In this document: piece after piece, positions 1 to 64,000 of the stretch
How positions within the stretch are numbered: position 1 is the stretch's first letter
Layout: every line of letters starts with the position of its first letter
NCBI GenBank assembly: GCA_964498425.1
Contig: CAZCGQ010000001.1
Span: 99,063 to 163,062 of the forward strand
Reading direction: 5' to 3'
Length of the DNA: 64,000 nt
DNA from: an uncultured Gammaproteobacteria bacterium
GTDB taxonomy: Bacteria > Patescibacteriota > Microgenomatia > UBA12405 > JAHJSD01
Program-made: the position numbers and the translations under genes
The notes under the pieces: generated by a model
Databases searched by the model: none
What the model was told of the DNA's origin: nothing
The model's input: only the letters and a program-made list of their open reading frames with translations

Positions 1-575
1 GAATTTAATTGACTAGACGAAGTAATTTGCAAATTGGGAAGGTTTCGAAAGGCTCGCCGAGCTGCTTCTAAGCCCTGCGGAAGGACCAAAAGATACTTAT
101 GATCATAACTATAATTGTCTTTGAACCACATTTGAAGGCTTTCCTGAGCAGACTTCGTTTTTCTTAACCGTTTAATTCCCTTAACTATCTTAATTCTTCC
201 TTCATTCTGCTGAGCAGAAAGAGCAGAAATTAAAGCCGCCGTTTTAACCTTTTTGGGCAGTTTCTTTTTATAGCCCTGGTTACCCTTTGGACCGTGGGCT
301 CGACCTCCACCGACAAAAATTGGAGCATATCTGTCTCCATGTCTAGCCTGTCCAGTCCCTTTTTGCGGCCATATTTTCTTCCTTGAACCAGACACTTCAC
401 CCCGGGTCTTTACCTTCGGGTATGCCTTTCTTTGATTACTCAAATATACCCTTACTGCTTGAGCAATCAAGGGAGGATTAACCTCTGCTCCAAAAATAAC
501 TGCTGGCAAAGCCATTTCGCTGACTTTTTCTCCAGCTTTGTCTAAAACAGATACTTTACCTGCCGCTTTAGCCAT
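1..575 (-). CDS. rplD: 50S ribosomal protein L4 (uL4), 3' end runs off window start
   Basis: Minus-strand translation from ATG (rc of 573-575) reads MAKAAGKVSVLDKAGEKVSEMALPAVIFGAEVNPPLIAQAVRVYLSNQRKAYPKVKTRGEVSGSRKKIWPQKGTGQARHGD..., a uL4 pattern. It sits immediately downstream of rplC in canonical S10-operon order. Confidence 0.85.
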   Translation of the reverse strand, partial: MAKAAGKVSVLDKAGEKVSEMALPAVIFGAEVNPPLIAQAVRVYLSNQRKAYPKVKTRGEVSGSRKKIWPQKGTGQARHGDRYAPIFVGGGRAHGPKGNQGYKKKLPKKVKTAALISALSAQQNEGRIKIVKGIKRLRKTKSAQESLQMWFKDNYSYDHKYLLVLPQGLEAARRAFRNLPNLQITSSSQLN

Positions 576-1182
576 TTTTAACTATCTGCAGCCAGCCGTT
601 TTTAGGTCCAGGCAAACCGCCTTTAATCAATAATTCATTTTTCTTGGAATCAATCTTAAAAATGGTTAGGTTTTGAAGAGTAACTCGAGCATTACCGTAA
701 TGACCAGGCATTTTTTTACCCTTAATTACCCGGCCAGGAGTCTGGGCGCCAATCGAACCTGGAGATCGCCAACGCTGTTTCTGACCGTGGGTTCGAGGCT
801 GAGTTCGAAAATTCCAGCGCTTAACTACTCCGGTAAAACCTCTTCCCTTGCTCTTACCAATAACATCGACTTTAATTCCTTCCTCAAGAACATCGGCAAC
901 CTTAACTTGACTGCCAATCTTTGGAGATTTCTCATTATCCCAGTTAAACTCCCTAATAATTGCCGGCGGAATTTTCATCTTTGCCTGCTTCATTTTTCCT
1001 TGAAGCGGCTTGTTCGCCTTTTTCTTTTCCCCAGCCGCTAATTGTACCCGCTTACCGTCGTTGTCAATTACGCCAATAACAGTACAAGGCTTTGCCATAC
1101 AACGAGTAACCGGAATTAGCTTCCCGTTCTCATCGTACTTTTGGGTCATATCCTGCTTTTTTATCAAAAATCCGTTCAACAT
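568..1182 (-). CDS. rplC: 50S ribosomal protein L3 (uL3)
   Basis: ORF-track protein with uL3 signature GKSKGRGFTGVVKRWNF; S10-operon position. Confidence 0.95.
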   Translation of the reverse strand: MLNGFLIKKQDMTQKYDENGKLIPVTRCMAKPCTVIGVIDNDGKRVQLAAGEKKKANKPLQGKMKQAKMKIPPAIIREFNWDNEKSPKIGSQVKVADVLEEGIKVDVIGKSKGRGFTGVVKRWNFRTQPRTHGQKQRWRSPGSIGAQTPGRVIKGKKMPGHYGNARVTLQNLTIFKIDSKKNELLIKGGLPGPKNGWLQIVKNG

Positions 1183-1194
1183 AATAAAAAATTA

Positions 1195-1246
1195 GGGCCG
1201 CAGCCCTAAATTATAGTCGGGCCTTAGGCCCATCCGCCTCTGGCGG
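1195..1246 (-). promoter_or_regulatory. Three consecutive GC-rich hairpins in the rpsJ-rplC spacer, the last followed by a U-run abutting the rplC start
   Basis: gggccgcagccc, gggccttaggccc, ccgcctctggcgg. The minus-strand transcript reads GGGCUGCGGCCC-UAAUUUUUUAUUAUG(rplC). Confidence 0.4.
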
Positions 1247-1319
1247 AAACTAGTAATTAGTAATCAGTAATTTAATGCATATATTCTTGTACGGCTTTAA
1301 GCATTAAGCCTTGAGCTCC

Positions 1320-1637
1320 TTACTTCATCTTAATCGAAACTTCAACACCTGCTGGCAAATCTAAATGCTGCAAACTATCCATTGTTCGAACACTTGCATC
1401 CTCAATGTCAATCAAGCGCTTATGGGTCAAAATCTCATAATGCTCCTGGGCATCCTTATCCCCATGCGGGCTGACAGTAACAACAAAAAGCTTCCTGTCT
1501 GTCGGCAAGGGCATTGGTCCTTTTACCCGAGCACCGGTGGTTACAGCAGATTCTACAATTTTACCTGCTGCCTCATCTACAATTCGATGATCCCATGCTT
1601 TCAACTTTACCCGAATTCTACTTACTGCTTGTGCCAT
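1320..1637 (-). CDS. rpsJ: 30S ribosomal protein S10 (uS10)
   Basis: 105 aa, MAQAVSRIRVKLKAWDHRIVDE...; classic S10 length and sequence; follows tuf. Confidence 0.95.
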   Translation of the reverse strand: MAQAVSRIRVKLKAWDHRIVDEAAGKIVESAVTTGARVKGPMPLPTDRKLFVVTVSPHGDKDAQEHYEILTHKRLIDIEDASVRTMDSLQHLDLPAGVEVSIKMK

Positions 1638-1666
1638 CGGTTTATCTAATTAAATTTTCAAAGTTT

Positions 1667-2860
1667 TTACTTGAGAATTTTGGTTACTACACCTGCGCCA
1701 ACTGTCTTGCCACCCTCTCGAATAGCAAACTTTGACCCTTCCTCAAGCGCTACCTTCTTAATGAGTTTGATTTCTACCTCGGTGTTATCACCAGGCATAA
1801 CCATTTCAACTCCTTCCGGTAAATTTAGTTCACCGGTAACGTCGGTAGTTTGGATATAAATTTGTGGTCTATATCCAGTGAAAAATGGAGTATGACGTCC
1901 ACCTTCCTCTTTCTTCAGGACATAAATTTCTGCCTGAAATTCCTTGTGAGGGGTAATTGACCCTGGCTTAGCCAAAACCATTCCCCGCTCAACATCCTTC
2001 TTTTCGATTCCTCGAATAAGAATACCGGCGTTGTCTCCAGCTTGACCTTCTTCAAGCTGTTTGTGGAACATTTCAATTCCGGTAACAACTGTTTCTTGAG
2101 TATCACCCAAGCCAACAATTTCTACCTTATCATTAAGAGAAATTTTACCTCTCTCAATTCTACCGGTAACAACTGTTCCTCGACCTTTGATTGAGAAAAC
2201 ATCCTCAATCGGCAGCAAGAACGGCTTATCCAATTCTCTTTCCGGAGTTGGAATGTATTCATCAACCGCCTTGAGCAAGTCCTTAATCGACTTAACGGCC
2301 TCTTCGTCACCTTCCAAAGCCTTCAAAGCTGAGCCAGCGACAATAGGAACGTTTTCCCCGTCAAATTCGTACTTGTCAAGCAATTCTCGGACTTCCATTT
2401 CAACCAAGTCCAAAAATTCCTTATCCTCAACGAGGTCAGTTTTATTCAAATAAACAACTATTGCCGGAACATTAACTTGCTTTGCCAGCAAGACATGTTC
2501 TCTGGTTTGCGGCATTGGGCCGTCCGGCGCAGACACTACTAAAATTGCTCCGTCCATTTGAGCTGCACCAGTAATCATGTTCTTAATGTAGTCAGCATGA
2601 CCTGGACAATCAATATGAGCGTAATGGCGGTTGTCAGTTTCATACTCTTGGTGTGAAACTGCAACGGTCAAAATCTTATTTGAATCCCGTTCAACACCAC
2701 CCTTGGCAATTTCTTCATAAGGCACGTATTCGGCCTTATCTTCTTCTGCCAAAACCTTAGTAATAGCTGCGGTAAGACTGGTCTTACCGTGGTCAATGTG
2801 ACCAATTGTTCCCACATTTACGTGGGGCTTTCCTCGTTCGAATTTTTTGTCGTCTGCCAT
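1667..2860 (-). CDS. tuf: Elongation factor Tu
   Basis: 397 aa; GHIDHGKT P-loop, [12 protein letters not shown] motifs. Confidence 0.97.
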
Positions 2861-2932
2861 TTTTAAAATTCCTCCTAAATTAAACTTTTATAACAATTAA
2901 ATGCCTATCTGCAATTCTTTTAGATTTTAACA

Positions 2933-5029
2933 TTAAGTAGCACTATTTGCAACAATTTCCTCTTGTATATTTTGAGGTACTTGCTCATAGTGTGACGGCT
3001 CCATGTAAAAAGAGCCTCGACCTTGAGTTAAGCTTCGAATAATTGTCGCATAACCTCTAGCTTCAGCCAAAGGCACCAAGGCGTTTATCGTCTTAACCTT
3101 TCCCCGAGTTTCTGTACCTAGAATTTTTGCCCTCCTAGCTGAAAGATCACCAATAACTTGGCCTAAAAATTCATCCGGGGCATTAACCTCTAACTTCATA
3201 ATTGGCTCTAACAAAACCGGCTTAGCCATTTTAGCAGCTCGTTGGGCAGCCATCGACCCGGCAATTTTAAAAGCCATATCTGAAGAGTCAACTTCATGGT
3301 AACTTCCATCATAAACAACCGCCTTAACATCAATTAAAGGATATCCAGCAACAACACCCTTCTCCATTGCTTCAACTACACCCTTCTCAATCGCTGGAAT
3401 AAAATTATCCGGAATTGATGCTCCCTTGATTTCTGAATCAAACTCAAATCCCTCACCTCGTTCCCGTGGTTCAAGCCGCAAATAACAATGCCCGTATTGT
3501 CCACGACCACCACTTTGCCGAATATATTGGCCCTCTGCCTCAGCTGTATTGGTTATCGCTTCCCGATAAGCAATCTGGGGCTTACCTACCTTAACATTAA
3601 CACCAAATTCCCGCTTCATTCGGTCAACCAAAATTTCCAAGTGCAGTTCGCCCATACCGGAAATAATTGTCTGGCCAGTATCATGATCAACTTTGGTTTG
3701 AAAAGTCGGATCTTCTTCCATAAACTTATTCAAAGCAGCACTTAATTTTTCCTGGTCAGCCTTAGTTTCCGGCTCAATCGCTAAAGAAATGACCGGATCA
3801 GTAAATTCAATATTTTCGTAAACTATTGGTCGGGCCGGATCACACAAAGTATCCCCGGTAACCGAATCCTTCAACCCAATAGCTGCAACAATTTCTCCAG
3901 CAAAGCCTTGATCAATTCCCTCACGCTTGTCAGCGTGCATTAATAACAACCGACCAACTCGCTCGGTCCTGTTCTGGGAAGCGTTAAACACCTTGGAAGA
4001 ACTTTCTAAACTACCAGAGTAAATCCGCAAATAGGCTAGCTTACCAACATGCGGGTCGGTTTGAATCTTAAACAGCAGAGCTGAAAAAGGGTCCTTCTTT
4101 CCCGGCTTTCTTTCTTCTTTTTTATCTGTCTTCGGGTTAGTCCCTTCTGCTGGCGGTAAATCCAATGGTGAAGGAAGATAATCAACAATCGCATTTAAAA
4201 TTAACTGTACACTAACCGTGCGACTGTCAGCTCCCATAATCGGGAAAAATTCATTTTTAATAACTCCCTTACGAATTGCTTTCTTTAATTCCTCTTCGCC
4301 AACCTCTTCTCCTTCTAAAAACTTTTCCAAAATTGGCTCATCGACTTCTGCTACCGCTTCAACCAACCGCTCACGATACTTTTTTGCCTTTTCCATAAAT
4401 TCTTCTGGAATTTCAATCTCAGTCAATTCATTGTCCTCAACATCTTCATATTCATAAGCCTTCATTGCAATTAAATCAATTGCTCCCCGCAAATCATGGC
4501 CAAGACCTAATGGAAGTTGAATTGGAGAAGCATTAGCCCCTAACCTTTCCCGAATACTTTCTACTGAACCTTCAAAATCAGCCCCAACTAAATTCAACTT
4601 ATTAAAAACACAAATTCTGGGAACGTCATACTTGCCGGCCTGATGCCAGACTGTTTCCGACTGAGCTTCAACTCCGGTTCGACCATCAAAAACCATTACT
4701 GCTCCGTCCAAAACCCGCAAAGACCGTTCAACCTCAGCGGTAAAATCAATGTGACCAGGAGTATCAATAATGTTAATTCGATGGTCCTGCCAGAAAGTAG
4801 TTACTGCCGCCGAAACAATCGTAATTCCTCGTTCCCGCTCTTGATCCATCCAGTCGGTTACCGTTGATCCTTCATCAACAGACCCCAACTTATAAGTCCT
4901 GCCGGTTTCAAACAACATCCGTTCAGTAGTTGTCGTCTTGCCAGCATTAACGTGAGCAATAATTCCAATGTTCCTGATTAACTCCATCGGAACATCACGG
5001 TTTTCAGTTACTTGAATAGGTTGTGCCAT
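2933..5029 (-). CDS. fusA: Elongation factor G
   Basis: About 700 aa; AHVNAGKTT, DTPGHIDF, NKLN GTPase motifs. The ORF track starts at a TTG (5041); ATG at 5027-5029 (MAQPIQV...) is the more likely start. Confidence 0.95.
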   Translation of the reverse strand: MAQPIQVTENRDVPMELIRNIGIIAHVNAGKTTTTERMLFETGRTYKLGSVDEGSTVTDWMDQERERGITIVSAAVTTFWQDHRINIIDTPGHIDFTAEVERSLRVLDGAVMVFDGRTGVEAQSETVWHQAGKYDVPRICVFNKLNLVGADFEGSVESIRERLGANASPIQLPLGLGHDLRGAIDLIAMKAYEYEDVEDNELTEIEIPEEFMEKAKKYRERLVEAVAEVDEPILEKFLEGEEVGEEELKKAIRKGVIKNEFFPIMGADSRTVSVQLILNAIVDYLPSPLDLPPAEGTNPKTDKKEERKPGKKDPFSALLFKIQTDPHVGKLAYLRIYSGSLESSSKVFNASQNRTERVGRLLLMHADKREGIDQGFAGEIVAAIGLKDSVTGDTLCDPARPIVYENIEFTDPVISLAIEPETKADQEKLSAALNKFMEEDPTFQTKVDHDTGQTIISGMGELHLEILVDRMKREFGVNVKVGKPQIAYREAITNTAEAEGQYIRQSGGRGQYGHCYLRLEPRERGEGFEFDSEIKGASIPDNFIPAIEKGVVEAMEKGVVAGYPLIDVKAVVYDGSYHEVDSSDMAFKIAGSMAAQRAAKMAKPVLLEPIMKLEVNAPDEFLGQVIGDLSARRAKILGTETRGKVKTINALVPLAEARGYATIIRSLTQGRGSFYMEPSHYEQVPQNIQEEIVANSAT

Positions 5030-5041
5030 TGTTATTAACAA

Positions 5042-5093
5042 AAATACCCCCGCCTATCAAAGTCTACCTTAAATATCGACTTTTCGGCGGGAA
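5042..5093 (-). terminator. Hairpin plus U-tract (minus strand) between the PaaX-like gene and fusA
   Basis: Minus strand reads CCCGCC-GAAAAGUC...GACUUUGAUA-GGCGGG then GGUAUUUUUG; imperfect long stem followed by a U-run, directly upstream of the fusA ATG. Confidence 0.35.
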
Positions 5094-5109
5094 ATCACCC
5101 TTACGAGCA

Positions 5110-5139
5110 ATGTAGTCATTATAATATCACACCAACAAT
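5110..5139 (-). promoter_or_regulatory. Candidate sigma70-like promoter for fusA-tuf (minus strand)
   Basis: Minus strand TTGCTT-N17-TATTAT(AAT). Read by eye; untested. Confidence 0.25.
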
Positions 5140-5169
5140 TAAGAAGCAAACCTCCCCCTCCCTGCAAAT

Positions 5170-5213
5170 CTCCCCTTTTATTAAACGACGATCGTCCGTT
5201 AAGAAAAGTGATT
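5170..5213. repeat. Direct repeat copy A (about 44 bp, contains palindrome GACGATCGTC / CGATCG)
   Basis: ctccccttttattaaacgacgatcgtccgttaagaaaag is about 90 percent identical to copy B at 6037-6080. It overlaps the 3' end of the PaaX-like gene. Confidence 0.8.
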
Positions 5214-6011
5214 GGTGATTAATTTATTAAGCGCTTTAACTTTCGAAAATAATTCCTGACGAATATCTTTCCGCTCAAATAAATTACCCGGCACACCCCG
5301 ATCTTCTAATATTAATCCTGGGAACTCTAAGATTAGTTGTCTGGCTTGGCCCATATCTTTGTTTTTTAAAACGAAATCCGCCTTGCTGACAAACTTAATA
5401 AATTTTGCTTCTAATTCATGCGGCTTAAAAAGCCTATTAATTACCTCTTCATCTCTATCTCCGAACAAACTCTCAGCCCGAAATGCAAATAAATAAGTCT
5501 GCTCTTTTTCAAATAATCGCTGAACTTGTCTTTTAACATTGTTAATTGTTACCCAAACTGATCTCTGCCATTGGACAAAACCCAAATGCTTTAAATAATT
5601 TCTAATCTCACGCCTTCTATTTCGTTTTTCCTCTGGAATATCAAAAATAACAACTGTCCAAAATCCATCCCATTTTTGAGGTGATGCAAAAAACCGAAAT
5701 TTTAAATTAAAATAGTCTTGCCACCAATTTGAAGTTAAATTAACACTAATTTGTTCATCTTTCTCCCGCAAAACATCAAATTTTCTTAAGTTATAAAATG
5801 AGCTAACCTCATGGGCTTTCTTTTTTATGATTTTTTCCAGATAATCTCGAAAATTTTCAAAAGGATAACTTTGCAGGGGCTTCCTGCCAGGCAAACGAGC
5901 ATAATCATAACCAAAGGCAACATAATCAACACAGAGTAGAAAACCGAGGGCAATAACATCCTTAAATGAAACGGACGAAAAGAACCGAGATAATTTCGTA
6001 CTTTCAGCCAC
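5199..6011 (-). CDS. PaaX-family-like regulator with Cas2-like central domain
   Basis: N-terminal ALGFLLCVDYVAFGYDYARLPGRK resembles the PaaX N-terminus (LFGDYARPRGG). The central WTVVIFDIPEEKRNRRREIRNYLKHLGFVQWQRSVWV has a Cas2/PaaX-middle-domain pattern. The annotated start is GTG. The gene is inserted between rpsG and fusA. Confidence 0.5.
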   Translation of the reverse strand: MAESTKLSRFFSSVSFKDVIALGFLLCVDYVAFGYDYARLPGRKPLQSYPFENFRDYLEKIIKKKAHEVSSFYNLRKFDVLREKDEQISVNLTSNWWQDYFNLKFRFFASPQKWDGFWTVVIFDIPEEKRNRRREIRNYLKHLGFVQWQRSVWVTINNVKRQVQRLFEKEQTYLFAFRAESLFGDRDEEVINRLFKPHELEAKFIKFVSKADFVLKNKDMGQARQLILEFPGLILEDRGVPGNLFERKDIRQELFSKVKALNKLITNHFS

Positions 6012-6036
6012 TTAATTTAATAATACCAGAAAGATC

Positions 6037-6080
6037 TATCTTCCATCTCCCCTTTTCTTAAACGACGATCGTTCATTAAG
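6037..6080. repeat. Direct repeat copy B (about 44 bp, contains ACGATCGT)
   Basis: ctccccttttcttaaacgacgatcgttcattaagaaaa; lies between the methyltransferase pseudogene and the PaaX-like gene start. Confidence 0.8.
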
Positions 6081-6088
6081 AAAAAATA

Positions 6089-6819
6089 TTATTGGGATTT
6101 GAAAAGGTTTATCCAATTTAACAAACTAATTTCTGAGGGTTTGGCGTTTATTGAAACACCTAGCCCTTGGGTGATTTTGTTTAATCTATCAGCTGAATAA
6201 TAGCCTGACAAATTTTGTTTTAACCGTCTCCCCCCGCCAAAGCCTTGCCTAACAAATTGTTTATATTTATTTTTGTCCTTATCGTAAATCAAGGAATGCT
6301 TTCGCTGATCTACCCTAAATAATACTGCCTCAACTTGAGTAGCAGGCCTAAAGTCACTTGATTTAAAGTGGTGGATGATTAAAAACTTAAACCAAGGCCC
6401 GTGAATAGCTGAAAACTGGGTACTCTTTTTAGCTCCACCCCATCGGAGAGCCGACCTTTTTCGAACGACAACGCACATTACAACTTTCCTTGAACAGCAA
6501 ACGGGAAATTGCTAAATACTTTATATTGAGATTTAGGCAAAGGATACTTCAAAGCATCAAGATTAAATAAAACAACGTTGTCCGGAACTTTATCCAATAA
6601 ATTTTTGGTTAACTGCCTATCTTTTTCAATTGCAATAACCTGCCTGACTTTATCAGCTAATTTTAAAGTTATAATCCCCTGACCAGGACCGACCTCAATT
6701 ACCGTATCCTTTTTTCCAATAGAAGACTTCTCAACCAGCTTTTCTACTAACTGGCGATTGTGAAGAAAATTTTGCGATAGGTGCCGCCTTGCTTTGTACA
6801 CAGCGACCACCCCAAACAA
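6089..6819 (-). pseudogene. rRNA adenine N6-dimethyltransferase (KsgA/Erm family), disrupted by an in-frame stop, a roughly 15-aa deletion and a frameshift near 6478
   Basis: The N-terminal 113-aa ORF has HLSQNFLHNRQLVEKL, VIEVGPGQGIITL (motif I) and VFSNFPF (NLPY-like motif IV). The C-terminal 129-aa ORF is in another frame and aligns to the KsgA C-terminus (SDFRPATQVEAVLFRV and FVRQGFGGGRRLKQNL match PPSAFTPPPKVDSAVVRL and AFNQRRKTIRNSL). A TAA stop lies directly after FAVQGKL. Confidence 0.55.
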
Positions 6820-6873
6820 ATGTAATCATAATCACGATTATTGTAACATAAATGGGAAAAAGTTAAAACTATT

Positions 6874-7371
6874 TTACCAGCGGAGGTGGGAAAAGGCTTT
6901 ATTAGCTTCAGCGGCACGTTCTACTTGTTCTTTCTTAGCATAAGCACCGCCCGTTTGATTAAAAGCATCAATAATTTCGGCAGCTAATTTTTCACCATAA
7001 GTATGATATTGAGAATTTGGTCGATCTCGAGCAGAAGTAATTATCCACCGAATTGCCAAAGAATCTTTGCGGGGACCACGAACCGGCATCGGAACTTGGT
7101 AAGCCGCACCACCAACTCGACGTGACCGAACTTCCTTGTCCGGCCGGATATTATTCAATGCCTGCCGAAAAATAGTCATTGGCTCGGTTTTTTCTTGCTT
7201 CTTAATTAATTCAAAAGCTTTATAAACCTGTTTACGGGCAGCCGTTTTCTTCCCATCCTTCATTGCCCGATTAATCAGCTTCGTCACCAGACGACTGTTG
7301 TAAACTGGATCTTTCTTTACCTCTCGTGGTTTTACCGCTCCTTTTCTGGGCATGTTAAGCTTCCTCCTCAA
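6874..7371 (-). CDS. rpsG: 30S ribosomal protein S7 (uS7)
   Basis: 165 aa with typical S7 sequence; str-operon position after rpsL. Confidence 0.95.
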
Positions 7372-7819
7372 CTGAAGTTTCTAATTCTTCGCCGCCAGTA
7401 TCACCAGTAACACCACTCTTTGGCGTTCCATATTTACTTCGGCTGGTTTGCCGACCAACTACGCCAGAAGAATCGGCGACTCCTCGAACAACGTGATATT
7501 TAATACCCGGTAGGTCCCGTACTCGACCACCGCGGATCAAAACAATAGCGTGCTCAGCTAAATTATGACCTTCACCCGGAATATAGGCAGTAACTTCACG
7601 CTGATTAGACAGTCTTACCTTGGCTACTTTCCGCAAAGCCGAGTGCGGTTTCTTCGGCGGCATAGTTTTAACCTGAGTAACAACCCCCCTCTTCTGAGGC
7701 GACTGAACCTTAATCAACCGCCCTTTAAGGTTGTTTAACTTCCCGTGCAAAGCCGGGCTTTTTGATTTTTTCTTTGGTTGTTTTCGGCCCTTCCGGACCA
7801 ATTGATTAATTGTTGGCAT
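7355..7819 (-). CDS. rpsL: 30S ribosomal protein S12 (uS12) with an unusual acidic C-terminal extension
   Basis: [12 protein letters not shown]...; conserved PKKPNSALRK-like and RGGRVKDLPG regions. It ends ...[27 protein letters not shown], about 18 aa beyond the usual C-terminus, and overlaps the rpsG start by 17 nt. Confidence 0.93.
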
Positions 7820-7856
7820 AATTTAATACCTTCGTGCTTCGTATTTTAACATATTA

Positions 7857-10800
7857 TTATTCTAGCTTCGCTCTTTCTGGAGTAATCGGAATCTTTCTTC
7901 CGACAATAACGTTCTCCTTAAGACCAATCATCGGATCAACCTTACCTAGAATTGAGGCTTCAGTTAAAACATTAGTTGTATGCTGGAAAGAAGCAGCTGA
8001 CAACCAAGAATAAGTGTTCAACGCTGCCTTAATTAGTCCCAAAATTACCCGTTTACCCTTAGCCGGTTTCTTTCCCTCATCCTTAAGTTCCTGATTAATT
8101 TCCTGATAAATCGGTTGTTCAACATATTCGCCGATCAAGAAATCAGAATCCCCCGGACGAGTGATCTTAACCCGACTGCTCATCTCCCGAATTAATGTTT
8201 CAAAATGCTTATCGTGAATAGTAATTCCCTGTGATTCATATACTCTTTGAACTTCTCTAAGTAAAAGAAGCTGAGCATCTCTTAAGCCGCAAACTTCTAA
8301 AACCTGTTCTATATCCATTGACCCAGATGCTAATTGCGTTCCTTTTTCAACTGTTTCTCCATTCTTGACCATTAGGGTCGAAGTTAGCGGAACTCGATAA
8401 GAAACACTCTTTTTCTTCTTGCCCTTGCCGCCGACCAAACTAATCTGGTAGCCCTGCTCTGTTTCTGAAACCTTAATCTTACCGTCAATTTCGGCAATCG
8501 GAGCCAAGTTTTTCGGCGTTCTAACCTCAAGTAATTCTTCTACCCTAGGCAAACCCTGAGTAACGTCTTTACCAACAACTCCACCAGCATGCTTCGTTCT
8601 CATTGTTAACTGCGTTCCCGGTTCACCAATTGACTGAGCAGCGACAACACCAACCGGTGTACCAATATCTACTGCTTTCTTATTAGACATATCCCAACCG
8701 TAGCAGGTAGAACAAACTCCATACCTTGTCCGGCAGTAAAGCGGTGACCGAACAGCCGCCTCTTTGACTTCTTTATCAGCAATTAATTGCGCATCTTCCT
8801 CACTGACCAAATGCCCCTTCTTAAATAAAGTCTTCCCAGTTTCCGGGTCAACAACCTTGTCTGCCAAATGTCGGCCAAGGATTCTTTTTGCAAAAGATTT
8901 TTGCCTCTCTCCACTATTTTTGATAACTAGTTTTCTAGTTGTTCCACAATCTTCCTCTCTTACCAAACTGCTGTGAGCTACGTCAACCAACCGACGAGTT
9001 AAATATCCAGCATCAGCGGTCTTCAGTGCCGTATCAGTTAATCCCTTTCGGGAACCTCTGGCTCCGGTAACATATTCAAAAACAGACAAACCCTCCCTAA
9101 AGTTAGATTTAGTCGGCAAAGGAACAATCCGGCCCATCGGGTCAACAACCAATCCCCGCATTCCAGAAACCTGCTTAATTTGGTCTCGGGATACTCGGCT
9201 GATACCAGCGTCACTAATCATTTTTATAGGATCATCAGACTCGAATCTATCCCAAGTTAAATCAGCAATATTTTCAGTTGTTTCAATCCACATATTTTGG
9301 GTTAACTCATCACGTTCACTTTGAGTTATTAAACCTTCACGGTAATTTTCTTCAATCCCACTTGCTCTTTGGTTAGCTTTCTTAATAATCTTGTCCTTAT
9401 CCGGCAAAAGCTTACAATCAAAAATTGACGGGGAAATGCCAGAATAAGTAGCCCCATAAAATCCTAAATCCTTAAGTCCGTCAATTAAATTAACAACCAC
9501 TTCAGAATCAAAATTTTTGTAAGCTGTATTGATTAAATTTTTAATTTGACCAGACTCGACTGCTTCGTTAATGAAACCCATTTCCTCCGGAATAAGCTGA
9601 TTAAACATCAACCGACCAATTGTCGTCAAAACTAACTCTTTACCCAACTTAATCCCAATCAGCTCCCGCATTTCTACCTTTCGCTGACGCCAGGCCATCA
9701 TTGCTTCTTCCTGATCAGCAAACAGGTGAACTTCCTTGAGCGCTTTTTCCTTATCTTCAAATAACTCTTTTTCTTCTTGACGCAGAGAGGTAATGAAATA
9801 ACAGCCAACAACCATTTCCTTAGTCGGGACATTAATTGGCCGTCCACTTGCTGGTTTAAGCAAGTTATTACCCGGCATCATTTTTTCCATTGCTTCCTTT
9901 TGAGCTTTCTTGGACAAAGGCAAATGAACACCCATTTCGTCACCATCAAAGTCAGCATTAAAACCGGAACAAATACAAGCTGGAATTCTAATCGCTAATC
10001 CGTCAACCAAAGTTGGTTTAAAAGCCTGAATCGACAACTTATGAAGCGTCGGTGCCCGGTTAAGCAAAACAACTTTATTTTTAACAACTTCTTCTAAAAT
10101 GTCATATACTTCCGGTGGTTTATGGTCAAGCAGGTTCTTGGCACTGCGTACATTCGGGGCTAATCCTCTTAAAATCATTTCCCGTAGAATAAACGGTCGG
10201 AACAATTCCAAAGCCATTTCCCGAGGCAGACCACATTCATTCAGCTTTAATTTTGGTCCAGATACAATTACGCTTCGACCAGAATAGTCTACCCGCTTAC
10301 CCAACAAATTACGTCGGAATCGGCCTTTTTTGCCCTTAAGTAAATCTGATAATGATCTCGGCGGCCGCTTGGAATAACGCTGACGTCTACTCTTAGTAGC
10401 GTCAATGAGCATATCAACTGACTCCTGAAGCATCCGCTTTTCATTACGCAAAATAATTTCCGGGGCTCCTAACTCCATCAATCTCTTTAATCGATTATTT
10501 CGGTTAATAACTCGTCGATAAAGATCATTTAAGTCGCTAGTAGCAAATCGGCCTCCAGTTAACTGGACCATCGGCCGTAATTCCGGCGGAATAACTGGTA
10601 ATGACCGCAAAATCATCCAGGCGGGTTCAATATCAGCCTTAATCATCCCGTTAATAACTCGAATCCTTCTCATTAATTTCTTCTTTTTCTGCTTACTTCG
10701 AGTTTCTTGAAGCTGTTGACGTAAATCTCTAATTGTACTGGTTAAGGAAATATCCTTAAGGACCTTAAGAATTGCCTCCGCCCCAACCTCAACTTCAAAA

Positions 10801-11621
10801 AAATCATCGGCACCAAATTCTTGTAAATGGTGAAGCTCGGACTCAGTTAAAACTGACAAAACATCAATCGACTCCGCCTTATCAATCAAATCCTTCTTTA
10901 GTTCATCCAGCTTGTCGTGTTCAACCGCTTCCTTATTCTTTAACCGCTGTTTCTTTTGTCTAAATTTAACAGTTAATTCCTCTTTAGCAATGGCTAACTG
11001 GTCATTATCCTTAATTTCCTTCTTCAACCGAGCTTCTTCGTTTTTCTTTGACTCCTGAAGCTTCTTCATTTTTTCCTCAACTTGTTTAGAAATTGCTTCC
11101 TTCTTCGCCTCTACCCCATCTTCAATTTTTGCCGGTGCTCCTCGCTGAACTCGACCGTCAGTCCCCAAAACCATGTACCGGGCAAAATAAATTACACCTT
11201 CTAAATCCTTCCGGGAAATATTCAATAAGTAAGCCAAAGGTGAAAAAGTATTTTTCCAGTACCAAAGATGAACAATTGGAGCAGCCAAAGTAATATGTCC
11301 CATTCTTTCTCTTCTTACTCGAGAATGAGTTACTTCAACTCCACACTTGTCACACACAACACCCTTATATCTCCTCTTCTTATACTTACCGCAGTAACAT
11401 TGATAGTTCTTTGTTGGACCAAAAATCTTTTCGCAAAAAAGTCCATTTTTCTCCGGCCGCCAAGTACGATAATTAATTGTTTCCGGCTCAGTTACTTCCC
11501 CATGTGACCAGTCCTGAATCTCCTTAGGAGAAGCCAACTTAATCCTCAAGCCGTTAAATTCAGCTAAATCTCCAAAATCCTCAATAGACATATCTCGTTT
11601 TGTTTTTTTGTCGTCTGCCAT
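7857..11621 (-). CDS. rpoC: DNA-directed RNA polymerase subunit beta'
   Basis: 1254 aa; zinc-binding CxxC..CxxC N-terminus, NADFDGD catalytic motif, C-terminal CSTCYG zinc motif. The ATG overlaps the rpoB stop (TAATG). Confidence 0.97.
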
Positions 11622-14600
11622 TAGTCTTCCTTAACTGGATTAACCTTTAATCCTAGACCGGCTAATTCTTTAACCATAACCTTGAACGATTCCGGAATTC
11701 CTGGGTCTGGAATATCCCGCCCCTTGATCATTGATTGAAAAGCCTGACCTCGGCCGGTAATATCGTCGGACTTAATCGTTAACATTTCTTGTAATCCTTG
11801 TGAGGCTTTATGTGCTTCTAAAGCCCAAACTTCCATTTCTCCTAAACGCTGACCACCCATCCGAGCCTTTCCACCTAAAGGCTGTTGGGTAACCAAAGAG
11901 TAAGGACCAGTTGATCGGGCATGGACTTTATCCTGCACCATGTGAATAAGCTTCATGATGTAACCAACCCCGACTACTGACTTTTGAGCATAAGGTCGAC
12001 CGGTCTTGCCATTAAATAACTGGGCCTTGCCATCAACCGGCAGTTCTGCTTCCTTTAATAATTCCACCATTTCATTTTCTGACAATGCCTCAAACACTGG
12101 TAATGCGTATTTTTTACCCAACTTCTTTCCCGCCCAACCCAAGTGGGTTTCCATAATTTGGCCTAAGTTCATTCGGGCAATAACCGATAACGGAGAAATA
12201 ACAATATCCACCGGAGTGCCATCTTCCAAGTAAGGCATATCCTGGGAAGGAACTATCTTGGAAATTACTCCTTTATTCCCATGCCTTCCAGCTAATTTGT
12301 CGCCAACCTTGGCTTTGCGCAGTTGTGCAACTGAAACCTTAATAACCTTATTTATTCCCGGATCAAGCTCATCGCCCTCATCACGGTCAAGAACATTGAC
12401 ATCAATAACTGTTCCCCCTTCGCCGTGAGGAATTCTTAAGCTGGTATCTTTAACATCCTTGGCTTTTTCACCGAAAATAGCCCGAAGCAATCTTTCTTCA
12501 GCCGTCAATTCCTTTTCTCCCTTAGGTTCAACTTTTCCAACTAAAATATCGTGAGCTCCAACGTTAGCTCCAACCATCACAATTCCATCTTCAGTTAAAT
12601 TAGCTAAATCTGATTCGGCAACATTAGGAATATCCCGGGTAACCTCTTCCGGACCAAGTTTAGTTTCAACAACCTCGGCCTCGTACTCTTCAATTTGAAT
12701 AGAAGTAAAAGTATCATCCTTTAACAACCGGTCCGAGATAGCAATAGCGTCTTCATAAACCAATCCTTCAAACGGGGCATAAGCAATGAGCAAGTTTTTG
12801 CCCGGAGCAAATTCTCCGCCCTGGCATCCCGGGCCGTCAATAATCATCTGGCCCTTTTTAACCTTATCGCCAACTTCAACTACTGCCCGCTGACTGTAGC
12901 AAGTGCCATATGGGCTTGTTCTTCGATACTTATTAATATTGTAGGTCTTAGCCTTACCGTCTTTCTTAGATTTAACAACAATCTTTTCTCCATCAACGTA
13001 CTCAACTGTTCCTGCTTCCTCGGCTTCTTTTACCCAACCCATTGCTCGAGCAACAACTCCCTCCAAACCGGTACCAACAATTGGTGATTCCGGTCTAACC
13101 AAAGGAGCACCCTGGCAAAGCATGTGAGCACCCATCAAAGCCCGCTGAGGTTCATCGTGGGCAACAAAGGGAATCAAAGCCGCAGCAATTCCCAACACCT
13201 GTTGAGAAACATAATCAACTAACTGCACATTTTCTACCTTTGCTTCGAAGAACTCTCCCTGATGACGGACCGGGACCCAATCTTCAACAATATAGCCGTC
13301 CTCATCAATATTCACTCCGGAATGAGTAATATAGTATTCCTCTTCGTCATCTGCCGGTAAATAAACAACCTCGTCAGTAATCTTCATCTTTGTTTTACCG
13401 CCAGACTTAACCTTTTTAACCTTTCGGTAAGGGGCCTCTAAAAAGCCATACTTATTTATCTGGGAAAACAAAGCAAGGTAGGTTACCAAACCAATATTCA
13501 TTCCTTCCGGCGACCGGATTGGACAAATTCGACCGTATTGGGAATCATGAATGTCACGAATTGAAAATGAAGCCCGCTCCCGACTCAAACCGCCAGGACC
13601 AAGTACAGTTACCCGCCGAAGCAAGTCCAATTCGGAGAGGGGATTAGTTTGTTCAAGAATTGACGATAATTGATTTGTTCTGAAAAAAGAATTTACGGCG
13701 TTAGTGAAAACTTGCGAAGAAATTAACCGAGTCGGAGAAGTTCCATCCTTAGTTGGGCTAGCCAAACTCATTCGTTCCTTAACCATTCGCTCAAAACGCA
13801 TTGTTGCTGACCGCAAAGCAACTTGAACTACAATTTCGCCAACCTGACGAATTCGGCGATTGCCAAGATGATCAATATCATCAATTTTCTGGGCTTCGCC
13901 TTTCTGTAAAGCAATCAAATACTTCACCGTTGAAATTAAATCCTCCTGGCGTAAAACCCAATTTTCTTCCTTGTCGTCCGGATAAGAAAGACCTAACCTC
14001 TTGTTAATTTTATATCTGCCAACCTGGCCGAGTTCATATGATCGGGAATCAAAAAATCTTTCTCGGAAATTGTTGCGTGCAGTTTCAACAACCGCGGGTT
14101 CACCAGGCCGAATTTTTTGATAAAACTCGAGTAAAGCCTCTTCTTCACTTTGAGTAGTATCCTGTTCAATTGTCGGCTGAATGAATTTACCAAAAGTATC
14201 CAACAAAGCTCGATTTGATTCCAAACCTAAAGCCCGAAAAATGACTGTTGCTGGAAACTTTCTTCGCCGGTCAATCCGAGCGTAAATAATCCCTCGGCGG
14301 CTGACCAAAAACTCCAACCACGACCCTCTCAATGGTCTAATTTCTGCTTCATGCAGAGTTTTTCCTGTTCTTTCGTCTTCCTCTGCGGTAAAGTAAACAC
14401 CGGGAGACCGAACCAACTGGTTTAAAATACATCTTTCAATTCCACTAACAATAAAAGTCCCCTGCTTGGTCATCAGGGGTAAATTCAACAAAAAGACATC
14501 TTCAGTCTGTGTTTTATTTTTTCGCTTGTTGGTCAACTTGGCCTCAATCTCAATTGGCGCTGAATAAGTCAAATCCTTACGAAAAGCTTCATTGGGAGTA

Positions 14601-14803
14601 ACTGAAGGCTTACCCACCTTAATATCACCTAATTCTAATAACCAGTTTTTCCCAGTATAGTCTTCAATAGGAGCAATCGACCGAATTGTTTCCCCCAAAT
14701 CATGTTCAATGAATTTCTTCCAAGACTCTTTTTGAACTTTGGTTAAGTCTGATGGTTTTGGAGTAAATGGTTTCTTGCCCAAATAGCTTCGTTTTTTTGC
14801 CAT
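11621..14803 (-). CDS. rpoB: DNA-directed RNA polymerase subunit beta
   Basis: About 1060 aa; conserved rpoB blocks (GLVTYLALFSQINKYGF, GGQRLGEMEVWALEAHKASQGLQE). The track start 14830 is GTG; ATG at 14801-14803 (MAKKRSYLGKK) is a plausible start. Confidence 0.95.
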   Translation of the reverse strand: MAKKRSYLGKKPFTPKPSDLTKVQKESWKKFIEHDLGETIRSIAPIEDYTGKNWLLELGDIKVGKPSVTPNEAFRKDLTYSAPIEIEAKLTNKRKNKTQTEDVFLLNLPLMTKQGTFIVSGIERCILNQLVRSPGVYFTAEEDERTGKTLHEAEIRPLRGSWLEFLVSRRGIIYARIDRRRKFPATVIFRALGLESNRALLDTFGKFIQPTIEQDTTQSEEEALLEFYQKIRPGEPAVVETARNNFRERFFDSRSYELGQVGRYKINKRLGLSYPDDKEENWVLRQEDLISTVKYLIALQKGEAQKIDDIDHLGNRRIRQVGEIVVQVALRSATMRFERMVKERMSLASPTKDGTSPTRLISSQVFTNAVNSFFRTNQLSSILEQTNPLSELDLLRRVTVLGPGGLSRERASFSIRDIHDSQYGRICPIRSPEGMNIGLVTYLALFSQINKYGFLEAPYRKVKKVKSGGKTKMKITDEVVYLPADDEEEYYITHSGVNIDEDGYIVEDWVPVRHQGEFFEAKVENVQLVDYVSQQVLGIAAALIPFVAHDEPQRALMGAHMLCQGAPLVRPESPIVGTGLEGVVARAMGWVKEAEEAGTVEYVDGEKIVVKSKKDGKAKTYNINKYRRTSPYGTCYSQRAVVEVGDKVKKGQMIIDGPGCQGGEFAPGKNLLIAYAPFEGLVYEDAIAISDRLLKDDTFTSIQIEEYEAEVVETKLGPEEVTRDIPNVAESDLANLTEDGIVMVGANVGAHDILVGKVEPKGEKELTAEERLLRAIFGEKAKDVKDTSLRIPHGEGGTVIDVNVLDRDEGDELDPGINKVIKVSVAQLRKAKVGDKLAGRHGNKGVISKIVPSQDMPYLEDGTPVDIVISPLSVIARMNLGQIMETHLGWAGKKLGKKYALPVFEALSENEMVELLKEAELPVDGKAQLFNGKTGRPYAQKSVVGVGYIMKLIHMVQDKVHARSTGPYSLVTQQPLGGKARMGGQRLGEMEVWALEAHKASQGLQEMLTIKSDDITGRGQAFQSMIKGRDIPDPGIPESFKVMVKELAGLGLKVNPVKED

Positions 14804-14882
14804 ATGTTTACCCATACCAAAAAAAGACACGGACCTTAGTCCGTTGTCTTTGTCGTGGGCCTATTATAACACACCTGATTTA

Positions 14883-15824
14883 TTAATCAAGATATTCCCG
14901 GATGTTAGCATTATGCTCTTCAATGGTCTGAGCGTAATGCATCTGCCCACTGCGATCGGATATATAATACCAATAATCTGTCTCCTCGTAATTAACAACT
15001 GCTTTAATCGAACTTAGTGATGGGTTACAAATAGGCGTCGGCGGCAGTCCCTTATATAAATATGTATTATAAGGACTGTCGATTGTTTTCAAATCCCGCC
15101 CGGAAACTTGCGGCCACCAGTTTCCCTCACTTCCTTTCGCATATTGTACAGTAGCGTCAACTTGAAGCGGCCAATCATTCTGCCACCGCTTATAGAGAAT
15201 TCCCGCGACAATTCTTCTTGCCTGGTCAATTTTCGCCTCTCTTTCCACCAATGAAGCTAAAATCAAAACCTGGTTTTGGGTCATCTCCGTCTGGTTTTCT
15301 ACCGCTTGCCATTTTTGCTGAAAATTATCAGTTAATTTTTTAACCACCTGGGGAACAACAACATCCGTCGGCAGTAAATAAGAATCTGGAAACAATCGGC
15401 CTTCCTTTCCCCGGGTCAAACTTAGAAATTCCTCTTCCGGCAAATTAAAATTTTCATTAAGCAAATCGGCGTATTCTTCCCGACGCTGACCTTCAACAAA
15501 GGTTATCCACTCATCTACTCTCCCTTCCTGCAGTTCCTCAACCAACTCCGGAACATTATCTCCCGGAGAAAGTTTAAAACTGCCGGCTTGCAACTTGCCT
15601 ACCTTATCATTCAACCGTAAGTAAGCTAAAAAGGCTAAATCGCTCCGTATTAAACCTTGTTTTTGCAATCGGCTGGCAATCGACCGGGTTGGCTCACCGC
15701 GATTAACCACAAAAACCATCTCTTGACTGCCGCCGACCGGTTGTAGACTATATATATAGTAACCGATAACTCCAATGCCTAACAAAACCAATAAAAAAAT
15801 TGTTATTACTAGAAGTCTCCTCAT
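14883..15824 (-). CDS. mltG: Endolytic murein transglycosylase MltG (YceG-like)
   Basis: N-terminal TM helix plus YceG signature YNTYLYKGLPPTPICNPSLSSIKAV. Confidence 0.8.
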   Translation of the reverse strand: MRRLLVITIFLLVLLGIGVIGYYIYSLQPVGGSQEMVFVVNRGEPTRSIASRLQKQGLIRSDLAFLAYLRLNDKVGKLQAGSFKLSPGDNVPELVEELQEGRVDEWITFVEGQRREEYADLLNENFNLPEEEFLSLTRGKEGRLFPDSYLLPTDVVVPQVVKKLTDNFQQKWQAVENQTEMTQNQVLILASLVEREAKIDQARRIVAGILYKRWQNDWPLQVDATVQYAKGSEGNWWPQVSGRDLKTIDSPYNTYLYKGLPPTPICNPSLSSIKAVVNYEETDYWYYISDRSGQMHYAQTIEEHNANIREYLD

Positions 15825-15827
15825 TTT

Positions 15828-15867
15828 AACTAATCGCTAGCCACTAGCCACTAGCAACTAACACCTA
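15828..15867. repeat. Degenerate heptamer array (TAGTGGC-like, about 5 units) immediately upstream of mltG start
   Basis: Reverse complement reads taggtgt tagttgc tagtggc tagtggc tagcgat. Confidence 0.7.
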
Positions 15868-15871
15868 ATCT

Positions 15872-16072
15872 TTACACTTCTTCAAACAACGCCCGGCGGT
15901 AACTATCCTTTTTAGGATTATAAATAAATATCCGCCCACACTTACAAGTGACCTTCTTCGTTCCATCTTCACGATCTTCGCTCTTCCCGTTATCAAGCGG
16001 TGTACCACATCCGACACATCTACCCTGAGATAATAACCAAGCTTGGATTGGAGCAATAATGTTTTTAAACAC
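15872..16072 (-). CDS. Small zinc-ribbon protein (hypothetical)
   Basis: 66 aa with CVGCG ... CKCG cysteine pairs. Chosen over the overlapping alternative-frame ORF 15865..16089. Confidence 0.4.
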   Translation of the reverse strand: MFKNIIAPIQAWLLSQGRCVGCGTPLDNGKSEDREDGTKKVTCKCGRIFIYNPKKDSYRRALFEEV

Positions 16073-16127
16073 GCTTCACCTCCTTCCAAAAGAACTATTA
16101 ATGTTTTGAGATCTTACCATGAATTTT

Positions 16128-16865
16128 CTACTTGACCAAACGGGCTTTAACAATAAGCCTTCTCAAATAAGTCCCCGGCGGTGAGCAGGTTATTAAGGTC
16201 ATGTAGCGACCGTCATACCGTTGTTCTAAAACAGAAACATCGGTTGGTGGAACTTCAAACATTTTCTCAACTAAATATTCATATTTAATCCCGTCGTAAT
16301 TAAGAATAATTTTGTCGCCGGATTTCAGCGTATGCAAAGTTGAAAAAATGGTTAAATAATTCTTGGGGTTGTAAAATTGCGGCAAAACTGAATGGCCAAA
16401 AACAACGGAATTACCCAATTGCCCCGGCATTGCCGTACCTTGATAATGAATTAGCTTCTTTTTTAGATCTTCGCCGCCAATTTGCACCCAGGCATCGTCA
16501 ATATTCAATTTTGGAATTGACAATCGATAATCGGTTACTTGCGGGGCTTCTTGATAGTCAAGCTCTATTGTTTCATCAAACCAAGAGGAAATCATTGTGT
16601 AATCCGGATTATCCTCATGAGCTGACACTGCCATCGACCCCAAACTCCTTGACCGCTGTTGAACAACTGGGCTGAGCATTTTACCCCGAAAGCGGTTAGA
16701 ATACCGAACCTGATAGCCGATCATTGGAATAACGGCATTGCCAACCAAAACCAATCCCCCAATAGAAAAGAGCAGTGAAAAAAGCTTCTTTCTTTGTTGT
16801 TTTCCTGGGCCAGGTTTTTTAGGGACCTTTTTTGGACGTCCCTTTTCATAAACGTATAGCGGCAT
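16128..16865 (-). CDS. Sortase family transpeptidase
   Basis: N-terminal TM anchor; catalytic His context VVFGHS; TLITCSP (TLxTC active-site Cys motif). 3 nt from the upstream 715-aa gene. Confidence 0.85.
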   Translation of the reverse strand: MPLYVYEKGRPKKVPKKPGPGKQQRKKLFSLLFSIGGLVLVGNAVIPMIGYQVRYSNRFRGKMLSPVVQQRSRSLGSMAVSAHEDNPDYTMISSWFDETIELDYQEAPQVTDYRLSIPKLNIDDAWVQIGGEDLKKKLIHYQGTAMPGQLGNSVVFGHSVLPQFYNPKNYLTIFSTLHTLKSGDKIILNYDGIKYEYLVEKMFEVPPTDVSVLEQRYDGRYMTLITCSPPGTYLRRLIVKARLVK

Positions 16866-16867
16866 TG

Positions 16868-19015
16868 TTATTCCTCAACCTTAATAATAATGTTTTCTGG
16901 CTTAAGAGGCAAGTAGCCAATATATTTCAGCCAGGGGAATTGATAATTAACTTCATGCCGATAAATCCTTGGATAAGACTGGCGGATTAATTCTTTTGCC
17001 TTATCTTCCTTCTTACTAATAACTTCACGACTCAACTTTTCTTTATCGATTTCGGGATAAGCCTCTCCCTTTAAAGTTAGTGTGCCGCTAATTCCTTCTT
17101 CATCATCCTCATTAACATCAAGCTTAGCTTTCAAACTTCCATCTCTTAATTCATAACCTGCTTCAATTTTTTCTGATAAAACTTGTTCAGCAATTTTTAA
17201 CAACCGCTCTTGACTAATTTTAGCCGCCGTCACCTTGGCAGTCATTTCTAATCCAACGTTATCAACCTCATCCCCTACCTCAGCCGTAAACTCCTCCTCA
17301 ACAATACTTGCTTCCAAACTACCACTAATCAGTTGACTGTCCGATAATTTCGACTTCAACTCTTTTTCCGCCTCCGATTTCAACTCTTCAGACAAACTCT
17401 CTCTTAACTTCGCCAAATCTTCTTCGGAAACTGCTCTAATCTTCCTACTTGTCCCCCCGCTGAAAGCCGACTCATTCCGGGCCAAATAATCATCTTCGGA
17501 ATTGTCAGCAATCGTAAAAGTACTTTCTGCCGCCAAATTGTATTCCGCTCCAATTTCACCAGCCGTTACCTCAGCCGTCGTTTCACCCCAACGATCAACT
17601 CCGGTATTCAAATCTGCCGTTTTGGAAGCGACCGAAACATCATTATTGAAAACAAACTCCAATCCGCCCGGTCCAGATAAACTTGTTCCGGCATCAAATT
17701 CTGCCCGCTCGGCCGTCCGGTTAAAAACTTTAACTTCACCCGTTGATTTTTCACCGATTAATTTTTCTCCAGTTGTTGCCCGACTTTTTTCTCCGTCCTT
17801 CTCAACCGAAACCTGATCGGCAGGAATAATACCATTATCCAAATCAACTGACTTAGCTTCCGAATCTAACTGCACCTCCACTTCATCCGATAACTCCTCC
17901 GGGGTTACATAAATCATCACTGTTGCCTTAGAAAAACGCCAGCTCAAAAAAAGGCCGCCGCCAAAAACAATCAAAAATCCGATGACAATAAACACCCAGC
18001 GTTGACCTAAAAAGGCAAAACTGATCTTTGGCATTTTTATTTTAGGCAGTTTCTTTTTCAAACCGGCTCCAATCGGCTTTGGTTTTGGTTTTTGTTCTTG
18101 TTCCGGCTTTGGCTCAATCTTGCTTACCGCCGGCTTTTCTTCTTCAGATGGCTCTGCCTCTTCTTCCGGTTTCTTACTACCAGCACCCCACTCTCCCTGG
18201 GCAACATCAGTGGAACTAAAACCAAAAGCGTCAACTTCCGGTTCTGGTTCCGGCTCCGGCTTGGATTTCGGCTCAACTTCAGTAACTAACTCTTCTTCGG
18301 GTTCTTTCGCCAAACTTGTTTTTTGAGGAACAACCTCCAGTTTAACCTCACCCTTAATTACCTGTGCTGCCATCTTTAAAAATTCCGGCCACAGAAAAAC
18401 CTTAATTTTCGGCACCCGGTCAAATATTTTTTCTTCCTGCCACTGATGAGACAACAACCGATCCTTATTGCCATCCTTAATCTTCCCCCAAAAAACCAAC
18501 TCCTGGGGAATCATCGCTTTCCCATTCAACTGCCTCAAAAAAATAGCAACATCTTCGGGATCAATATCCTCCCCGTTTTCCAACTCTTCTTGCACCTCAA
18601 CACTCTTTTCCTTTAAAACTGAAAACCGAAGATAATTACTACCAAAATAAACGCTGACAAAGTCATCATAATAATTGGCCAAAACTTCCTCGCCAACTAA
18701 AAATCCTTCTGGATTTATCCTTAACTGTTTGCAAACATGTTGAAGAATTTTTTTGCGGCTGGGCAGAACTTCACTCCGATGGCTGACCCAAAAAGGCGGC
18801 AAAATAAAAACCGTCCTCTCCGGCCGAGGAATTCCTTCCTCTTTGGCCAAACAAGTTCCAATACCGGAATCCAGAGCGGCTACCAAACTATTCGGATCTT
18901 CCCCATCCCAACCTTTCTCCTGACTAACCATCAACTCCCCACTTTCTGTCAGCATGCCAACAACCGCTTCTTTCTCCTCAATTAAAATTATCCACTTATT
19001 CTCCCCCTTATCCAT
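16868..19015 (-). CDS. Large membrane protein, co-operonic with the sortase
   Basis: 715 aa; N-terminal IILIEEKEAVVGMLTESGELMV has an actin-like (FtsA/PilM-like, tentative) flavour; PE/K-rich low-complexity region; single TM (FIVIGFLIVFGGGLFL); acidic Ser/Glu-rich C-terminal ectodomain. Confidence 0.5.
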   Translation of the reverse strand: MDKGENKWIILIEEKEAVVGMLTESGELMVSQEKGWDGEDPNSLVAALDSGIGTCLAKEEGIPRPERTVFILPPFWVSHRSEVLPSRKKILQHVCKQLRINPEGFLVGEEVLANYYDDFVSVYFGSNYLRFSVLKEKSVEVQEELENGEDIDPEDVAIFLRQLNGKAMIPQELVFWGKIKDGNKDRLLSHQWQEEKIFDRVPKIKVFLWPEFLKMAAQVIKGEVKLEVVPQKTSLAKEPEEELVTEVEPKSKPEPEPEPEVDAFGFSSTDVAQGEWGAGSKKPEEEAEPSEEEKPAVSKIEPKPEQEQKPKPKPIGAGLKKKLPKIKMPKISFAFLGQRWVFIVIGFLIVFGGGLFLSWRFSKATVMIYVTPEELSDEVEVQLDSEAKSVDLDNGIIPADQVSVEKDGEKSRATTGEKLIGEKSTGEVKVFNRTAERAEFDAGTSLSGPGGLEFVFNNDVSVASKTADLNTGVDRWGETTAEVTAGEIGAEYNLAAESTFTIADNSEDDYLARNESAFSGGTSRKIRAVSEEDLAKLRESLSEELKSEAEKELKSKLSDSQLISGSLEASIVEEEFTAEVGDEVDNVGLEMTAKVTAAKISQERLLKIAEQVLSEKIEAGYELRDGSLKAKLDVNEDDEEGISGTLTLKGEAYPEIDKEKLSREVISKKEDKAKELIRQSYPRIYRHEVNYQFPWLKYIGYLPLKPENIIIKVEE

Positions 19016-19032
19016 ACATAAAATATAGCATA

Positions 19033-19110
19033 GCTAGTAATTAGTAGCTAGGGGCTAGGTGTTAGCGGCTAGGTGCTGGTGACTGGTGGTTAGTGACCGA
19101 CCATACAATT
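19033..19110. repeat. Heptamer array (about 9 units TAGNNNN) plus conserved box TTAGTGACCGACCATACAATTTTACTTCGCC, in the 5' region of the 16868-19015 gene
   Basis: tagtaat tagtagc taggggc taggtgt tagcggc taggtgc tggtgac tggtggt tagtgac, then the box. Confidence 0.75.
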
Positions 19111-20928
19111 TTACTTCGCCATATCTAACTTTGCGTAAATGCGACGCTTGCCAGCCCCAGAAGACTCCTCCTTGATAATCTCAAATTTCCCCAGCTCCCC
19201 AGTCGAATCAACATGCGGCCCACCGCAGATTTCCTTTGAAAAAGAATCTATTTCATAAACCTTAACTTCCTCCGGATAATTCTTCCCTGGTATATATCCC
19301 GCCCCACTTTCTTTCGCCTCCTCTAAACTCATTGTTTTCTGGTTAACCGGTAAATCCTCCTCAATTTTCTGGTTTATCAGTTTCTCAACCGCCTCAACTT
19401 CCTCTTCTGTCAAAGCCTTGGGATGAGGAAAATCGAACCGAAGCTTTTCAGTTGTTATTGCCGATCCGGCTTGATGAACATGTTCTCCTAAAACTTCCTT
19501 TAAAGCCTGGTGAAGAAGATGAGTTGCCGTGTGGAGCTGAATCGTTTCTTCCTTTTGCTCTGCCATTCCCCCTTTAAAAATATCCTTGGCCGCTTTCCGC
19601 GACAATTCCTTATGCCGGTTCATTTCTTCATAAAATCCGTCAATATCAACCTCAACATCCGGCCGGATCCGGTTAACTTCTTCAACTGTTATTTCTAACG
19701 GAAAACCATAAGATTGATAAAGGTCAAAAACAGCCATTCCGCTTAGCTGTCCTTTCTTATTAACCTTATTTAATTCCTCGACTAATTTTTTTAGCCCCCG
19801 ATCAAGGACCTTGAAAAATCGCTTCTCCTCTTTAACCAAATTCGATAAAATAAATTCCCGGTTGTCACCAAGCTTTCGGTAATCATCAGCATAACTGGCA
19901 ATAACCTCCTTGCCAATCAAATCGGCAAACTCCCGCTCAATCCCAAGCAGTTTGCCAAACCGGACCGCCCGCCGAATTAACCGTCTTAAAACATATCCCT
20001 GCCGCTTATTGCTCGGTAAAATTTCTTCTCCTAGAACAAAGACCGCCGCCCGCAGGTGGTCAACAATAATCCGCATATATTTAGTTTCTTCTTCATTCTT
20101 TCCATATTCCTTCCCACTAATTTCTTCTAATTCTTTAATCATTCCGGCCAATGGTTCAATCTGGTAATCATCGTAATGGCCCTGTAAAACGGCAACCATT
20201 CTGGCTAACCCCATGCCGGTATCAACATTCTGCTGAGACAGTTTCTCATAGCTTCCATCTTCTTTACGGTTATATTCAATAAAAACATTATTCCAAATCT
20301 CAATCCACTTACCACAGTCACATCCCGGCTGACATTTTTCGCCGCAGGCGTCTTTGCCGGTATCATAGAAAATCTCCGTATCCGGCCCACCCGGTCCGGT
20401 CTCACCGACTTCCCACCAATTATCTTTTTTTCCCAATGGAAATATTCTATCCTCCGGCATACCAACCGCCAACCAGGCCTTTTTTGCCTCTTCATCAAAA
20501 GGAGCGTTTTCATTTCCCTCAAAAATCGTTACTGCCAGTCTTTCCGGATCCATCCTTAACTCTTTAGTTAAAAATTCCCAACTCCAGGAAATTGATTCCT
20601 CTTTGAAATAGCCCGCCTTGCCGAAAACGTCAGTCGAGGCAGGTCCGCCCAGCGACCAATTACCAAGCATTTCAAACCAAGTGTGATGATAAGTATCTCC
20701 AACATTATCTATATCCACTGTCCGTAAACACTCCTGAACATCAGCCAGCCGGGCTCCCATCGGGTGCTTTTGGCCGACAAAGTAAGGCACCAAAGGATGA
20801 ATACCGGCGGAAATAAACAAAGTAGAAGTATCCCCCTCCGGAATCAAAGGAGCAGACGGAATCCACTTATGCCCTCTTGCCTCAAAAAACTCCCGAAATT
20901 TGGTAATCAATTCCTCCCTAGTCATCAT
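19111..20928 (-). CDS. alaS: Alanine--tRNA ligase, short form lacking the C-terminal C-Ala domain
   Basis: Class II AlaRS N-terminus (FFEARGHKW, HHTWFEMLGNWSLG) and editing-domain HxxxH (LHTATHLLHQAL), but only about 605 aa. The track start 20949 is TTG; ATG ATG (MMTREEL) at 20928 is the likely start. Confidence 0.9.
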   Translation of the reverse strand: MMTREELITKFREFFEARGHKWIPSAPLIPEGDTSTLFISAGIHPLVPYFVGQKHPMGARLADVQECLRTVDIDNVGDTYHHTWFEMLGNWSLGGPASTDVFGKAGYFKEESISWSWEFLTKELRMDPERLAVTIFEGNENAPFDEEAKKAWLAVGMPEDRIFPLGKKDNWWEVGETGPGGPDTEIFYDTGKDACGEKCQPGCDCGKWIEIWNNVFIEYNRKEDGSYEKLSQQNVDTGMGLARMVAVLQGHYDDYQIEPLAGMIKELEEISGKEYGKNEEETKYMRIIVDHLRAAVFVLGEEILPSNKRQGYVLRRLIRRAVRFGKLLGIEREFADLIGKEVIASYADDYRKLGDNREFILSNLVKEEKRFFKVLDRGLKKLVEELNKVNKKGQLSGMAVFDLYQSYGFPLEITVEEVNRIRPDVEVDIDGFYEEMNRHKELSRKAAKDIFKGGMAEQKEETIQLHTATHLLHQALKEVLGEHVHQAGSAITTEKLRFDFPHPKALTEEEVEAVEKLINQKIEEDLPVNQKTMSLEEAKESGAGYIPGKNYPEEVKVYEIDSFSKEICGGPHVDSTGELGKFEIIKEESSGAGKRRIYAKLDMAK

Positions 20929-20988
20929 AGAGTAGTATAACAAAAACAACTCACATTGCTCAATTGTTAAAACCGGAAAAATAAGAAT

Positions 20989-21057
20989 CTAGTAATAATT
21001 AGTGGCTGGGTGCTAGTGGCTAGTGATTAGTGACCGGCCATATATATTTAAAGCGAA
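20989..21057. repeat. Heptamer array plus conserved box TTAGTGACCGGCCATATATATTTAAAGCGAA upstream of alaS
   Basis: tagtaat..tagtggc tgggtgc tagtggc tagtgat tagtgac, then the box; near-identical to the 21822-21890 copy. Confidence 0.75.
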
Positions 21058-21102
21058 ATTTAAGAATTATTTTTGAAAATTGAACATTGAAAATTCGAAA
21101 AT

Positions 21103-21804
21103 TTATAATGTTCCTTTGTACAAATCCCAGGCGGTAATCAATCCCCGAATTTCGGCTGAAGACTTGCCGTCATCGGTCAAAAAGATAACCCCCAATCGCT
21201 TACCTTTATCAATATGGCGTTCAAAAAGATAATGAACTTCATGAAAATCGGCATCGGCTTTCAAAAAATCATAATTATCCGACCCCTCAACACCCTCTAA
21301 ATAATTTTCCACTTCCGCCATCGTCTCTTCGGCATTAAAATTGCCATCAGCAATTAACTGCAGTAAAGAATTCTCCGAAAAAACTCCGTAAAACTTATCC
21401 TTGTTAACTACTGGAACATGCGAGAACATCCGCTGGTTCATCACCCGAACTACCTCGCCAACCGTTGTGTCCCGATGAGCCTTATAAATGCTTTCCTCCG
21501 GCGTAGCAATATCAACCGCTTTCCGGCAAAAGGCGGAAACCAACTTTTCCAACTTAACCACCGCCGCTGATTCAATTTCAACAAATGACGGGGCGTGCGT
21601 TCCAACGTTACGAAGATTGAACAAACCCAAAACATCACCCTCGCTGATCCCCAAATCCTGAGCCCGGTCATGCTCAGCATCCCAAAAAAAACGGACATTA
21701 CGGTACATCGAATCGCTCTTAAATCGAACACTCAAATACCTCGCCCAACGCTCATAAAGTTCAAGAAACCTCGCTGTTAAATCCTTATCTTTTTCTTCAA
21801 CCAT
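21103..21804 (-). CDS. CBS domain-containing protein (hypothetical)
   Basis: CBS-like segment TVGEVVRVMNQRMFSHVPVVNKDKFYGVFSENSLLQLIADG. Confidence 0.5.
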   Translation of the reverse strand: MVEEKDKDLTARFLELYERWARYLSVRFKSDSMYRNVRFFWDAEHDRAQDLGISEGDVLGLFNLRNVGTHAPSFVEIESAAVVKLEKLVSAFCRKAVDIATPEESIYKAHRDTTVGEVVRVMNQRMFSHVPVVNKDKFYGVFSENSLLQLIADGNFNAEETMAEVENYLEGVEGSDNYDFLKADADFHEVHYLFERHIDKGKRLGVIFLTDDGKSSAEIRGLITAWDLYKGTL

Positions 21805-21821
21805 GCTTCAATAATAGCATA

Positions 21822-21890
21822 TAGTGACTAGGTGCTAGTGGTTAGTGATTAGTGACCGGCCATATATACTTAAAGCGAAGTAAATTGATA
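21822..21890. repeat. Heptamer array plus conserved box TTAGTGACCGGCCATATATACTTAAAGCGAAGTAAATTG upstream of the CBS-protein gene
   Basis: tagtgac taggtgc tagtggt tagtgat tagtgac, then the box. A partial box (catacaattttacttcgc) also occurs at 22028-22045. Confidence 0.75.
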
Positions 21891-22135
21891 TGTTCCGAAC
21901 ATGCCTCTTCGAATACCCTCCTAACAGTCTAACTAAGTAATGAATATTTTGGGTATGAGAAGCGGAGTGAATTAATGACAAAAAATATTAAATAAGCACA
22001 GCCAATGAATGAACGTCATAGAGGAACATACAATTTTACTTCGCTAAACAAGCTTTTTGCGAAGCGGGGAGTCTAGCGAACTATATAGGTGAGCGATATC
22101 CCTGGAAACATAATCATTGAGTAAAACCAACAAGG

Positions 22136-23047
22136 TTATTCTTCTTTTTTGGTTTCCTTTTTTGAAGCCTTTTTCTTCTTCTTTTTTCTCTCCAACGGCA
22201 GGAAGTAAATTCCAATCAAAATCAATCCAGCGATAACCAAAAACAATCCAAGCAACTTCCACCAACTAAACCCGGCTATTCTTCCCTCTTCCATCCCCGT
22301 CGGCGAAACCTCGGGTGAAGGTGTAACCTCCTCATCACCAGTCGGCTCATCTGTCGGCTCGGGAGTATCCGTTGGTTCAGTTGTTCCGGTTGGCTCAGGA
22401 GTACCTGTTGGTTCCGGCGTGTCCGTCGGGTCTGGTTCTTCAGTTGCTGTTGGTTCAGGGGTATTGGTTGGTTCCATATGGTATTCAATTTCCAAACTCG
22501 GCGAATTTTCAGCTGCCTCTCGTGACCGGAAAGAAAAAGCAAAATCCGGTGTCCCATCAGCCGGATAGATAAACAAACCATTATTTTCCTTTTCACCATT
22601 CAACCACTGCCGAACCATGTAGGTTATCGCAATTTCTTTTTCACCGGTATCTAAATTAATTTCCTCGGTCATCACTTCGTCATCAAAAATTTCCGGCTGA
22701 TTATCCCAGGTCAAACCGCCTTCACTCCAGTCACTGTCAACCGGGCCAATTTCCACTTCAGCCGAATCAGCATAATTTTGCTCATAAATGTAAAACTTTA
22801 AAATACCCCGGTCTAAAATCGCCCCTTCCGGGATATCAATATCCCCAAACTTTACGTAACCGTGACGGGTTGTCGCTTCATTGCTGACAATTATTGCCTG
22901 CTGACCGCCCCGGGCTTCATCCGGATAGGCTTCATTGGCATAAGTATCAGAAGTCGGCTCAAATTGTTCAGTTTCCGCCATTACCGGCGAAGTCATGAAG
23001 GTAAAAAGAAGAATAAAGATTGCCATCAATCCCAATAATTTCTTCAT
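22136..23047 (-). CDS. Secreted/surface protein with DNRLRE-like domain, Thr/Pro-rich repeats and a C-terminal TM anchor with K-rich tail (sortase-substrate-like)
   Basis: Signal peptide MKKLLGLMAIFILLFTFMTSPVMA (start taken at ATG 23047, not the 23182 extension); GGLTWDNQPE motif; PEPTDTPEPTGT repeats. C-terminus is ...EVSPTGMEEGRIAGFSWWKLLGLFLVIAGLILIGIYFLPLERKKKKKKASKK. Confidence 0.7.
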   Translation of the reverse strand: MKKLLGLMAIFILLFTFMTSPVMAETEQFEPTSDTYANEAYPDEARGGQQAIIVSNEATTRHGYVKFGDIDIPEGAILDRGILKFYIYEQNYADSAEVEIGPVDSDWSEGGLTWDNQPEIFDDEVMTEEINLDTGEKEIAITYMVRQWLNGEKENNGLFIYPADGTPDFAFSFRSREAAENSPSLEIEYHMEPTNTPEPTATEEPDPTDTPEPTGTPEPTGTTEPTDTPEPTDEPTGDEEVTPSPEVSPTGMEEGRIAGFSWWKLLGLFLVIAGLILIGIYFLPLERKKKKKKASKKETKKEE

Positions 23048-23142
23048 TGCTTGGATTATAAGCCGCCCAACCCCTAAAGTCAATTTTCTATGTCTTTTTC
23101 CTCCTGTCATCTCGAGCTTGTCGAGAGATCCCTTTTTAATCC

Positions 23143-23442
23143 CTAATAAGACCAACCATAATCCAATGCTAAATCCCGCCAACCAGGGTTAAATTTTTTA
23201 ATCAAGTTAGTCTTCTTTTCTCTTCTCCACTTTTTAATTTGCTTTTCTCTTGCCAAAGCTTCTTCTACATTTTCAAATTCTTCAAAGTAAACTAACTTAT
23301 GACACTGATATTTTTTTGAAAAACCAATTATTAAATCCATTTTATGCTGCCAAACTCTCTGTTTTAAATCTCCGGTTACCCCGATGTATATAGTTCCAGA
23401 ATTACTGGCCATTATATATATGTAGTATTTTTTAGGAGCCAC
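23143..23442 (-). CDS. GIY-YIG nuclease-domain protein (small, YhbQ-like)
   Basis: YIYIMASNSGTIYIGVTGDLKQRVWQH is the GIY-YIG core; 99 aa. Confidence 0.75.
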   Translation of the reverse strand: MAPKKYYIYIMASNSGTIYIGVTGDLKQRVWQHKMDLIIGFSKKYQCHKLVYFEEFENVEEALAREKQIKKWRREKKTNLIKKFNPGWRDLALDYGWSY

Positions 23443-23725
23443 AATTTAAATATATCAAATCGAAAAGGGATTCCTCGACTAATACTGAAGCTCGGAATGA
23501 CACGGTTATTCTCGATTACCAATGAACTTAACTATTGAAGGAAATCGAAAGGGGAAGTAGTGTAGTTTGGATAGGCTCTAATAAACCGGTAACCATCTCC
23601 CCACTAGTCAACTGCCAACGATGAACTCCATACTCCCGCCTCTCTTCCAAAACGGGTTCTGTTAGTCCATATATTCTTTCACCGTCCATAGCTAATTTTA
23701 TCACTTAAATGTTATACTTAACTGG

Positions 23726-24181
23726 ATGAACAAGGAGCGGACTAAAGAAAAAATTGCTTCTCAAAACGAAACGGCAACTTTTGCCATGGGTTGTTTCTGG
23801 GGCCCGGACAAATTCTTCTCGGATTTAGAGGGTGTTGTTGAAGTCACTGTCGGCTATTCCGGCGGAGACAAAGAAAACCCAACCTATCACGATTTAGGTA
23901 ATCATTCTGAAACCGTCCAGATCATTTATGACCAGGAAAAAATCACCTATGAACAACTGCTTAGTCATTTCTGGCAGGGACACGCTCCAACGGCAGAAAG
24001 AAAAACCCAATACCAATCAATTATCTTCTACCACAACCCGGAACAACAAGACCTGGCCGAGAAAACCAAACATCAAATTCAACAGGAGTTAGATAAACCA
24101 GTTCAAACTGAAATTCAACCGGCGGAAAAATTTTGGCCCGCCGAGGACTACCACCAAGATTACTTGATTAAAAATGCCTGA
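23726..24181 (+). CDS. msrA: Peptide methionine sulfoxide reductase MsrA
   Basis: FAMGCFWG active-site motif; 151 aa. Confidence 0.85.
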   Translation: MNKERTKEKIASQNETATFAMGCFWGPDKFFSDLEGVVEVTVGYSGGDKENPTYHDLGNHSETVQIIYDQEKITYEQLLSHFWQGHAPTAERKTQYQSIIFYHNPEQQDLAEKTKHQIQQELDKPVQTEIQPAEKFWPAEDYHQDYLIKNA

Positions 24182-24614
24182 AAGAATTTTTCACGTTTAC
24201 CGAGCAACTGCCAAAGAACTTGCTGAAATCAAGCAAGAAGACTACCCCAACGTGAATATTGAAATTCACGATCCCTATAACCTTGTTTTCCACCGGGAAA
24301 AATTTGTAAGTCCAATTTCAGAATTAACTCAAAACTGCATTGACCAGGGAGCAACTGAAATCAAAGTAAAGATCGGTCAAAGAAAAATGGTTGTTAAAGA
24401 TAACGTTCAACACCCAGATTCTGAAATGCTAGCAGAAAGACTTAATCAAGACCGGGTCAGGACAACTAAACCACCGGATCCGGAATGGGGGTTTGCTTGG
24501 GGCGGAATTGGAATTCTTTCCTGCCGCAAGACCTTTGCAAAAATTGGCGGCCAATTAACCTATCACGCGACTAAAGACAATCGAATTATCGCTGTTGCCA
24601 CCTGGCTAAGATAA
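24174..24614 (+). CDS. Small GHKL (histidine-kinase-like) ATPase-fold protein, anti-sigma-factor/Ser-kinase-like
   Basis: N-box-like SELTQNCIDQGATEIKVKI, G1-like VKDNV, G2-like EWGFAWGGIGIL. Overlaps the msrA stop by 8 nt. Confidence 0.35.
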   Translation: MPERIFHVYRATAKELAEIKQEDYPNVNIEIHDPYNLVFHREKFVSPISELTQNCIDQGATEIKVKIGQRKMVVKDNVQHPDSEMLAERLNQDRVRTTKPPDPEWGFAWGGIGILSCRKTFAKIGGQLTYHATKDNRIIAVATWLR

Positions 24615-24645
24615 TTTTTACTTTAACCATCACTTATAATATGTC

Positions 24646-25374
24646 ATGAAGCCGGTGGATTTTGTAAAAATAATTGTTAATCAATACAACAACCATCAGG
24701 GAGTTTTTAAAAACCACTTAAACGCCGAGGATTATGTCCCCGAAACCAGTGATACAAAAAAAGCCTTATTCCTTTTTTATGTCATCCAACTCGACTATGC
24801 CACCAAATCCCAACGCCTCTACCAAGGAGCGAGAGAGCTTTTTAATCACCAACCTGATTTTTATTCTCCGTCTTTTATTCTCTCCCTTTCTCAAAAAAAA
24901 TTAAAAGATTATCTATCCGAATACCTAAAACCCCGGTATATTAACGAAGCAATTAACCGCTATCAAAAAAACTCACAAATGCTGTCCAAAAAATACAACC
25001 AAAACCCGCTCTTGATCTTTACAAAATCTGATACAGCCCAGGAAGCCTTAAATAAAGTTAGACAGTTTCGGGGTTTTGGCCCGAAAATTGGTAACTTCTT
25101 TGTCCGGGCGATAATTAATACTTTCTCTCTTAACTACCCCGATATTGAAACTATTTTACCCCCAGTAGATATTCATGACGTTAAAATTGCTTACTTGATG
25201 GGCTATATTAATTCATCAAGAATGACTACCCGAAATATTCATCAAACAAAGCAAGTTTGGAGCAAAGCTTGTCGACAAGCCGGGGTCAGCTGGCTGGTTT
25301 TTGACAAGGCTCTTTGGTTGTTCGGCTCGGAAGCCCAACCAAAATCAAAAAAAGAAATCTTGGCTCTACTTTAA
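24646..25374 (+). CDS. Hypothetical protein, possible HhH-GPD-like DNA glycosylase fold
   Basis: RQFRGFGPKIGNFFVRAI resembles the HhH-GPD hairpin. Weak. Confidence 0.3.
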   Translation: MKPVDFVKIIVNQYNNHQGVFKNHLNAEDYVPETSDTKKALFLFYVIQLDYATKSQRLYQGARELFNHQPDFYSPSFILSLSQKKLKDYLSEYLKPRYINEAINRYQKNSQMLSKKYNQNPLLIFTKSDTAQEALNKVRQFRGFGPKIGNFFVRAIINTFSLNYPDIETILPPVDIHDVKIAYLMGYINSSRMTTRNIHQTKQVWSKACRQAGVSWLVFDKALWLFGSEAQPKSKKEILALL

Positions 25375-26130
25375 ACCTTCATGTCTGGCGCGGGTGTTGA
25401 AGTAAGCACAGTAATCGCAGTCATCGCCGCTGGCCGGAATTTCATCAGATTCCAAACAATTCTTAATATCAAAAATTGCTTTTTCCACCCAGGAATCATC
25501 ACCGGTATAACCGATCAAAGTAACATCAAATTCCAACACTCCGTCAAAAGCCTCCCTATCCTTATCTCCATTAGCATAAACAAAATAACCGGTATCCGAC
25601 ACCGGATATCCATTCTGCCTTAACAACCACTGGTAAACTTCCATCTGCCGCTTATAACTATCCTGCCAGTCCTCATCAAGAGCAGTTATTTCCTTATCCT
25701 TACTCGTTGACTTGTAATCAACAACAATGTATTCATCATTAGAATTAATCCACAAATCGTCAATTGCTCCAAAAACAAGCAGGTTAGTCGGCTGATGAAG
25801 ATGACGAACCCCAGTAAAATTATTCCGCCAGTCATCCAGATCATCATGGGACACCGGCCGGGCATCAACTCCATATTTTTCAATCAGCGGATGTTGTTTC
25901 CCCTCAGCCCGGTGAGCATCAAATTCCTGTTTGAGCAAATGGTCAACGGCAGAATTTAAAGCGAAGGGATATCCCGGCGGACGCTTTGTGCCCAACACCC
26001 GGTCAATATAAAAACAACGCGGGCATTCAATAAACAAATCAATCTTCGACCGGCTTAAATTAAACGGCTCCTTCTGGCCCTTTTTATACCGGTACTTTTT
26101 ATCCCTCTGCGGGTTATAATAATCACTCAT
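25366..26130 (-). CDS. PD-(D/E)xK nuclease with Fe-S cysteine cluster (Cas4/RecB-like)
   Basis: GAIDDLW...IVVDYKS (D...D-YK nuclease core). N-terminal CPRCFY and C-terminal CLESDEIPASGDDCDYCAY cysteines resemble the Cas4/AddB Fe-S arrangement. Confidence 0.6.
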   Translation of the reverse strand: MSDYYNPQRDKKYRYKKGQKEPFNLSRSKIDLFIECPRCFYIDRVLGTKRPPGYPFALNSAVDHLLKQEFDAHRAEGKQHPLIEKYGVDARPVSHDDLDDWRNNFTGVRHLHQPTNLLVFGAIDDLWINSNDEYIVVDYKSTSKDKEITALDEDWQDSYKRQMEVYQWLLRQNGYPVSDTGYFVYANGDKDREAFDGVLEFDVTLIGYTGDDSWVEKAIFDIKNCLESDEIPASGDDCDYCAYFNTRARHEGLK

Positions 26131-26139
26131 TTTATTTGA

Positions 26140-27048
26140 TTAACCAATTTCTAATCTTTTCGCCCAATTGCCTTGGCTGTCTAAATCATACCAACGCAGA
26201 CCATCATTTCCAAACAAATCATACACCTCGTAAGGAACTGCCTTTAAAGCTTCTTCTACCCGATGTTCATTCTGAATATATTCAATAATTGGGTTCTGAT
26301 GATAGTAGCCAAAAATCATTGTTAATTCTTTTAGACCCAATTGACGGCTGTGATCTCTACAAAGCTTTCTAACTGCCTGAGCTATTCGAATATTCCGATA
26401 ATTATATGTATCAACTCCCAACTGATCATCAACCCCATACGTTGATAACTCATTGTGGAGTTCCTGCTTACCCCTTAAACCGCCTCGAAAAAATCTTGAT
26501 AACCGAGATTCATTGTATGTTATTGAAGCCGTTGCAGCTGCTCCTCCCAATAAGGCTAAAAAGCGTCTTCGACTTATCCTCACTTCTCTTTTTTCTAAAA
26601 TTTCATATAAACTAGCTATTGTAATTCCAGCTGTAGTAGACATTGAAGTAAACATCAACATGTAAACAAAAGCCTCTAAACTTGGCGTAAGCGGGTCCAC
26701 TCCAACTACCGAAACATTGTTTTCTTTAGACGTATCCAAAACATCATTAAAAAACTCTAACCCTTTTGGTATAAACAGTTCTGTCCAATCCTCTTCATCT
26801 CGACTAAATTCAAATGGGAGCAGTTCTAAAATAACCGCGTCAGACTCACTTATTTTCTCTTCTATTTCCAAGCCATGGACTTTCAAGGTTATTGGAGCAT
26901 GAGTAACACCAAGAAAATTTACATTTACTCCATGCAAATCAAATTTTTTTTCTTCAAAAAAAACTGGAATTTTTTCTTCTTCCGGAAGATCAAAATCTCC
27001 TTGAACTAATTCTCCTCCCGCAATTAAACCACGTTCAACTTGCCCCAT
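26140..27048 (-). CDS. Hypothetical protein (possibly TraB/GumN-like)
   Basis: LGVTHAPITLKVHGLEIEEKISESDAVILEL is loosely TraB-like. Weak. Confidence 0.25.
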   Translation of the reverse strand: MGQVERGLIAGGELVQGDFDLPEEEKIPVFFEEKKFDLHGVNVNFLGVTHAPITLKVHGLEIEEKISESDAVILELLPFEFSRDEEDWTELFIPKGLEFFNDVLDTSKENNVSVVGVDPLTPSLEAFVYMLMFTSMSTTAGITIASLYEILEKREVRISRRRFLALLGGAAATASITYNESRLSRFFRGGLRGKQELHNELSTYGVDDQLGVDTYNYRNIRIAQAVRKLCRDHSRQLGLKELTMIFGYYHQNPIIEYIQNEHRVEEALKAVPYEVYDLFGNDGLRWYDLDSQGNWAKRLEIG

Positions 27049-27231
27049 AACAAATTATATCAAAATATAATAATTTTTTTCACTTATGCTAAGCTAAATT
27101 TAATGAAGCCAGACGGTTCAACTGTTGTCGCATCGCCCTCCGCCACCCTTCGGCCTTTCTCAAATACGTCTACCATAAACTAACATTATCACCCTAATCG
27201 CTATGAACCCATCAATCTACTCTGATAGAAT

Positions 27232-28158
27232 ATGCTAATGAAACCAAACATTGCCGTCGCCCTTTACACCTTCAATAGAATTGACGATGTAAAAATAAAC
27301 CTTGAAATAATCAATGATATTTGGAAAAAAAGCGGTTTATTTGAAAATATTTATATTGTTCACAGTTTTAACGGGAAAAAAAACTGGTACCCCAAAAAAT
27401 ATCTCGAAGACAAACTGATAAGACTACCCAACAGAGGACATTTCTTCGGTGCAGCTGACCTTATTGAATCGGGAATAAACTATCTTAACGAAACTGATCA
27501 CCCAGCTGACTACATTGTTACTCTCGCTGCTGATACTTGGCTTCTCGACCCTAATTTTATTCATAAAATTATTAGTCAAATGATTTCTGAAAATAAATAT
27601 GTGGCTGCATCCACCTGGGGGAATCCGTTTGAAAATGACCCGATGAGAATGGGGATCTCAACTGATTTTTTTATCGTCAACAACAACTGGGTTAAAAAAT
27701 ACAATCTATTTCCTCTGAAATACGATGAATTTTACAAAAAGTATTTTGAGGTATTAATGTTTCAGAAAAAAGTTGTTTACCTTGAACGGGTATTCTCTTT
27801 AAGACTTTTTCAATCAGCCCAAAAATACTTTGGCAAGAAATATGCTGATCACGTCTTAAAAAGAAAAAAGGATGAGTTACTTTATAGAATAAAAGAACGT
27901 GAACCCGTCCACAATTACTATAAAGACCGCATTTATCGCCCGAAAGCTCCATTAGCGGTAAAAATTAAAAGATTTTTTGATATTGACTTTAGGCAGTACA
28001 GGAATATGTATTGGCCGTCTATTCAATTATTAACTCACCACAATCCAATCACTAAACAAAAACATCTTCAAAACCACAACTACCCGCAAATGAAATACAC
28101 TCAAAAATTCATCGAAGCCAAAAATTTAGATTACTTCAACAACCACGAAAATTTTTAA
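27232..28158 (+). CDS. Hypothetical protein in an AT-rich region
   Basis: 308-aa ORF, N/K/Y-rich, no recognisable motif. Composition is AT-skewed relative to the core genes. Confidence 0.4.
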   Translation: MLMKPNIAVALYTFNRIDDVKINLEIINDIWKKSGLFENIYIVHSFNGKKNWYPKKYLEDKLIRLPNRGHFFGAADLIESGINYLNETDHPADYIVTLAADTWLLDPNFIHKIISQMISENKYVAASTWGNPFENDPMRMGISTDFFIVNNNWVKKYNLFPLKYDEFYKKYFEVLMFQKKVVYLERVFSLRLFQSAQKYFGKKYADHVLKRKKDELLYRIKEREPVHNYYKDRIYRPKAPLAVKIKRFFDIDFRQYRNMYWPSIQLLTHHNPITKQKHLQNHNYPQMKYTQKFIEAKNLDYFNNHENF

Positions 28159-28162
28159 TACT

Positions 28163-28963
28163 TTACTGCAAAAAACCAACCACTTCATCTAAATACTGCT
28201 CAACCATAGTTGGCTTTTCCAAATCATGGTCCCCGCCTTCAACCTTAATGGTTCTCAAATCCTCCGGCAGCCAGTCATTGCTCTCAAACGGCACTGCCTT
28301 ATCTTTATCACCATAAACAATTAAAATTCTCTCGGGGTCTATATCCTCCAGTAAAAATTGATAATCACGATCTTTATTTTCTTGATGATATTCATTACCT
28401 AGATAATGCTCTCCCATTACCTTTTGTTCCTGAGCAGCAAACTCCTGAAAAGCCTTCTCATCTAAATGTCCCTGATAATTACTCCAAGTTATTTCTTTAT
28501 CCTTAACTGTAGAGGAGACAAAATAATATCTTAACAACGCCTGCTGATTAAAAGCTGGTGATAAAAACACCAACTTTCCAACCACATCCGGATGGTCAAC
28601 AGCATATCTTAATCCGGCACAAGCCCCCAAACTGTGAGCTACGAAACTAACTCTTTTTATATCACTGGGTTGAGCCTGTAATTCACTAATCAAAGCTCCT
28701 ACCTCTCCGACTAATTTTTCAACAGTTAAATCTTTGAAACTACCATCGGACAACCCACAACCGGAATGATCCAATCTTAAAACCGGCATTTTACCTCTTA
28801 ACTGACGTTCAATATTAGCGAACTTTTGTTCTTCCGATAATCGTTCAAAACCATGTAGGCAAACAACCGCCGTATTCCCATCCGCTGGGGACCATACGGC
28901 CCTTAAAGTTTCCGCCTGGGAATTCTCAAACTCAATTAAACGCATACTTTGTTCTTTTCCCAT
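28163..28963 (-). CDS. Alpha/beta hydrolase
   Basis: Nucleophile elbow AHSLGA (GxSxG), HGFERLSE; 266 aa. Confidence 0.7.
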   Translation of the reverse strand: MGKEQSMRLIEFENSQAETLRAVWSPADGNTAVVCLHGFERLSEEQKFANIERQLRGKMPVLRLDHSGCGLSDGSFKDLTVEKLVGEVGALISELQAQPSDIKRVSFVAHSLGACAGLRYAVDHPDVVGKLVFLSPAFNQQALLRYYFVSSTVKDKEITWSNYQGHLDEKAFQEFAAQEQKVMGEHYLGNEYHQENKDRDYQFLLEDIDPERILIVYGDKDKAVPFESNDWLPEDLRTIKVEGGDHDLEKPTMVEQYLDEVVGFLQ

Positions 28964-29024
28964 ACTATGAATATTTTACCACTAACTAATCCTCCTCGGG
29001 TTCTCCATCCCCGGTGCAGTTTCT

Positions 29025-29279
29025 TTATTCATTTTCATTCTCCCAATTATCTTTCCAATGATCTAAAAGCTCAGGGACAATTGGTCCACCCTTATAATTC
29101 TTTTCACAGGGAAATTCCTTACAATCAAAACAAAATTCTACTTCTCTTTCCTCTGCACAACTGGGCAAAGGACAAAGATTGGCTGGAATTTTTGGACTGC
29201 AACCTTTACATTCATCCTGTTTAAATTTTCTGCATTTGTAACAAGCGATTCCACAGACTCCAATTATTTTCTTTGTCAT
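29025..29279 (-). CDS. Small Cys-rich putative metal-binding protein
   Basis: 84 aa with CGIACYKCRKF, CKGCSP, CPLPSC, CFDCKEFPC clusters. Confidence 0.5.
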   Translation of the reverse strand: MTKKIIGVCGIACYKCRKFKQDECKGCSPKIPANLCPLPSCAEEREVEFCFDCKEFPCEKNYKGGPIVPELLDHWKDNWENENE

Positions 29280-29468
29280 TTTTTGTTAATTAATTATTAA
29301 ATTATGGAGCAACTTCTCCATATATCACCAATTATACTAGATCAAATTTCTTTGCTTATACGAATGAACAATATGTCTAGATTGACAAATCCTTAAAATA
29401 TTTTGCCCACTAACTTTACAAGCCTATTATTATAGGCCTAACTTATGATATAATTCCCTTTACTTAAA

Positions 29469-29909
29469 ATGGGGTATCAGGAAAACCTAAGATTCTCTAA
29501 TAATTGGTGGATTAGGGAACAAACTACTAAAAAGCTAAGGGATCAGGCTGAAACAGGATGGTTTAACCGGCAGGAAAGGATTTACATTGGAGACACAAGA
29601 AAATTAGAATTAATCAGCGGTGCCTTTAGAGAAATAGCTGATACCTGCCAGTCACCGCCGAGAATGTTTGTCAGAAGAAGCTGTCTAGATGAAATAAGTC
29701 AAAAATATACTTTAGTTGAGTTTTATTTGAGCGAAGAAACAGAAGAGAACCGACGAGTTAGAGAAGCAACTTGGACCGCTCCCGTTCGTTTAAGAGATAA
29801 TCAAATTGTAGAAACAATAAACGAACAATTCGAACCTATATTAGAAGAAAATGAATTCAATCCTCCAAAACCTTTATTCACAGAAGGCTTTGATGCTGCT
29901 AAATCCTAA
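29469..29909 (+). CDS. Hypothetical protein
   Basis: 146-aa ORF, no motif recognised. Confidence 0.35.
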   Translation: MGYQENLRFSNNWWIREQTTKKLRDQAETGWFNRQERIYIGDTRKLELISGAFREIADTCQSPPRMFVRRSCLDEISQKYTLVEFYLSEETEENRRVREATWTAPVRLRDNQIVETINEQFEPILEENEFNPPKPLFTEGFDAAKS

Positions 29910-30067
29910 AACCATCCCTATCTTATACTTGTCTTCACTTTCAAAGTTCCAAAACCAGACTTCAGTCTAGCTTGATTTATTATTAAAGATCTGATCACTC
30001 AAAACCGTTTCTAAATAGTCATAAATTCCTCCTACCTCCCCTTGATTATTCACTTATTCTAAGATTC

Positions 30068-30706
30068 TTGATACAATTATTTCACTTTCAACAAATGGAT
30101 CTTGATCGAATTGAAAAAACAGCTATTAGAATTTTAAAACGGGGAAGAAAAACTCCTGACGGCACTCCAAAAGATGTAGGCCATACATTAAGGGTTCGTG
30201 ATCAAGCTCTAATAATTGCTGATTTAATAGATGAATCAACAGACAAGAGAATCATCGAGGCCTCTGCACTACTTCATGACATAGGTTGGAGCTATGTTAA
30301 TTTTCAAGATAAAGCCTGGGCGGTTGGCGCCCATGCCGGAGCCGGAGCCTACAAAGCATTTCAAATCGTTCTTGAAAATGGAGCAAATTTAGAACAAGCA
30401 ATGAAAATACAAAAGATAATTCAAATACACGACTTTGACGTCGCTTGGGAAGCCCATCCGCAAGAAATGGAAATAGTTAAAAAATTCATGGAAAACATTT
30501 CCCCTGAAGCCTACTGTCTGATTGCAGCCGACAAAGGCGATCGCTTTACAAACATTCAGGCATACCTTGATTTATTTGATCCAAACAACACTAAACTGAT
30601 GACTCAAAAACTAAAACGTCTTATTAACCTATCAAAAATTTGGTTCAAAAACGTAAAAGTCCACCAACTATATCAGGAAGGAATAGACAAAGTTATTTCG
30701 GCATAA
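30068..30706 (+). CDS. HD-domain phosphohydrolase
   Basis: H...HD pattern: VGHTLRV ... ALLHDIGW. The start may be the internal MDLDRIEKT (30098). Confidence 0.6.
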   Translation: MIQLFHFQQMDLDRIEKTAIRILKRGRKTPDGTPKDVGHTLRVRDQALIIADLIDESTDKRIIEASALLHDIGWSYVNFQDKAWAVGAHAGAGAYKAFQIVLENGANLEQAMKIQKIIQIHDFDVAWEAHPQEMEIVKKFMENISPEAYCLIAADKGDRFTNIQAYLDLFDPNNTKLMTQKLKRLINLSKIWFKNVKVHQLYQEGIDKVISA

Positions 30707-30775
30707 AAGAATCAATTAAGCAGCTAACATTAATCTTTTATTCTACCCTATGTTCCAGGTTCTCAGCTCTAAGTT

Positions 30776-32368
30776 CTAATCCCTTTCAAAATTCCAAAAC
30801 CAATCCCATTCTGGCTCCTCAATTTCTTCAATATCCGACTCTTCCAACCTATATTCCCCATCATAATCTCCAACTTTCTGTGTTCCCTCAAAATATTTAT
30901 GAATTAACTTTTCATCAATTAAGTCCGCCGAATAAAACTTAACAAAGACCGTATTTTCTTCATCCTCTACTTCCTCAGATTTAACAAATACAACATACAA
31001 AGTATTTTCATAACCTTCCTTCCACCGCTCAAATGTCCAGTCAGTATATTCCCGGGAAAGCAAATCATACGCCTTTTTTAATTCTCCAGTTGTTTGATAA
31101 TTATAAAAAGCCCGAACACATTCAAGTGGACTTTCGTTCGGCTTAAATTCAATTTTCTCAACGTCAGCAACTGGGTCATCAGCCTTCCGCATTTCATCCC
31201 ACTTTTGATTAATTAGATCATTAGCAGATATCCCAAAACTCAATCCTTCTCGATACAACTGATTTACCCCATAAACTTTGCCGCAAATATCAATCATCGG
31301 ACCACCGCTCATTCCATGGCCTAGTTGGATATCCGTTTGTATCATCTTAGTTGGAAATCCCTCTGGTTGTCTAAGATCAATAAAATGTCCTTTATTAAAA
31401 GTTGCTTCACCGGGTACCGAAGTCCCCAAGGGATAACCAACAGCAATTAACTCATCTAAATTTTCTAGATTGTTAACATCACCAAATTCTAAACTTGGTA
31501 TATTCTCTAGGCCAGAGTCTACCTGAATAAGTGCCAAATCTGATTCCTTATCCGCAGCAATAACCTTCCCTTGCAAAGGGGTGTAGTCCGGCAAAACAAT
31601 CTTCGGTCTCATGTCTCTGGCAATAACATGATGATTCGTCACTACATAGGGATCAGCTATGAGAAATCTGTTTTTCTTAACAAGAAAACCTGAGCCTTCA
31701 ACATTCCTGCCAATAATTCTAACTACACTTTTTTTAACCTCTTCAACTGTTTCCTTTTCATCACAAAGAAGCCTGCTTTCCCCAATTGCCGTCTCAAGTC
31801 TAACCACCCTTTCCGTCAACTGCCAATTTCTCCAACCCAAAAAGCCAATTACTGCCACCAACAGCAACACCCCTAACTTTCGAAAATTCAAATTTATTTT
31901 TTTTCTTTGTCTCTTAGCTCCCAAATATACAAAGTCCTTTTCATCTTTCTTGCGCTCGATTCCTTCAAAAAACTTCCGAACCGGTTTAAATATCCTCAAA
32001 ATCCAAACCAAAAACTGAAATACAAAAAAAAACAAAAAATAATCACCGACTAAACCAATCCAAGTATTCCCTACATCAGCGCTCATCGCAAACCAAAGCA
32101 GAAAACCAAGTTGCCCAATAAAAAATATCAGCCGTGCAAAACGAGCCCTTTCCCCAATGTTTTTATAAATCAATTGGTAAAGAAAAAGAAAAGAAGGAAC
32201 AAAAAACAAAATACTTAAATATCCCAACCACTCAATCTCCAAAAACTCACTCGACACATACATTCCCACCCCAATCAAAAAAGCCCCAACAACAAAAACC
32301 TTATTACTAAAAATAACTTTGGACTTGGATATTAATCTATTACTTTCTCTCACTCCACTCTTCGGCAA
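30776..32368 (-). CDS. Membrane-anchored trypsin-like serine protease (S1/DegP-like)
   Basis: N-terminal multi-TM region; catalytic triad contexts TNHHVI (His), DLALIQVD (Asp), [11 protein letters not shown] (GxSGGP Ser). Confidence 0.75.
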
Positions 32369-35300
32369 ACAATTCAGCTTGATCTAACACAGTCTTGGTC
32401 GCCTTTTCTTGCTTGTCCGGTGGGTAATTATATTTTTTAAGCAATTTCTTAACATATATTCGCAATTTAGCCTGAACGTCTTTTCTCTTAGTCCAATCAA
32501 TGGTTGCATTTTTTTGGATTAAACCTAACAATTCTTTTGCCATCTCGCGTAATACCTCATTCCCTAACTCTCTTACAGCACTCTCGTTTTCTGCCAAAGC
32601 ATCATAGAAAGCAACCTCTTCTTCACTTAACCCTAATTCCTTACCCTTTTCCTGCTCTTTTTGGATTTCTTTTGCTAAAGATACTAATTCTGCAATTACT
32701 TCAGCTGAGGAAATTGTTCGATCCTGATATTTCTTAATTGTGTTTTCAAGCATTTCTAAAAATGTTTTTGAAGCGACAATATTTTTTCTTGACATTTCCT
32801 TTATACTGTCATTCAATAATTTTTTCAAAATCTCAAAAGCGAGATTTTTATGCTCCATATCTTGAACTTCCCTCAAAAACTCTTCACTTAAAATCCCGAT
32901 CTCTGGTTTTTCAATCCCAACTTCCTCATATATGTTAAGAACTTCATCTGAAACGATTGCATTGGAAAGTATTTGTTTTATGGCCGCATCGTAATCAGCT
33001 TCTGTTGGCCCTCCCTCTCCGTCATCCGGTTCTAATTTAATTATTCCGGCCTTTACCGCTTGAAAAAAGGCAACCTCCTCCCTTATTTTTAGTGCTTCTT
33101 CATGGGGTACAGCTATAGAAAATGCTTGACTCAATGCTGAGACCGCTTTTTTGTACCTTTCGGCACCATCTTCTAAGCTTAAGATAAAATCAATTGCCTC
33201 TGTTATAATTTCCGTCCGTCTACCCTCATCAACTTCAAAATATTCCATATATTCAAACCTGTGAAAAAGACTCTTTACAACTTCATATTTTTCCTTCAAT
33301 ACCTGAACCGCTTCGTTCTGCGGTACACCAGTAAGCTTCCGGTCTTCTTTAGTGTAATAGGATAATGCTTTTTGTAATTCACTAGCAATTCCAAGATAAT
33401 CAACAATCAGTCCTGCTTGTTTATCCTTGTAAACTCGATTAACCCGAGCAATTGCCTGCATTAAAGAATGTCCATTCATTGGCTTATCAACATACATCGT
33501 ATGCAAAGAAGGAACATCAAACCCCGTTAACCACATGTCACAAACTATTGCTAATTTTAATTCATCATCAGGGTTCTTCATCCGCTCAGCCAGTCTATCT
33601 CGCCCCCTTTTGTTTCTAATATGAGGCTGATATTCTTGAGGATCACTTGCCGACCCAGACATAACTACCTTTATTTTTCCTTCATCTAACTTATCACTAT
33701 GCCAGTCGGGTCGTAATTTTGTGATTTGAGTATAAACATCTACAGCAATTCTTCTACTCATCGTTACAATTAGCCCTTTGCCCTCGATAACGTTCAAACG
33801 TTCTTCAAAATGACTAACAATATCCTTGGCTACTAAACACAGCCGTTTCTCAGAGCCAACCATTTTTTCCAAACGAGCCCATCTAGCCTTTATTCTTTCC
33901 TTTCTTGTTGATTCTTCACCTGCAGTAATGTCTTCAAACTCCCGATTTATCCTCTTGCTTTCTTTTGCATCTAATCCTATTCGGGCAAGCCGGGCCTCGT
34001 AATAAATAGGAACGGTTGCTTCGTCCTGGACCGCCCGCGAAATATCATAAGTATCGATTACATCTCCAAAAACAGCAACTGTATTCTTATCTTTTAAAGC
34101 AATCGGCGTCGCTGTAAAACCAATAAAAGATGCATTAGGCAAAGCATCACGAATATATTTTGCATAACCATATTTAACTGTTCCATTTTCTAACTTAGCC
34201 TGAAATCCATACTGACTTCGGTGAGCTTCATCAGCAATGACAACAATGTTTCTTCTCTCTGAAATAGTTGGAAATTTAGTCTTATCATCTTCTGGTAAAA
34301 ATTTTTGTACGGTTGTAAAAATAACACCACCTGAAGCAACATCTAATTTCTCTTTTAAATCTTCCCTGCTTTGGACTTGCTTTGGACTCTGACGAAGCAA
34401 ATTCTTTGACTTAACAAATGTGTTAAAAAGTTGATCATCCAAATCATTTCGGTCAGTAATTACAACCACAGTTGGATTATTTAATTCCTTAATCAACTTG
34501 CCAGCAAAAAAAGTCATCGTTAAACTCTTACCACTTCCTTGGGTGTGCCAAATTACTCCAATTCGCTGATCACCCTTTTCATCTGTAGCCTCTCTTGCTT
34601 TTTCCAAAGCTTTATTTGTTGCGAAATATTGATGATAACCAGATACTATTTTCTTGATATTACCTCTGTCATCATGAAACGTAACAAAATTAGTAACTAA
34701 ATCCAGTAATCTGTCTTGGTCAAAAATTCCTTTAACTAAAACTTTGGTTTCATTATGCGATCTCGGGGCAATTACCTTACCGTCAATACTTCGCCATTTT
34801 AAAAACCATTCCCAAGGTGAAGTAATAGTTCCACATCTTGCCTGAACTCCATCGCTAATAACTAACAACTCATTGTAAGCAAACAAAGAGGGTACTTCTC
34901 TTTTATAAGTTCTAAACTGCCGAAATGCATGTTTAATGGTTGCTCTTTCTTTAGCTGGATTTTTTAATTCAAAAACTGCTAAAGGTAAACCGTTAACAAA
35001 AACAACCACGTCAGGGACACGATTATTTTGACCTTCAATAATCCGAAACTGGTTAACTGCCAACCAATCGTTATTTGCAGAATCCTGCCTATCAATTAGC
35101 CAAACTTTATCACCCTGTATTCTTCCATCCTCAACCTTATATTCAACGTCGACACCGTTAATCAGCATATCATGAAAAATTTCGTTGTTAGTTTCTAACT
35201 TTGGACTACGGTTAGGAACATTTAAAACTTTCCGCAATGCTTCTATTCTAGCCGACTCAGGAACTTCTGGATTTAACCTGTTAATTGCTCTTTCTAACCG

Positions 35301-35468
35301 CTTTTCCAAAACCACATCGTCATAAGTCATACGCTCAAACGGATCAAACCTACCATTTGTTTCCGTCACCGGCTCCGGACTAATATCCGGCCCAAACATT
35401 GTTTGGTACCCTAATTTCTCGAGCCAACCTAAAACTGCTTTTTCCAGTGATGATTCTTTATATTTCAT
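32340..35468 (-). CDS. hsdR: Type I restriction enzyme R subunit
   Basis: HsdR_N hallmark [19 protein letters not shown]; helicase motif [12 protein letters not shown]; motif [12 protein letters not shown]; 1042 aa. Confidence 0.93.
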
Positions 35469-36228
35469 TAAGATTTTTTAAGAAGTTTATAAAAGTCCTG
35501 AAACGTAATACTTTTTCGCTGTCCAAAACATCATTAATTACATCTTTATTCATTTTTTCCCCAAATTTTTCGGCAAAGTGAGTCTCCCTATAATTTTTAC
35601 CTAAAAGCCTAGAATGTATTTTTTCTAATTGATTTTTGGGCTTAATAAAATACTTTTCAGGATCTATTTTTGACAAATCACATTCAAGTACGCTATTTAT
35701 CGCTTCTTCCTCCATCCCTAATTTAAGAAGTATTTTAGGCATAGACAAATACCATGCTTCTAGCTCCATCACAGAGTAATAAATTGAAACTTTATTACCA
35801 TCGATGGTTTTGCAAACTCGCTTTGCTTCTTTTTCAAAATCTTCTATAACATTATTATCTATCTCATCGCCAGCTAGATCACAATAATCTTCACTATATA
35901 TATCTCTTAAACCACATATGTAGTCTTTCTGGCCCCTAACCAAATCATCATTTGTAGTAGATAAAAACTTATTACCATACTTCTTTATCCAACTCAAAAC
36001 CTTTTTATCACCTCCAACATTATGCAAAACGATGTTCAACTCAACTTCATCTAAATTACTACCATTTTTTGAGGGAAAATCACGATAGGCCTTTCTGTAG
36101 GGATTATCCGAGAAAAACTCAATGCATTTTATTTTAACTTTCTGTGAATCATAATTATAAAGAACTAAAATTAACTTATAAACAAATATAAGTTCCGACA
36201 TACCTTCAACAACTATATATACTTTCAT
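35458..36228 (-). CDS. Toprim-like (DUF4276/DUF4435-like, OLD-family type) protein, partner of the upstream ABC ATPase
   Basis: N-terminal [15 protein letters not shown] (hhhVEGxxE, Toprim beta1 Glu) and acidic cluster [12 protein letters not shown]. 256 aa. 23 nt downstream of the ATPase gene and overlapping the hsdR start. Confidence 0.5.
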
Positions 36229-36251
36229 TTACTTTTTAAAAAATAAAAACT

Positions 36252-37370
36252 TCATTTAAGTTGCGAAAGCAGATCTGACGAAAAAACGTCAAAATTCGAT
36301 AAGCCTGTTTTCTTAAAATTATCAAAGACTTTTTTATTAGTTTTATAATTATAAGCTTTAACCTCATAGTTTTTTCTACTTAAAATATTCCAATACTTGA
36401 CATTAACTGCATTCATTAGAACCTCGTCATTCGTTGTTGCAATAAGTTGAACATTATTCTTCTTAGTTCTTTGAACGATTAGATGGGAGAGCTTTCTCGC
36501 TCTTTCATAATCTAAACCCTCACAAAGATCATCAATGATTAAGGTCGAAAAATTATTTGTACTTATCACTTGATGTAAAATAACTAAAATAGAAAAAGCT
36601 CTATACATGCCATCGGAAATTGACATTTGCTCTATTGGTTTAGGAATTCCTTCTTCTTTAAAAATTAGATATTTACCAGACTTAATAACATTATTAATTA
36701 TTAAGTCAATTTTTTTTGTTGTTACATCTTTTAAGTCATAACCTACACTATTAAAATCGTCTATAATCATTCTTTGCTTGGATTTAGATAACCCAGAAAA
36801 AATAAGTGGAACTATATTTAAACCCCTGAGTTCCGCTAATTCATCCCGCTCATCAGTACTTATATCAGTAGGTCTATTAAACCCAAAATATATTCCTCTC
36901 ACAGATTCAGCCCAGTTTACAAGAGACTCTAGAAAAGGAAACTCTTTTGTATCTCGCCTGACATGTAATACTAATTTGTTTTTAGGAGGATTCAACTTCA
37001 CTTGATCAGGTTTATTTTTTAGCTTGGAAGCCATTTGTGCCTTAGTATCAGACCGCAAAAGTTTCTTTTCATTATTTAAAACTAATTTTTCCTCAATTAC
37101 TTCGTGATCTTTTACCCTTAAGCAATATTTAAGCTTGTCGTTTGTATCTTCATCATGAAATAAAGCCTGCCAATGACCATTTAATACCCCTCTTTTTTCA
37201 GTAATAACATATGCCAAATTCCACACAACACGAACAGTTCTGGTCTTCCCAGTCGCATTTTTACCAACGATTAGATTTATATTTGAGAGATTAAGATTAT
37301 CTAATGCCCAAGGATTTTTTGAATCGTTAGTATGCTCTTTATATTTTATTGAGGTTAATTTAAATGCCAT
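36252..37370 (-). CDS. ABC-type AAA ATPase (AAA_21/AAA_15-like)
   Basis: Walker A LIVGKNATGKT; signature-like MSISDGMYRAFSIL; Walker B STLIIDDLCEGLD; H-loop region LIATTNDEV. 372 aa. Confidence 0.7.
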   Translation of the reverse strand: MAFKLTSIKYKEHTNDSKNPWALDNLNLSNINLIVGKNATGKTRTVRVVWNLAYVITEKRGVLNGHWQALFHDEDTNDKLKYCLRVKDHEVIEEKLVLNNEKKLLRSDTKAQMASKLKNKPDQVKLNPPKNKLVLHVRRDTKEFPFLESLVNWAESVRGIYFGFNRPTDISTDERDELAELRGLNIVPLIFSGLSKSKQRMIIDDFNSVGYDLKDVTTKKIDLIINNVIKSGKYLIFKEEGIPKPIEQMSISDGMYRAFSILVILHQVISTNNFSTLIIDDLCEGLDYERARKLSHLIVQRTKKNNVQLIATTNDEVLMNAVNVKYWNILSRKNYEVKAYNYKTNKKVFDNFKKTGLSNFDVFSSDLLSQLK

Positions 37371-37400
37371 TTCATTTCCTAATTAACATTATACACAATA

Positions 37401-38651
37401 TTAACTTTTAATTCTTATCCTCCCACTCATTAATCTCGGCAAAAGTAAATCGCGGATTTTATTCAAGTTTCGGGTTTCTTTAACATTTTTAGTTATATTA
37501 ATACGTAGTTGGTTAACAGTCTCTGTAAAATGTCTAACTATATTAGGCGATGGTATTAGCAAATCAAAGCTTCTTATTTCTGTGGCATTTATACTTTTCC
37601 TTGTTGTTCCAGTGCTAGCTCCAGATACAAAAGTTTGAAATATAGGTGAATTTAAATAGTAAAAAAGAAAATAAGCCGTTGTTATGCTTGGCTCTTTCAT
37701 TTTAAGTCTAATTAAGTAGGATGCAAAAACAGCATCCTCACTGTCATTATCAATGATAGCAACTTTTCCTGGATCAGCCATCCTTGCAATGACAATATCA
37801 CCTTTCTTGAGCTTGTATTTTTCCAAGCCAGCGTTATCTATTTCACAAAACGGTACAGCATCCCATAGTATCCAATCGCTTTTATTTATATCCGTTACCC
37901 TTAAAAAGTGCGGGCCCACCTCTTGTTCACAAGCGGATTGGGTGTAACCGTACTGTGTATTTGCCACATCACCTATTTCTTTTACTTTCCAGTTTTCCGG
38001 AATTTCACCAAGCTCTGTATCTTTCAAGATACCTCCACCCGATTTAAAAGGTTCACCTTCCAAATCAAATTCATTTTTTTCAAAATTCCAAGGGAATTCA
38101 AAATCAATAAACCAATGTTTAAATATTGCTTTTCCAATTTCCTCTAAGGTTTTATTTGTCTTTTTATTTAATTTGATTTTGTCATCAAGGGAGGAAAGAA
38201 TAGAAATGATTTGTTTAATTTCTGCGTCTCGTGGAATTAATAAACTAATTTTTTTGACATCTGATTGCCTTATAAGTGGTTGTGTACTTCCTGCATTTAA
38301 AGAGGTAAAATCAAATAATTGTAAGCAATAATAAAGATATTTCAACCTGTCCGTATCGCTACACTTAAAATATAAAACGTTATCAGAGGGCCAACATTTT
38401 TCCTCTTTAAAGTAAATCTCACCAAGTGTTCCGACTCTTCCAATCAATACAGATGGACCACTTATTAAATAGTCATCCAATTTCCCTAGGACTCCATTAG
38501 CTCCTAATACTGGAAATTGACCCTCTTTTTTTCTCTTCGAAGCAGGTAAATATTTTCCAGAAGCAATATTGAACACTTCACCTAATTCCTTGAATTCCCA
38601 GCCTTTTGGGACTTCATCCGTTTGTAATTGATTCCTTTTTCTTTTATTCAT
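37401..38651 (-). CDS. hsdS: Type I restriction-modification specificity subunit
   Basis: Two target-recognition-domain halves with conserved spacer; N-terminus KGWEFKELGEVFNIASGKYLP... is typical of HsdS. Confidence 0.85.
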   Translation of the reverse strand: MNKRKRNQLQTDEVPKGWEFKELGEVFNIASGKYLPASKRKKEGQFPVLGANGVLGKLDDYLISGPSVLIGRVGTLGEIYFKEEKCWPSDNVLYFKCSDTDRLKYLYYCLQLFDFTSLNAGSTQPLIRQSDVKKISLLIPRDAEIKQIISILSSLDDKIKLNKKTNKTLEEIGKAIFKHWFIDFEFPWNFEKNEFDLEGEPFKSGGGILKDTELGEIPENWKVKEIGDVANTQYGYTQSACEQEVGPHFLRVTDINKSDWILWDAVPFCEIDNAGLEKYKLKKGDIVIARMADPGKVAIIDNDSEDAVFASYLIRLKMKEPSITTAYFLFYYLNSPIFQTFVSGASTGTTRKSINATEIRSFDLLIPSPNIVRHFTETVNQLRINITKNVKETRNLNKIRDLLLPRLMSGRIRIKS

Positions 38652-38980
38652 TTACTTAAAATATTAAATACTTGTAATAAGAAACTAATAGTAATTAAAA
38701 GCATTCCCAAGTTCCCTAACTGTTTGTACTTTAATGCTTTCTTTTTTTCTTCTTCATCAATTTGTTCTAGTATGAGATGCTGATGTCCCTCTGTATCTAA
38801 TTTGGGAGAAAGTCCAAAAAAGAATAACAACAAGGAGCCAATAAAACCTAAAATTGCACTCCAAAAATCAAGGTTTTTCATTAATTCTAATACCAAATTA
38901 AAATTAATAAATACTTTCAAAGCTTCTTTATTATTTTTAAGAACCATTACTTTCATTTGTCTACTTTCCCGTAAATCCAT
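38648..38980 (-). CDS. Small two-TM membrane protein inside the R-M operon
   Basis: 110 aa; TM1 FWSAILGFIGSLLLFFFGL, TM2 LGMLLITISFLLQVFNIL. Its stop overlaps the hsdS start. Confidence 0.5.
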   Translation of the reverse strand: MDLRESRQMKVMVLKNNKEALKVFINFNLVLELMKNLDFWSAILGFIGSLLLFFFGLSPKLDTEGHQHLILEQIDEEEKKKALKYKQLGNLGMLLITISFLLQVFNILSK

Positions 38981-39672
38981 CTATACAAAGACATCAATAA
39001 CGGCCAAAAAACAAAAACAATTAAAAACCACACAATCAACCAAGGAATTTTTAATACTTCTACGTATGAAGATATGTCTACTAAAACAATTGGCTTATGC
39101 AAAATGCTAACTTGACCCAATTGCATAATTCCAAGAAAAGCTAATAACCATAGGGTGTCTATTGGCCAAGAATACCGATAGCTATTCCAAAAAGCTAAAA
39201 CAGGTTTTTTATTGTGTATCTCATGAAGCACTTCACCAATTAACAGGCCTTCTTCTGTTGGCCTGTAATCCCATTTTTTGTTATCTCCAAAGGCACTACT
39301 TTTAAAAGCATGTGTTTCCCTGTCTAAAAGTTCTAGCCCTTTTATTACTTTTTCCTTCGCCTCTTCGCCTTTTTTTTCATCGACTCTTTCTACTACCTCT
39401 ATATAACCACGCCAAAAAAGGTTAGATATTATGTGATTAAGTTCGTTTTCATCTTTTTTAGACTTAAATTGTGTAGTTTCTTCTATCCATTTTTTAAAAT
39501 TCTTTCTACTGACAAAATTAGATAAATGTTGATGTCCTTTACCATAAGCTGTTTGTAAAAAAGCAGCTTCATACTTCCACAGATGTTTGTATTTAGAAAT
39601 ACCTTGTTCATCTCTTATTTGCTGGTAAATGTTTAGCTTCTTTAGAAATCTTGATGGAAAATTCAAATTCAT
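38953..39672 (-). CDS. Hypothetical protein with soluble N-domain and two C-terminal TM helices, inside the R-M operon
   Basis: 239 aa; C-terminal hydrophobic helices PIDTLWLLAFLGIMQLGQVSIL and IPWLIVWFLIVFVFWPLLMSLY. Confidence 0.5.
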   Translation of the reverse strand: MNLNFPSRFLKKLNIYQQIRDEQGISKYKHLWKYEAAFLQTAYGKGHQHLSNFVSRKNFKKWIEETTQFKSKKDENELNHIISNLFWRGYIEVVERVDEKKGEEAKEKVIKGLELLDRETHAFKSSAFGDNKKWDYRPTEEGLLIGEVLHEIHNKKPVLAFWNSYRYSWPIDTLWLLAFLGIMQLGQVSILHKPIVLVDISSYVEVLKIPWLIVWFLIVFVFWPLLMSLYRWIYGKVDK

Positions 39673-39702
39673 ATTTTAAACCTCTTTATTTTAATTGTGT
39701 TT

Positions 39703-40137
39703 TCATTGGATATTTTTTTCGTATTCTTGGTTTGCTAAAATATCTACTCTTTTTGCTAAATCTGCCGTTCTGGGATGATGAAAATATTCAACTTTTTTAT
39801 ATCTTAATTCAAACGATTTTGCCTTGTCATAAAGAGGTTTAATGTGGTCTTTTCTCATTCTATATTCACCAGTCATCCATTTAATTACTAATTCACTATC
39901 CATCCATACTTCAACTTCACGTCTCGTGTGTTCTGTTGCCTTATCTAAGGCATAGATTAATCCACTGAATTCAGCCTGGGGAACAGTCATTTCACCCAAA
40001 AATTTAGAATATTCATGTTCATTTCCTGCCTCATCAATAAAAAGTACCCCACACGCAGATTTCCCTCTACCGCGCCTGCCTTTAATATGAGCATTTGGAA
40101 TTTTACAACAAGAATCAACTATAATTTTGAATGTCAT
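39703..40137 (-). CDS. RNase HI-like (RNase H type 1 fold) protein
   Basis: Four catalytic carboxylate contexts in order: IVDSC (Asp), QAEFSG (Glu), WMDSELV (Asp), TADLAKRVD (Asp). 144 aa. The start overlaps the hsdM stop (ATGA). Confidence 0.65.
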   Translation of the reverse strand: MTFKIIVDSCCKIPNAHIKGRRGRGKSACGVLFIDEAGNEHEYSKFLGEMTVPQAEFSGLIYALDKATEHTRREVEVWMDSELVIKWMTGEYRMRKDHIKPLYDKAKSFELRYKKVEYFHHPRTADLAKRVDILANQEYEKNIQ

Positions 40138-41690
40138 ATCTCAAATCCTACTTTTTTCAAATTTTCTTTTATCTTTTTTTCTAATTTTTTTGATTCTTGA
40201 AATTGTTCAGAGAGTTCGGAGGTGAGGCGGGTCATTTTTTCTTCAAACTCTTCATCGTCAATAATGTCAATTTCAATTCCAACATAACGACCGGGGGTAA
40301 GAACGCAATTGTTCTTTTCTACTTCTTCCAGCGTCGCGGATTTGCAAAAGCCTTTTGTATCTTCGTAATCGCCACCTTTTTCTTTCCACTCGTGATAAGT
40401 ATTGGCAATTTTGTCAATTTCTTCCTCGGTTAATTCGCGGTGGCGGCTATCAATCATTTCCCCCATATCCCGAGCATCAACAAATAGAATTTCATTTCGC
40501 CTCTCTCTGTCATCATTACTCTGTTTATGCCTTGATAAAAACCATAAAGTACAAGGAATGGCTACGTTATAGAAGAGTTTATCCGGCATAGCAACAATAC
40601 AATCTACCAAATGGTCTTCGATTATTGCCTTCCTAATTTCCCCTTCATTTGAAGTTTGTGACGCAAGGGATCCATTTGCCATTACAAATCCAGTGATTCC
40701 TTTTGGGCTTAAATGATGAATGAAATGCTGAATCCAAGCATAATTAGCATTACCGGTAGGCGGCGTTCCATATTTCCACCGGACATCATTTTTAAGTTTT
40801 TCCCCTCCCCAATCACTGATATTAAAAGGCGGATTAGCTAAAATATAATCAGCCTTCAAATCAGGATGCAAGTCATTATGAAAGCTGTCACCGGGTTCCC
40901 CACCTAAATCACCTTCAATGCCGCGAATTGCCAAATTCATTTTGCATAACTTCCATGTGGTTGGGTTAGATTCCTGGCCGTAAATTGAAATATCCTGTAT
41001 TTTTCCGCCATGCTCTTCAACAAACTTTTTGCTTTGAACAAACATTCCACCACTCCCACAACAAGGATCATAAACCCGCCCCTGATATGGCTCAATCATT
41101 TCTACTAGTAAGCGAACAATGCAAGTGGGCGTAAAAAATTCACCGCCCCCCTTACCTTCCTGGCTAGCAAATTTGCCGATGAAATATTCATAGACACGAC
41201 CAAAAACATCTTGTGATTCTTCCTTGTTACCCTCCATGTTAATACCGCTAATTAAATCCACTAACTCTCCCAGTACTGTTTTATCCAATTCCTCTCGACT
41301 GTAGCGCTTAGGAAGTACACCTTTTAATGTTTGATTCTCTTTTTCAATTGCGATCATTGCATCATCGATAATTTTGCCAATCTGCGGATCCTTGGCATTT
41401 TCCCTGATATATTGCCATCTGGCCTCTTTTGGCACCCAAAATACATTATGCATACTAAAAGCATCTTTATCTTCCACAAAGCCTTTTCCCAATTCCGGGT
41501 CTTTTTTAATCTCTTTCATCCGGTTTTCAAAAGAATCTGAAATGTATTTCAGGAACAATAGTCCCAAAAAAACATGTTTGTATTGGGATGGATCCATATT
41601 ATTCCGCATTTTGTCGGCAGCCTTCCAAATCTCTTTCTCAAAACCCAATTTAGCTGAAGAATTATTTCTCGACATATTTAATTTTACCAT
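40134..41690 (-). CDS. hsdM: Type I restriction-modification DNA methyltransferase subunit
   Basis: HsdM N-terminal EKEIWKAADKMRNNMDPSQYKHVFLGLLFLKYISD; SAM motif DPCCGSGGMF; catalytic LANPPFN (NPPF). An alternative ATG lies at 41675. Confidence 0.93.
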   Translation of the reverse strand: MVKLNMSRNNSSAKLGFEKEIWKAADKMRNNMDPSQYKHVFLGLLFLKYISDSFENRMKEIKKDPELGKGFVEDKDAFSMHNVFWVPKEARWQYIRENAKDPQIGKIIDDAMIAIEKENQTLKGVLPKRYSREELDKTVLGELVDLISGINMEGNKEESQDVFGRVYEYFIGKFASQEGKGGGEFFTPTCIVRLLVEMIEPYQGRVYDPCCGSGGMFVQSKKFVEEHGGKIQDISIYGQESNPTTWKLCKMNLAIRGIEGDLGGEPGDSFHNDLHPDLKADYILANPPFNISDWGGEKLKNDVRWKYGTPPTGNANYAWIQHFIHHLSPKGITGFVMANGSLASQTSNEGEIRKAIIEDHLVDCIVAMPDKLFYNVAIPCTLWFLSRHKQSNDDRERRNEILFVDARDMGEMIDSRHRELTEEEIDKIANTYHEWKEKGGDYEDTKGFCKSATLEEVEKNNCVLTPGRYVGIEIDIIDDEEFEEKMTRLTSELSEQFQESKKLEKKIKENLKKVGFEI

Positions 41691-41730
41691 TTAATTCGTG
41701 GGGGCTAAAGGGTAAGGCGGTTAAAAATTA

Positions 41731-41759
41731 TTTAATTTTGAAAATAATTATCTTATAAT
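41731..41759 (+). promoter_or_regulatory. Candidate sigma70-like promoter, leaderless, for the 41768 gene
   Basis: TTTAAT-N17-TATAAT. The -10 ends 8 nt before the ATG at 41768, implying a leaderless transcript. Read by eye. Confidence 0.3.
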
Positions 41760-41767
41760 AACTCGAA

Positions 41768-42025
41768 ATGGGGAAAGAGGGAAAAAATAGATTAACACCG
41801 GAAGAAGTGCTTGAAAGACAGCGAGATGTGGATGATATTTACCAACGCCAAGAGATAACTTTGAGAAATCCTGAAGATCAAGAAAATTTTCAGCAGCAGT
41901 GTGATCAGGTAGTCAGCGAGACAATAGCCACCGTATGCAAAGCATATCCCGACCCGAACAGCAAAGAGAAATTGGTCAGAGGGTTGTTTGTAACATTGGA
42001 AATCAAAGACAGAGTTCAAGAATAG
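41768..42025 (+). CDS. Small hypothetical protein, divergent from hsdM
   Basis: 85-aa acidic/charged ORF. Its stop is followed by a palindromic element. Confidence 0.4.
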   Translation: MGKEGKNRLTPEEVLERQRDVDDIYQRQEITLRNPEDQENFQQQCDQVVSETIATVCKAYPDPNSKEKLVRGLFVTLEIKDRVQE

Positions 42026-42030
42026 TAATT

Positions 42031-42056
42031 AGTACCATGGTTCGAACCATGGTACT
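42031..42056. repeat. 26-bp perfect palindromic element AGTACCATGGTTCGAACCATGGTACT (family copy 1)
   Basis: Perfect inverted repeat, preceded by gaatagtaatt, followed by an A7 run. Intergenic. Confidence 0.85.
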
Positions 42057-42064
42057 AAAAAAAT

Positions 42065-42355
42065 CTACTCCGTAAGGACATTAACCAAACCATCACTTCT
42101 AATTCCGTCAATTTGTACAACGGGTTTTCCAAGTTTTGTTTCCGCCGTCAACCTTATCTGTTCCAAGGTCTCACCTTCAATAAACCTTGGCGGTATAGCC
42201 GGGAAAGGATGATCGATAACATGAGATATTTGATATTGGAACATCTCATCTCCTTCTAAACTTCTCCAGTATTTTTCAGCATCTATACCAGCTTGATGAC
42301 AAGCTTGAATCAAATCTTCATCATCTAACTGCACATTTAAGCATTTCTCAATCAT
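42065..42355 (-). CDS. Hypothetical protein
   Basis: 96-aa ORF; no motif recognised. Confidence 0.35.
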   Translation of the reverse strand: MIEKCLNVQLDDEDLIQACHQAGIDAEKYWRSLEGDEMFQYQISHVIDHPFPAIPPRFIEGETLEQIRLTAETKLGKPVVQIDGIRSDGLVNVLTE

Positions 42356-42398
42356 TATTTATTTTCTTAAAGCAAACCTCTCGTAACAGAAATGAATT

Positions 42399-42878
42399 TT
42401 AAAATTGCATTTCCATTTCTCTGATTGCTTCGTCAATTCCGTTATCGACCGACAATAATCTTGGTCTTTGCTGCAATATTCCAAGACCAATCACCCTTCC
42501 CGAATCTATTTCTTCTTTAGATGATAAGTAAACTGCCCTGTGTTGATCAAATCCTTCTTGTTCTGAAACATGGACAACAACTTCTAAATCTTCCGGGGAA
42601 ACTGATAAACTAGCCCTGGAACCAATAATATTGGTTTGCAAATCTAACGAAACTCTATTTTCACTTAAAAGAGCATGGAAATGACTTTCACGTCGCCATC
42701 CTGATAAGGATAAAGCTTTTGGTTCAGCAAAAGGAAATGCGTTTACTCCTCCAAACAATAATCCATCAAGCCCTTCTGCTAAGCGAGAAGAGTTTTCTTC
42801 ATCAACGCCAATTTTTTGTAAATCCTCGCTAACTCGGTTAATGTTTTCTCTAATTTGTTCTTTTGTTCTTCGTGACAT
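42399..42878 (-). CDS. Hypothetical protein
   Basis: 159-aa ORF; no motif recognised. Confidence 0.35.
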   Translation of the reverse strand: MSRRTKEQIRENINRVSEDLQKIGVDEENSSRLAEGLDGLLFGGVNAFPFAEPKALSLSGWRRESHFHALLSENRVSLDLQTNIIGSRASLSVSPEDLEVVVHVSEQEGFDQHRAVYLSSKEEIDSGRVIGLGILQQRPRLLSVDNGIDEAIREMEMQF

Positions 42879-43031
42879 TTATATTCTCACCTCCTTATAG
42901 ATTAAATTATAAAGAGTATTTTAGCATAAAAATTCACTTTCTCCTTAGCGGCGGTTCGATTAATTTAACCTCAAAGGTTAATTACTACCTGAACCTCGGG
43001 ATCCCCGTATAAAAATTGAAGAATAGTAACC

Positions 43032-43057
43032 AGTACTATGGTTCGAACTATAGTACT
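43032..43057. repeat. Palindromic element family copy 2 (AGTACTATGGTTCGAACTATAGTACT)
   Basis: One mismatch from perfect symmetry; it shares the upstream gaatagtaac context with copy 1. Confidence 0.8.
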
Positions 43058-43078
43058 AAGTAAAAACAATCTTTGTTC

Positions 43079-43104
43079 ACTACAATGATTCGAATGATTG
43101 TAGT
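43079..43104. repeat. Palindromic element family copy 3, divergent (ACTACAATGATTCGAATGATTGTAGT)
   Basis: Same architecture (13-bp arms around TTCGAA) with a variant arm sequence. Confidence 0.6.
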
Positions 43105-43139
43105 AACTAATAATTGCTAACTTGGGAGTAGTTAAAGAG

Positions 43140-43934
43140 CTAGGTTTTGCGGTAGCGGGAGATTAGTTCAACACGCTTTTTAAGAAAAGAAATTTTGTCT
43201 AAAAAAGCAAGGTTAACCTGGTCGCCGCAAGTTAAGCAAATCTTATTTCCCTCAACTAACTTTTTATTAATTTTAATGCCGTCGATAAAAACACAAACCG
43301 GTTCATTTTTGTTGAACATAATCTCCATTTTTTGGGCTTTCAAAATATCGCTTAAATATCTGTTAGTGGCGATACCGACCACCGTCCACAACCCACTTTC
43401 CAAAGGAATAACCGGACCGCCAAGATTAAAATTATAAGCGGTACTACCCAATTCGGTGCTAACACAAATCCCTGTCCCGCTGACATCAAAATTTCGGAAG
43501 GAAAAGTCTTCGGTATTCAATTTAAAACTGTGGTATCCCATGATTGAAGAACCAAAAACAATATCATTTACAGCCATTCCCAAAGTTTTTTTGCCGCCCT
43601 TTTTTTCTTCAAGAACAACTTTAATTGTTGATGTTTTAAAAAAATTCAAATCTAAATCATCATTGACTAAATCCTCGAGAATCTGTTGGTCGTCATCAAA
43701 CTTGTTCATCAAAAAGTTCAATGTCCCGGCTCCCCGGCCTAAAAAAGGAACTTGAAGATGATTATATTTTTGAATTGCATGCAAAATTGCCCCATCTCCG
43801 CCGGAAACCAAAATTAGATCGGGATTATTTTCATTTAGAAATTGGGGATATTCTTGACTTATCAAATCGTTAAAGTCTTGACTGCGTGGATCTTTATTTT
43901 CAACATATTTAATTTTCATACTCTTATTATACAA
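43140..43934 (-). CDS. nadK: NAD kinase
   Basis: GGDG motif LVSGGDGAIL, NDIV, GSTAYN. Confidence 0.85.
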   Translation of the reverse strand: MYNKSMKIKYVENKDPRSQDFNDLISQEYPQFLNENNPDLILVSGGDGAILHAIQKYNHLQVPFLGRGAGTLNFLMNKFDDDQQILEDLVNDDLDLNFFKTSTIKVVLEEKKGGKKTLGMAVNDIVFGSSIMGYHSFKLNTEDFSFRNFDVSGTGICVSTELGSTAYNFNLGGPVIPLESGLWTVVGIATNRYLSDILKAQKMEIMFNKNEPVCVFIDGIKINKKLVEGNKICLTCGDQVNLAFLDKISFLKKRVELISRYRKT

Positions 43935-43976
43935 AACATTCTTAAAATAACTTTATCTTCATGCTAAACTTTAATT

Positions 43977-44876
43977 ATGGAAGAAAAAAATACTGGGCCG
44001 AGGAAAACAAATTATAATATTCCGGTTATAATTTTCTTAATTACTTTTTCATTCTTTGCTATTCTCGGTGCGGTTTACTCTGTTTACCAATACCGAGAAT
44101 TGGAGAAAGAAGTTGCTGAGCTTAGAAATAACTTGCAAACAACGCCAACAACACGTCCCTCCCCAAGCGCTGAGGAAATCCCCATTGATGACTGGCAAAG
44201 TTATACTAACGAAAACTACAGCTTTTCATTCCGCTATCCTGATCAATGGACAGTTAGACAACCTGCTGCTGAACAGGGTGATTTAATTGAATACATTGAT
44301 TCCGATCAAACAACCACTCAAAATGGTCAAGAAATGGCCTATTATCTCTGGCTGGAATCCGCTCAATCTCTGCCGGAATATGACTATACCAAAACACTAG
44401 TCAATCACTATCCAGCTTTCAGAACCAGTCAAAAACCTTCCCGGAACGGGACGCTGACCTATTTCATCAAGAAAACAGATGACCAATATATTTCAGTTTC
44501 GCTAACTCCTTACAATTCTGATATTCCTTATTCTAACCAAAAGGACCTCGCCCAAATATTTGAAAAAATTCTTACTACTTTTCAATTTCTCGATCAAGAA
44601 GCGGCGATAATTGTTCAAGGAGCATTGCAGTCAATACAAAGACCGGGCCCGGATGTTCCCTACGATTACCAAATAGAATTAACTACCCCCTATTACGATG
44701 AACTTAATGCCATGCAGCCCGGCTATGTTAACAGTTTTGTTGTTGTCCCAGATAATGAAACAATTAACCAAAAATTAGAAAACTTAGTCGGAGAAACAGC
44801 ATCTATCCAGGGCAAAATTGAGTGGGGCTTAGCTGAAACCCGCCATCTCCGGGCAACCACCGTCGTCAGCAACTAA
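43977..44876 (+). CDS. Membrane-anchored hypothetical protein, paralog family A
   Basis: N-terminal TM, T/P-rich linker, motif DDWQSYTNENYSFSFRYPDQW shared with the 48666 gene. Confidence 0.5.
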   Translation: MEEKNTGPRKTNYNIPVIIFLITFSFFAILGAVYSVYQYRELEKEVAELRNNLQTTPTTRPSPSAEEIPIDDWQSYTNENYSFSFRYPDQWTVRQPAAEQGDLIEYIDSDQTTTQNGQEMAYYLWLESAQSLPEYDYTKTLVNHYPAFRTSQKPSRNGTLTYFIKKTDDQYISVSLTPYNSDIPYSNQKDLAQIFEKILTTFQFLDQEAAIIVQGALQSIQRPGPDVPYDYQIELTTPYYDELNAMQPGYVNSFVVVPDNETINQKLENLVGETASIQGKIEWGLAETRHLRATTVVSN

Positions 44877-44890
44877 GATAACCCTCATTT

Positions 44891-44916
44891 AGTATCACGG
44901 TTCGAACCATAGTACT
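44891..44916. repeat. Palindromic element family copy 4 (AGTATCACGGTTCGAACCATAGTACT)
   Basis: Just downstream of the 43977-44876 gene stop. Confidence 0.75.
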
Positions 44917-45170
44917 GTAACTAATGATAAAATAGATTATGGGGGAAAGATGCCCGAATTTCGATGATTTTCACGGTTGTGTGAATGCTTTTACCGGCAA
45001 AATATGTCCAAGGACTGAAATTCGCTGGCTTCCACAAGGAGGATTGTTTTCTGGCAAGCTGGCAGAAGTGAGGTGTAAAAAAATGGAAGTTGCCTTAAGA
45101 ATAAATATTAACTATACCCGACAAAGCTTACCCTATCGTCCAAAAAAATTTTTTAAAAGATAACGGTGAA

Positions 45171-45941
45171 TTATTTTTTGTTTAAACTCCCTTTGGAAAC
45201 TTCTTGAATGTAGTCAATGCCTTGATTGACATAACCCTTGTAGTCTTTACGGTTTTGATAGATTTGCCAGACTTTTTTGGCGTGGCTGGCTAAGTGCGGA
45301 TAACTACTCTCGGAAAAGTCATCTTCAATTGCCGTTTCTTGGAGAGCGTTCATCTGAGGCCAAAGAGCTGAAATCATCTTTTCTTCTTTAAAAATCAAAA
45401 TGTGAGCAGTAATTTCAGCCAAAGCCCAAATATGCCAGTCGGAAACCGGCCGTTTGTCATAAAGGCGGTCAATCGTTTCGAAAAAATGGCTAAGAACTAG
45501 CTCGTATCCATTCATATAATAATGTTTTCGCGGTTCACGCTTATACCAGGCAGCAAGTTTGTTGGTTCCACCCCAGGAAGCCATCGAGTAAAAGGCAGAG
45601 ATCAAAAAGTAATAACTCGAATAATCCCAAGGTAAATCTCCCATTATTTCTGTCGCTAATTTAAAAAAGTCATCTTCTTTATCCTGCCAAATTTTTTCAT
45701 AGGCTAATTCCACTCTTTCTAAATCCGCTCGAATGTCTTTGTAGACTTCCCGCAGATATTCGTCCAAAATTTTCTCCTGTTTGCCGAAGTCTTCCTCGGC
45801 CAAAATGCTCTCCACCACCTGCTTGTCTAACCCTTTTTTCTTAACCCGGTAGTCAATACCAGCTGGGTCAACTGAGGTTAATCTAAAAAGAATGTTTTCT
45901 AAATCCTCGTCATAGTCAATGTAGAAATTAATTCTAGCCAT
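45171..45941 (-). CDS. Hypothetical protein
   Basis: 256-aa ORF, aromatic-rich; no motif recognised. Confidence 0.4.
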   Translation of the reverse strand: MARINFYIDYDEDLENILFRLTSVDPAGIDYRVKKKGLDKQVVESILAEEDFGKQEKILDEYLREVYKDIRADLERVELAYEKIWQDKEDDFFKLATEIMGDLPWDYSSYYFLISAFYSMASWGGTNKLAAWYKREPRKHYYMNGYELVLSHFFETIDRLYDKRPVSDWHIWALAEITAHILIFKEEKMISALWPQMNALQETAIEDDFSESSYPHLASHAKKVWQIYQNRKDYKGYVNQGIDYIQEVSKGSLNKK

Positions 45942-45944
45942 AGA

Positions 45945-47045
45945 TTATGGAATATAGACAGGTAGTGTCATAACCTTATAATCTCCATCTTCTTTCTTTA
46001 CCTGATAATCAAACGCTGACTGTGTCGGCATTTCTTCCTCTGTTGCTCCACAACAAGGTCCCCGCTCAAACAAGGTTCCATCAGAATTCATAAATTCAAC
46101 CTTAAAATTAAAATCAACCGCTGAAGTTTGTTCACTATTAACAATTTCTTTAATTTTTAAGCACTGCAACCCGTTAGCTTGACAACCATTTTTCAATAAT
46201 TCTTGATAATTTTTTTCATTTATATTTGGATTCCATCCTCTCAAGATCTCGTAGCTTCCACCAAAAAGTTCTACCGCCTGCAAATAATCTTTGGAAGATA
46301 AAGCATCAAAGAAAGAAATTAATGATAATCTCGCCTTCTCAATATCACTATGATTATCCTTTTGAAAACTATCAACAACAATATCGAAAACTTTTTCGTT
46401 TCTGTAGCTCTTAAATTCTATAAACTGATCGTCTATTTCCACAATAGCAAATGGACTTTGAACAGCATCTAAACCCATATTAAATAATAAACCCTTTTCC
46501 CCAGCAATTAATTTTTCCTGCCAAGTAATTCCCTTAGGACTTATTACATCCCCGCTTTCTACTTTTTGAGCAATGTTTTCAAAAAAGCGATTCGACTTGG
46601 GGTTAATAATTATTTTCATAACTAAATTTTCCTCATTTTTAATTATAATTTTTTCAGCGTTATATTCTTCGTAAGCTTCTATCGATAAACCTTCCGGATA
46701 ACTAAAATAATATTGGTCATCTTTAGTGAAGTAAGAAGTCAAAGACTCCAAATTAATTTCTACTTCTTGGTTCGGAATACTCGTTGGAGTCAACTGGTCA
46801 GTTGGCTGACGATCTAAAGTGATAAAGTTTTTTAACACTGGATATAACCAAGGCTTACACTTACCGCCAGCTAGAGGCCCGCGTCCAATAGACCGGCAAA
46901 AAGTTCCTAGTGGACACCGAGCATTATAACTCCAGTCACCGCCGCAGCTAACCGCTCTTGATTCCAACCATTTAAATAAATTTAACTGCCAAAAGGCAAA
47001 TAAACCAAAGGCAAAGATAAAAATGAATAAAAAATATTTTTTCAT
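45945..47045 (-). CDS. Secreted hypothetical protein
   Basis: Signal peptide MKKYFLFIFIFAFGLFAFW followed by Cys-containing segment CGGDWSYNARCPLGTFC. Confidence 0.45.
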   Translation of the reverse strand: MKKYFLFIFIFAFGLFAFWQLNLFKWLESRAVSCGGDWSYNARCPLGTFCRSIGRGPLAGGKCKPWLYPVLKNFITLDRQPTDQLTPTSIPNQEVEINLESLTSYFTKDDQYYFSYPEGLSIEAYEEYNAEKIIIKNEENLVMKIIINPKSNRFFENIAQKVESGDVISPKGITWQEKLIAGEKGLLFNMGLDAVQSPFAIVEIDDQFIEFKSYRNEKVFDIVVDSFQKDNHSDIEKARLSLISFFDALSSKDYLQAVELFGGSYEILRGWNPNINEKNYQELLKNGCQANGLQCLKIKEIVNSEQTSAVDFNFKVEFMNSDGTLFERGPCCGATEEEMPTQSAFDYQVKKEDGDYKVMTLPVYIP

Positions 47046-47082
47046 GTTTTATTATAGCACCAACAAAGTGGTAAAATTGAGC

Positions 47083-47676
47083 ATGGCGAAATTGGCAATT
47101 ACCTACAACCACGACAAAGAAAAATACATCTTTAAAAAATATCGGGATGCCTTTGAAAAACACGAAGGCAAATTGCCCAACCTTAACCAGCCGGCAGATA
47201 ATGAGAAAGCGGATAAGATCTGTAAAGAGCTAAAAAATGCTTGGGAACCGAAAGAAAAGGAATTTATTAATAACCTAAACTGGTTTTATGATTGCGAATT
47301 CAAAATTAACGGCTGGGTTGGCTATTTAATCCGGTCAAGAATCTGTCCATATTCACCGGATGAAAAATTCTTTGCTATTAGTCTCGATAAACCGCTGAGT
47401 GACCAATTACTTACCATCGGCCACGAACTATTTCACCAGCCGTTTCATTATTATTGGGAAGACAAGTGTCTTCAAATTTTTGAAGATGAACAAGTCGTTC
47501 ACTGTCTTAAAGAGGCCTTAACGGAATTACTAAACACACCAAAATTTAATCTAACTGATGAGCTAGATCCTGGCTGGGGTAACCCCTGCGAAAAATTTGT
47601 TCGCCACCTAATCAAGAAATATTATCGAGAAAACGGCCCGTTTAAGTTTGAGGCCCTTCTTCAGTGGGTGAAATAA
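47083..47676 (+). CDS. Putative HExxH zinc metallopeptidase-like protein
   Basis: TIGHELFHQ (HExxH). Start taken at MAKLAITYNH rather than the 47023 extension. Confidence 0.4.
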   Translation: MAKLAITYNHDKEKYIFKKYRDAFEKHEGKLPNLNQPADNEKADKICKELKNAWEPKEKEFINNLNWFYDCEFKINGWVGYLIRSRICPYSPDEKFFAISLDKPLSDQLLTIGHELFHQPFHYYWEDKCLQIFEDEQVVHCLKEALTELLNTPKFNLTDELDPGWGNPCEKFVRHLIKKYYRENGPFKFEALLQWVK

Positions 47677-48334
47677 CCAAATTATCCATAACCCAGTTAT
47701 TTACTAATTCCATTTGCTGCTCAAATCGCTGCTTCCGAACATTGGTCATTTCCCCTAAAGCCTCAGCATCAATAAAAAACAAATGGTCGTAGGGCTCAAA
47801 ATAGACAACATTATTCGGCTGTTGGCCCTGGAACAAATCTCCATGAATATATCCCTGTTCTTCGGCAAACTGCCAATGTGATTTTTCCAGATTGTGAAGT
47901 AAATACTCGGCATAAGACTTGGAAAAACCCTTAAAGGCCACCTCATCCTGAGTTGCATAACCTAACTCTAATAAGTCCATTGAATACCTTAATTCCCCAA
48001 GATTTGGCCCTAAATAAGACATTTTGAAAACAATAAACCCAGAATCCTCCAACCTTGTTTCCTCAACTTCCGGGAATTTACAACCGCAGTGGCGATAAGA
48101 CTCAAATAATAAATTAAGCCGCTTTAACTCACGTTCTCCCTTTCCTTCTTCATTTAGCGGTCGAACTTTTAAGACGGTGTCAGCACCGGCATGAGGGCCG
48201 GCTACCCGCAGCACTCGCCTTTTGGGAAAGTGAATTGGATATACTTGTTTAATTCTTTCTTCTTTTATTGGGTAACCTATTTCCTCAAGATATTGAGCAG
48301 TTTCCGAGCGGTTATACCTTAGAACTTCAGACAT
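47642..48334 (-). CDS. Kinase-like fold protein (aminoglycoside/choline-kinase-type phosphotransferase-like)
   Basis: YIHGDLFQGQ (HGDLHxxN-like catalytic loop) and FFIDAEAL (IDxE-like). Confidence 0.45.
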   Translation of the reverse strand: MSEVLRYNRSETAQYLEEIGYPIKEERIKQVYPIHFPKRRVLRVAGPHAGADTVLKVRPLNEEGKGERELKRLNLLFESYRHCGCKFPEVEETRLEDSGFIVFKMSYLGPNLGELRYSMDLLELGYATQDEVAFKGFSKSYAEYLLHNLEKSHWQFAEEQGYIHGDLFQGQQPNNVVYFEPYDHLFFIDAEALGEMTNVRKQRFEQQMELVNNWVMDNLVISPTEEGPQT

Positions 48335-48346
48335 AGTTATATTTTA

Positions 48347-48592
48347 TCATTTAACTTTTTTTATAGCTAAGGCTTTCAGCATTCTTTGCTTGCCGGTTTC
48401 TGCTTTTTGAGTGTCTGGAGTTAACCGCGGCAAGCCTCGAATTTGTTCAGCTAGAAAAACCAAGGCTTTAATTTCCTCAGCTTCCTGCGAAGCAAGATCG
48501 CTTCTTGACAAGATTTCGTTGGCGCTTTCAGGAGAATTCAAGCACTCGTCTAAAATATCTACTTGGTGTGATACCTCAATAGCTTCACACAC
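48347..48592 (-). CDS. Small hypothetical protein
   Basis: 81-aa ORF. Confidence 0.3.
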   Translation of the reverse strand: MCEAIEVSHQVDILDECLNSPESANEILSRSDLASQEAEEIKALVFLAEQIRGLPRLTPDTQKAETGKQRMLKALAIKKVK

Positions 48593-48665
48593 TGTAATTA
48601 ATTTTATAAGAATGTCTGGCTATAGTCAATTGCAAACTAGGTTTGACTTCTGGTATATTGAATTA

Positions 48666-49241
48666 ATGGAAATGAACGAAAGCAGTCCTAACAACCCCAA
48701 CCAAACCTTATTAATCATTATCGTTATTATGTTTATCGGCTTACTTGGCATTGCTGGCTACTTCATCTATCAGAAATTCCAACTTCAACAACAGCTTCTG
48801 CAATTGAGGACAGAAAATCAATCTGAAACCGGTTTGGCCGATAGCGGGGAAAAAGAGACAACCCCAGTTGAAACCCAACCAACACAGGCCATCGATCCAA
48901 CTGAAATGCCAACTAATACTCCTGATCCCTATCAAGGCTGGGAAACCTACACTAATCAAGAATACGGCTTTCAAATATCTTATCCGAGCAATTATCAGGC
49001 TCTTGATGATGAAAATAATCTATACGGCTGGCCGAACGCAATTGTTCTCCTTTACAAAGGCGGACAAGCCTACGACTTACCCATTGAGGTTTGGGACACT
49101 GAGGCGGAATATCAGGAAAAAAATGAAAATAGCTTAGATAAACTTATCGTCAAAGAAGTAAACGGCAAATACATCACCTTCTTCAACAGTACAACTGACG
49201 GCAATTTTCAAAAAATCGTCAACAGCTTCAAGAAGATTTAA
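48666..49241 (+). CDS. Membrane-anchored hypothetical protein, paralog family A
   Basis: TM LLIIIVIMFIGLLGIAGYFIY; T/P-rich linker; motif YQGWETYTNQEYGFQISYPSNY parallels the 43977 gene. Start at ATG 48666 rather than the 48411 extension, which overlaps the minus-strand gene. Confidence 0.5.
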   Translation: MEMNESSPNNPNQTLLIIIVIMFIGLLGIAGYFIYQKFQLQQQLLQLRTENQSETGLADSGEKETTPVETQPTQAIDPTEMPTNTPDPYQGWETYTNQEYGFQISYPSNYQALDDENNLYGWPNAIVLLYKGGQAYDLPIEVWDTEAEYQEKNENSLDKLIVKEVNGKYITFFNSTTDGNFQKIVNSFKKI

Positions 49242-49248
49242 CAGAAAG

Positions 49249-49962
49249 TTACTTAAAAAGATTTGTTAAAAAGGATAGGATTCCTCGGGATTTTAATTCT
49301 GTTTCAATAGTTTGTTGAAGATAGTCATTTTGCTCCTCCAACATTGCCTGGGCATCTTCAATTTGTTCTTGGGCAGTTTGATCTGCTTCGCTGGCCATTT
49401 TTTCTAATTCCCCAATCAACTGATTATTAAGCTCCATTTCATTCTCTAAATCATTAAGGGCTTCGTGGCTTGGTCCAAAAAGAAACTTTCTAATTCGACC
49501 GCGGGATTTTACTTTTTTTAAAGATTCCGATATTTTTTCCTGAACTTGGTTTTGTTCCATCGCTAAATCTCTAACTCGTGTTCCCAATCCAGTGTCTTCC
49601 GGCACTTTTTTTAAAGAATTTTGAACAGCCTGTCCTGCCTGCTCAACGGCCATTTCTCTAACCTGCTGACCGATACCCTTGCTTGTTGCCTCTTTCTCTT
49701 CTGTCTGAGTTTGGACTTGCTGCTCTTCACCCTGATTTTGTACTTGCACTTGAACCTGGTTTTCAACTCCACCCTGTTGGCTGTTTTCATTATCCCCCTG
49801 ACCGCTAACTTCTACTTCGTCTAACTTAACACTTGCTCCTTGCTGGGTAGTAGATTCCTCTTTACCAACACCAACTCTTGTATCCATGTTTTTATTCTGG
49901 ACAGCAAAGACAGGAAATGGAAGTAAAAACAAAGTTATTAGAAATAAGATTAGCTTTACCAT
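49249..49962 (-). CDS. Secreted Q/E-rich coiled-coil protein (hypothetical)
   Basis: Signal peptide MVKLILFLITLFLLPFPVFA; QVQVQVQNQGEEQQVQTQ low complexity. Confidence 0.4.
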   Translation of the reverse strand: MVKLILFLITLFLLPFPVFAVQNKNMDTRVGVGKEESTTQQGASVKLDEVEVSGQGDNENSQQGGVENQVQVQVQNQGEEQQVQTQTEEKEATSKGIGQQVREMAVEQAGQAVQNSLKKVPEDTGLGTRVRDLAMEQNQVQEKISESLKKVKSRGRIRKFLFGPSHEALNDLENEMELNNQLIGELEKMASEADQTAQEQIEDAQAMLEEQNDYLQQTIETELKSRGILSFLTNLFK

Positions 49963-50018
49963 ATGTAAATACAATATAGACAAAATCAATTTTAAAGTCA
50001 AACCATATGTTATGATTT

Positions 50019-51197
50019 ATGGTTATGAAATACAGAAAAGAAAAGGCCACTATCTTTATAATTCTAGTAACTGAGGTTTTAGGATTTTCACTGATCCTTC
50101 CCTTTTTGCCCTATCTAGCCGAAAGTTTCGGAGCAACCCCCTTTCAAATCGGTCTAATTTCAACCGTATTTTCATTATTCCAATTTTTCTCAGCCCCAAT
50201 AATGGGAGCTCTCAGTGACGTTGTTGGGCGCAAGCCAATGTTAATTCTTTCTCAAACATCAACCCTAGTAAGTTTTATAATTCTCGGTTTTGCCAACTCC
50301 CTTCCTCTAATCTTCCTATCAAGAATTGTTGATGGAGTTCTCGGCAGTAATTTTACTATCGCTCAAGCATACTTAAGTGACCTAACTTCAAAGAAAAATA
50401 GAAGTAAATCCTTTGCTTTAAGTGGAATTGCCTTCTCAATTGGATTCCTAGTTGGTCCGGCACTCGGTGGATTTCTATCAACCAAAACCAGTTATCTCGT
50501 TCCCTCTCTTTTAGCCGCCGGAATCTCACTAATAACTGTCTTAATTACTGTTTTTTTTCTGCCCGAAACAGTTACTAAATCCAACGAAAAAATTAAAATT
50601 TCAATATTGAACATCAACAGCTTCAAAAAATATTTAGCTAATCCCAATATTAATCGCCAATTAGGCCAATTCTTTCTTTATATTCTTGCTCACACCACCT
50701 GGATCAGTACTCTTGCCCTCTATACTAAGGAACGTTATAACATTACTCCCCAACAAATTGGATTATTTTACGCTTATATCGGTTTTATTAACATTATTTT
50801 TAGAGGCCTGATCCTTAACCAGCTTATTGATAAATTTAACGAAAAGAGACTCCAAGTCATCAGTTTATTCAGCATCGCTACTGGTTTAATTGGAGCAAGT
50901 TTAGCCCCCAATCCAATAATTATGGCCTTGATGATGACCTTCTTTGCTATCGGAGGAGGAATGTTCAGACCATTAATTATTGGAAATATTTCTAAGTCTA
51001 CCTCCGAAAATGAACAGGGAGCAGTGTTAGGAACTACCAATTCTCTAGGGAGTATTGCTCAAATTTTTGGCCCCCTTATTGGCGGTTTCAGCTTACAAAA
51101 TTTTTCGCCAATTATTTTGGGCTTAATTGCGGCCAGCTTTTTAGGTCTTAGTTTAATTATTCGCGCCCCGGATTACTTAAAACAAGATAGCGGTTGA
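50019..51197 (+). CDS. MFS transporter (drug/H+ antiporter-like)
   Basis: Twelve-helix hydrophobic profile; MFS motif A GALSDVVGRKP. Confidence 0.8.
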   Translation: MVMKYRKEKATIFIILVTEVLGFSLILPFLPYLAESFGATPFQIGLISTVFSLFQFFSAPIMGALSDVVGRKPMLILSQTSTLVSFIILGFANSLPLIFLSRIVDGVLGSNFTIAQAYLSDLTSKKNRSKSFALSGIAFSIGFLVGPALGGFLSTKTSYLVPSLLAAGISLITVLITVFFLPETVTKSNEKIKISILNINSFKKYLANPNINRQLGQFFLYILAHTTWISTLALYTKERYNITPQQIGLFYAYIGFINIIFRGLILNQLIDKFNEKRLQVISLFSIATGLIGASLAPNPIIMALMMTFFAIGGGMFRPLIIGNISKSTSENEQGAVLGTTNSLGSIAQIFGPLIGGFSLQNFSPIILGLIAASFLGLSLIIRAPDYLKQDSG

Positions 51198-51906
51198 GGT
51201 TATCAGATTTGCCGTCAGCCAAATAGTGGTCAATAACATCAACTTCCAATGGACTGAGCATTCTTTGCATTTCTTTCTCATCAAGATGATGGCAGTAGCG
51301 GTAAGCCCGTGCTCCCCTTTTCCAGTCCAAGATATAATCGTTTTTTTCTAAGTCCTCGGAATTAAGTCCAACCTTTTCCGGGTCGATAACTTTTTTTCTA
51401 AACCGCTTTTTATCAGCAAATTGCCAAAAAGTAATAACGAGAACCCCCTGACTGGTTAAATTGCCAAGCAATTCTTTGACTAAACTTTGCCGAAATTGAA
51501 ATGACGGCAAATGATGAAACAAACCAAAGGCGACAATCAAATTGTGATTATCGGAAAGTGAATCTAACCCATCAACGAGGTCAATTTGATTCAACTGATA
51601 ATTAACATTGGTTGAAGACAATCGTTGTTCGGCCTTATCTAACATCTGCTGATTAAAATCCAAACCGAGGTAATTAACTGAACAATCCTTAACCCTATCA
51701 TCTAAAAATTGACCGAACCGGCCGTTGCCGCAGCCCAGGTCAATAACTTCTAAAGACTCATCTCTGGCAACAAGGACATTGATATAAGGGAGGAGCTTTT
51801 CCCAGCCCGACCAAAAATAGGACCGGGATTGGCTAAACTCATCAGCAGTTTGTTGATAAAATTCTCGATTTAATTGGTTTAATTTTTTAACTGTTTGTTT
51901 GTTCAT
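51157..51906 (-). CDS. Class I SAM-dependent methyltransferase
   Basis: Motif I VIDLGCGNGRFG. Confidence 0.7.
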   Translation of the reverse strand: MNKQTVKKLNQLNREFYQQTADEFSQSRSYFWSGWEKLLPYINVLVARDESLEVIDLGCGNGRFGQFLDDRVKDCSVNYLGLDFNQQMLDKAEQRLSSTNVNYQLNQIDLVDGLDSLSDNHNLIVAFGLFHHLPSFQFRQSLVKELLGNLTSQGVLVITFWQFADKKRFRKKVIDPEKVGLNSEDLEKNDYILDWKRGARAYRYCHHLDEKEMQRMLSPLEVDVIDHYLADGKSDNLNRYLVLSNPGRE

Positions 51907-52009
51907 TTACTAATTACGCAACACCTCGGAGGAGTGATTTCTCCCACCATCCGAGGAGTCGCTTAACTCTTGATATAATTGTAAGGATAATCCCCGGATT
52001 GTCCCAACA

Positions 52010-53638
52010 ATGTCAAATAAAAATTTAATTAAATTAATCAAAGGGCTGGAAAAGAACCGGCCGATAACCAAAAAGAAACTATATAACCTTCAACGGAAGT
52101 ATACCAAAGAAGGCGGAGACCTGTATTCTAAAGTTGACATTATTACCGCTTACAAGCAGTTAGCCGGCAGTCAAGGCCTTGGTAAATATGACCCGAGCCT
52201 AGTAACCGAAATCAGAAAAAAGCCGTCACGGACCACTTCTGGAGTAACTCCAGTAACTGTTTTAACTAAACCCTACCCCTGCCCGGGACAATGTATATTT
52301 TGCCCGGAGCCAGATGAAATGCCCAAAAGCTATTTGCCCAGCGAGCCGGGCAGTCAGCGGGCTGAACGCAATCAATTTGACCCCTACCTTCAAACTTATA
52401 ACCGAGTTCAAACTTTAGCTAACATGGGTCACCCAATTGACAAAATTGAACTGATAATTTTAGGGGGAACCTGGTCGGCCTACCCGAAAAAATACCAGAT
52501 TTGGTTTATCCGGCAGTGCTTTCGGGCTTTAAATGACATTCAATCTCAGAAAACAAATCTTAAATCCTTAGATTACCGGCGGGATCAACCCGAAACAAGC
52601 AGTTGGGAAGAATTGCAAACGGCTATGCAGAAAAACGAAACTGCTTTGGCCAGGAACGTTGGTCTGGTTGTTGAAACCAGGCCGGATTTTATTACCCAGG
52701 AAGAGGTTGTCCGGCTGAGAAAATTGGGGGCAACCAAAATTCAACTCGGTATTCAGTTCCTTGACGATGAAATACTGGCAATGAATAAACGCGGCCATGG
52801 AGTGAAAGAAATAGCAAGTGCCTTTTTCCTACTCCGGTCCGCCGGATTTAAAATCCAGGCTCATTGGATGGTTAACCTCTACGGATCAAATCCGGAAATG
52901 GATAAAGAAAATTATTTAAAAATATTTAGTGACCATCGATTTAAGCCCGATGAACTAAAAATTTATCCCTGTTCACTGCTGGCTGATACGGAGTTATTTA
53001 CGCTCCATCAACAAGGAAAATGGCGGCCGTATAATCATCAAAAATTGGTTGATATTTTAAAATTCTGCTTAACTAATACTCCGCGTTACTGCCGCTTAAA
53101 CCGGGTAATCCGGGATATTCCGTCACCGGAAATAATTGCTGGGAACAAATTGACTAATTTACGGCAAGTTGTTGAAGAAGCAATTGCCAAATCTAAAAAG
53201 AACTTAGTTGAAATTCGGTCAAGAGAAATCGGTCAAGAAGAATTCGATTCAGAAAGTATTAAACTTAAATCAACCCAATATCAAACTGCCGACAGCAAGG
53301 AAGTCTTTCTAGAGTACATAACTCCCAACGACGATTTACTCGGCTTTTTGCGTTTAAGCCTGCCAGAAAAAAAAGCCTGGCTTAATCAGCTAAAAGACTG
53401 CTCAATTATCCGGGAGGTTCACGTTTACGGTCAATCCACTCCCCTCGGAGCAGAACAAACCAAAGCAGCACAACATACCGGTTTAGGAACAAAACTTATT
53501 ACAGAAGCTAAAAAAGTCAGTCAAAAGAATAACTATTCTAAAATGGCGGTAATTTCCGCCGTAGGAACTAGAGAATATTATCGTAAGCTAGGTTTTTCAG
53601 ACGGGAAGTTATATCAAAAATCAGTTACAAGAACCTGA
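52010..53638 (+). CDS. Elp3-like radical SAM plus GNAT protein (tRNA modification, elongator Elp3 homolog)
   Basis: Radical-SAM Cys triad CPGQCIFC (Cx3Cx2C); C-terminal GNAT motif VYGQSTPLGAEQTKAAQHTGLGTKLI; 542 aa. Confidence 0.7.
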   Translation: MSNKNLIKLIKGLEKNRPITKKKLYNLQRKYTKEGGDLYSKVDIITAYKQLAGSQGLGKYDPSLVTEIRKKPSRTTSGVTPVTVLTKPYPCPGQCIFCPEPDEMPKSYLPSEPGSQRAERNQFDPYLQTYNRVQTLANMGHPIDKIELIILGGTWSAYPKKYQIWFIRQCFRALNDIQSQKTNLKSLDYRRDQPETSSWEELQTAMQKNETALARNVGLVVETRPDFITQEEVVRLRKLGATKIQLGIQFLDDEILAMNKRGHGVKEIASAFFLLRSAGFKIQAHWMVNLYGSNPEMDKENYLKIFSDHRFKPDELKIYPCSLLADTELFTLHQQGKWRPYNHQKLVDILKFCLTNTPRYCRLNRVIRDIPSPEIIAGNKLTNLRQVVEEAIAKSKKNLVEIRSREIGQEEFDSESIKLKSTQYQTADSKEVFLEYITPNDDLLGFLRLSLPEKKAWLNQLKDCSIIREVHVYGQSTPLGAEQTKAAQHTGLGTKLITEAKKVSQKNNYSKMAVISAVGTREYYRKLGFSDGKLYQKSVTRT

Positions 53639-54589
53639 AGCAGCCGGTGCATCAGCAGAACCTTCCAACTCTGTTTCACAAGCCTCTGGTGCTTCGGTAA
53701 AGGCACCGCAAATTGCACCCTTATACCCTTCTTCGCTTCTTTCCCCGTTGAATTTAACACCGTTGATAACTAACGCAGGAGAACCGGTAACACCATACTC
53801 ATCGGTTAACTTAACCTCTTCTTCGGCTAGAGCTAACTTTTTATCATTAAAGCAAGATTCTACTGTAGTGGCGTTTACACCAACTGTTTGAGCCGCTGTC
53901 TTCCAGCAAGTTTCAACATCATCAGTTGTACAATCTTGATTAACCTGGTCAATGTACCCCCAATACTTATCCTTTTGATTTTCATAAACACACAGCTCAC
54001 GAATATGTTGATTAGCTTCGTTGACGCCGTGCATAGCACAATACTTGCTCTCTTCGTCAATACAATAATCCGGTCCGCCGCCTTGATAATTGTCATAGAA
54101 AATATAATGTGGTTCAATCTCAACTGCGTCTCCAAGTAAATCTATCACCGGCATGATTAAATCCTCTGCTTGATTACCGTAGGGGCAAAAGGACATTGTA
54201 AATAATTCTACTGTTGGCTTATCAGACTGAGGAATTTCTTGAGGTTCTTGAGCGGTTTGATTTCCGCCTTCTTCGGCGTCTTTCATGCTAACTCCCGTGG
54301 TAAAGAACATTGATTGATCGGTTGTCATGTAAGAAGTATATTCCTGGCCGCCAACTTCTAATTTAATTTCATACAAACCGTTTTTCTTAGTCACTTCTTT
54401 AACCTCAAAATTGTCTTGCATTTCAGGATTAAGGAGATTGGTAGAAATAAACTCAGAAGCTACACCCTTGATTTTTTCCGGGTTACTGGCTGCTAAGGGA
54501 TTTTGGGTAAAGCCTTGGGTTAAGACGGCTACTGCCAAAGCAACAACCAGTCCAATTACGAGTTTATTTTTCTTGACGAGTTCTTCCAT
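53621..54589 (-). CDS. Secreted thioredoxin-fold DsbA-like protein
   Basis: Signal anchor; SFCPYGN at the CxxC position; DsbA-like YGVTGSPALVING. Confidence 0.45.
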   Translation of the reverse strand: MEELVKKNKLVIGLVVALAVAVLTQGFTQNPLAASNPEKIKGVASEFISTNLLNPEMQDNFEVKEVTKKNGLYEIKLEVGGQEYTSYMTTDQSMFFTTGVSMKDAEEGGNQTAQEPQEIPQSDKPTVELFTMSFCPYGNQAEDLIMPVIDLLGDAVEIEPHYIFYDNYQGGGPDYCIDEESKYCAMHGVNEANQHIRELCVYENQKDKYWGYIDQVNQDCTTDDVETCWKTAAQTVGVNATTVESCFNDKKLALAEEEVKLTDEYGVTGSPALVINGVKFNGERSEEGYKGAICGAFTEAPEACETELEGSADAPAASGSCN

Positions 54590-54627
54590 AATCCTTACTC
54601 TAACACAAAAAATTAATTTGTCAAAAA

Positions 54628-55020
54628 CTACTTTTTACGAAAGAAAAACTTCCGCTTTTTCTTAGGATTATCTTTCTTTTTATTATTATCCTTATCACTA
54701 TCATCCTCTTTTTCAATATTCTTATTTTTTTGATCTTTTGCCATCTTTTCCTTAATTTCAGGAATAACATCAGCCAGTTTTTCTTTCTTTGACCACAAAG
54801 TAGATAAAGTTGCCATCAACGCCATCATACTGAATCCGTCTTTAATTTTTTGCTTAACAAATTGCGATGTTTCTTCGACATCATCGCCAATTTTGGATAC
54901 CTTTTCCGCCGCTCTTCTGACTTCACGAAGAATTAAAATTACCCACACGCCGGCAGTAACAAAAATCGCCGTCAGCGATACAACACAAATGATTAGAATT
55001 ATCTGAATAGTCGATTCCAT
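54628..55020 (-). CDS. Membrane-anchored protein with K/D-rich tail (DUF948-like)
   Basis: N-terminal TM ILIICVVSLTAIFVTAGVWVILIL; charged C-terminus. Confidence 0.4.
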   Translation of the reverse strand: MESTIQIILIICVVSLTAIFVTAGVWVILILREVRRAAEKVSKIGDDVEETSQFVKQKIKDGFSMMALMATLSTLWSKKEKLADVIPEIKEKMAKDQKNKNIEKEDDSDKDNNKKKDNPKKKRKFFFRKK

Positions 55021-55074
55021 TATCTATAAACTACCAACATCCTCTCTCTCCTGTCAAGAAGATGTGCACCCGTT

Positions 55075-55548
55075 TTAACCAGCCATCCTCTTCTCATAGT
55101 ATAGTGCCATTGCGCCTGGTGCCTTCTTTTTCTTATGAGTGAATTCATAACCCAAAGATTCATAAAGGTTGATTGCTGGCAGTGATTGTTCATCATCTCC
55201 TACCCCAAGAATAATTTTTTTAATCCCTTTATTTTTAGCGTATTCTTCTAATATTGATATTAATTTCTTGGCAATACCTTGTCGTCGGTGATCAGGGTGA
55301 ACACGGAGACTTTTCATCTTGGCTATGCGTGAAGAAATAATCTTTAAACCAATCATGCCAACTATTTTATCCTCATTAATATGATCAACTACCCAAAAGT
55401 GGCCCCCTTTATCGAAATAGTCATTTTTAATATTTGCTAAAGGCTTTTTATCCCTAACATAATCATCTAATTGTCCTATCGAAGATCGTTTATTAAGAAT
55501 TTGAACCTTTTCTTTGTCTGCAGACTGATAAGACCGATATTTATACAT
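55075..55548 (-). CDS. GNAT family N-acetyltransferase
   Basis: Acetyl-CoA motif A: LRVHPDHRRQGIAKKLI. Confidence 0.75.
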   Translation of the reverse strand: MYKYRSYQSADKEKVQILNKRSSIGQLDDYVRDKKPLANIKNDYFDKGGHFWVVDHINEDKIVGMIGLKIISSRIAKMKSLRVHPDHRRQGIAKKLISILEEYAKNKGIKKIILGVGDDEQSLPAINLYESLGYEFTHKKKKAPGAMALYYEKRMAG

Positions 55549-55572
55549 TAGTAGGCTAATTCTAACAAATTC

Positions 55573-55598
55573 AGTACCATGGTTCGAACCATAGTACT
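55573..55598. repeat. Palindromic element family copy 5 (AGTACCATGGTTCGAACCATAGTACT)
   Basis: Sits between the divergent GNAT and HAD genes. Confidence 0.8.
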
Positions 55599-55632
55599 AT
55601 GTAATTAAAATCGTTAATGGTGGTAAAATTAA

Positions 55633-56265
55633 GTGATGAAAAAACCAAATGTTATTGTTTTTGACTTTGACGGGACAATAGCTGACTCCCAAAGGGCAAC
55701 TGAAAAATTATTCAAACTACTTTCTAAAGAATTTGGTTTTGAACAGACTAATTCAAACGGATTTGATATTTATAAAGAAAAAGGAGCACAAGAGGCAATT
55801 CAACTTCTTGGAATCCCAAAGAAAAAACTACCAGCAATTATGGAAAAGTATCGCACTAGTATGTCAAAGCTGTTCAATACTTTTAAACCAATTATGGGCA
55901 TCAAAAATGTTCTTACTGAATTAGAAAAAAACGGATATACCCTAGGTATACTAACCTCTAATTCTGAGGAAAATGTTAATAGGTTTTTAAAAGCTAATAA
56001 AATGGATTTTTTTGAATTTGTTTATTCACAAGGAGAATTATTTGGCAAAGATACAATAATGAAACAAATGCTCGCCGACGAAAACCTATTTGCCGAAAAC
56101 GTTATTTATGTCGGAGATGAATCAAGAGACATTGAATCAGCAAAAAAAGTGAATATTGAAGTTATTGCTGTAACCTGGGGATATAATTCAAGTGAAGTTC
56201 TTAAAAAGTACAAACCAAATTATTTAGTCAATCAACCTAGGGAAATTATCGAGTTGTTAATTTAA
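55633..56265 (+). CDS. HAD-superfamily hydrolase
   Basis: Motif I VIVFDFDGTIADS; later GDESRDIESAKK. Confidence 0.8.
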   Translation: MMKKPNVIVFDFDGTIADSQRATEKLFKLLSKEFGFEQTNSNGFDIYKEKGAQEAIQLLGIPKKKLPAIMEKYRTSMSKLFNTFKPIMGIKNVLTELEKNGYTLGILTSNSEENVNRFLKANKMDFFEFVYSQGELFGKDTIMKQMLADENLFAENVIYVGDESRDIESAKKVNIEVIAVTWGYNSSEVLKKYKPNYLVNQPREIIELLI

Positions 56266-56270
56266 ATAAA

Positions 56271-56903
56271 TTGATTATGAATAATAAAAAGATTGCGGAA
56301 ATAAACCGGCGGGCGTGGAATAGAATAGCTAAACAGAAAAAGGCGGTTCATCCAACTAAGGGTAAAAAAGAAATGTTGGGAAAATTTATTGATCTTCTTC
56401 CGAAAGAGGGAAGGGTTTTAGATTTAGGCTGCGGTGACGGTATACCAATCGGCAAAAAACTAAGCGAAGCAAAATTAAAAGTTGTTGGTATTGATGTTGC
56501 TGATGAAATGATTAAAAAGTACGAAAAAAATGTACCTGGGTCAAAAGCTCTTCGGCTATCAATGACTGAGATTAATTTCAATGAGGAGTTTGACGGAATT
56601 ATCTCCAGCTTCTCTATGCTTAGCCTACCCCCGGATGATTTTAAATTAACCGCTAAAAAAATAATTCGGGCATTAAAACCAAATGGCTGGTTTTTGCTGA
56701 TTTTAAACGAAGGCAGTTCTAAGACAGGTAAGGTGCAAGAAGTTCAAGGCCAGCAGATGTACTCCACCGGAATGTCTGAAAAAGAAGTCCGAAGTGCTTT
56801 TGAAACAAATCAAATGGAAATAATGGAGTTGGTAAGAGAAACTGTTCAGTCCCAAGAATACGGCACTGAACATACCATGATTTTTCTGATGAAAAAAGTC
56901 TAG
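56271..56903 (+). CDS. Class I SAM-dependent methyltransferase
   Basis: Motif I VLDLGCGDGIP; LKPNGWF post-II region. Confidence 0.7.
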   Translation: MIMNNKKIAEINRRAWNRIAKQKKAVHPTKGKKEMLGKFIDLLPKEGRVLDLGCGDGIPIGKKLSEAKLKVVGIDVADEMIKKYEKNVPGSKALRLSMTEINFNEEFDGIISSFSMLSLPPDDFKLTAKKIIRALKPNGWFLLILNEGSSKTGKVQEVQGQQMYSTGMSEKEVRSAFETNQMEIMELVRETVQSQEYGTEHTMIFLMKKV

Positions 56904-57490
56904 TCTAATTCTTTGGTGACTTCGCGGGTGCGGCCGGCGGGTGATTGGACAACAATCCGAAGCTGATTATCATCACGGTTAGCGGTGTAAGTAAACCGAC
57001 CATTTTCATCAAGATTAACTATCTGTTCATCAATTTTTAAAGTAGCCTGAGGGTGGGTTTTGCCGGTAACTACTTTCCCTTGGGAAGTCGGTCGAACATT
57101 ATTGACCCTAACTACTGGTGGGCGAACAAAATTCAGGTATTGGTAAATTAAATAGCCAAGAAAGACAGTAACCAAAAGGCCAGCAGCGATATAGCCCTGC
57201 CATTTTGAAAAAAAATTTAACTTCTGAAAAGAAAATTTTGATTCCTCCTCTGCCTCTTGATAGTCCCGTCGAAAAATTGCCGCCATTTTCTGAGGCGACA
57301 ATTTCAAAAAGTCAGCATATTTTTTAACATAAAGTTGGGCATAAACACCATCAGGCAAGTTTTCAAATTGGTTGTCCTCTATCGCCTGTAGGTACTCTTC
57401 TGGAATTTTTGTCGCCTTAACAACATCCGACAAAGATAGATGTTGTTCAACCCGAGCAGATTTGATTATCTCCCCTGCTTGTTTCATCAA
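56900..57490 (-). CDS. RodZ-like protein (XRE-type HTH plus TM)
   Basis: HTH LSLSDVVKATKIPEEYLQAIE; RodZ-like LPDGVYAQLYVKKYADFL; central TM helix. Confidence 0.6.
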   Translation of the reverse strand: MMKQAGEIIKSARVEQHLSLSDVVKATKIPEEYLQAIEDNQFENLPDGVYAQLYVKKYADFLKLSPQKMAAIFRRDYQEAEEESKFSFQKLNFFSKWQGYIAAGLLVTVFLGYLIYQYLNFVRPPVVRVNNVRPTSQGKVVTGKTHPQATLKIDEQIVNLDENGRFTYTANRDDNQLRIVVQSPAGRTREVTKELD

Positions 57491-57493
57491 AGT

Positions 57494-59566
57494 TTACTTA
57501 ATAACTTCCCGGGCTTTGGAACCGCGAGCTGGACCAACAATTCCAGCAGCATGAAGCTGGTCTAATATGCGAGCGGCCCGAGCATAACCAACATGAAGTT
57601 TACGTTGAATCAACGAGGCTGAACCCTTATCAGCAGCAATTACCAATTGTTTGGCCTCATCAAACAACTCATCGCGTTCTTCTCCATCAATTAAAACGGT
57701 ACTTTCCGTTACCGGAACCGGCTGTTTAACTACCTCTTTCTGGTAATCAGTTCCTCCTTGTTCTTTGAGGAAATCAACCAACTCATCAACTTCCTGGTCA
57801 GTGATAAACGGACCTTGAATACGAGACGGCTTAGCCTGATCAGGTGGAATAAAGAGCATGTCGCCCTTACCCAATAATTTCTCGGCTCCGGGCATGTCTA
57901 AAATAACTCGGGAATCGGCATTACTGGCAACAGCAAAGGAAATTCGGGAAGGGATATTCGCCTTAATCAACCCGGTGATAACGTCAACCGACGGCCGCTG
58001 AGTTGCTAAAATTAAATGAATACCCGTCGCCCGCGCCATCTGAGCTAACCGGCAAATTTTGTCTTCAACCTCAGACGGTGCGTGAAGCATAATATCAGCT
58101 AACTCGTCAACAATAATAATCACGTAAGGCAGACGCTCATCCTCTTCAACGGTTTGATTGTAAAGTTCCAAATTTCTCGCCTTTCTCTTAGCCAACAACT
58201 CATATCGCCTATCCATTTCCTTAATCGCCCATTTAAAGGCCGAAATAACTTTATCCGGTGCTGTTAAAACCGGCGTTAATAGATGAGGAATATCATCAAA
58301 TCTAGTTAACTCCACCCGTTTTGGATCAACTAAAATCAGCCTGACTTCATCCGGCGTCGACCTAAAAAGAAGGGTTGAAATAAGCGAACTTAAAAGGACA
58401 CTTTTTCCTGACCCAGTTTGACCAGCAACCAACATATGCGGCATTTTGGCAATGTTAATTATTCTTGGTTGATTGGAAACATCCAATCCTAAGGGAATTG
58501 AAATTTTTGATTCTGCTTTATCCATCTCGTCGGTAACCAACATTTCCTGCAAAGAAACGATTGCCGATGATTTATTAGGAACTTCAATCCCAACTAATGA
58601 CCGACCCGGAATTGGGGCCTGAATACGGATTTGGCCGGTTGGAGCAGCTAAAGCCAAAGCTAAGTCTTCTGCCCGGGACGTTATTTTCGATAATTTTGTC
58701 CCCAAAGCAACCTTTAAACCGTACTGGGTAACTGCTGGTCCTTTGTTAACTTCTTTAACCCTGGCCGTGATTCCAAATGATTCTAAGGTTTCTTCAATGA
58801 TATTGGCGTTAGCATTAACATTACCCCGATCTGCCTGACTGTCCAAGTCTTGACGAAGTATCGACATTGGCGGATACTCCCACTCACCGCTACTACCGGA
58901 GGTTGTTATTGCACTGATTTCAATATCCTTGTCTTCACCTCCACCAGCGGCTTTTGGTTGCTGACTGGTTGATAAAGCCGGCTGAGGTTGGGGCTTAGGT
59001 TGGGGTTGTGGTGACGGCTTGGATACTTTAGCTTCTTCGTCTTCACCAACAAAGGCAGGTTTCTTTTTCTTTTTGGGCTGACCAACAATATACTTTTTAA
59101 TAGTTTTCAATATCTGACCGAAAAACTCAAAAATTTCCTGAAGTGAAGAATTAAACATAACCACTAAACCTATTAAAACTCCACCAAAAAAAACAAAAAT
59201 ACCTCCTGCCGGAGTAATTAAGTAGGCTGTTTGTTGCCAAATCCAAACCCCAATTACCCCAGACCGGCCAACACCAAGAAGACACAAAAAGATAATTACT
59301 GCTCCAATAAGAACAGTCGGCTGACGAAGCGGAGTTTTCATCTGGCTGAAAATAATTGCTATTAAGAAAAATAAGGCCGGCAAAAAAACTGCCGCAAAGC
59401 CAAAATACTGGGTAAACCAATCATTTAACTTAATTAAAACCGCCCCTTGGCGTAAAAAACCAAAGATGGTAACTACCCCAAGGAGACCGAACCCTAATGC
59501 AGCAATTGACATTAGGGCCTTCTTTTTTAGTTTTGGTTTTGACTTTTTCTTTTTTTTCTTAGCCAT
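57494..59566 (-). CDS. ftsK: DNA translocase FtsK/SpoIIIE
   Basis: N-terminal TM helices, PQP linker, Walker A LVAGQTGSGKS, Walker B IIIVDELADIM, gamma (winged-helix) C-terminus LIQRKLHVGYARAARILDQL. The ATG at 59566 (MAKKKKKK) is preferred over the TTG-extended 59608. Confidence 0.93.
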   Translation of the reverse strand: MAKKKKKKSKPKLKKKALMSIAALGFGLLGVVTIFGFLRQGAVLIKLNDWFTQYFGFAAVFLPALFFLIAIIFSQMKTPLRQPTVLIGAVIIFLCLLGVGRSGVIGVWIWQQTAYLITPAGGIFVFFGGVLIGLVVMFNSSLQEIFEFFGQILKTIKKYIVGQPKKKKKPAFVGEDEEAKVSKPSPQPQPKPQPQPALSTSQQPKAAGGGEDKDIEISAITTSGSSGEWEYPPMSILRQDLDSQADRGNVNANANIIEETLESFGITARVKEVNKGPAVTQYGLKVALGTKLSKITSRAEDLALALAAPTGQIRIQAPIPGRSLVGIEVPNKSSAIVSLQEMLVTDEMDKAESKISIPLGLDVSNQPRIINIAKMPHMLVAGQTGSGKSVLLSSLISTLLFRSTPDEVRLILVDPKRVELTRFDDIPHLLTPVLTAPDKVISAFKWAIKEMDRRYELLAKRKARNLELYNQTVEEDERLPYVIIIVDELADIMLHAPSEVEDKICRLAQMARATGIHLILATQRPSVDVITGLIKANIPSRISFAVASNADSRVILDMPGAEKLLGKGDMLFIPPDQAKPSRIQGPFITDQEVDELVDFLKEQGGTDYQKEVVKQPVPVTESTVLIDGEERDELFDEAKQLVIAADKGSASLIQRKLHVGYARAARILDQLHAAGIVGPARGSKAREVIK

Positions 59567-59573
59567 GTTTATT

Positions 59574-59603
59574 TGTAAGGACAATCCTAGGATTGTCCCT
59601 ACA
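59574..59603. promoter_or_regulatory. 30-bp palindrome (20-bp perfect core GGACAATCCTAGGATTGTCC) between the rnj stop and the ftsK start
   Basis: tgtaaggacaatcctaggattgtccctaca has one mismatch over 30 bp. It sits 8 nt upstream of the ftsK ATG and is not followed by a U-run on the minus strand. Confidence 0.5.
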
Positions 59604-59609
59604 TACAAC

Positions 59610-61292
59610 TTATACTTCTAATATCACTGGTAGGATAATTGGTTCTCTGCCAGTTTTATTTTTAACAAACTCTTCCAGCTGGCCTTGAACGGCATGGCGA
59701 ACAGTTTGATAATCAAAAGTTGGTTCACTCGCTTCCTTATAAAGTTTACCAGCTTCTTTTTCGATTTCCCCTAACAGCTGTTTACTTTCTTTCAAGTAAA
59801 CAAATCCCCGTGAGGCCACCGTTGGTTTATCAACCAACTGGTAATTTTCACTGCTGGCTAAAAGGATGATAACTAAAATACCATCTTCAGCTAAAATTCG
59901 CCTGTCTCGGAGAACTGTCTTCCCGACATCTCCAATGCCCAAACCGTCAATTAGAACCCGGCGATTTCGATGACGATAGGAAAGATCAATTCCTCCATCA
60001 GTGCTAAAAGTTGGCATGACGTCTTCTCTGGGGATAATAACTTTTTTCTCGCTAACTCCCATCTTACCAATTAATTCACGGTACTTATGAGCGTGCCGCC
60101 ATTCTCCACCGATCGGAATATAGTATTCCGGCTTAACTAAATCCGCTAAAAGGGACAGCTCTCGCTGATAACCGTGACCGGAAACATGAAGAGTTTCTCC
60201 CAGTTCTTCATAAACAACCTCAGCTCCCTGTTTAAACAAATCGTTAATTAACCGGAAAACGGCACCCGATGTTCCTGGAACGTAATCTGGTGAAGAAAAG
60301 ATAAAGGTATCCCCTTCCCGCACTTTCAAAGAGTGCTTGCCAAGAACAACCCTATCCAGACTTGATCCGGTTTGACCAAGACTGCCGGCAATTAAAAAGG
60401 TTATTTTATCCTCAGGCATCTTTTTAGCCTGGTGATAGTTAACTAAATCCCCCTTATGCAGGTTTTTCAAATAACCAAGCTTTTTGGCAACATCAACATT
60501 TTTCTGAATTGACATTCCAACTAAAGCAATTTTCCTGCCGTCTTTCTTCGAAGCTTCAATTGCCGCTTCCCAACGGTAAATATTTGAGGATATTGCCGTT
60601 ACAAAAACCCGGCCTTTTGCCCGATTAATCTCATCGTTAAACGGCTGATTTAAAATTGATTCTGACGGAGAATGACCCTGCTTCTCCGCGCCCAAACAAT
60701 CAGAGAGCATACAAGTTACTCCCTTTTTGCCAAATTCGGCTATTTTGTCAACCTGAGGCAAAACTCCATCTGGCGGGGTGAAATCCAACTTGAAATCCGC
60801 CCCGTGATAAAAGTTGCCAACTGGGGTTTGAATTAACAAGTGGTAACTATCCGGCAAGGAATGTGTTACCCGGGCAGAGTCAATCTTAAATTGGCCCATT
60901 TTAACCGGTTTGTTTTCATTATATTCCTTTACCGGAGCAGAAATATTTTTCTCCTCAAATTTTCCCCGAATTAAAGCTGCCGCTAATCGCGGCCCATATA
61001 CGGGGATATTTGACGGTAAATCGGGCATTAAGAAGGGCAAAGCCCCAATGTGGTCCTCATGTCCGTGAGTAACCAAAATTCCCTGAATCTTATTTTTCCG
61101 GCTTAAAACATAATCAAAATCAGGAATAATTAAATCTACTCCCAAAGTTGACCGTTCCGGAAAACCCATTCCACAATCAACAATTAATAATTGGTCATTT
61201 TTTTCTTGACCATTTGGCAAATAATGATAAACATACATATTTGCCGTAACGCCAGTAAACTGGCTTAAAGATACTATACGTAATTTGTCCAT
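59610..61292 (-). CDS. rnj: Ribonuclease J
   Basis: Metallo-beta-lactamase HGHEDHIGA, beta-CASP region; 560 aa. Confidence 0.88.
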   Translation of the reverse strand: MDKLRIVSLSQFTGVTANMYVYHYLPNGQEKNDQLLIVDCGMGFPERSTLGVDLIIPDFDYVLSRKNKIQGILVTHGHEDHIGALPFLMPDLPSNIPVYGPRLAAALIRGKFEEKNISAPVKEYNENKPVKMGQFKIDSARVTHSLPDSYHLLIQTPVGNFYHGADFKLDFTPPDGVLPQVDKIAEFGKKGVTCMLSDCLGAEKQGHSPSESILNQPFNDEINRAKGRVFVTAISSNIYRWEAAIEASKKDGRKIALVGMSIQKNVDVAKKLGYLKNLHKGDLVNYHQAKKMPEDKITFLIAGSLGQTGSSLDRVVLGKHSLKVREGDTFIFSSPDYVPGTSGAVFRLINDLFKQGAEVVYEELGETLHVSGHGYQRELSLLADLVKPEYYIPIGGEWRHAHKYRELIGKMGVSEKKVIIPREDVMPTFSTDGGIDLSYRHRNRRVLIDGLGIGDVGKTVLRDRRILAEDGILVIILLASSENYQLVDKPTVASRGFVYLKESKQLLGEIEKEAGKLYKEASEPTFDYQTVRHAVQGQLEEFVKNKTGREPIILPVILEV

Positions 61293-61387
61293 AATATTCC
61301 TTTCTAGCCTAGTAAGGCTAAATTCGAATTTCGAATATCGAAACTCGAAATAATAACTAATAATAAATTTTCAAAATAATAAACTAA

Positions 61388-61738
61388 TTAATTAGATTTT
61401 CGAATGATCGACCCGAAAATCTTCATCAATTCTGTTGCTTCTTGAATAAGGATATCCCGTTCTTTCTCCAACCCTCCCACATCTAAAAGCTTTAGCCAAT
61501 ATCTGCTTTCTTTAGATTCCTTACGAGATATCTTTATTCTATGAATAAAATCCTTTTTACTCAAGGCTTCGTTAGCCTCAATGTAATTAGCACCAACCGA
61601 ACCAGATGATCGCAGTAATTGCCTACTGTCTTCTCTGTTTCTAGCAGTTTGACGTATTTGGCTAACAAACTGTCGCACCTTTCTTGCAAATTTTAAGGTT
61701 CTTTCTTCCAAATCATATTTTTTTACAGTTTTGGTCAT
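61388..61738 (-). CDS. Four-helix-bundle protein (23S rRNA intervening-sequence protein family)
   Basis: 116 aa; SGSVGANYIEA ... RKESKESRYWLKLL are family hallmarks. Confidence 0.75.
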   Translation of the reverse strand: MTKTVKKYDLEERTLKFARKVRQFVSQIRQTARNREDSRQLLRSSGSVGANYIEANEALSKKDFIHRIKISRKESKESRYWLKLLDVGGLEKERDILIQEATELMKIFGSIIRKSN

Positions 61739-61782
61739 TATGATTTGTTTCGTATTTCGAAATTAGTGCTTCGGATTTTCTT

Positions 61783-62829
61783 CTACAGTGGAAGGTAACT
61801 ATTAACATTTTCCACTGTAATTTTAACTTGTTTCTTTTCGCCTTCAACAATCTGGCGAGCAACCCGACGACAGATAGACTCGATGTTCCGATATAAAGTA
61901 CGAACACCGGCGTCATATCCTAGCGGTCGAGTAATTTTCGGCCAAACTCTTTCTTCGAAATTAATCTCATCAGAATTTAAGCCTGTCTGTTCAATTGCCT
62001 TTGGTAAAAGGTAATCCTTGCCAATGGCAATCTTTTCATCGTCTGAATAAGACGGCATCTGCAAAACTTCCAACCTGTCCATTACCGCCGTTGCTATTCG
62101 GCGAGTATGATTGGCAGTAGCAATAAATATTGCCTCTGATAAATCAAACGGATAATCGATAAAATAATCCGAGAACCGGTCATTTTGCTCCGGGTCAAGT
62201 AATTCTACCAAAACACCCATAATTGTATTGAGAGAATCATCAGCCACCCGGTCTATTTCGTCCAAGAGGATAACCGGATTTTTAGCTTCTGCTTGCCGCA
62301 ACCCCTTGATAACTTGCCCTGGTTCCGCCTCGGGATGAATCCGGGACTGGCCCCTTAAATAAAGCGGGTCACCCAAACCTCCAAAAGGTATCCGCATAAA
62401 TTTTCTACCCAGGGCTTCGGCAATCGATTTGGCAATAGTCGTTTTACCGGTTCCAACTAAACCAACAAAACAGAGCACCGGGGCACGAACCTTGCCCTCT
62501 CGCCGCTTCTCTTTTAAAATCAAAACCGATAAATATTCCAAAATCCGGTTTTTAATTTTATCTAATCCGTAATGACTTTCGTCCAAAACCTTTTTAGCAT
62601 GGTCCAAATCTAAAATATCTTTGGTTTTTTCTTTCCAGGGTAAAGATGTAATCCAGTCGGCCCAGTGCGACACTTGGTTTAAACCCTGCCAAAAAGCTTC
62701 GCCCTGTTGAACTAACTGCAGGCGTCGAATTTCTTCTTCCGCCTGGGCAACCAAGTCTGCCGGCAAATCCTCTTTCTTTAACTTTTCTTGGATATCTTTG
62801 AGATAATCTTCCTGCTTTTTATTAGTCAT
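61783..62829 (-). CDS. Lon-family AAA+ ATPase module lacking the N-terminal LON domain and the S16 protease domain
   Basis: Aligns to the Lon region from LPW...HYGL through the AAA+ alpha-lid: SLPWKEKTKDILDLDHAKKVLDESHYGLDKIKNRILEYLSV, Walker A GLVGTGKTT, Walker B ILLDEIDR, LLDPEQN, sensor-2 GVRTLYRNIESICR. It ends at the position where the Lon protease domain normally begins. Confidence 0.75.
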   Translation of the reverse strand: MTNKKQEDYLKDIQEKLKKEDLPADLVAQAEEEIRRLQLVQQGEAFWQGLNQVSHWADWITSLPWKEKTKDILDLDHAKKVLDESHYGLDKIKNRILEYLSVLILKEKRREGKVRAPVLCFVGLVGTGKTTIAKSIAEALGRKFMRIPFGGLGDPLYLRGQSRIHPEAEPGQVIKGLRQAEAKNPVILLDEIDRVADDSLNTIMGVLVELLDPEQNDRFSDYFIDYPFDLSEAIFIATANHTRRIATAVMDRLEVLQMPSYSDDEKIAIGKDYLLPKAIEQTGLNSDEINFEERVWPKITRPLGYDAGVRTLYRNIESICRRVARQIVEGEKKQVKITVENVNSYLPL

Positions 62830-62891
62830 CCTCTACACCCATTCTACATACGATTAAAAAAACTTTCAATATAACTCTTCAAAGGGAAAGT

Positions 62892-64000
62892 TTAAACTTG
62901 AGGTTCGAGAAGCTTAAGGTCATATCGACCACGGTCATCAATCTTGATTAGCTTAACTTTAACTTCCTGTCCGGGTTTAAGTACTTCCTGAGCATCTTCA
63001 ATAAACCGATCACTCATCTTTGAAACATGAACCATTCCCTGCTTGCCTGGTAAAAACTCAACAAAGGCACCAAACGATTCTACCCGCTTTACTTCTCCTT
63101 CAAATTCTTCTCCAACTTCAACTTCACGAGTTAATGCCTTTACTTTTTCAACTGCTTCTGCCACCTCTTCTTCCTGGATCCCAGTAATACTCACTGTTCC
63201 GTCATCATCAACATTAATGGCACAGTTAGTTTCATCAATTAAACGCTTGATTGTCTTTCCTCCCGGACCAATTAGCTCTCCAATTTTCTTAGGTGGAATT
63301 TGAACCATAACAATTTTCGGAGCATGCTCAGATACCTTCTTCCTTGGTTCAGCAATAACTTCCATCATTTTTTCTAAAATAGGAAGATAGGCCTCCTCAG
63401 CTCTGACTAAAGCGTCCTTGACTACGTCCAAGCTTAAACCATGAGTTTTAATATCTACTTGAATAGCGGTAATTCCATTTTTTGTCCCGGTAACCTTGAA
63501 ATCCATATCCCCGTTAAAATCCTCAATTCCACGCATATCGGTTAGAAGAAGATGATTATCTCCTTCACTCACCTTGCCAACTGAGATACCGGCAACAGGA
63601 TTAGAAATTGGAACTCCAGCATCCATTAAAGACAGAGTAGAACCGCAAGTGCTGGCCATTGAGGTCGAACCGTTAGAGGATAAAATCTCTGAAACTAATC
63701 GAATTGTATAAGGGAAATCTTCCTCACTTGGAATAACCGGTTTCAAACCTTGTTCAGCTAAAGATCCATGTCCAATTTCCCGCCGTTTTGGCCAACCAAA
63801 TCGACCAGTGTCCCCGACTGAATAAGGCGGCATGAAATAGTGGTGAATATAGCGTTTACTTTCTTCTCCTTCTGGACTTTCAATTAACTGCTTTAGTGAC
63901 GGTGAACCAAGCGTAGTTACCGTTAAGGCTTGGGTATCTCCGCGCTTGAAAATCGCCGAACCGTGGGTTCGAGGTAGAACTCCAATTTCAATATCCAACT
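62892..64000 (-). CDS. pnp: Polynucleotide phosphorylase (C-terminal about 370 aa; 5' part beyond window end)
   Basis: Second RNase PH domain (LPRTHGSAIFKRGDTQAL), KH (IGELIGPGGKTIKRLIDE), S1 (GEVKRVESFGAFVEFLPGKQGMVHVS). The ORF continues past position 64000. Confidence 0.9.
   Translation of the reverse strand, partial: LDIEIGVLPRTHGSAIFKRGDTQALTVTTLGSPSLKQLIESPEGEESKRYIHHYFMPPYSVGDTGRFGWPKRREIGHGSLAEQGLKPVIPSEEDFPYTIRLVSEILSSNGSTSMASTCGSTLSLMDAGVPISNPVAGISVGKVSEGDNHLLLTDMRGIEDFNGDMDFKVTGTKNGITAIQVDIKTHGLSLDVVKDALVRAEEAYLPILEKMMEVIAEPRKKVSEHAPKIVMVQIPPKKIGELIGPGGKTIKRLIDETNCAINVDDDGTVSITGIQEEEVAEAVEKVKALTREVEVGEEFEGEVKRVESFGAFVEFLPGKQGMVHVSKMSDRFIEDAQEVLKPGQEVKVKLIKIDDRGRYDLKLLEPQV

Follow-up and report, generated by a model that had tools for sequence, protein, structure and literature searches.

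The window, by which we mean the whole 64,000-nt stretch of DNA that we analyzed, contains an ABC-type ATPase gene and a separate OLD-type Toprim gene between hsdS and hsdR of a type I restriction-modification operon. Our best explanation, to which we assign a probability of about 60%, is that the two genes form a horizontally acquired cassette of an ABC ATPase and an OLD-type Toprim nuclease that occupies a variable hsdS-hsdR slot, is cotranscribed with the hsd operon, is closest to the candidate system HEC-01, and functions by a PARIS-like mechanism. At the coordinates given in the initial annotation, both ORFs are present, at 36252-37370 and 35458-36228 of the minus strand. The operon, in which hsdM is the first gene, contains the following features:

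40134-41690, minus strand: hsdM, 518 aa (N6_Mtase, 6e-111; HsdM_N, 6e-28)
38648-40137, minus strand: second embedded block, three genes in the hsdM-hsdS interval
39703-40137, minus strand: RNase H-like gene of this block (RVT_3, 4.7e-13, and RNase HI-type NCBIfam matches)
38953-39672, minus strand: 239-aa gene of this block
38648-38980, minus strand: 110-aa gene of this block
37401-38651, minus strand: hsdS, 416 aa, upstream of the ATPase gene (Methylase_S, 1.1e-42, in two stretches)
36252-37370, minus strand: ABC-type ATPase gene, 372 aa (AAA_21; HEC-01A-like), predicted sensor/scaffold subunit
35458-36228, minus strand: OLD-type Toprim gene, 256 aa (DUF4276-like; HEC-01B-like), predicted nuclease effector
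32340-35468, minus strand: hsdR, 1042 aa, downstream of the Toprim gene (HSDR_N, SWI2_SNF2, ResIII, T1R_D3-like, and T1RH-like_C domains)

The cassette is tightly embedded in this operon, with spacings around it of -11 to +30 nt: 30 nt separate hsdS from the ATPase gene, the ATPase and Toprim ORFs are distinct with a 23-nt gap, and the end of the Toprim gene overlaps the start of hsdR by 11 nt. Junctions of the second block measure -4, 30, -28, and -4 nt, and its 239-aa and 110-aa products gave no Pfam match above the cut-off and no PADLOC match. Promoter and terminator scans inside the operon yielded no excess over the shuffled expectation. We also observed a terminator-like hairpin at 42058-42029, which belongs to the gene preceding hsdM. 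Neither Rfam families nor tRNAs were found in the window, and thus nothing points to a retron-like noncoding RNA, despite structural matches to retron ATPases. The cassette is AT-rich and foreign-looking, with a GC content of 30-31% relative to 39.3% for the window, within the lowest 2.5% among same-size windows.

This tight embedding, including the Toprim-hsdR overlap and the lack of an internal terminator signal above chance, would fit a dedicated accessory of the type I enzyme that physically joins HsdR, HsdM, and HsdS and modulates or backs up restriction, comparable to PrrC silenced by EcoprrI. Precedents for genes of this sort inside type I loci include the rlo genes and prrC. PrrC, a case also cited in bioRxiv 10.1101/2024.01.29.577857, is an ABC-type NTPase effector whose gene lies between hsd genes and which the type I enzyme EcoprrI holds latent. 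As one polypeptide with an anticodon-nuclease domain in place of a Toprim, it resembles our cassette in position only. The wider distribution argues against an accessory role, which we regard as improbable. Of the 85 genome and metagenome loci that carry related cassettes, just 2 have an hsd gene within 10 kb and 83 do not, indicating that the cassette is autonomous and mobile and that its family as a whole is not specifically tied to type I restriction. Cargo differs among related hsd operons: in 10 of 11, the hsdS-hsdR slot holds other genes, among them a KwaB-like gene and one for a further AAA_21 ATPase, and one (L106) is without any insert. The existence of this bare operon makes "inserted" a reasonable term for the window cassette. 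Flanking genes identified by their domains bear out the placement between hsdS and hsdR made in the initial annotation. At E < 1e-4, none of the 25 related hsd loci yielded a relative of the ATPase-Toprim pair.

The two genes are strictly paired. In each of the 85 genome and metagenome loci, the Toprim gene follows immediately after the ATPase gene; the scan pattern behind this set did not cover the IVVEGMSE of the window, whose genome lay outside the set. The same order was found in 18 of 19 viral contigs, with the 19th contig ending within the Toprim gene, and adjacency and order are thus constant in all of the >100 related loci that hold both genes. Furthermore, the two proteins coevolve, with a Mantel r of 0.96 that was reached by none of 999 permutations, and ATP-binding and acidic residues are near-invariant among 74 cassettes whose mean difference is about 60%. 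More than 1,100 homologues of the ATPase (best nonself match at 44% identity, E = 5e-87) and 762 cluster representatives homologous to the Toprim protein at E ≤ 0.001, along with the constant pairing in the 85 loci, support both ORFs as real genes rather than chance reading frames.

Many related cassettes reside in polysaccharide loci (capsule or rhamnose) or adjoin housekeeping genes, and some neighbor MADS genes (mad3, mad2, or mad8) or type IIG restriction-modification genes. No more than about a dozen of the 141 genes immediately next to related cassettes match defense models at E ≤ 1e-10, a figure that is an estimate because counts were given per model. This low figure, like the polysaccharide and housekeeping surroundings, weighs against our preferred explanation, which the MADS and type IIG neighbors support. 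The cassette also occurs in one Bacteroides prophage lineage, on a contig that begins in a terminase-like gene. Nothing in the GenBank phage collection matched the ATPase at 1e-6, and only two matches came from plasmids. An autonomous cassette in such different contexts, with its foreign-looking composition, could also be a selfish addiction module resembling toxin-antitoxin systems, in which the ATPase restrains a Toprim toxin and the pair stabilizes its carrier locus (hsd operon, capsule locus, or prophage) without sensing phage. The Pfam description of AAA_21 as "putative AbiEii toxin" is in line with this idea, as is the result that the single HEC-01 representative tested gave no protection against any phage used (bioRxiv 10.1101/2024.01.29.577857), which also counts against our preferred explanation. 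However, the closest characterized relatives (PARIS, OLD, Gabija, and retron ATPase systems) are all phage-triggered defenses (PMC11464382), and toxin-antitoxin-like and abortive-infection behavior can coexist. We consider a purely selfish module unlikely and favor a phage-responsive defense cassette, for which the motifs of the ATPase are informative:

37242-37265, minus strand: Walker A GKNATGKT, residues 36-43, as read from the sequence
36606-36620, minus strand: ABC signature-like motif ISDGM, residues 251-255
36510-36545, minus strand: Walker B and D-loop TLIIDDLCEGLD, residues 276-287, with D281 where the catalytic Glu is expected
36429-36431, minus strand: Asn314 at the H-loop position, where canonical ABC/AAA_21 ATPases have His

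The initial annotation described a typical AAA_15/AAA_21 ATPase with GKNATGKT, ISDGM, and a Walker B motif within LIIDDLCEGLD (277-287), all of which are visible in the translation. The AAA_21 assignment was upheld by a match to Pfam AAA_21 (PF13304) at 47.5 bits (E = 3.3e-12; gathering cut-off, 27 bits) over profile positions 1-303 of 304, and the fold of an ABC ATPase with an SMC/Rad50-like head is present along with its Walker A, signature, Walker B, and D-loop elements. In contrast, "typical" overstated the case, as the Glu that usually follows the Walker B Asp and the usual H-loop His are replaced by Asp281 and Asn314. All 74 cassettes, without exception, have K42, G41, and N38 of Walker A, S252 and G254 of the signature-like motif (family consensus LSQGM), and Walker B D280; D281 is found in 73 of 74 and aligns to the Glu of Rad50 and of a canonical AAA_21 protein (L094). 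Asn314 is likewise Asn in 74 of 74 and aligns with the Rad50 His and with the His of TTHSP in the same AAA_21 protein. The Asp-for-Glu and Asn-for-His changes suggest tight ATP binding with slow hydrolysis. Against PDB sequences, the ATPase profile had no match below an E value of 0.01, and the single ATPase sequence matched Rad50 weakly.

The Toprim protein carries three conserved acidic motifs:

36193-36210, minus strand: VEGMSE, residues 7-12, with the Toprim Glu E8 ending strand 1 and E12 four residues on
35902-35913, minus strand: GLRD, residues 106-109, closing strand 3 and retaining a single Asp of the canonical DxD
35752-35766, minus strand: ELEAW, residues 155-159, after strand 4, with two more conserved carboxylates

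Structure prediction for this 256-aa protein gave a confident model (pLDDT of 91.5) with a Toprim fold in which a Glu ends strand 1, supporting the OLD-type Toprim partner proposed initially. The five best solved-structure matches include OLD C-terminal regions, GajA, and AriB, and the joint-best match is the uncharacterized PH0156. E8 is found in 73 of 73 cassettes and E12 in 72 of 74, with the same spacing as E26/D30 of AriB (PMC11464382). After strand 3 (residues 103-109 in the model), the DxD motif is reduced: the sequence reads GLRD-I-Y, with Leu and Tyr at positions 107 and 111 and D109 (74 of 74) as the only acidic residue. E155 is present in 73 of 74 cassettes, and both E157 and W159 are present in all 74. 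The suggested link to DUF4276 (PF14103), which is itself a Toprim family (PMC12065111), was recovered at 27.0 bits (E = 6.1e-6) over profile positions 40-178 only, below the gathering cut-off of 30.2 bits; the alternative suggestion of DUF4435 found no match. At the family level, homology to DUF4276 is well supported, with 39 of 42 Toprim relatives matching at E ≤ 0.01 (best, 1.1e-9) and one relative (P0002) scoring exactly 30.2 bits. Furthermore, a Paraburkholderia protein annotated by PGAP as a DUF4276 family protein aligns with E8, G9, E12, GLxD (here GLQD), ExE, and W all kept. The Toprim profile had no match to PDB sequences below an E value of 0.47. Because the ATPase is missing the usual catalytic Glu and H-loop His and the Toprim DxD is down to one Asp, neither activity is assured.

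Alternatively, the pair might be a RecF- or Rad50-like ATPase with a nuclease that has a housekeeping role in DNA repair or recombination. The ATPase did not cluster with housekeeping ABC or RecF-like proteins; its RecF score was 26 bits relative to a cut-off of 172 bits, and both a coiled coil and an Mre11-like partner are missing. Its actual partner is an OLD-type Toprim protein, and the characterized split-gene pairings of that fold class are defense systems. Considering also the patchy distribution, AT-rich composition, variable contexts, and prophage carriage, we find a repair function highly improbable.

For the preferred defense cassette, we infer that a trigger-released nuclease mechanism similar to that of PARIS is the best account of how the two proteins work. 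The ATPase, with its Walker A and signature motifs intact, would dimerize around ATP and hold the Toprim protein inactive in a complex. A cue from a phage or mobile element may then alter the ATPase so that the nuclease is freed or activated; candidate cues include an anti-restriction protein that disables the adjacent type I enzyme or a drop in nucleotide levels. The acidic metal site of the Toprim protein (E8, E12, D/E74, D109, E155, and E157) would cut tRNA or DNA and stop growth of the infected cell, so that the cassette would function in abortive infection. Because the Walker B DD and H-loop Asn are essentially invariant across 74 diverse cassettes, one could also envision the ABC subunit as a switch that hydrolyzes ATP very slowly or not at all and reads nucleotide status or an anti-restriction protein. 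Such a switch would license a Toprim protein with a rebuilt metal site (one DxD Asp plus ExE and D/E74) and, in this operon, serve as a guard for the coexpressed type I enzyme, firing once that enzyme is neutralized. This more specific idea is speculative and rather unlikely, but if true, it would provide a first function for the phenotype-less HEC-01 class.

If active, the pair would be one more abortive-type ABC ATPase-Toprim module riding inside restriction operons and a natural test case for embedded modules that back up a restriction enzyme disabled by phage. The native hsd context and the Bacteroides prophage relatives point to trigger conditions, such as anti-restriction proteins, for HEC-01, and the conserved DD and Asn offer a mutational handle on whether ATP hydrolysis is needed or binding alone suffices. 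In other respects, the pair is a routine annotation of an architecture that was already known.

Among named systems, the OLD family (class 1 P2 Old and TsOLD; class 2 BpOLD) and GajA have the ATPase and Toprim fused in one polypeptide, and class 2 OLD and Gabija carry a UvrD-like helicase that is absent beside the window cassette. We rejected OLD classes 1 and 2 and Gabija due to the two separate ORFs and an operon without a helicase besides HsdR. PARIS, for which the mechanism and related AAA_15/21-Toprim systems have been described (PMC11464382), was rejected since the partner matched neither DUF4435 nor an AriB model. AriA is a 55-kDa protein that needs its Walker B Glu E393 for ATP turnover, whereas the window ATPase has 372 aa and the DD and Asn; relative to AriB, the window Toprim protein has a DxD cut to one Asp and an extra ExE motif. 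The ATPase did match one "AriA" model, PDLC02980, at 5e-17, but this model has 304 positions, matches the same residues as Pfam AAA_21, and is therefore probably generic; a second AriA model, PDLC02979, matched only 8 of 59 ATPase relatives. MADS, which is methylation-associated, pairs the DUF4276 homologue Mad4 with an ABC ATPase (PMC12065111, PMC11464382). MADS was rejected: the window contains no other mad genes, the Toprim protein did not match mad4, the remaining operon genes include hsdM, hsdS, and hsdR, and the ATPase matched mad8 alone among MADS models (1.2e-4).

AbiL (AbiLi/AbiLii) and RloA/RloB resemble the window pair in that an AAA_21 ATPase has a small partner from the Toprim superfamily (RloB). 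In Campylobacter, the rlo genes sit inside type I hsd loci as our cassette does, and RloB in type I restriction-modification loci is cited by PMC12065111. Although AbiLi was the best PADLOC match of the ATPase (2.8e-19), we rejected both systems since the Toprim protein matched neither RloB nor AbiLii, which were matched, all weakly, by 1 and 3 of 42 Toprim relatives, respectively.

The cassette is most consistent with HEC-01, a PADLOC candidate (AAA_21 plus DUF4276) consisting of the ABC ATPase HEC-01A and the TOPRIM protein HEC-01B that was identified through guilt-by-embedding (Payne et al., bioRxiv 10.1101/2024.01.29.577857). The window ATPase matched HEC-01A models at 7e-11 to 1e-9, and HEC-01B models were the only PADLOC matches of the Toprim protein, although weak (2e-3 to 7e-3). 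Among the relatives, HEC-01B was matched by 39 of 42 Toprim proteins (best, 1.9e-12) and HEC-01A by 47 of 59 ATPases. HEC-01 has the same two-gene architecture and gene order and is likewise embedded in a methylation-based defense system, with Hma as its host in place of the type I restriction-modification system of the window. The cassette is probably a divergent copy of this already known kind of candidate anti-phage module.

Between 32.3 and 41.7 kb of the window, eight genes lie on the minus strand with junctions of -28 to +30 nt:

40134-41690, minus strand: hsdM, with full, strong Pfam architecture
39703-40137, minus strand: RNase H-like gene (RVT_3, 4.7e-13), overlapping the hsdM stop by 4 nt
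38953-39672, minus strand: gene for a 239-aa protein
38648-38980, minus strand: gene for a 110-aa protein
37401-38651, minus strand: hsdS, with full, strong Pfam architecture
36252-37370, minus strand: gene for the 372-aa ATPase
35458-36228, minus strand: gene for the 256-aa Toprim protein
32340-35468, minus strand: hsdR, with full, strong Pfam architecture

The hsdR start codon lies within the final codons of the 256-aa gene, an overlap of 11 nt, and in our scan the block showed no excess of promoter- or terminator-like sites over shuffled sequence. Due to these tight junctions, the hsdR overlap, the lack of excess internal signals, and a strong hairpin (42058-42029) that ends the gene preceding the hsdM block, the eight genes read as a single predicted operon. 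We also observed a second embedded block between hsdM and hsdS (38648-40137, minus strand), consisting of the RNase H-like, 239-aa, and 110-aa genes. The 239-aa and 110-aa proteins both contain hydrophobic, membrane-like segments and had no Pfam match above cut-off and none in PADLOC; this block may be another uncharacterised embedded module.

Metagenomes yielded HsdR relatives of 47-56% identity in 25 loci, and the hsdS-hsdR junction was visible in 11. One to three genes separated hsdS from hsdR in 10 of the 11 and none did so in L106. This cargo differed among loci:

L086, 2385-3922: a KwaB-like gene and, before it, a gene for a 193-aa protein
L094, 5077-6300: a different AAA_21/AAA_15 ATPase
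L088, L092, and L097: Y1_Tnp-like (Y1-transposase-like) proteins of about 200 aa
other loci: proteins of 333-351 aa without a family match

No relatives of the ATPase-Toprim pair were found in the 25 related loci at E < 1e-4, and between hsdM and hsdS the related operons carried YhcG/DUF1016 nucleases, HEPN-type NTase_sub_bind proteins, and a Fic protein. The ATPase and Toprim genes have GC contents of 30.8% and 29.7%, respectively, against 39.3% for the window, so that both rank among the lowest 2.5% of windows of their size. The varied cargo, the bare L106 junction, and the AT-rich composition of the embedded genes together make insertion of the cassette into a variable slot of the hsd operon well supported. 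Such an insertion agrees with "guilt-by-embedding" as published for Hma, BREX, DISARM, and type I R-M systems (bioRxiv 10.1101/2024.01.29.577857).

Such a position could also suggest that the pair is a dedicated accessory of the hsd enzyme, which we consider improbable: an hsd gene occurred within 10 kb of a related cassette in only 2 of 85 genome and metagenome loci (L001 and L025), with the pair embedded in neither, and the cassette family as a whole has no tie to hsd genes.

[quoted passage not shown] The Pfam scan that it called for returned AAA_21 for the ATPase (47.5 bits versus a cut-off of 27). The ATPase also had weak SMC_N and RecF-type matches. In PADLOC, the ATPase matched AbiLi (2.8e-19), several HEC-01A models (7e-11 to 1e-9), and a 304-position "AriA" model that is apparently generic AAA_21. 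Its family is large (>1,100 matches; nearest non-self protein 44% identical), and an AF2 model based on 59 homologues was confident (pLDDT 90.9). Because of these matches and this model, we take the ATPase to be a compact ABC head that lacks a coiled coil.

In Walker B, the Asp is followed by a second Asp where Glu is the norm, and Asn replaces His at the H-loop position (36528-36533 and 36429-36431); HMMER alignment placed the Glu and His of Rad50 at these positions, and a canonical AAA_21 ATPase encoded in one of the related hsd operons reads EE...TTHSP there. Across 74 cassettes from several phyla, the Walker B substitution occurred in 73 and the H-loop Asn in all 74, whereas the Lys of Walker A and the Ser and Gly of the signature motif never varied. 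ABC proteins in which Asp replaces the Glu and the H-loop His is lost have "degenerate" nucleotide sites, where ATP is bound but poorly hydrolysed. By analogy, this ATPase family may bind ATP and hydrolyse it poorly.

The 256-aa protein alone gave DUF4276 at 27.0 bits, below the 30.2-bit cut-off, and HEC-01B at only 2e-3. One distant relative emerged from a first search, 44 from a profile search, and 762 cluster representatives from exhaustive HMMER. Among 42 aligned relatives, DUF4276 and HEC-01B each matched 39 (best 1.1e-9 and 1.9e-12), OLD-like_TOPRIM matched 10 weakly, mad4 and AbiLii 3 each, and RloB 1. The structure prediction that the initial annotation had suggested was confident (AF2; pLDDT 91.5, pTM 0.90) and bore out a Toprim fold of the OLD type. 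These family matches and this model thus point to an OLD-type Toprim with a helical extension, in agreement with placement of DUF4276 in the Toprim superfamily (PMC12065111).

The conserved residues are E8, which closes strand 1; E12; an acid at position 74 (72/74); D109, which closes strand 3; and, beyond strand 4, E155, E157, and W159. AriB, whose metal-site residues are E26, D30, D88, E90, and E122 (PMC11464382), has an identical E-x3-acid spacing. The canonical DxD is cut to a single Asp (GLRD-I-Y), and the ExE pair possibly substitutes for the missing acid; a PGAP-annotated "DUF4276 family protein" has the same pattern of one Asp plus ExE.

In each of the 85 genome and metagenome loci, the Toprim gene immediately followed the ATPase gene, with both on one strand. 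Of 19 viral contigs, 18 showed this arrangement too, and the remaining contig ended within the Toprim gene. Pairwise distances of the two proteins correlated across 74 cassettes (r = 0.96, reached by 0/999 permutations), showing that the two genes travel together, a correlation that shared history alone can yield.

The contexts of related cassettes varied. Upstream neighbours included aconitase, sugar-nucleotide enzymes, 23S_rRNA_IVP proteins, and a few Eco57I-type methylases. At 1e-10, an estimated dozen at most of 141 immediate neighbours matched PADLOC, counts being per model; the matches included mad3 (4), mad2 (2), mad8 (2), type IIG R-M (2), DpdF (1), and PsyrT (1). Several cassettes lay within polysaccharide loci, including one in a Bacteroides finegoldii capsule operon between a tyrosine kinase and a sugar transporter (NZ_OY725969.1 47414-49205, a plasmid record) and two in Arcicella adjoining RmlD or RmlA genes (L006 and L008). 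A near-identical lineage of IMG/VR contigs (L113-L130, 25-59 kb; 99.7-100% over 2.5 kb) carried the cassette about 7 kb from terminase-like sequence, the first 730 nt of L113 sharing 82% identity with the terminase gene region of Bacteroides phage BS-TP2; therefore, the cassette is prophage-borne in Bacteroides. Because hsd genes are rare, defence neighbours few, and the settings extend to polysaccharide loci and a prophage lineage, the cassette is autonomous and mobile, with defence association only one of its contexts. Autonomy in such different contexts would also suit a TA-like addiction module, a reading we regard as unlikely.

Strong mad3 (2.9e-80), mad8, and mad2 matches adjoined the cassette in a few of the 85 loci, where it is thus beside, or inside, a MADS methylation-associated defence locus; judging from ORF size and an SMC_N match, these are probably cyanobacterial loci such as L030, L033, L043, and L073. 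PRiA4_ORF3-domain proteins flanked the cassettes of L001 (upstream, 6431-7843) and L004 (downstream, 4192-4899), which are the two closest from metagenomes. In L001, a Shedu SduA_C gene also lay a few kb away, as did an hsdR gene.

An AlkD-like DNA_alkylation gene (235 aa, E about 1e-39) lay directly downstream of the Toprim gene in all five Bacteroidota loci tested (L032, L037, L045, L046, and L056). An ORF of matching size was present directly 3' of the Toprim gene in about 15 more loci of Bacteroidota. This neighbour may reflect a functional association or merely local synteny conserved within one clade. Considering the range of contexts of the cassette, we find a repair function for the pair very improbable.

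The best-supported mechanism is a PARIS-like defence model, to which we assign a probability of about 0.6, in line with the abortive-infection role first proposed for the pair. An ATP-bound ABC dimer or oligomer would sequester the Toprim nuclease until a phage cue released or activated it, and the freed nuclease would cleave tRNA or DNA, aborting infection. Because the cassette adjoins a type I enzyme, an anti-restriction protein would make an attractive trigger, in the manner of PARIS and PrrC. Only one HEC-01 representative has been tested, and it conferred no protection (bioRxiv 10.1101/2024.01.29.577857).

Both the ATPase-Toprim architecture and its embedding in R-M loci are already well established. 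What stands out is the conserved non-canonical catalytic residues of the ATPase, the altered Toprim acidic motif, two separate embedded cassettes within one hsd operon, and a HEC-01-type class still without a demonstrated phenotype. Among known systems, PARIS was ruled out as the partner of the ATPase is not DUF4435, AbiL/RloAB as it is not RloB, and MADS as the window has no other mad genes and the pair no mad3 or mad4 match; a fused OLD or Gabija enzyme was likewise ruled out. The description that fits the pair best is that of a divergent member of the AAA_21 plus DUF4276 (HEC-01-type) candidate systems.

What the first reader, a model, noticed from the sequence alone, without database searches (positions are those of the whole stretch)
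38648..40137. RNase HI-like protein plus two small membrane proteins translationally coupled to hsdM and hsdS: candidate undescribed nuclease-sensor / membrane-effector module
A 144-aa RNase H type-1 fold protein (all four catalytic carboxylates recognisable) starts within the hsdM stop codon. It is followed by a 239-aa protein with a soluble N-domain and two C-terminal TM helices, then a 110-aa two-TM protein whose stop overlaps the hsdS start. Small TM proteins paired with a nucleic-acid-recognising enzyme resemble the effector logic of abortive-infection systems (membrane disruption on sensing). I do not recognise this three-gene combination as a described system. The alternative is a housekeeping rnhA plus unrelated membrane proteins that happen to lie here.
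Basis: inference. Interest (0 to 1): 0.8.

Follow-up and report, generated by a model that had tools for sequence, protein, structure and literature searches.

The report
Accessory cassettes inside a restriction operon
Three real genes (an intact RNase H and two small membrane proteins) sit inside a Type I restriction-modification operon, but they are three independently shuffled add-on genes, each found on its own inside restriction operons of other bacteria, not one conserved three-gene defence system.

Summary
On the minus strand the order is hsdM, a 144-aa RNase H (ATGA overlap), a 239-aa protein (p239), a small two-TM protein, then hsdS (ATGA overlap). The small protein is more likely 102 aa (p102) than 110 aa.

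- The trio recurs nowhere: none of about 14 other p239 loci has the RNase H, and none of 6 other RNase H loci has p239 or p102.
- The RNase H does not look housekeeping. It has an intact DEDD site and a Sto/LC11-type fold. In 4 of 6 other loci it lies in or beside an RM operon (three Type I, one Type II). It is better conserved (62-68%) than the hsdM/hsdR genes around it (31-50%).
- p239 is a membrane-anchored winged-helix protein from a tiny, unannotated family seen mostly in CPR/Patescibacteria. It lies beside Type I, Type III or Eco57I-type RM genes in 8 of 14 other loci.
- The closest relatives of this operon carry different inserts in the same hsdM-hsdS gap.

Best reading: a variable cassette slot holding RM-linked second-layer genes, with a logic like PrrC or Ronin. 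Mechanisms are inferred, not shown. Moderately interesting; a new variant of a known kind.

The parts
40134..41690 (-). hsdM, Type I methyltransferase (518 aa). First gene of the operon; its stop overlaps the RNase H start.
   Evidence: Pfam N6_Mtase 6e-111 and HsdM_N. PADLOC MTase_I 4e-222. NPPF motif present in the translation.
39703..40137 (-). RNH: 144-aa type-1 RNase H (RVT_3, Sto/LC11/Halobacterium type). DEDD residues are D8, E56, D80 and D132. A 12-residue basic loop (residues 12-26) lies between beta1 and beta2.
   Evidence: Sequence and fold matches. Homologues 47-71% identical among themselves lie in or beside RM operons in L037, L040/41, L054 and L053. No PADLOC hit.
39673..39702 (-). 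30-nt spacer with an AAGAGG ribosome-binding site before the p239 start
   Evidence: Read from the sequence.
38953..39672 (-). p239: 239-aa protein. Conserved N-terminal helical region (residues 1-50), then a winged helix with a variable insertion in the wing (about 96-133), then a C-terminal TM hairpin (about 168-190 and 208-232).
38648..38956 (-). p102: 102-aa protein with two TM helices (alternative upstream ATG at 38980 would give 110 aa). Its start overlaps the p239 stop and its stop overlaps the hsdS start.
   Evidence: Homologue 84% identical in the same slot directly before hsdS in L001. Weak relative (E 4e-5) before p239 and hsdS in L024/L030.
37401..38651 (-). hsdS, Type I specificity subunit (416 aa)
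   Evidence: Pfam Methylase_S 1e-42, two stretches. PADLOC Specificity_I 5e-92.
36252..37370 (-). AAA_21 ATPase (372 aa). Part of a second embedded module between hsdS and hsdR.
   Evidence: Pfam AAA_21 3e-12. PADLOC AbiLi 3e-19, AriA 5e-17, HEC-01A 7e-11.
35458..36228 (-). DUF4276-like partner (256 aa) of the ATPase
   Evidence: Pfam DUF4276 scores 27 bits, below the 30.2 cut-off. Weak PADLOC HEC-01B hits.
32340..35468 (-). hsdR, Type I restriction subunit (1042 aa). The operon is complete.
   Evidence: Pfam HSDR_N, SWI2_SNF2 and T1RH-like_C. PADLOC REase_I, 1168 bits.

Best explanation
The stretch is the variable hsdM-hsdS 'slot' of an intact Type I restriction-modification operon, in a genome that looks like CPR/Patescibacteria. 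It holds three separately assorting accessory genes, not one system.

(1) RNH is a catalytically intact Sto/LC11-type RNase H1. It belongs to a well-conserved subfamily that travels between divergent RM operons.

(2) p239 is a membrane-anchored winged-helix protein. Its family is small, unannotated and seen mostly in CPR, and it usually sits directly after an RM gene, most often just before hsdS.

(3) p102 is a two-TM miniprotein found in the same slot elsewhere.

Shown:
- the gene order and overlaps;
- the folds and active-site conservation;
- the recurrent RM linkage of each gene on its own;
- the absence of the trio elsewhere;
- the lower G+C of the inserts.

Inferred:
- All three add a second layer to restriction.
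- RNH would cut the RNA strand of RNA:DNA hybrids on invading replicons. These could be R-loops or primers that start replication, or hybrids that hinder site reading or translocation.
- p239 and p102 would be membrane-acting guard or effector proteins held silent by the RM complex. They would be released when restriction is inhibited or overwhelmed, as RonA is in Ronin and PrrC is in EcoprrI.
- The winged helix of p239 would be the sensing part, binding DNA, a DNA mimic or the methyltransferase.

The overall confidence of 0.6 applies to 'independent RM-linked accessory cassettes'. My confidence in the specific mechanisms is about 0.25.
For: Trio not conserved:
- phmmer and profile searches of all ORFs in 54 fetched loci find no RNH next to any p239, and no p239 or p102 next to any RNH.

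RNH contexts:
- L037: hsdM-RNH-hsdS-DUF4145-hsdR.
- L040/41: hsdM-KilA-N-RNH-hsdS-..-DUF3800-hsdR.
- L054: hsdM-hsdS-RNH-hsdR, with overlapping or abutting ends.
- L053: HinfI-C5 MTase-Vsr-RNH.
- L038: HTH-RNH-serine recombinase, with Shedu 2 kb away.

RNH conservation against its carriers:
- RNH is 62-68% identical between operons whose hsdM are 39-50% and hsdR 31-41% identical.
- The closest backbones (L001, L002, L017; hsdM 68-70%, hsdR 60-61%) lack RNH and hold other inserts.

p239 contexts:
- Directly before hsdS in L002, L012/35, L017 and L024.
- After a Type III res gene in L006.
- After an Eco57I-type MTase plus a T5orf172-ResIII protein in L013/26.
- After an N6_Mtase/Eco57I protein in L027.
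- After an EcoRI-MTase fragment in L014.
- After a Schlafen-like helicase in L011/32.
- After an AAA_15/21 ATPase in L018-20.
- Sources. Gaps are mostly 24 nt or less.

Other support:
- Insert G+C is 0.26-0.34, against 0.387 for hsdM and 0.393 for the window.
- RNase H fold and DEDD site.
- Winged helix plus TM hairpin.
- Published precedents for RM-embedded second-line effectors: a small TM protein caged by HsdMS, PrrC, and HEPN RNases in RM operons plus RNase-H-fold defence modules proposed to hit RNA:DNA intermediates.
Against: - The sample is small: 6 other RNH loci and about 14 other p239 loci. It is not a census.
- 2 of 6 RNH loci and 4 of 14 p239 loci show no RM gene beside them (L038, L039; L009, L010, L015, L036).
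- No experiment exists for any of the three families. None matches a PADLOC model.
- I found no paper linking an RNase HI to RM operons.
- Whether the genome has another RNase H could not be checked, so a housekeeping contribution of RNH is not excluded.
- p239 is linked to RM systems of three different types. That fits a generic sensor or tether better than specific caging by HsdMS.
- hsdR is present here, unlike in Ronin.
Confidence: 0.6

Rival explanations
1. RNH, p239 and p102 form one three-gene abortive-infection system. The RNase H senses a nucleic-acid cue and the two membrane proteins kill the cell.
For: The genes are tightly packed and co-oriented with overlapping stops and starts. 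All three are RM-linked elsewhere. Membrane effectors beside nucleic-acid enzymes are a common abortive-infection design (established knowledge; for Ronin).
Against: The combination occurs only in this window. There are 0 of about 14 p239 loci with RNH and 0 of 6 RNH loci with p239 or p102. RNH occurs alone between hsdM and hsdS (L037) or between hsdS and hsdR (L054). p239 occurs alone between hsdM and hsdS (L035). Each therefore works without the others.
Confidence: 0.07
2. Housekeeping rnhA plus unrelated membrane proteins that merely happen to lie in the operon.
For: Sources name the homologues 'ribonuclease HI family protein'. The catalytic site is intact. A second RNase H in the genome could not be looked for. 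CPR genomes are compact, and overlapping genes are common in them.
Against: 4 of 6 independent homologues lie in or next to RM operons of divergent families and in different positions. Scores are far below the NCBIfam equivalog cut-offs for curated RNases HI, for example 54 against 140 bits. The closest RM backbones lack it. Its G+C is below that of its surroundings. p239 is RM-linked in 8 of 14 other loci.
Confidence: 0.06
3. p239 (with or without p102) is not a killer. It would be a membrane tether or regulator for restriction. The winged helix would hold DNA or the RM complex at the inner membrane, where foreign DNA enters, or would control operon expression. RNH would simply help the RM enzyme on R-loop-containing DNA.
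For: The N-terminal domain has a winged-helix fold like MarR, PadR, TubR and MukF-N DNA binders. It is linked to three different RM types, which argues for a generic role. The N-terminal 50 residues are far better conserved than the RM subunits. Membrane association of Type I enzymes has been reported for EcoKI (my own recollection, not checked here).
Against: No periplasmic sensor domain is present. Known RM controller proteins are small soluble Xre-type HTH proteins. p239 neighbours are often HEPN-like or other small TM proteins typical of abortive-infection modules. The TM hairpin carries conserved motifs (WN..Y, WP, R231), which is more than a plain anchor needs.
Confidence: 0.2
4. The inserts are selfish hitch-hikers or decaying cargo with no role in defence. 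The hsdM-hsdS gap would merely tolerate insertions.
For: The content of the slot varies among close relatives. The inserts have low G+C.
Against: The ORFs are intact, with strong conservation: RNH 62-68% and p239 up to 64% identical across lineages. Catalytic residues are conserved. The junctions are translationally compact. The same families recur in the same kind of place in unrelated operons.
Confidence: 0.07

Closest known systems
Ronin (RonA + HsdM/HsdS 'decoy immunity'; Silas et al., bioRxiv 10.1101/2023.04.06.535777)
   Same: A very small membrane protein is encoded tightly next to hsdM/hsdS. The published model is that it is kept harmless by HsdMS and released by anti-restriction proteins, killing through the membrane. 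p102 and p239 occupy an equivalent position.
   Different: RonA is 61 aa with one TM helix, and Ronin lacks hsdR. Here hsdR is present, p102 has two TM helices, and p239 adds a 165-residue winged-helix domain. Homology to RonA was not tested. p239 also accompanies Type III and Eco57I-type systems.
PrrC in the EcoprrI Type IC locus, and RloC
   Same: An accessory gene is embedded inside a Type I operon and acts as a back-up when restriction is inhibited.
   Different: PrrC is an ABC-ATPase plus HEPN anticodon nuclease. None of the three genes has those domains.
LC11-RNase H1 (3u3g, 4h8k), Halobacterium RNase H1 (4e19), Sulfolobus tokodaii RNase HI (2ehg, 3aly), Rv2228c N-domain (3hst)
   Same: Same fold (TM 0.78-0.83), same Pfam family (RVT_3) and same DEDD site.
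   Different: Only 24-30% identical. The window subfamily has a 12-residue basic loop between beta1 and beta2 and conserved Cys10, Cys11 and Cys29. It is found in RM operons. Scores are below the NCBIfam equivalog cut-offs.
HEPN/Abi genes embedded in R-M operons, and RNase-H-fold defence modules (RNase LS N-domain, NamA); Anantharaman et al. 2013, PMC3710099
   Same: The general phenomenon of RNases inserted in RM operons. [quoted passage not shown]
   Different: Those RNase H folds are caulimovirus-like or NamA versions fused to or paired with HEPN. This one is a stand-alone canonical RNase H1.
HEC-01 / AbiL-type ATPase + DUF4276 pairs (PADLOC)
   Same: A two-gene candidate defence module embedded in another defence operon. 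One such pair lies between hsdS and hsdR of this same operon.
   Different: It concerns the neighbouring genes (35458-37370), not the three genes of the finding.

Membership tests
Type-1 RNase H (Pfam RVT_3, archaeal/Sto-LC11 type) | Pfam model above the gathering score | tested here: met
   49.6 bits against a cut-off of 21.6.
Type-1 RNase H (Pfam RVT_3, archaeal/Sto-LC11 type) | RNase H fold | tested here: met
   AF2 pLDDT 95.5. Foldseek E 1e-12 and TM 0.83 to 4e19 and 3u3g.
Type-1 RNase H (Pfam RVT_3, archaeal/Sto-LC11 type) | Four catalytic carboxylates (DEDD) | tested here: met
   D8, E56 and D80 are invariant and D132 is at least 90% conserved in 22 homologues. D132 aligns with the Asp of 'RAD' in 3u3g.
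Type-1 RNase H (Pfam RVT_3, archaeal/Sto-LC11 type) | Cleaves the RNA strand of RNA:DNA hybrids | not testable with these tools
   Needs an enzyme assay.
Housekeeping rnhA orthologue | Conserved position among housekeeping genes, independent of mobile or defence genes | tested here: not met
   5 of 7 loci, counting the window, are in or beside RM operons. One more is beside an HTH gene, a recombinase and Shedu.
Housekeeping rnhA orthologue | Reaches a curated equivalog score for RNase HI | tested here: not met
   NCBIfam scores were 66 against 326, 54 against 140, 53.9 against 300 and 28 against 231 bits.
Housekeeping rnhA orthologue | Only RNase H of the genome | not testable with these tools
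   Only 64 kb of a 278,676-bp contig is available. No paralogue lies in the window.
Conserved three-gene system (RNH + p239 + p102) | The three genes co-occur in other genomes | tested here: not met
   0 of about 14 p239 loci and 0 of 6 RNH loci.
Ronin-type HsdMS-caged membrane effector | Small TM protein gene tightly linked to hsdM/hsdS | tested here: met
   ATGA overlaps. TM helices. p239 lies 1-5 nt before hsdS in four other loci.
Ronin-type HsdMS-caged membrane effector | hsdR absent from the locus (decoy) | tested here: not met
   A full-length hsdR lies at 32340-35468.
Ronin-type HsdMS-caged membrane effector | Sequence homology to RonA | not tested
   No RonA sequence was at hand. RonA is 61 aa with one TM helix, against 102 aa with two TM helices here.
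Ronin-type HsdMS-caged membrane effector | Toxic alone, silenced by HsdMS, triggered by anti-restriction proteins | not testable with these tools
   Needs expression experiments.
Winged-helix DNA-binding proteins (MarR/PadR/TubR-like), for the p239 N-domain | Winged-helix fold | tested here: met
Winged-helix DNA-binding proteins (MarR/PadR/TubR-like), for the p239 N-domain | Match to a sequence family of such regulators | tested here: not met
   No Pfam family for any of 69 family members. No NCBIfam or PDB sequence hit.
Known or candidate defence protein families (PADLOC-DB 2.0) | Match to any model | tested here: not met
   0 families for RNH, p239 and p102.

The most novel reading that the evidence does not exclude
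A canonical, catalytically intact RNase H1 is a genuine working partner of restriction enzymes. One possibility is that it strips RNA from RNA:DNA hybrids that would otherwise shield or prime invading DNA. That would make hybrid formation a target, or an evasion route, in restriction. Separately, p239 would found a new class of membrane-anchored winged-helix sensor-effectors that guard RM systems of several types in CPR bacteria, which mostly lack CRISPR.
Probability: 0.2. Interest if true: 0.8.

Novelty: new variant of a known kind. Interest (0 to 1): 0.55.

Why it matters
RM-embedded accessory genes such as PrrC, Ronin and HEPN RNases show how bacteria back up restriction when phages disarm it.

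Two protein families appear here that are absent from PADLOC-DB and from the literature I could search. Each recurs in that niche:
- a stand-alone RNase H1;
- a membrane-anchored winged-helix protein seen mostly in CPR/Patescibacteria.

CPR/Patescibacteria is a huge, poorly studied group that relies mainly on RM for defence.

If functional, these families would extend the list of second-layer defences. They would also give a testable link between RNA:DNA hybrids and restriction.

The result also corrects the tempting reading of tightly coupled neighbours as one 'system'. The hsdM-hsdS gap behaves as a cassette slot.

Tried and rejected
- PADLOC, NCBIfam and PHROGs scans gave nothing for p239 or p102. 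For RNH they gave only generic RNase H hits.
- A Pfam scan of 69 p239-family members gave no family.
- A profile search of 1.84 billion representatives with the p239 alignment found only 90 short proteins (107-318 aa). By length there was no sign of a fused enzymatic domain, and the Pfam scan of 69 of them found none.
- Viral contig scans found no p239 relative. RNases H there were at most 38% identical.
- A BFVD fold search gave no significant match.
- A tblastn of RNH against plasmids gave no match.
- PDB sequence searches for p239 and p102 gave nothing.
- The AFDB fold library was not available.
- Rfam and tRNA scans of the window gave nothing.
- The promoter and terminator scan found no more sites than shuffled sequence.
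- PADLOC and lenient Pfam scans of the unknown neighbours of p239 gave only a weak HEPN hit for the 219-aa protein of L001/L002.
- Literature searches for an RNase H to RM link found none.
- Rejected: the trio as one system, because of the neighbourhood data.
- Rejected: a controller (C) protein role for p239, because it is membrane-anchored, has a winged helix rather than an Xre-type HTH, and sits before hsdS rather than before the R gene.
Full report
**1. What is there**

On the minus strand the window carries one compact operon. The gene order is:

| Gene | Coordinates | Notes |
|---|---|---|
| hsdM | 41690-40134 | |
| RNH | 40137-39703 | 144-aa RNase H-like gene |
| p239 | 39672-38953 | 239-aa gene |
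| p102 | 38956-38648 | small gene; 38980-38648 if the upstream ATG is used |
| hsdS | 38651-37401 | |
| AAA_21 ATPase | 37370-36252 | |
| DUF4276-like gene | 36228-35458 | |
| hsdR | 35468-32340 | |

The junctions, read from the sequence:
- hsdM/RNH share ATGA.
- RNH and p239 are separated by 30 nt that contain AAGAGG 9 nt before the ATG.
- p239/p102 share ATGA if p102 starts at 38956.
- p102/hsdS share ATGA.

No terminator-like site lies between hsdM and hsdS, and promoter-like sites are no more frequent than in shuffles.

The small protein is better taken as 102 aa:
- the 38956 start has an SD-like GGGAAAG and an ATGA overlap;
- the public record of the same contig calls it 102 aa (P0151);
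- the nearest homologue is only 84 aa.

**2. The RNase H**

- It matches Pfam RVT_3 above threshold.
- Its closest solved relatives by sequence are 3u3g and 4h8k, with E about 1e-12.
- Its AF2 model (pLDDT 95.5) superposes on Halobacterium RNase H1, LC11-RNase H1, the Rv2228c N-domain and Sulfolobus RNase HI, with TM 0.78-0.83.
- In 22 homologues D8, E56 and D80 are invariant and D132 nearly so. The enzyme is predicted to be active.
- The subfamily has an extra basic loop between beta1 and beta2 (residues 12-26) and conserved cysteines, which 3u3g, its closest solved relative, does not show in the alignment.

**3. Is the RNase H housekeeping?**

I looked at six other members on long contigs.

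| Locus | Identity to window RNH | Context |
|---|---|---|
| L037 | 65% | hsdM-RNH-hsdS-DUF4145-hsdR |
| L040/L041 | 65% | hsdM-KilA-N-RNH-hsdS-...-DUF3800-hsdR |
| L054 | 53% | hsdM-hsdS-RNH-hsdR, with overlapping or abutting ends |
| L053 | 65% | HinfI endonuclease-C5 methylase-Vsr-RNH |
| L038 | 66% | HTH gene-RNH-serine recombinase, Shedu 2 kb away |
| L039 (Zixibacteria) | 62-63% | RNH-small TM protein-DUF5615-a faint PycTM-like protein |

So 4 of 6 independent relatives lie in or next to RM operons, three of them inside Type I operons. If about 1% of genes are RM-adjacent (my estimate), that outcome is very unlikely by chance.

The operons are not one lineage:
- hsdM identities between RNH-bearing operons are 37-50% and hsdR identities 31-41%.
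- The RNH proteins are 62-68% identical to one another; the L054 protein is more distant (47-53%).
- The closest relatives of the window's own RM backbone lack RNH altogether (L001, L002, L017; hsdM 68-70%, hsdR 60-61%).

RNH presence therefore does not follow the backbone. It behaves as a mobile cassette. Its NCBIfam scores are far below the equivalog cut-offs for curated RNases HI. Whether the genome has another RNase H cannot be told from 64 kb; there is no paralogue in the window.

**4. p239**

No Pfam, NCBIfam, PHROGs, PADLOC or PDB sequence match was found.

The family is small:
- 41 clusters in 5.8 billion proteins by the word-indexed search. The few that carry a source name are CPR/Patescibacteria MAGs: Microgenomates, Moraniibacteriota, Andersenbacteria and Berkelbacteria. 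Three loci from the genome scan sit in MAGs binned as Gammaproteobacteria, Bdellovibrionales and Pseudomonadales.
- 90 representatives at E <= 1e-3 among 1.84 billion in the exhaustive profile search. All are short (107-318 aa), and by length none shows a fused enzymatic domain.
- None of 69 members hits a Pfam family.

The alignment shows an almost invariant N-terminal 50 residues, a variable middle part, a conserved 'EGLLVGEVLSEI' segment and a C-terminal hydrophobic hairpin with WN..Y, WP and Arg motifs.

In short, p239 is a membrane-anchored winged-helix protein with no periplasmic domain.

**5. p239 contexts**

- Directly before hsdS in four other Type I operons:
  - L002-5: hsdM-PIG-L-219 aa-136 aa-p239-hsdS-AAA_15-HNH-...-hsdR
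  - L012/35: hsdM-p239-hsdS-KAP NTPase-hsdR
  - L017
  - L024
- Directly after the res gene of a Type III system (L006-8, L021).
- After an Eco57I-type methylase plus a T5orf172-ResIII protein (L013/L026).
- After an N6_Mtase/Eco57I protein (L027).
- After an EcoRI-methylase fragment (L014).
- After a Schlafen-like helicase in a MazG/SocA island (L011/L032-34).
- After an AAA_15/21 ATPase (L016, L018-20).
- Four loci show no recognisable defence neighbour (L009, L010, L015, L036).

None has an RNase H. p239 identity roughly tracks the backbone in its own RM lineage: 59-60% against hsdR 60-61% for L002 and L017. It may therefore be an older resident of this operon type, with RNH a later arrival.

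**6. p102**

It has two TM helices. Only one close relative was found by the word-indexed search. That relative lies in exactly the same place in L001: hsdM-219 aa-160 aa (3 TM)-84 aa-hsdS-AAA_15/OLD.

A weak relative (E 4e-5, mostly the second TM helix) precedes p239 and hsdS in L024/L030. p239 and p102-like genes are thus neighbours in two distinct places, in opposite order. This is a loose association at best.

**7. The slot**

Three close RM backbones carry three different insert sets between hsdM and hsdS:
- [RNH, p239, p102] in the window;
- [PIG-L, 219 aa, 136 aa TM, p239] in L002;
- [219 aa, 160 aa TM, p102-like] in L001.

The 219-aa protein has an RDSADH (Rx4H) motif and a weak HEPN hit.

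The inserts in the window have lower G+C (0.26-0.34) than hsdM (0.387) and the window as a whole (0.393). A second slot between hsdS and hsdR holds an AbiL/HEC-01-like ATPase plus a DUF4276-like pair.

The picture is a Type I operon used as a scaffold for exchangeable accessory genes.

**8. How it most likely works**

Shown:
- anatomy;
- folds;
- active-site conservation;
- independent RM linkage of each gene;
- no conserved trio.

Inferred from published precedents:
- PrrC is latent in EcoprrI and is set off when T4 Stp inhibits restriction.
- RonA, a 61-aa TM protein, is toxic alone, silenced by HsdMS and triggered by Ocr, ArdA and Aop1.
- HEPN RNases are embedded in RM operons, and RNase-H-fold defence modules have been proposed to hit RNA:DNA replication or transcription intermediates.

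By analogy, p239 and p102 are the best candidates for membrane-acting back-up effectors or guards. RNH would be an enzyme acting on RNA:DNA hybrids of invaders: R-loop primers, or hybrids that hamper site recognition or translocation.

A non-lethal role for p239 is a serious alternative, because it accompanies three RM types. It could tether DNA or RM complexes at the membrane where DNA enters.

**9. Comparison with the known, and novelty**

RM-embedded accessory genes are a known kind. These particular families are not in PADLOC-DB. I found no paper linking an RNase HI, or a membrane-anchored winged-helix protein, to RM operons.

Its alternative, housekeeping rnhA plus bystanders, is not supported either.

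**10. Verdict**

- Observation: confirmed.
- Interpretation: partly supported.
- Novelty: new variant of a known kind.
- Interest: 0.55.

The sample is small, because look-ups were capped. A full neighbourhood census and simple expression tests would settle it.

Noticed in passing
window 35458-37370 (-): A second embedded module lies between hsdS and hsdR. It consists of an AAA_21 ATPase (PADLOC AbiLi 3e-19, AriA 5e-17, HEC-01A) and a DUF4276-like protein (27 bits, below the Pfam cut-off; weak HEC-01B hits). The stop of the second gene overlaps the hsdR start by 11 nt.
   Followed up: partly
window 30776-32368 (-): A 530-aa ORF has several N-terminal hydrophobic segments and a Trypsin_2 domain (4e-24). 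Its TTG start overlaps the hsdR stop by 29 nt, so it may be a further member of the operon.
   Followed up: partly
window 42029-42058: A perfect 13-bp-stem palindrome (TTAGTACCATGGT TCGA ACCATGGTACTAA) followed by a T-rich tail lies just upstream of the hsdM operon. It is probably the terminator of the preceding gene.
   Followed up: no
window 1-64000: There is no tRNA gene and no Rfam family hit in 64 kb. GC skew is negative in 63 of 64 one-kb bins, and within the part I listed (about 19-48 kb) most of the long ORFs lie on the minus strand.
   Followed up: no
L001 4870-5529 and L002 6906-7565: A 219-aa protein sits in the hsdM-hsdS slot of the two closest RM relatives. It carries an RDSADH (Rx4H) motif and a weak HEPN hit (E 0.03), so it is probably an RM-embedded HEPN RNase. 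It is followed by small TM proteins (136 aa; 160 aa with 3 TM helices). Rx4H motifs are also visible in the p239 neighbours L032 8668-9297 (RRNALLH) and L009 2107-3177 (RNTAGH).
   Followed up: partly
L037 2765-4090 and L038 6450-7556: Large serine recombinases (Resolvase + Recombinase + Zn_ribbon_recom) lie directly beside two RNase H loci. L038 also carries a Shedu (SduA) gene 2 kb away. This is a possible route of mobility for these islands.
   Followed up: no
L035, L037, L040, L002, L001 (hsdS-hsdR gaps): Other Type I operons of the CPR type hold a KAP NTPase, DUF4145, DUF3800, AAA_15+HNH or AAA_15/OLD-TOPRIM between hsdS and hsdR, and KilA-N or PIG-L between hsdM and hsdS. Both gaps look like general cassette slots.
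   Followed up: partly
window 39703-40137 (RNH residues 10-29): The RM-linked RNase H subfamily has conserved Cys10, Cys11 and Cys29 and a 12-residue basic loop (KIPNAHIKGRRGRGK) between beta1 and beta2. This loop is absent from the closest solved relative (3u3g) in the alignment. It may substitute for the basic protrusion or serve as a partner-binding surface.
   Followed up: no
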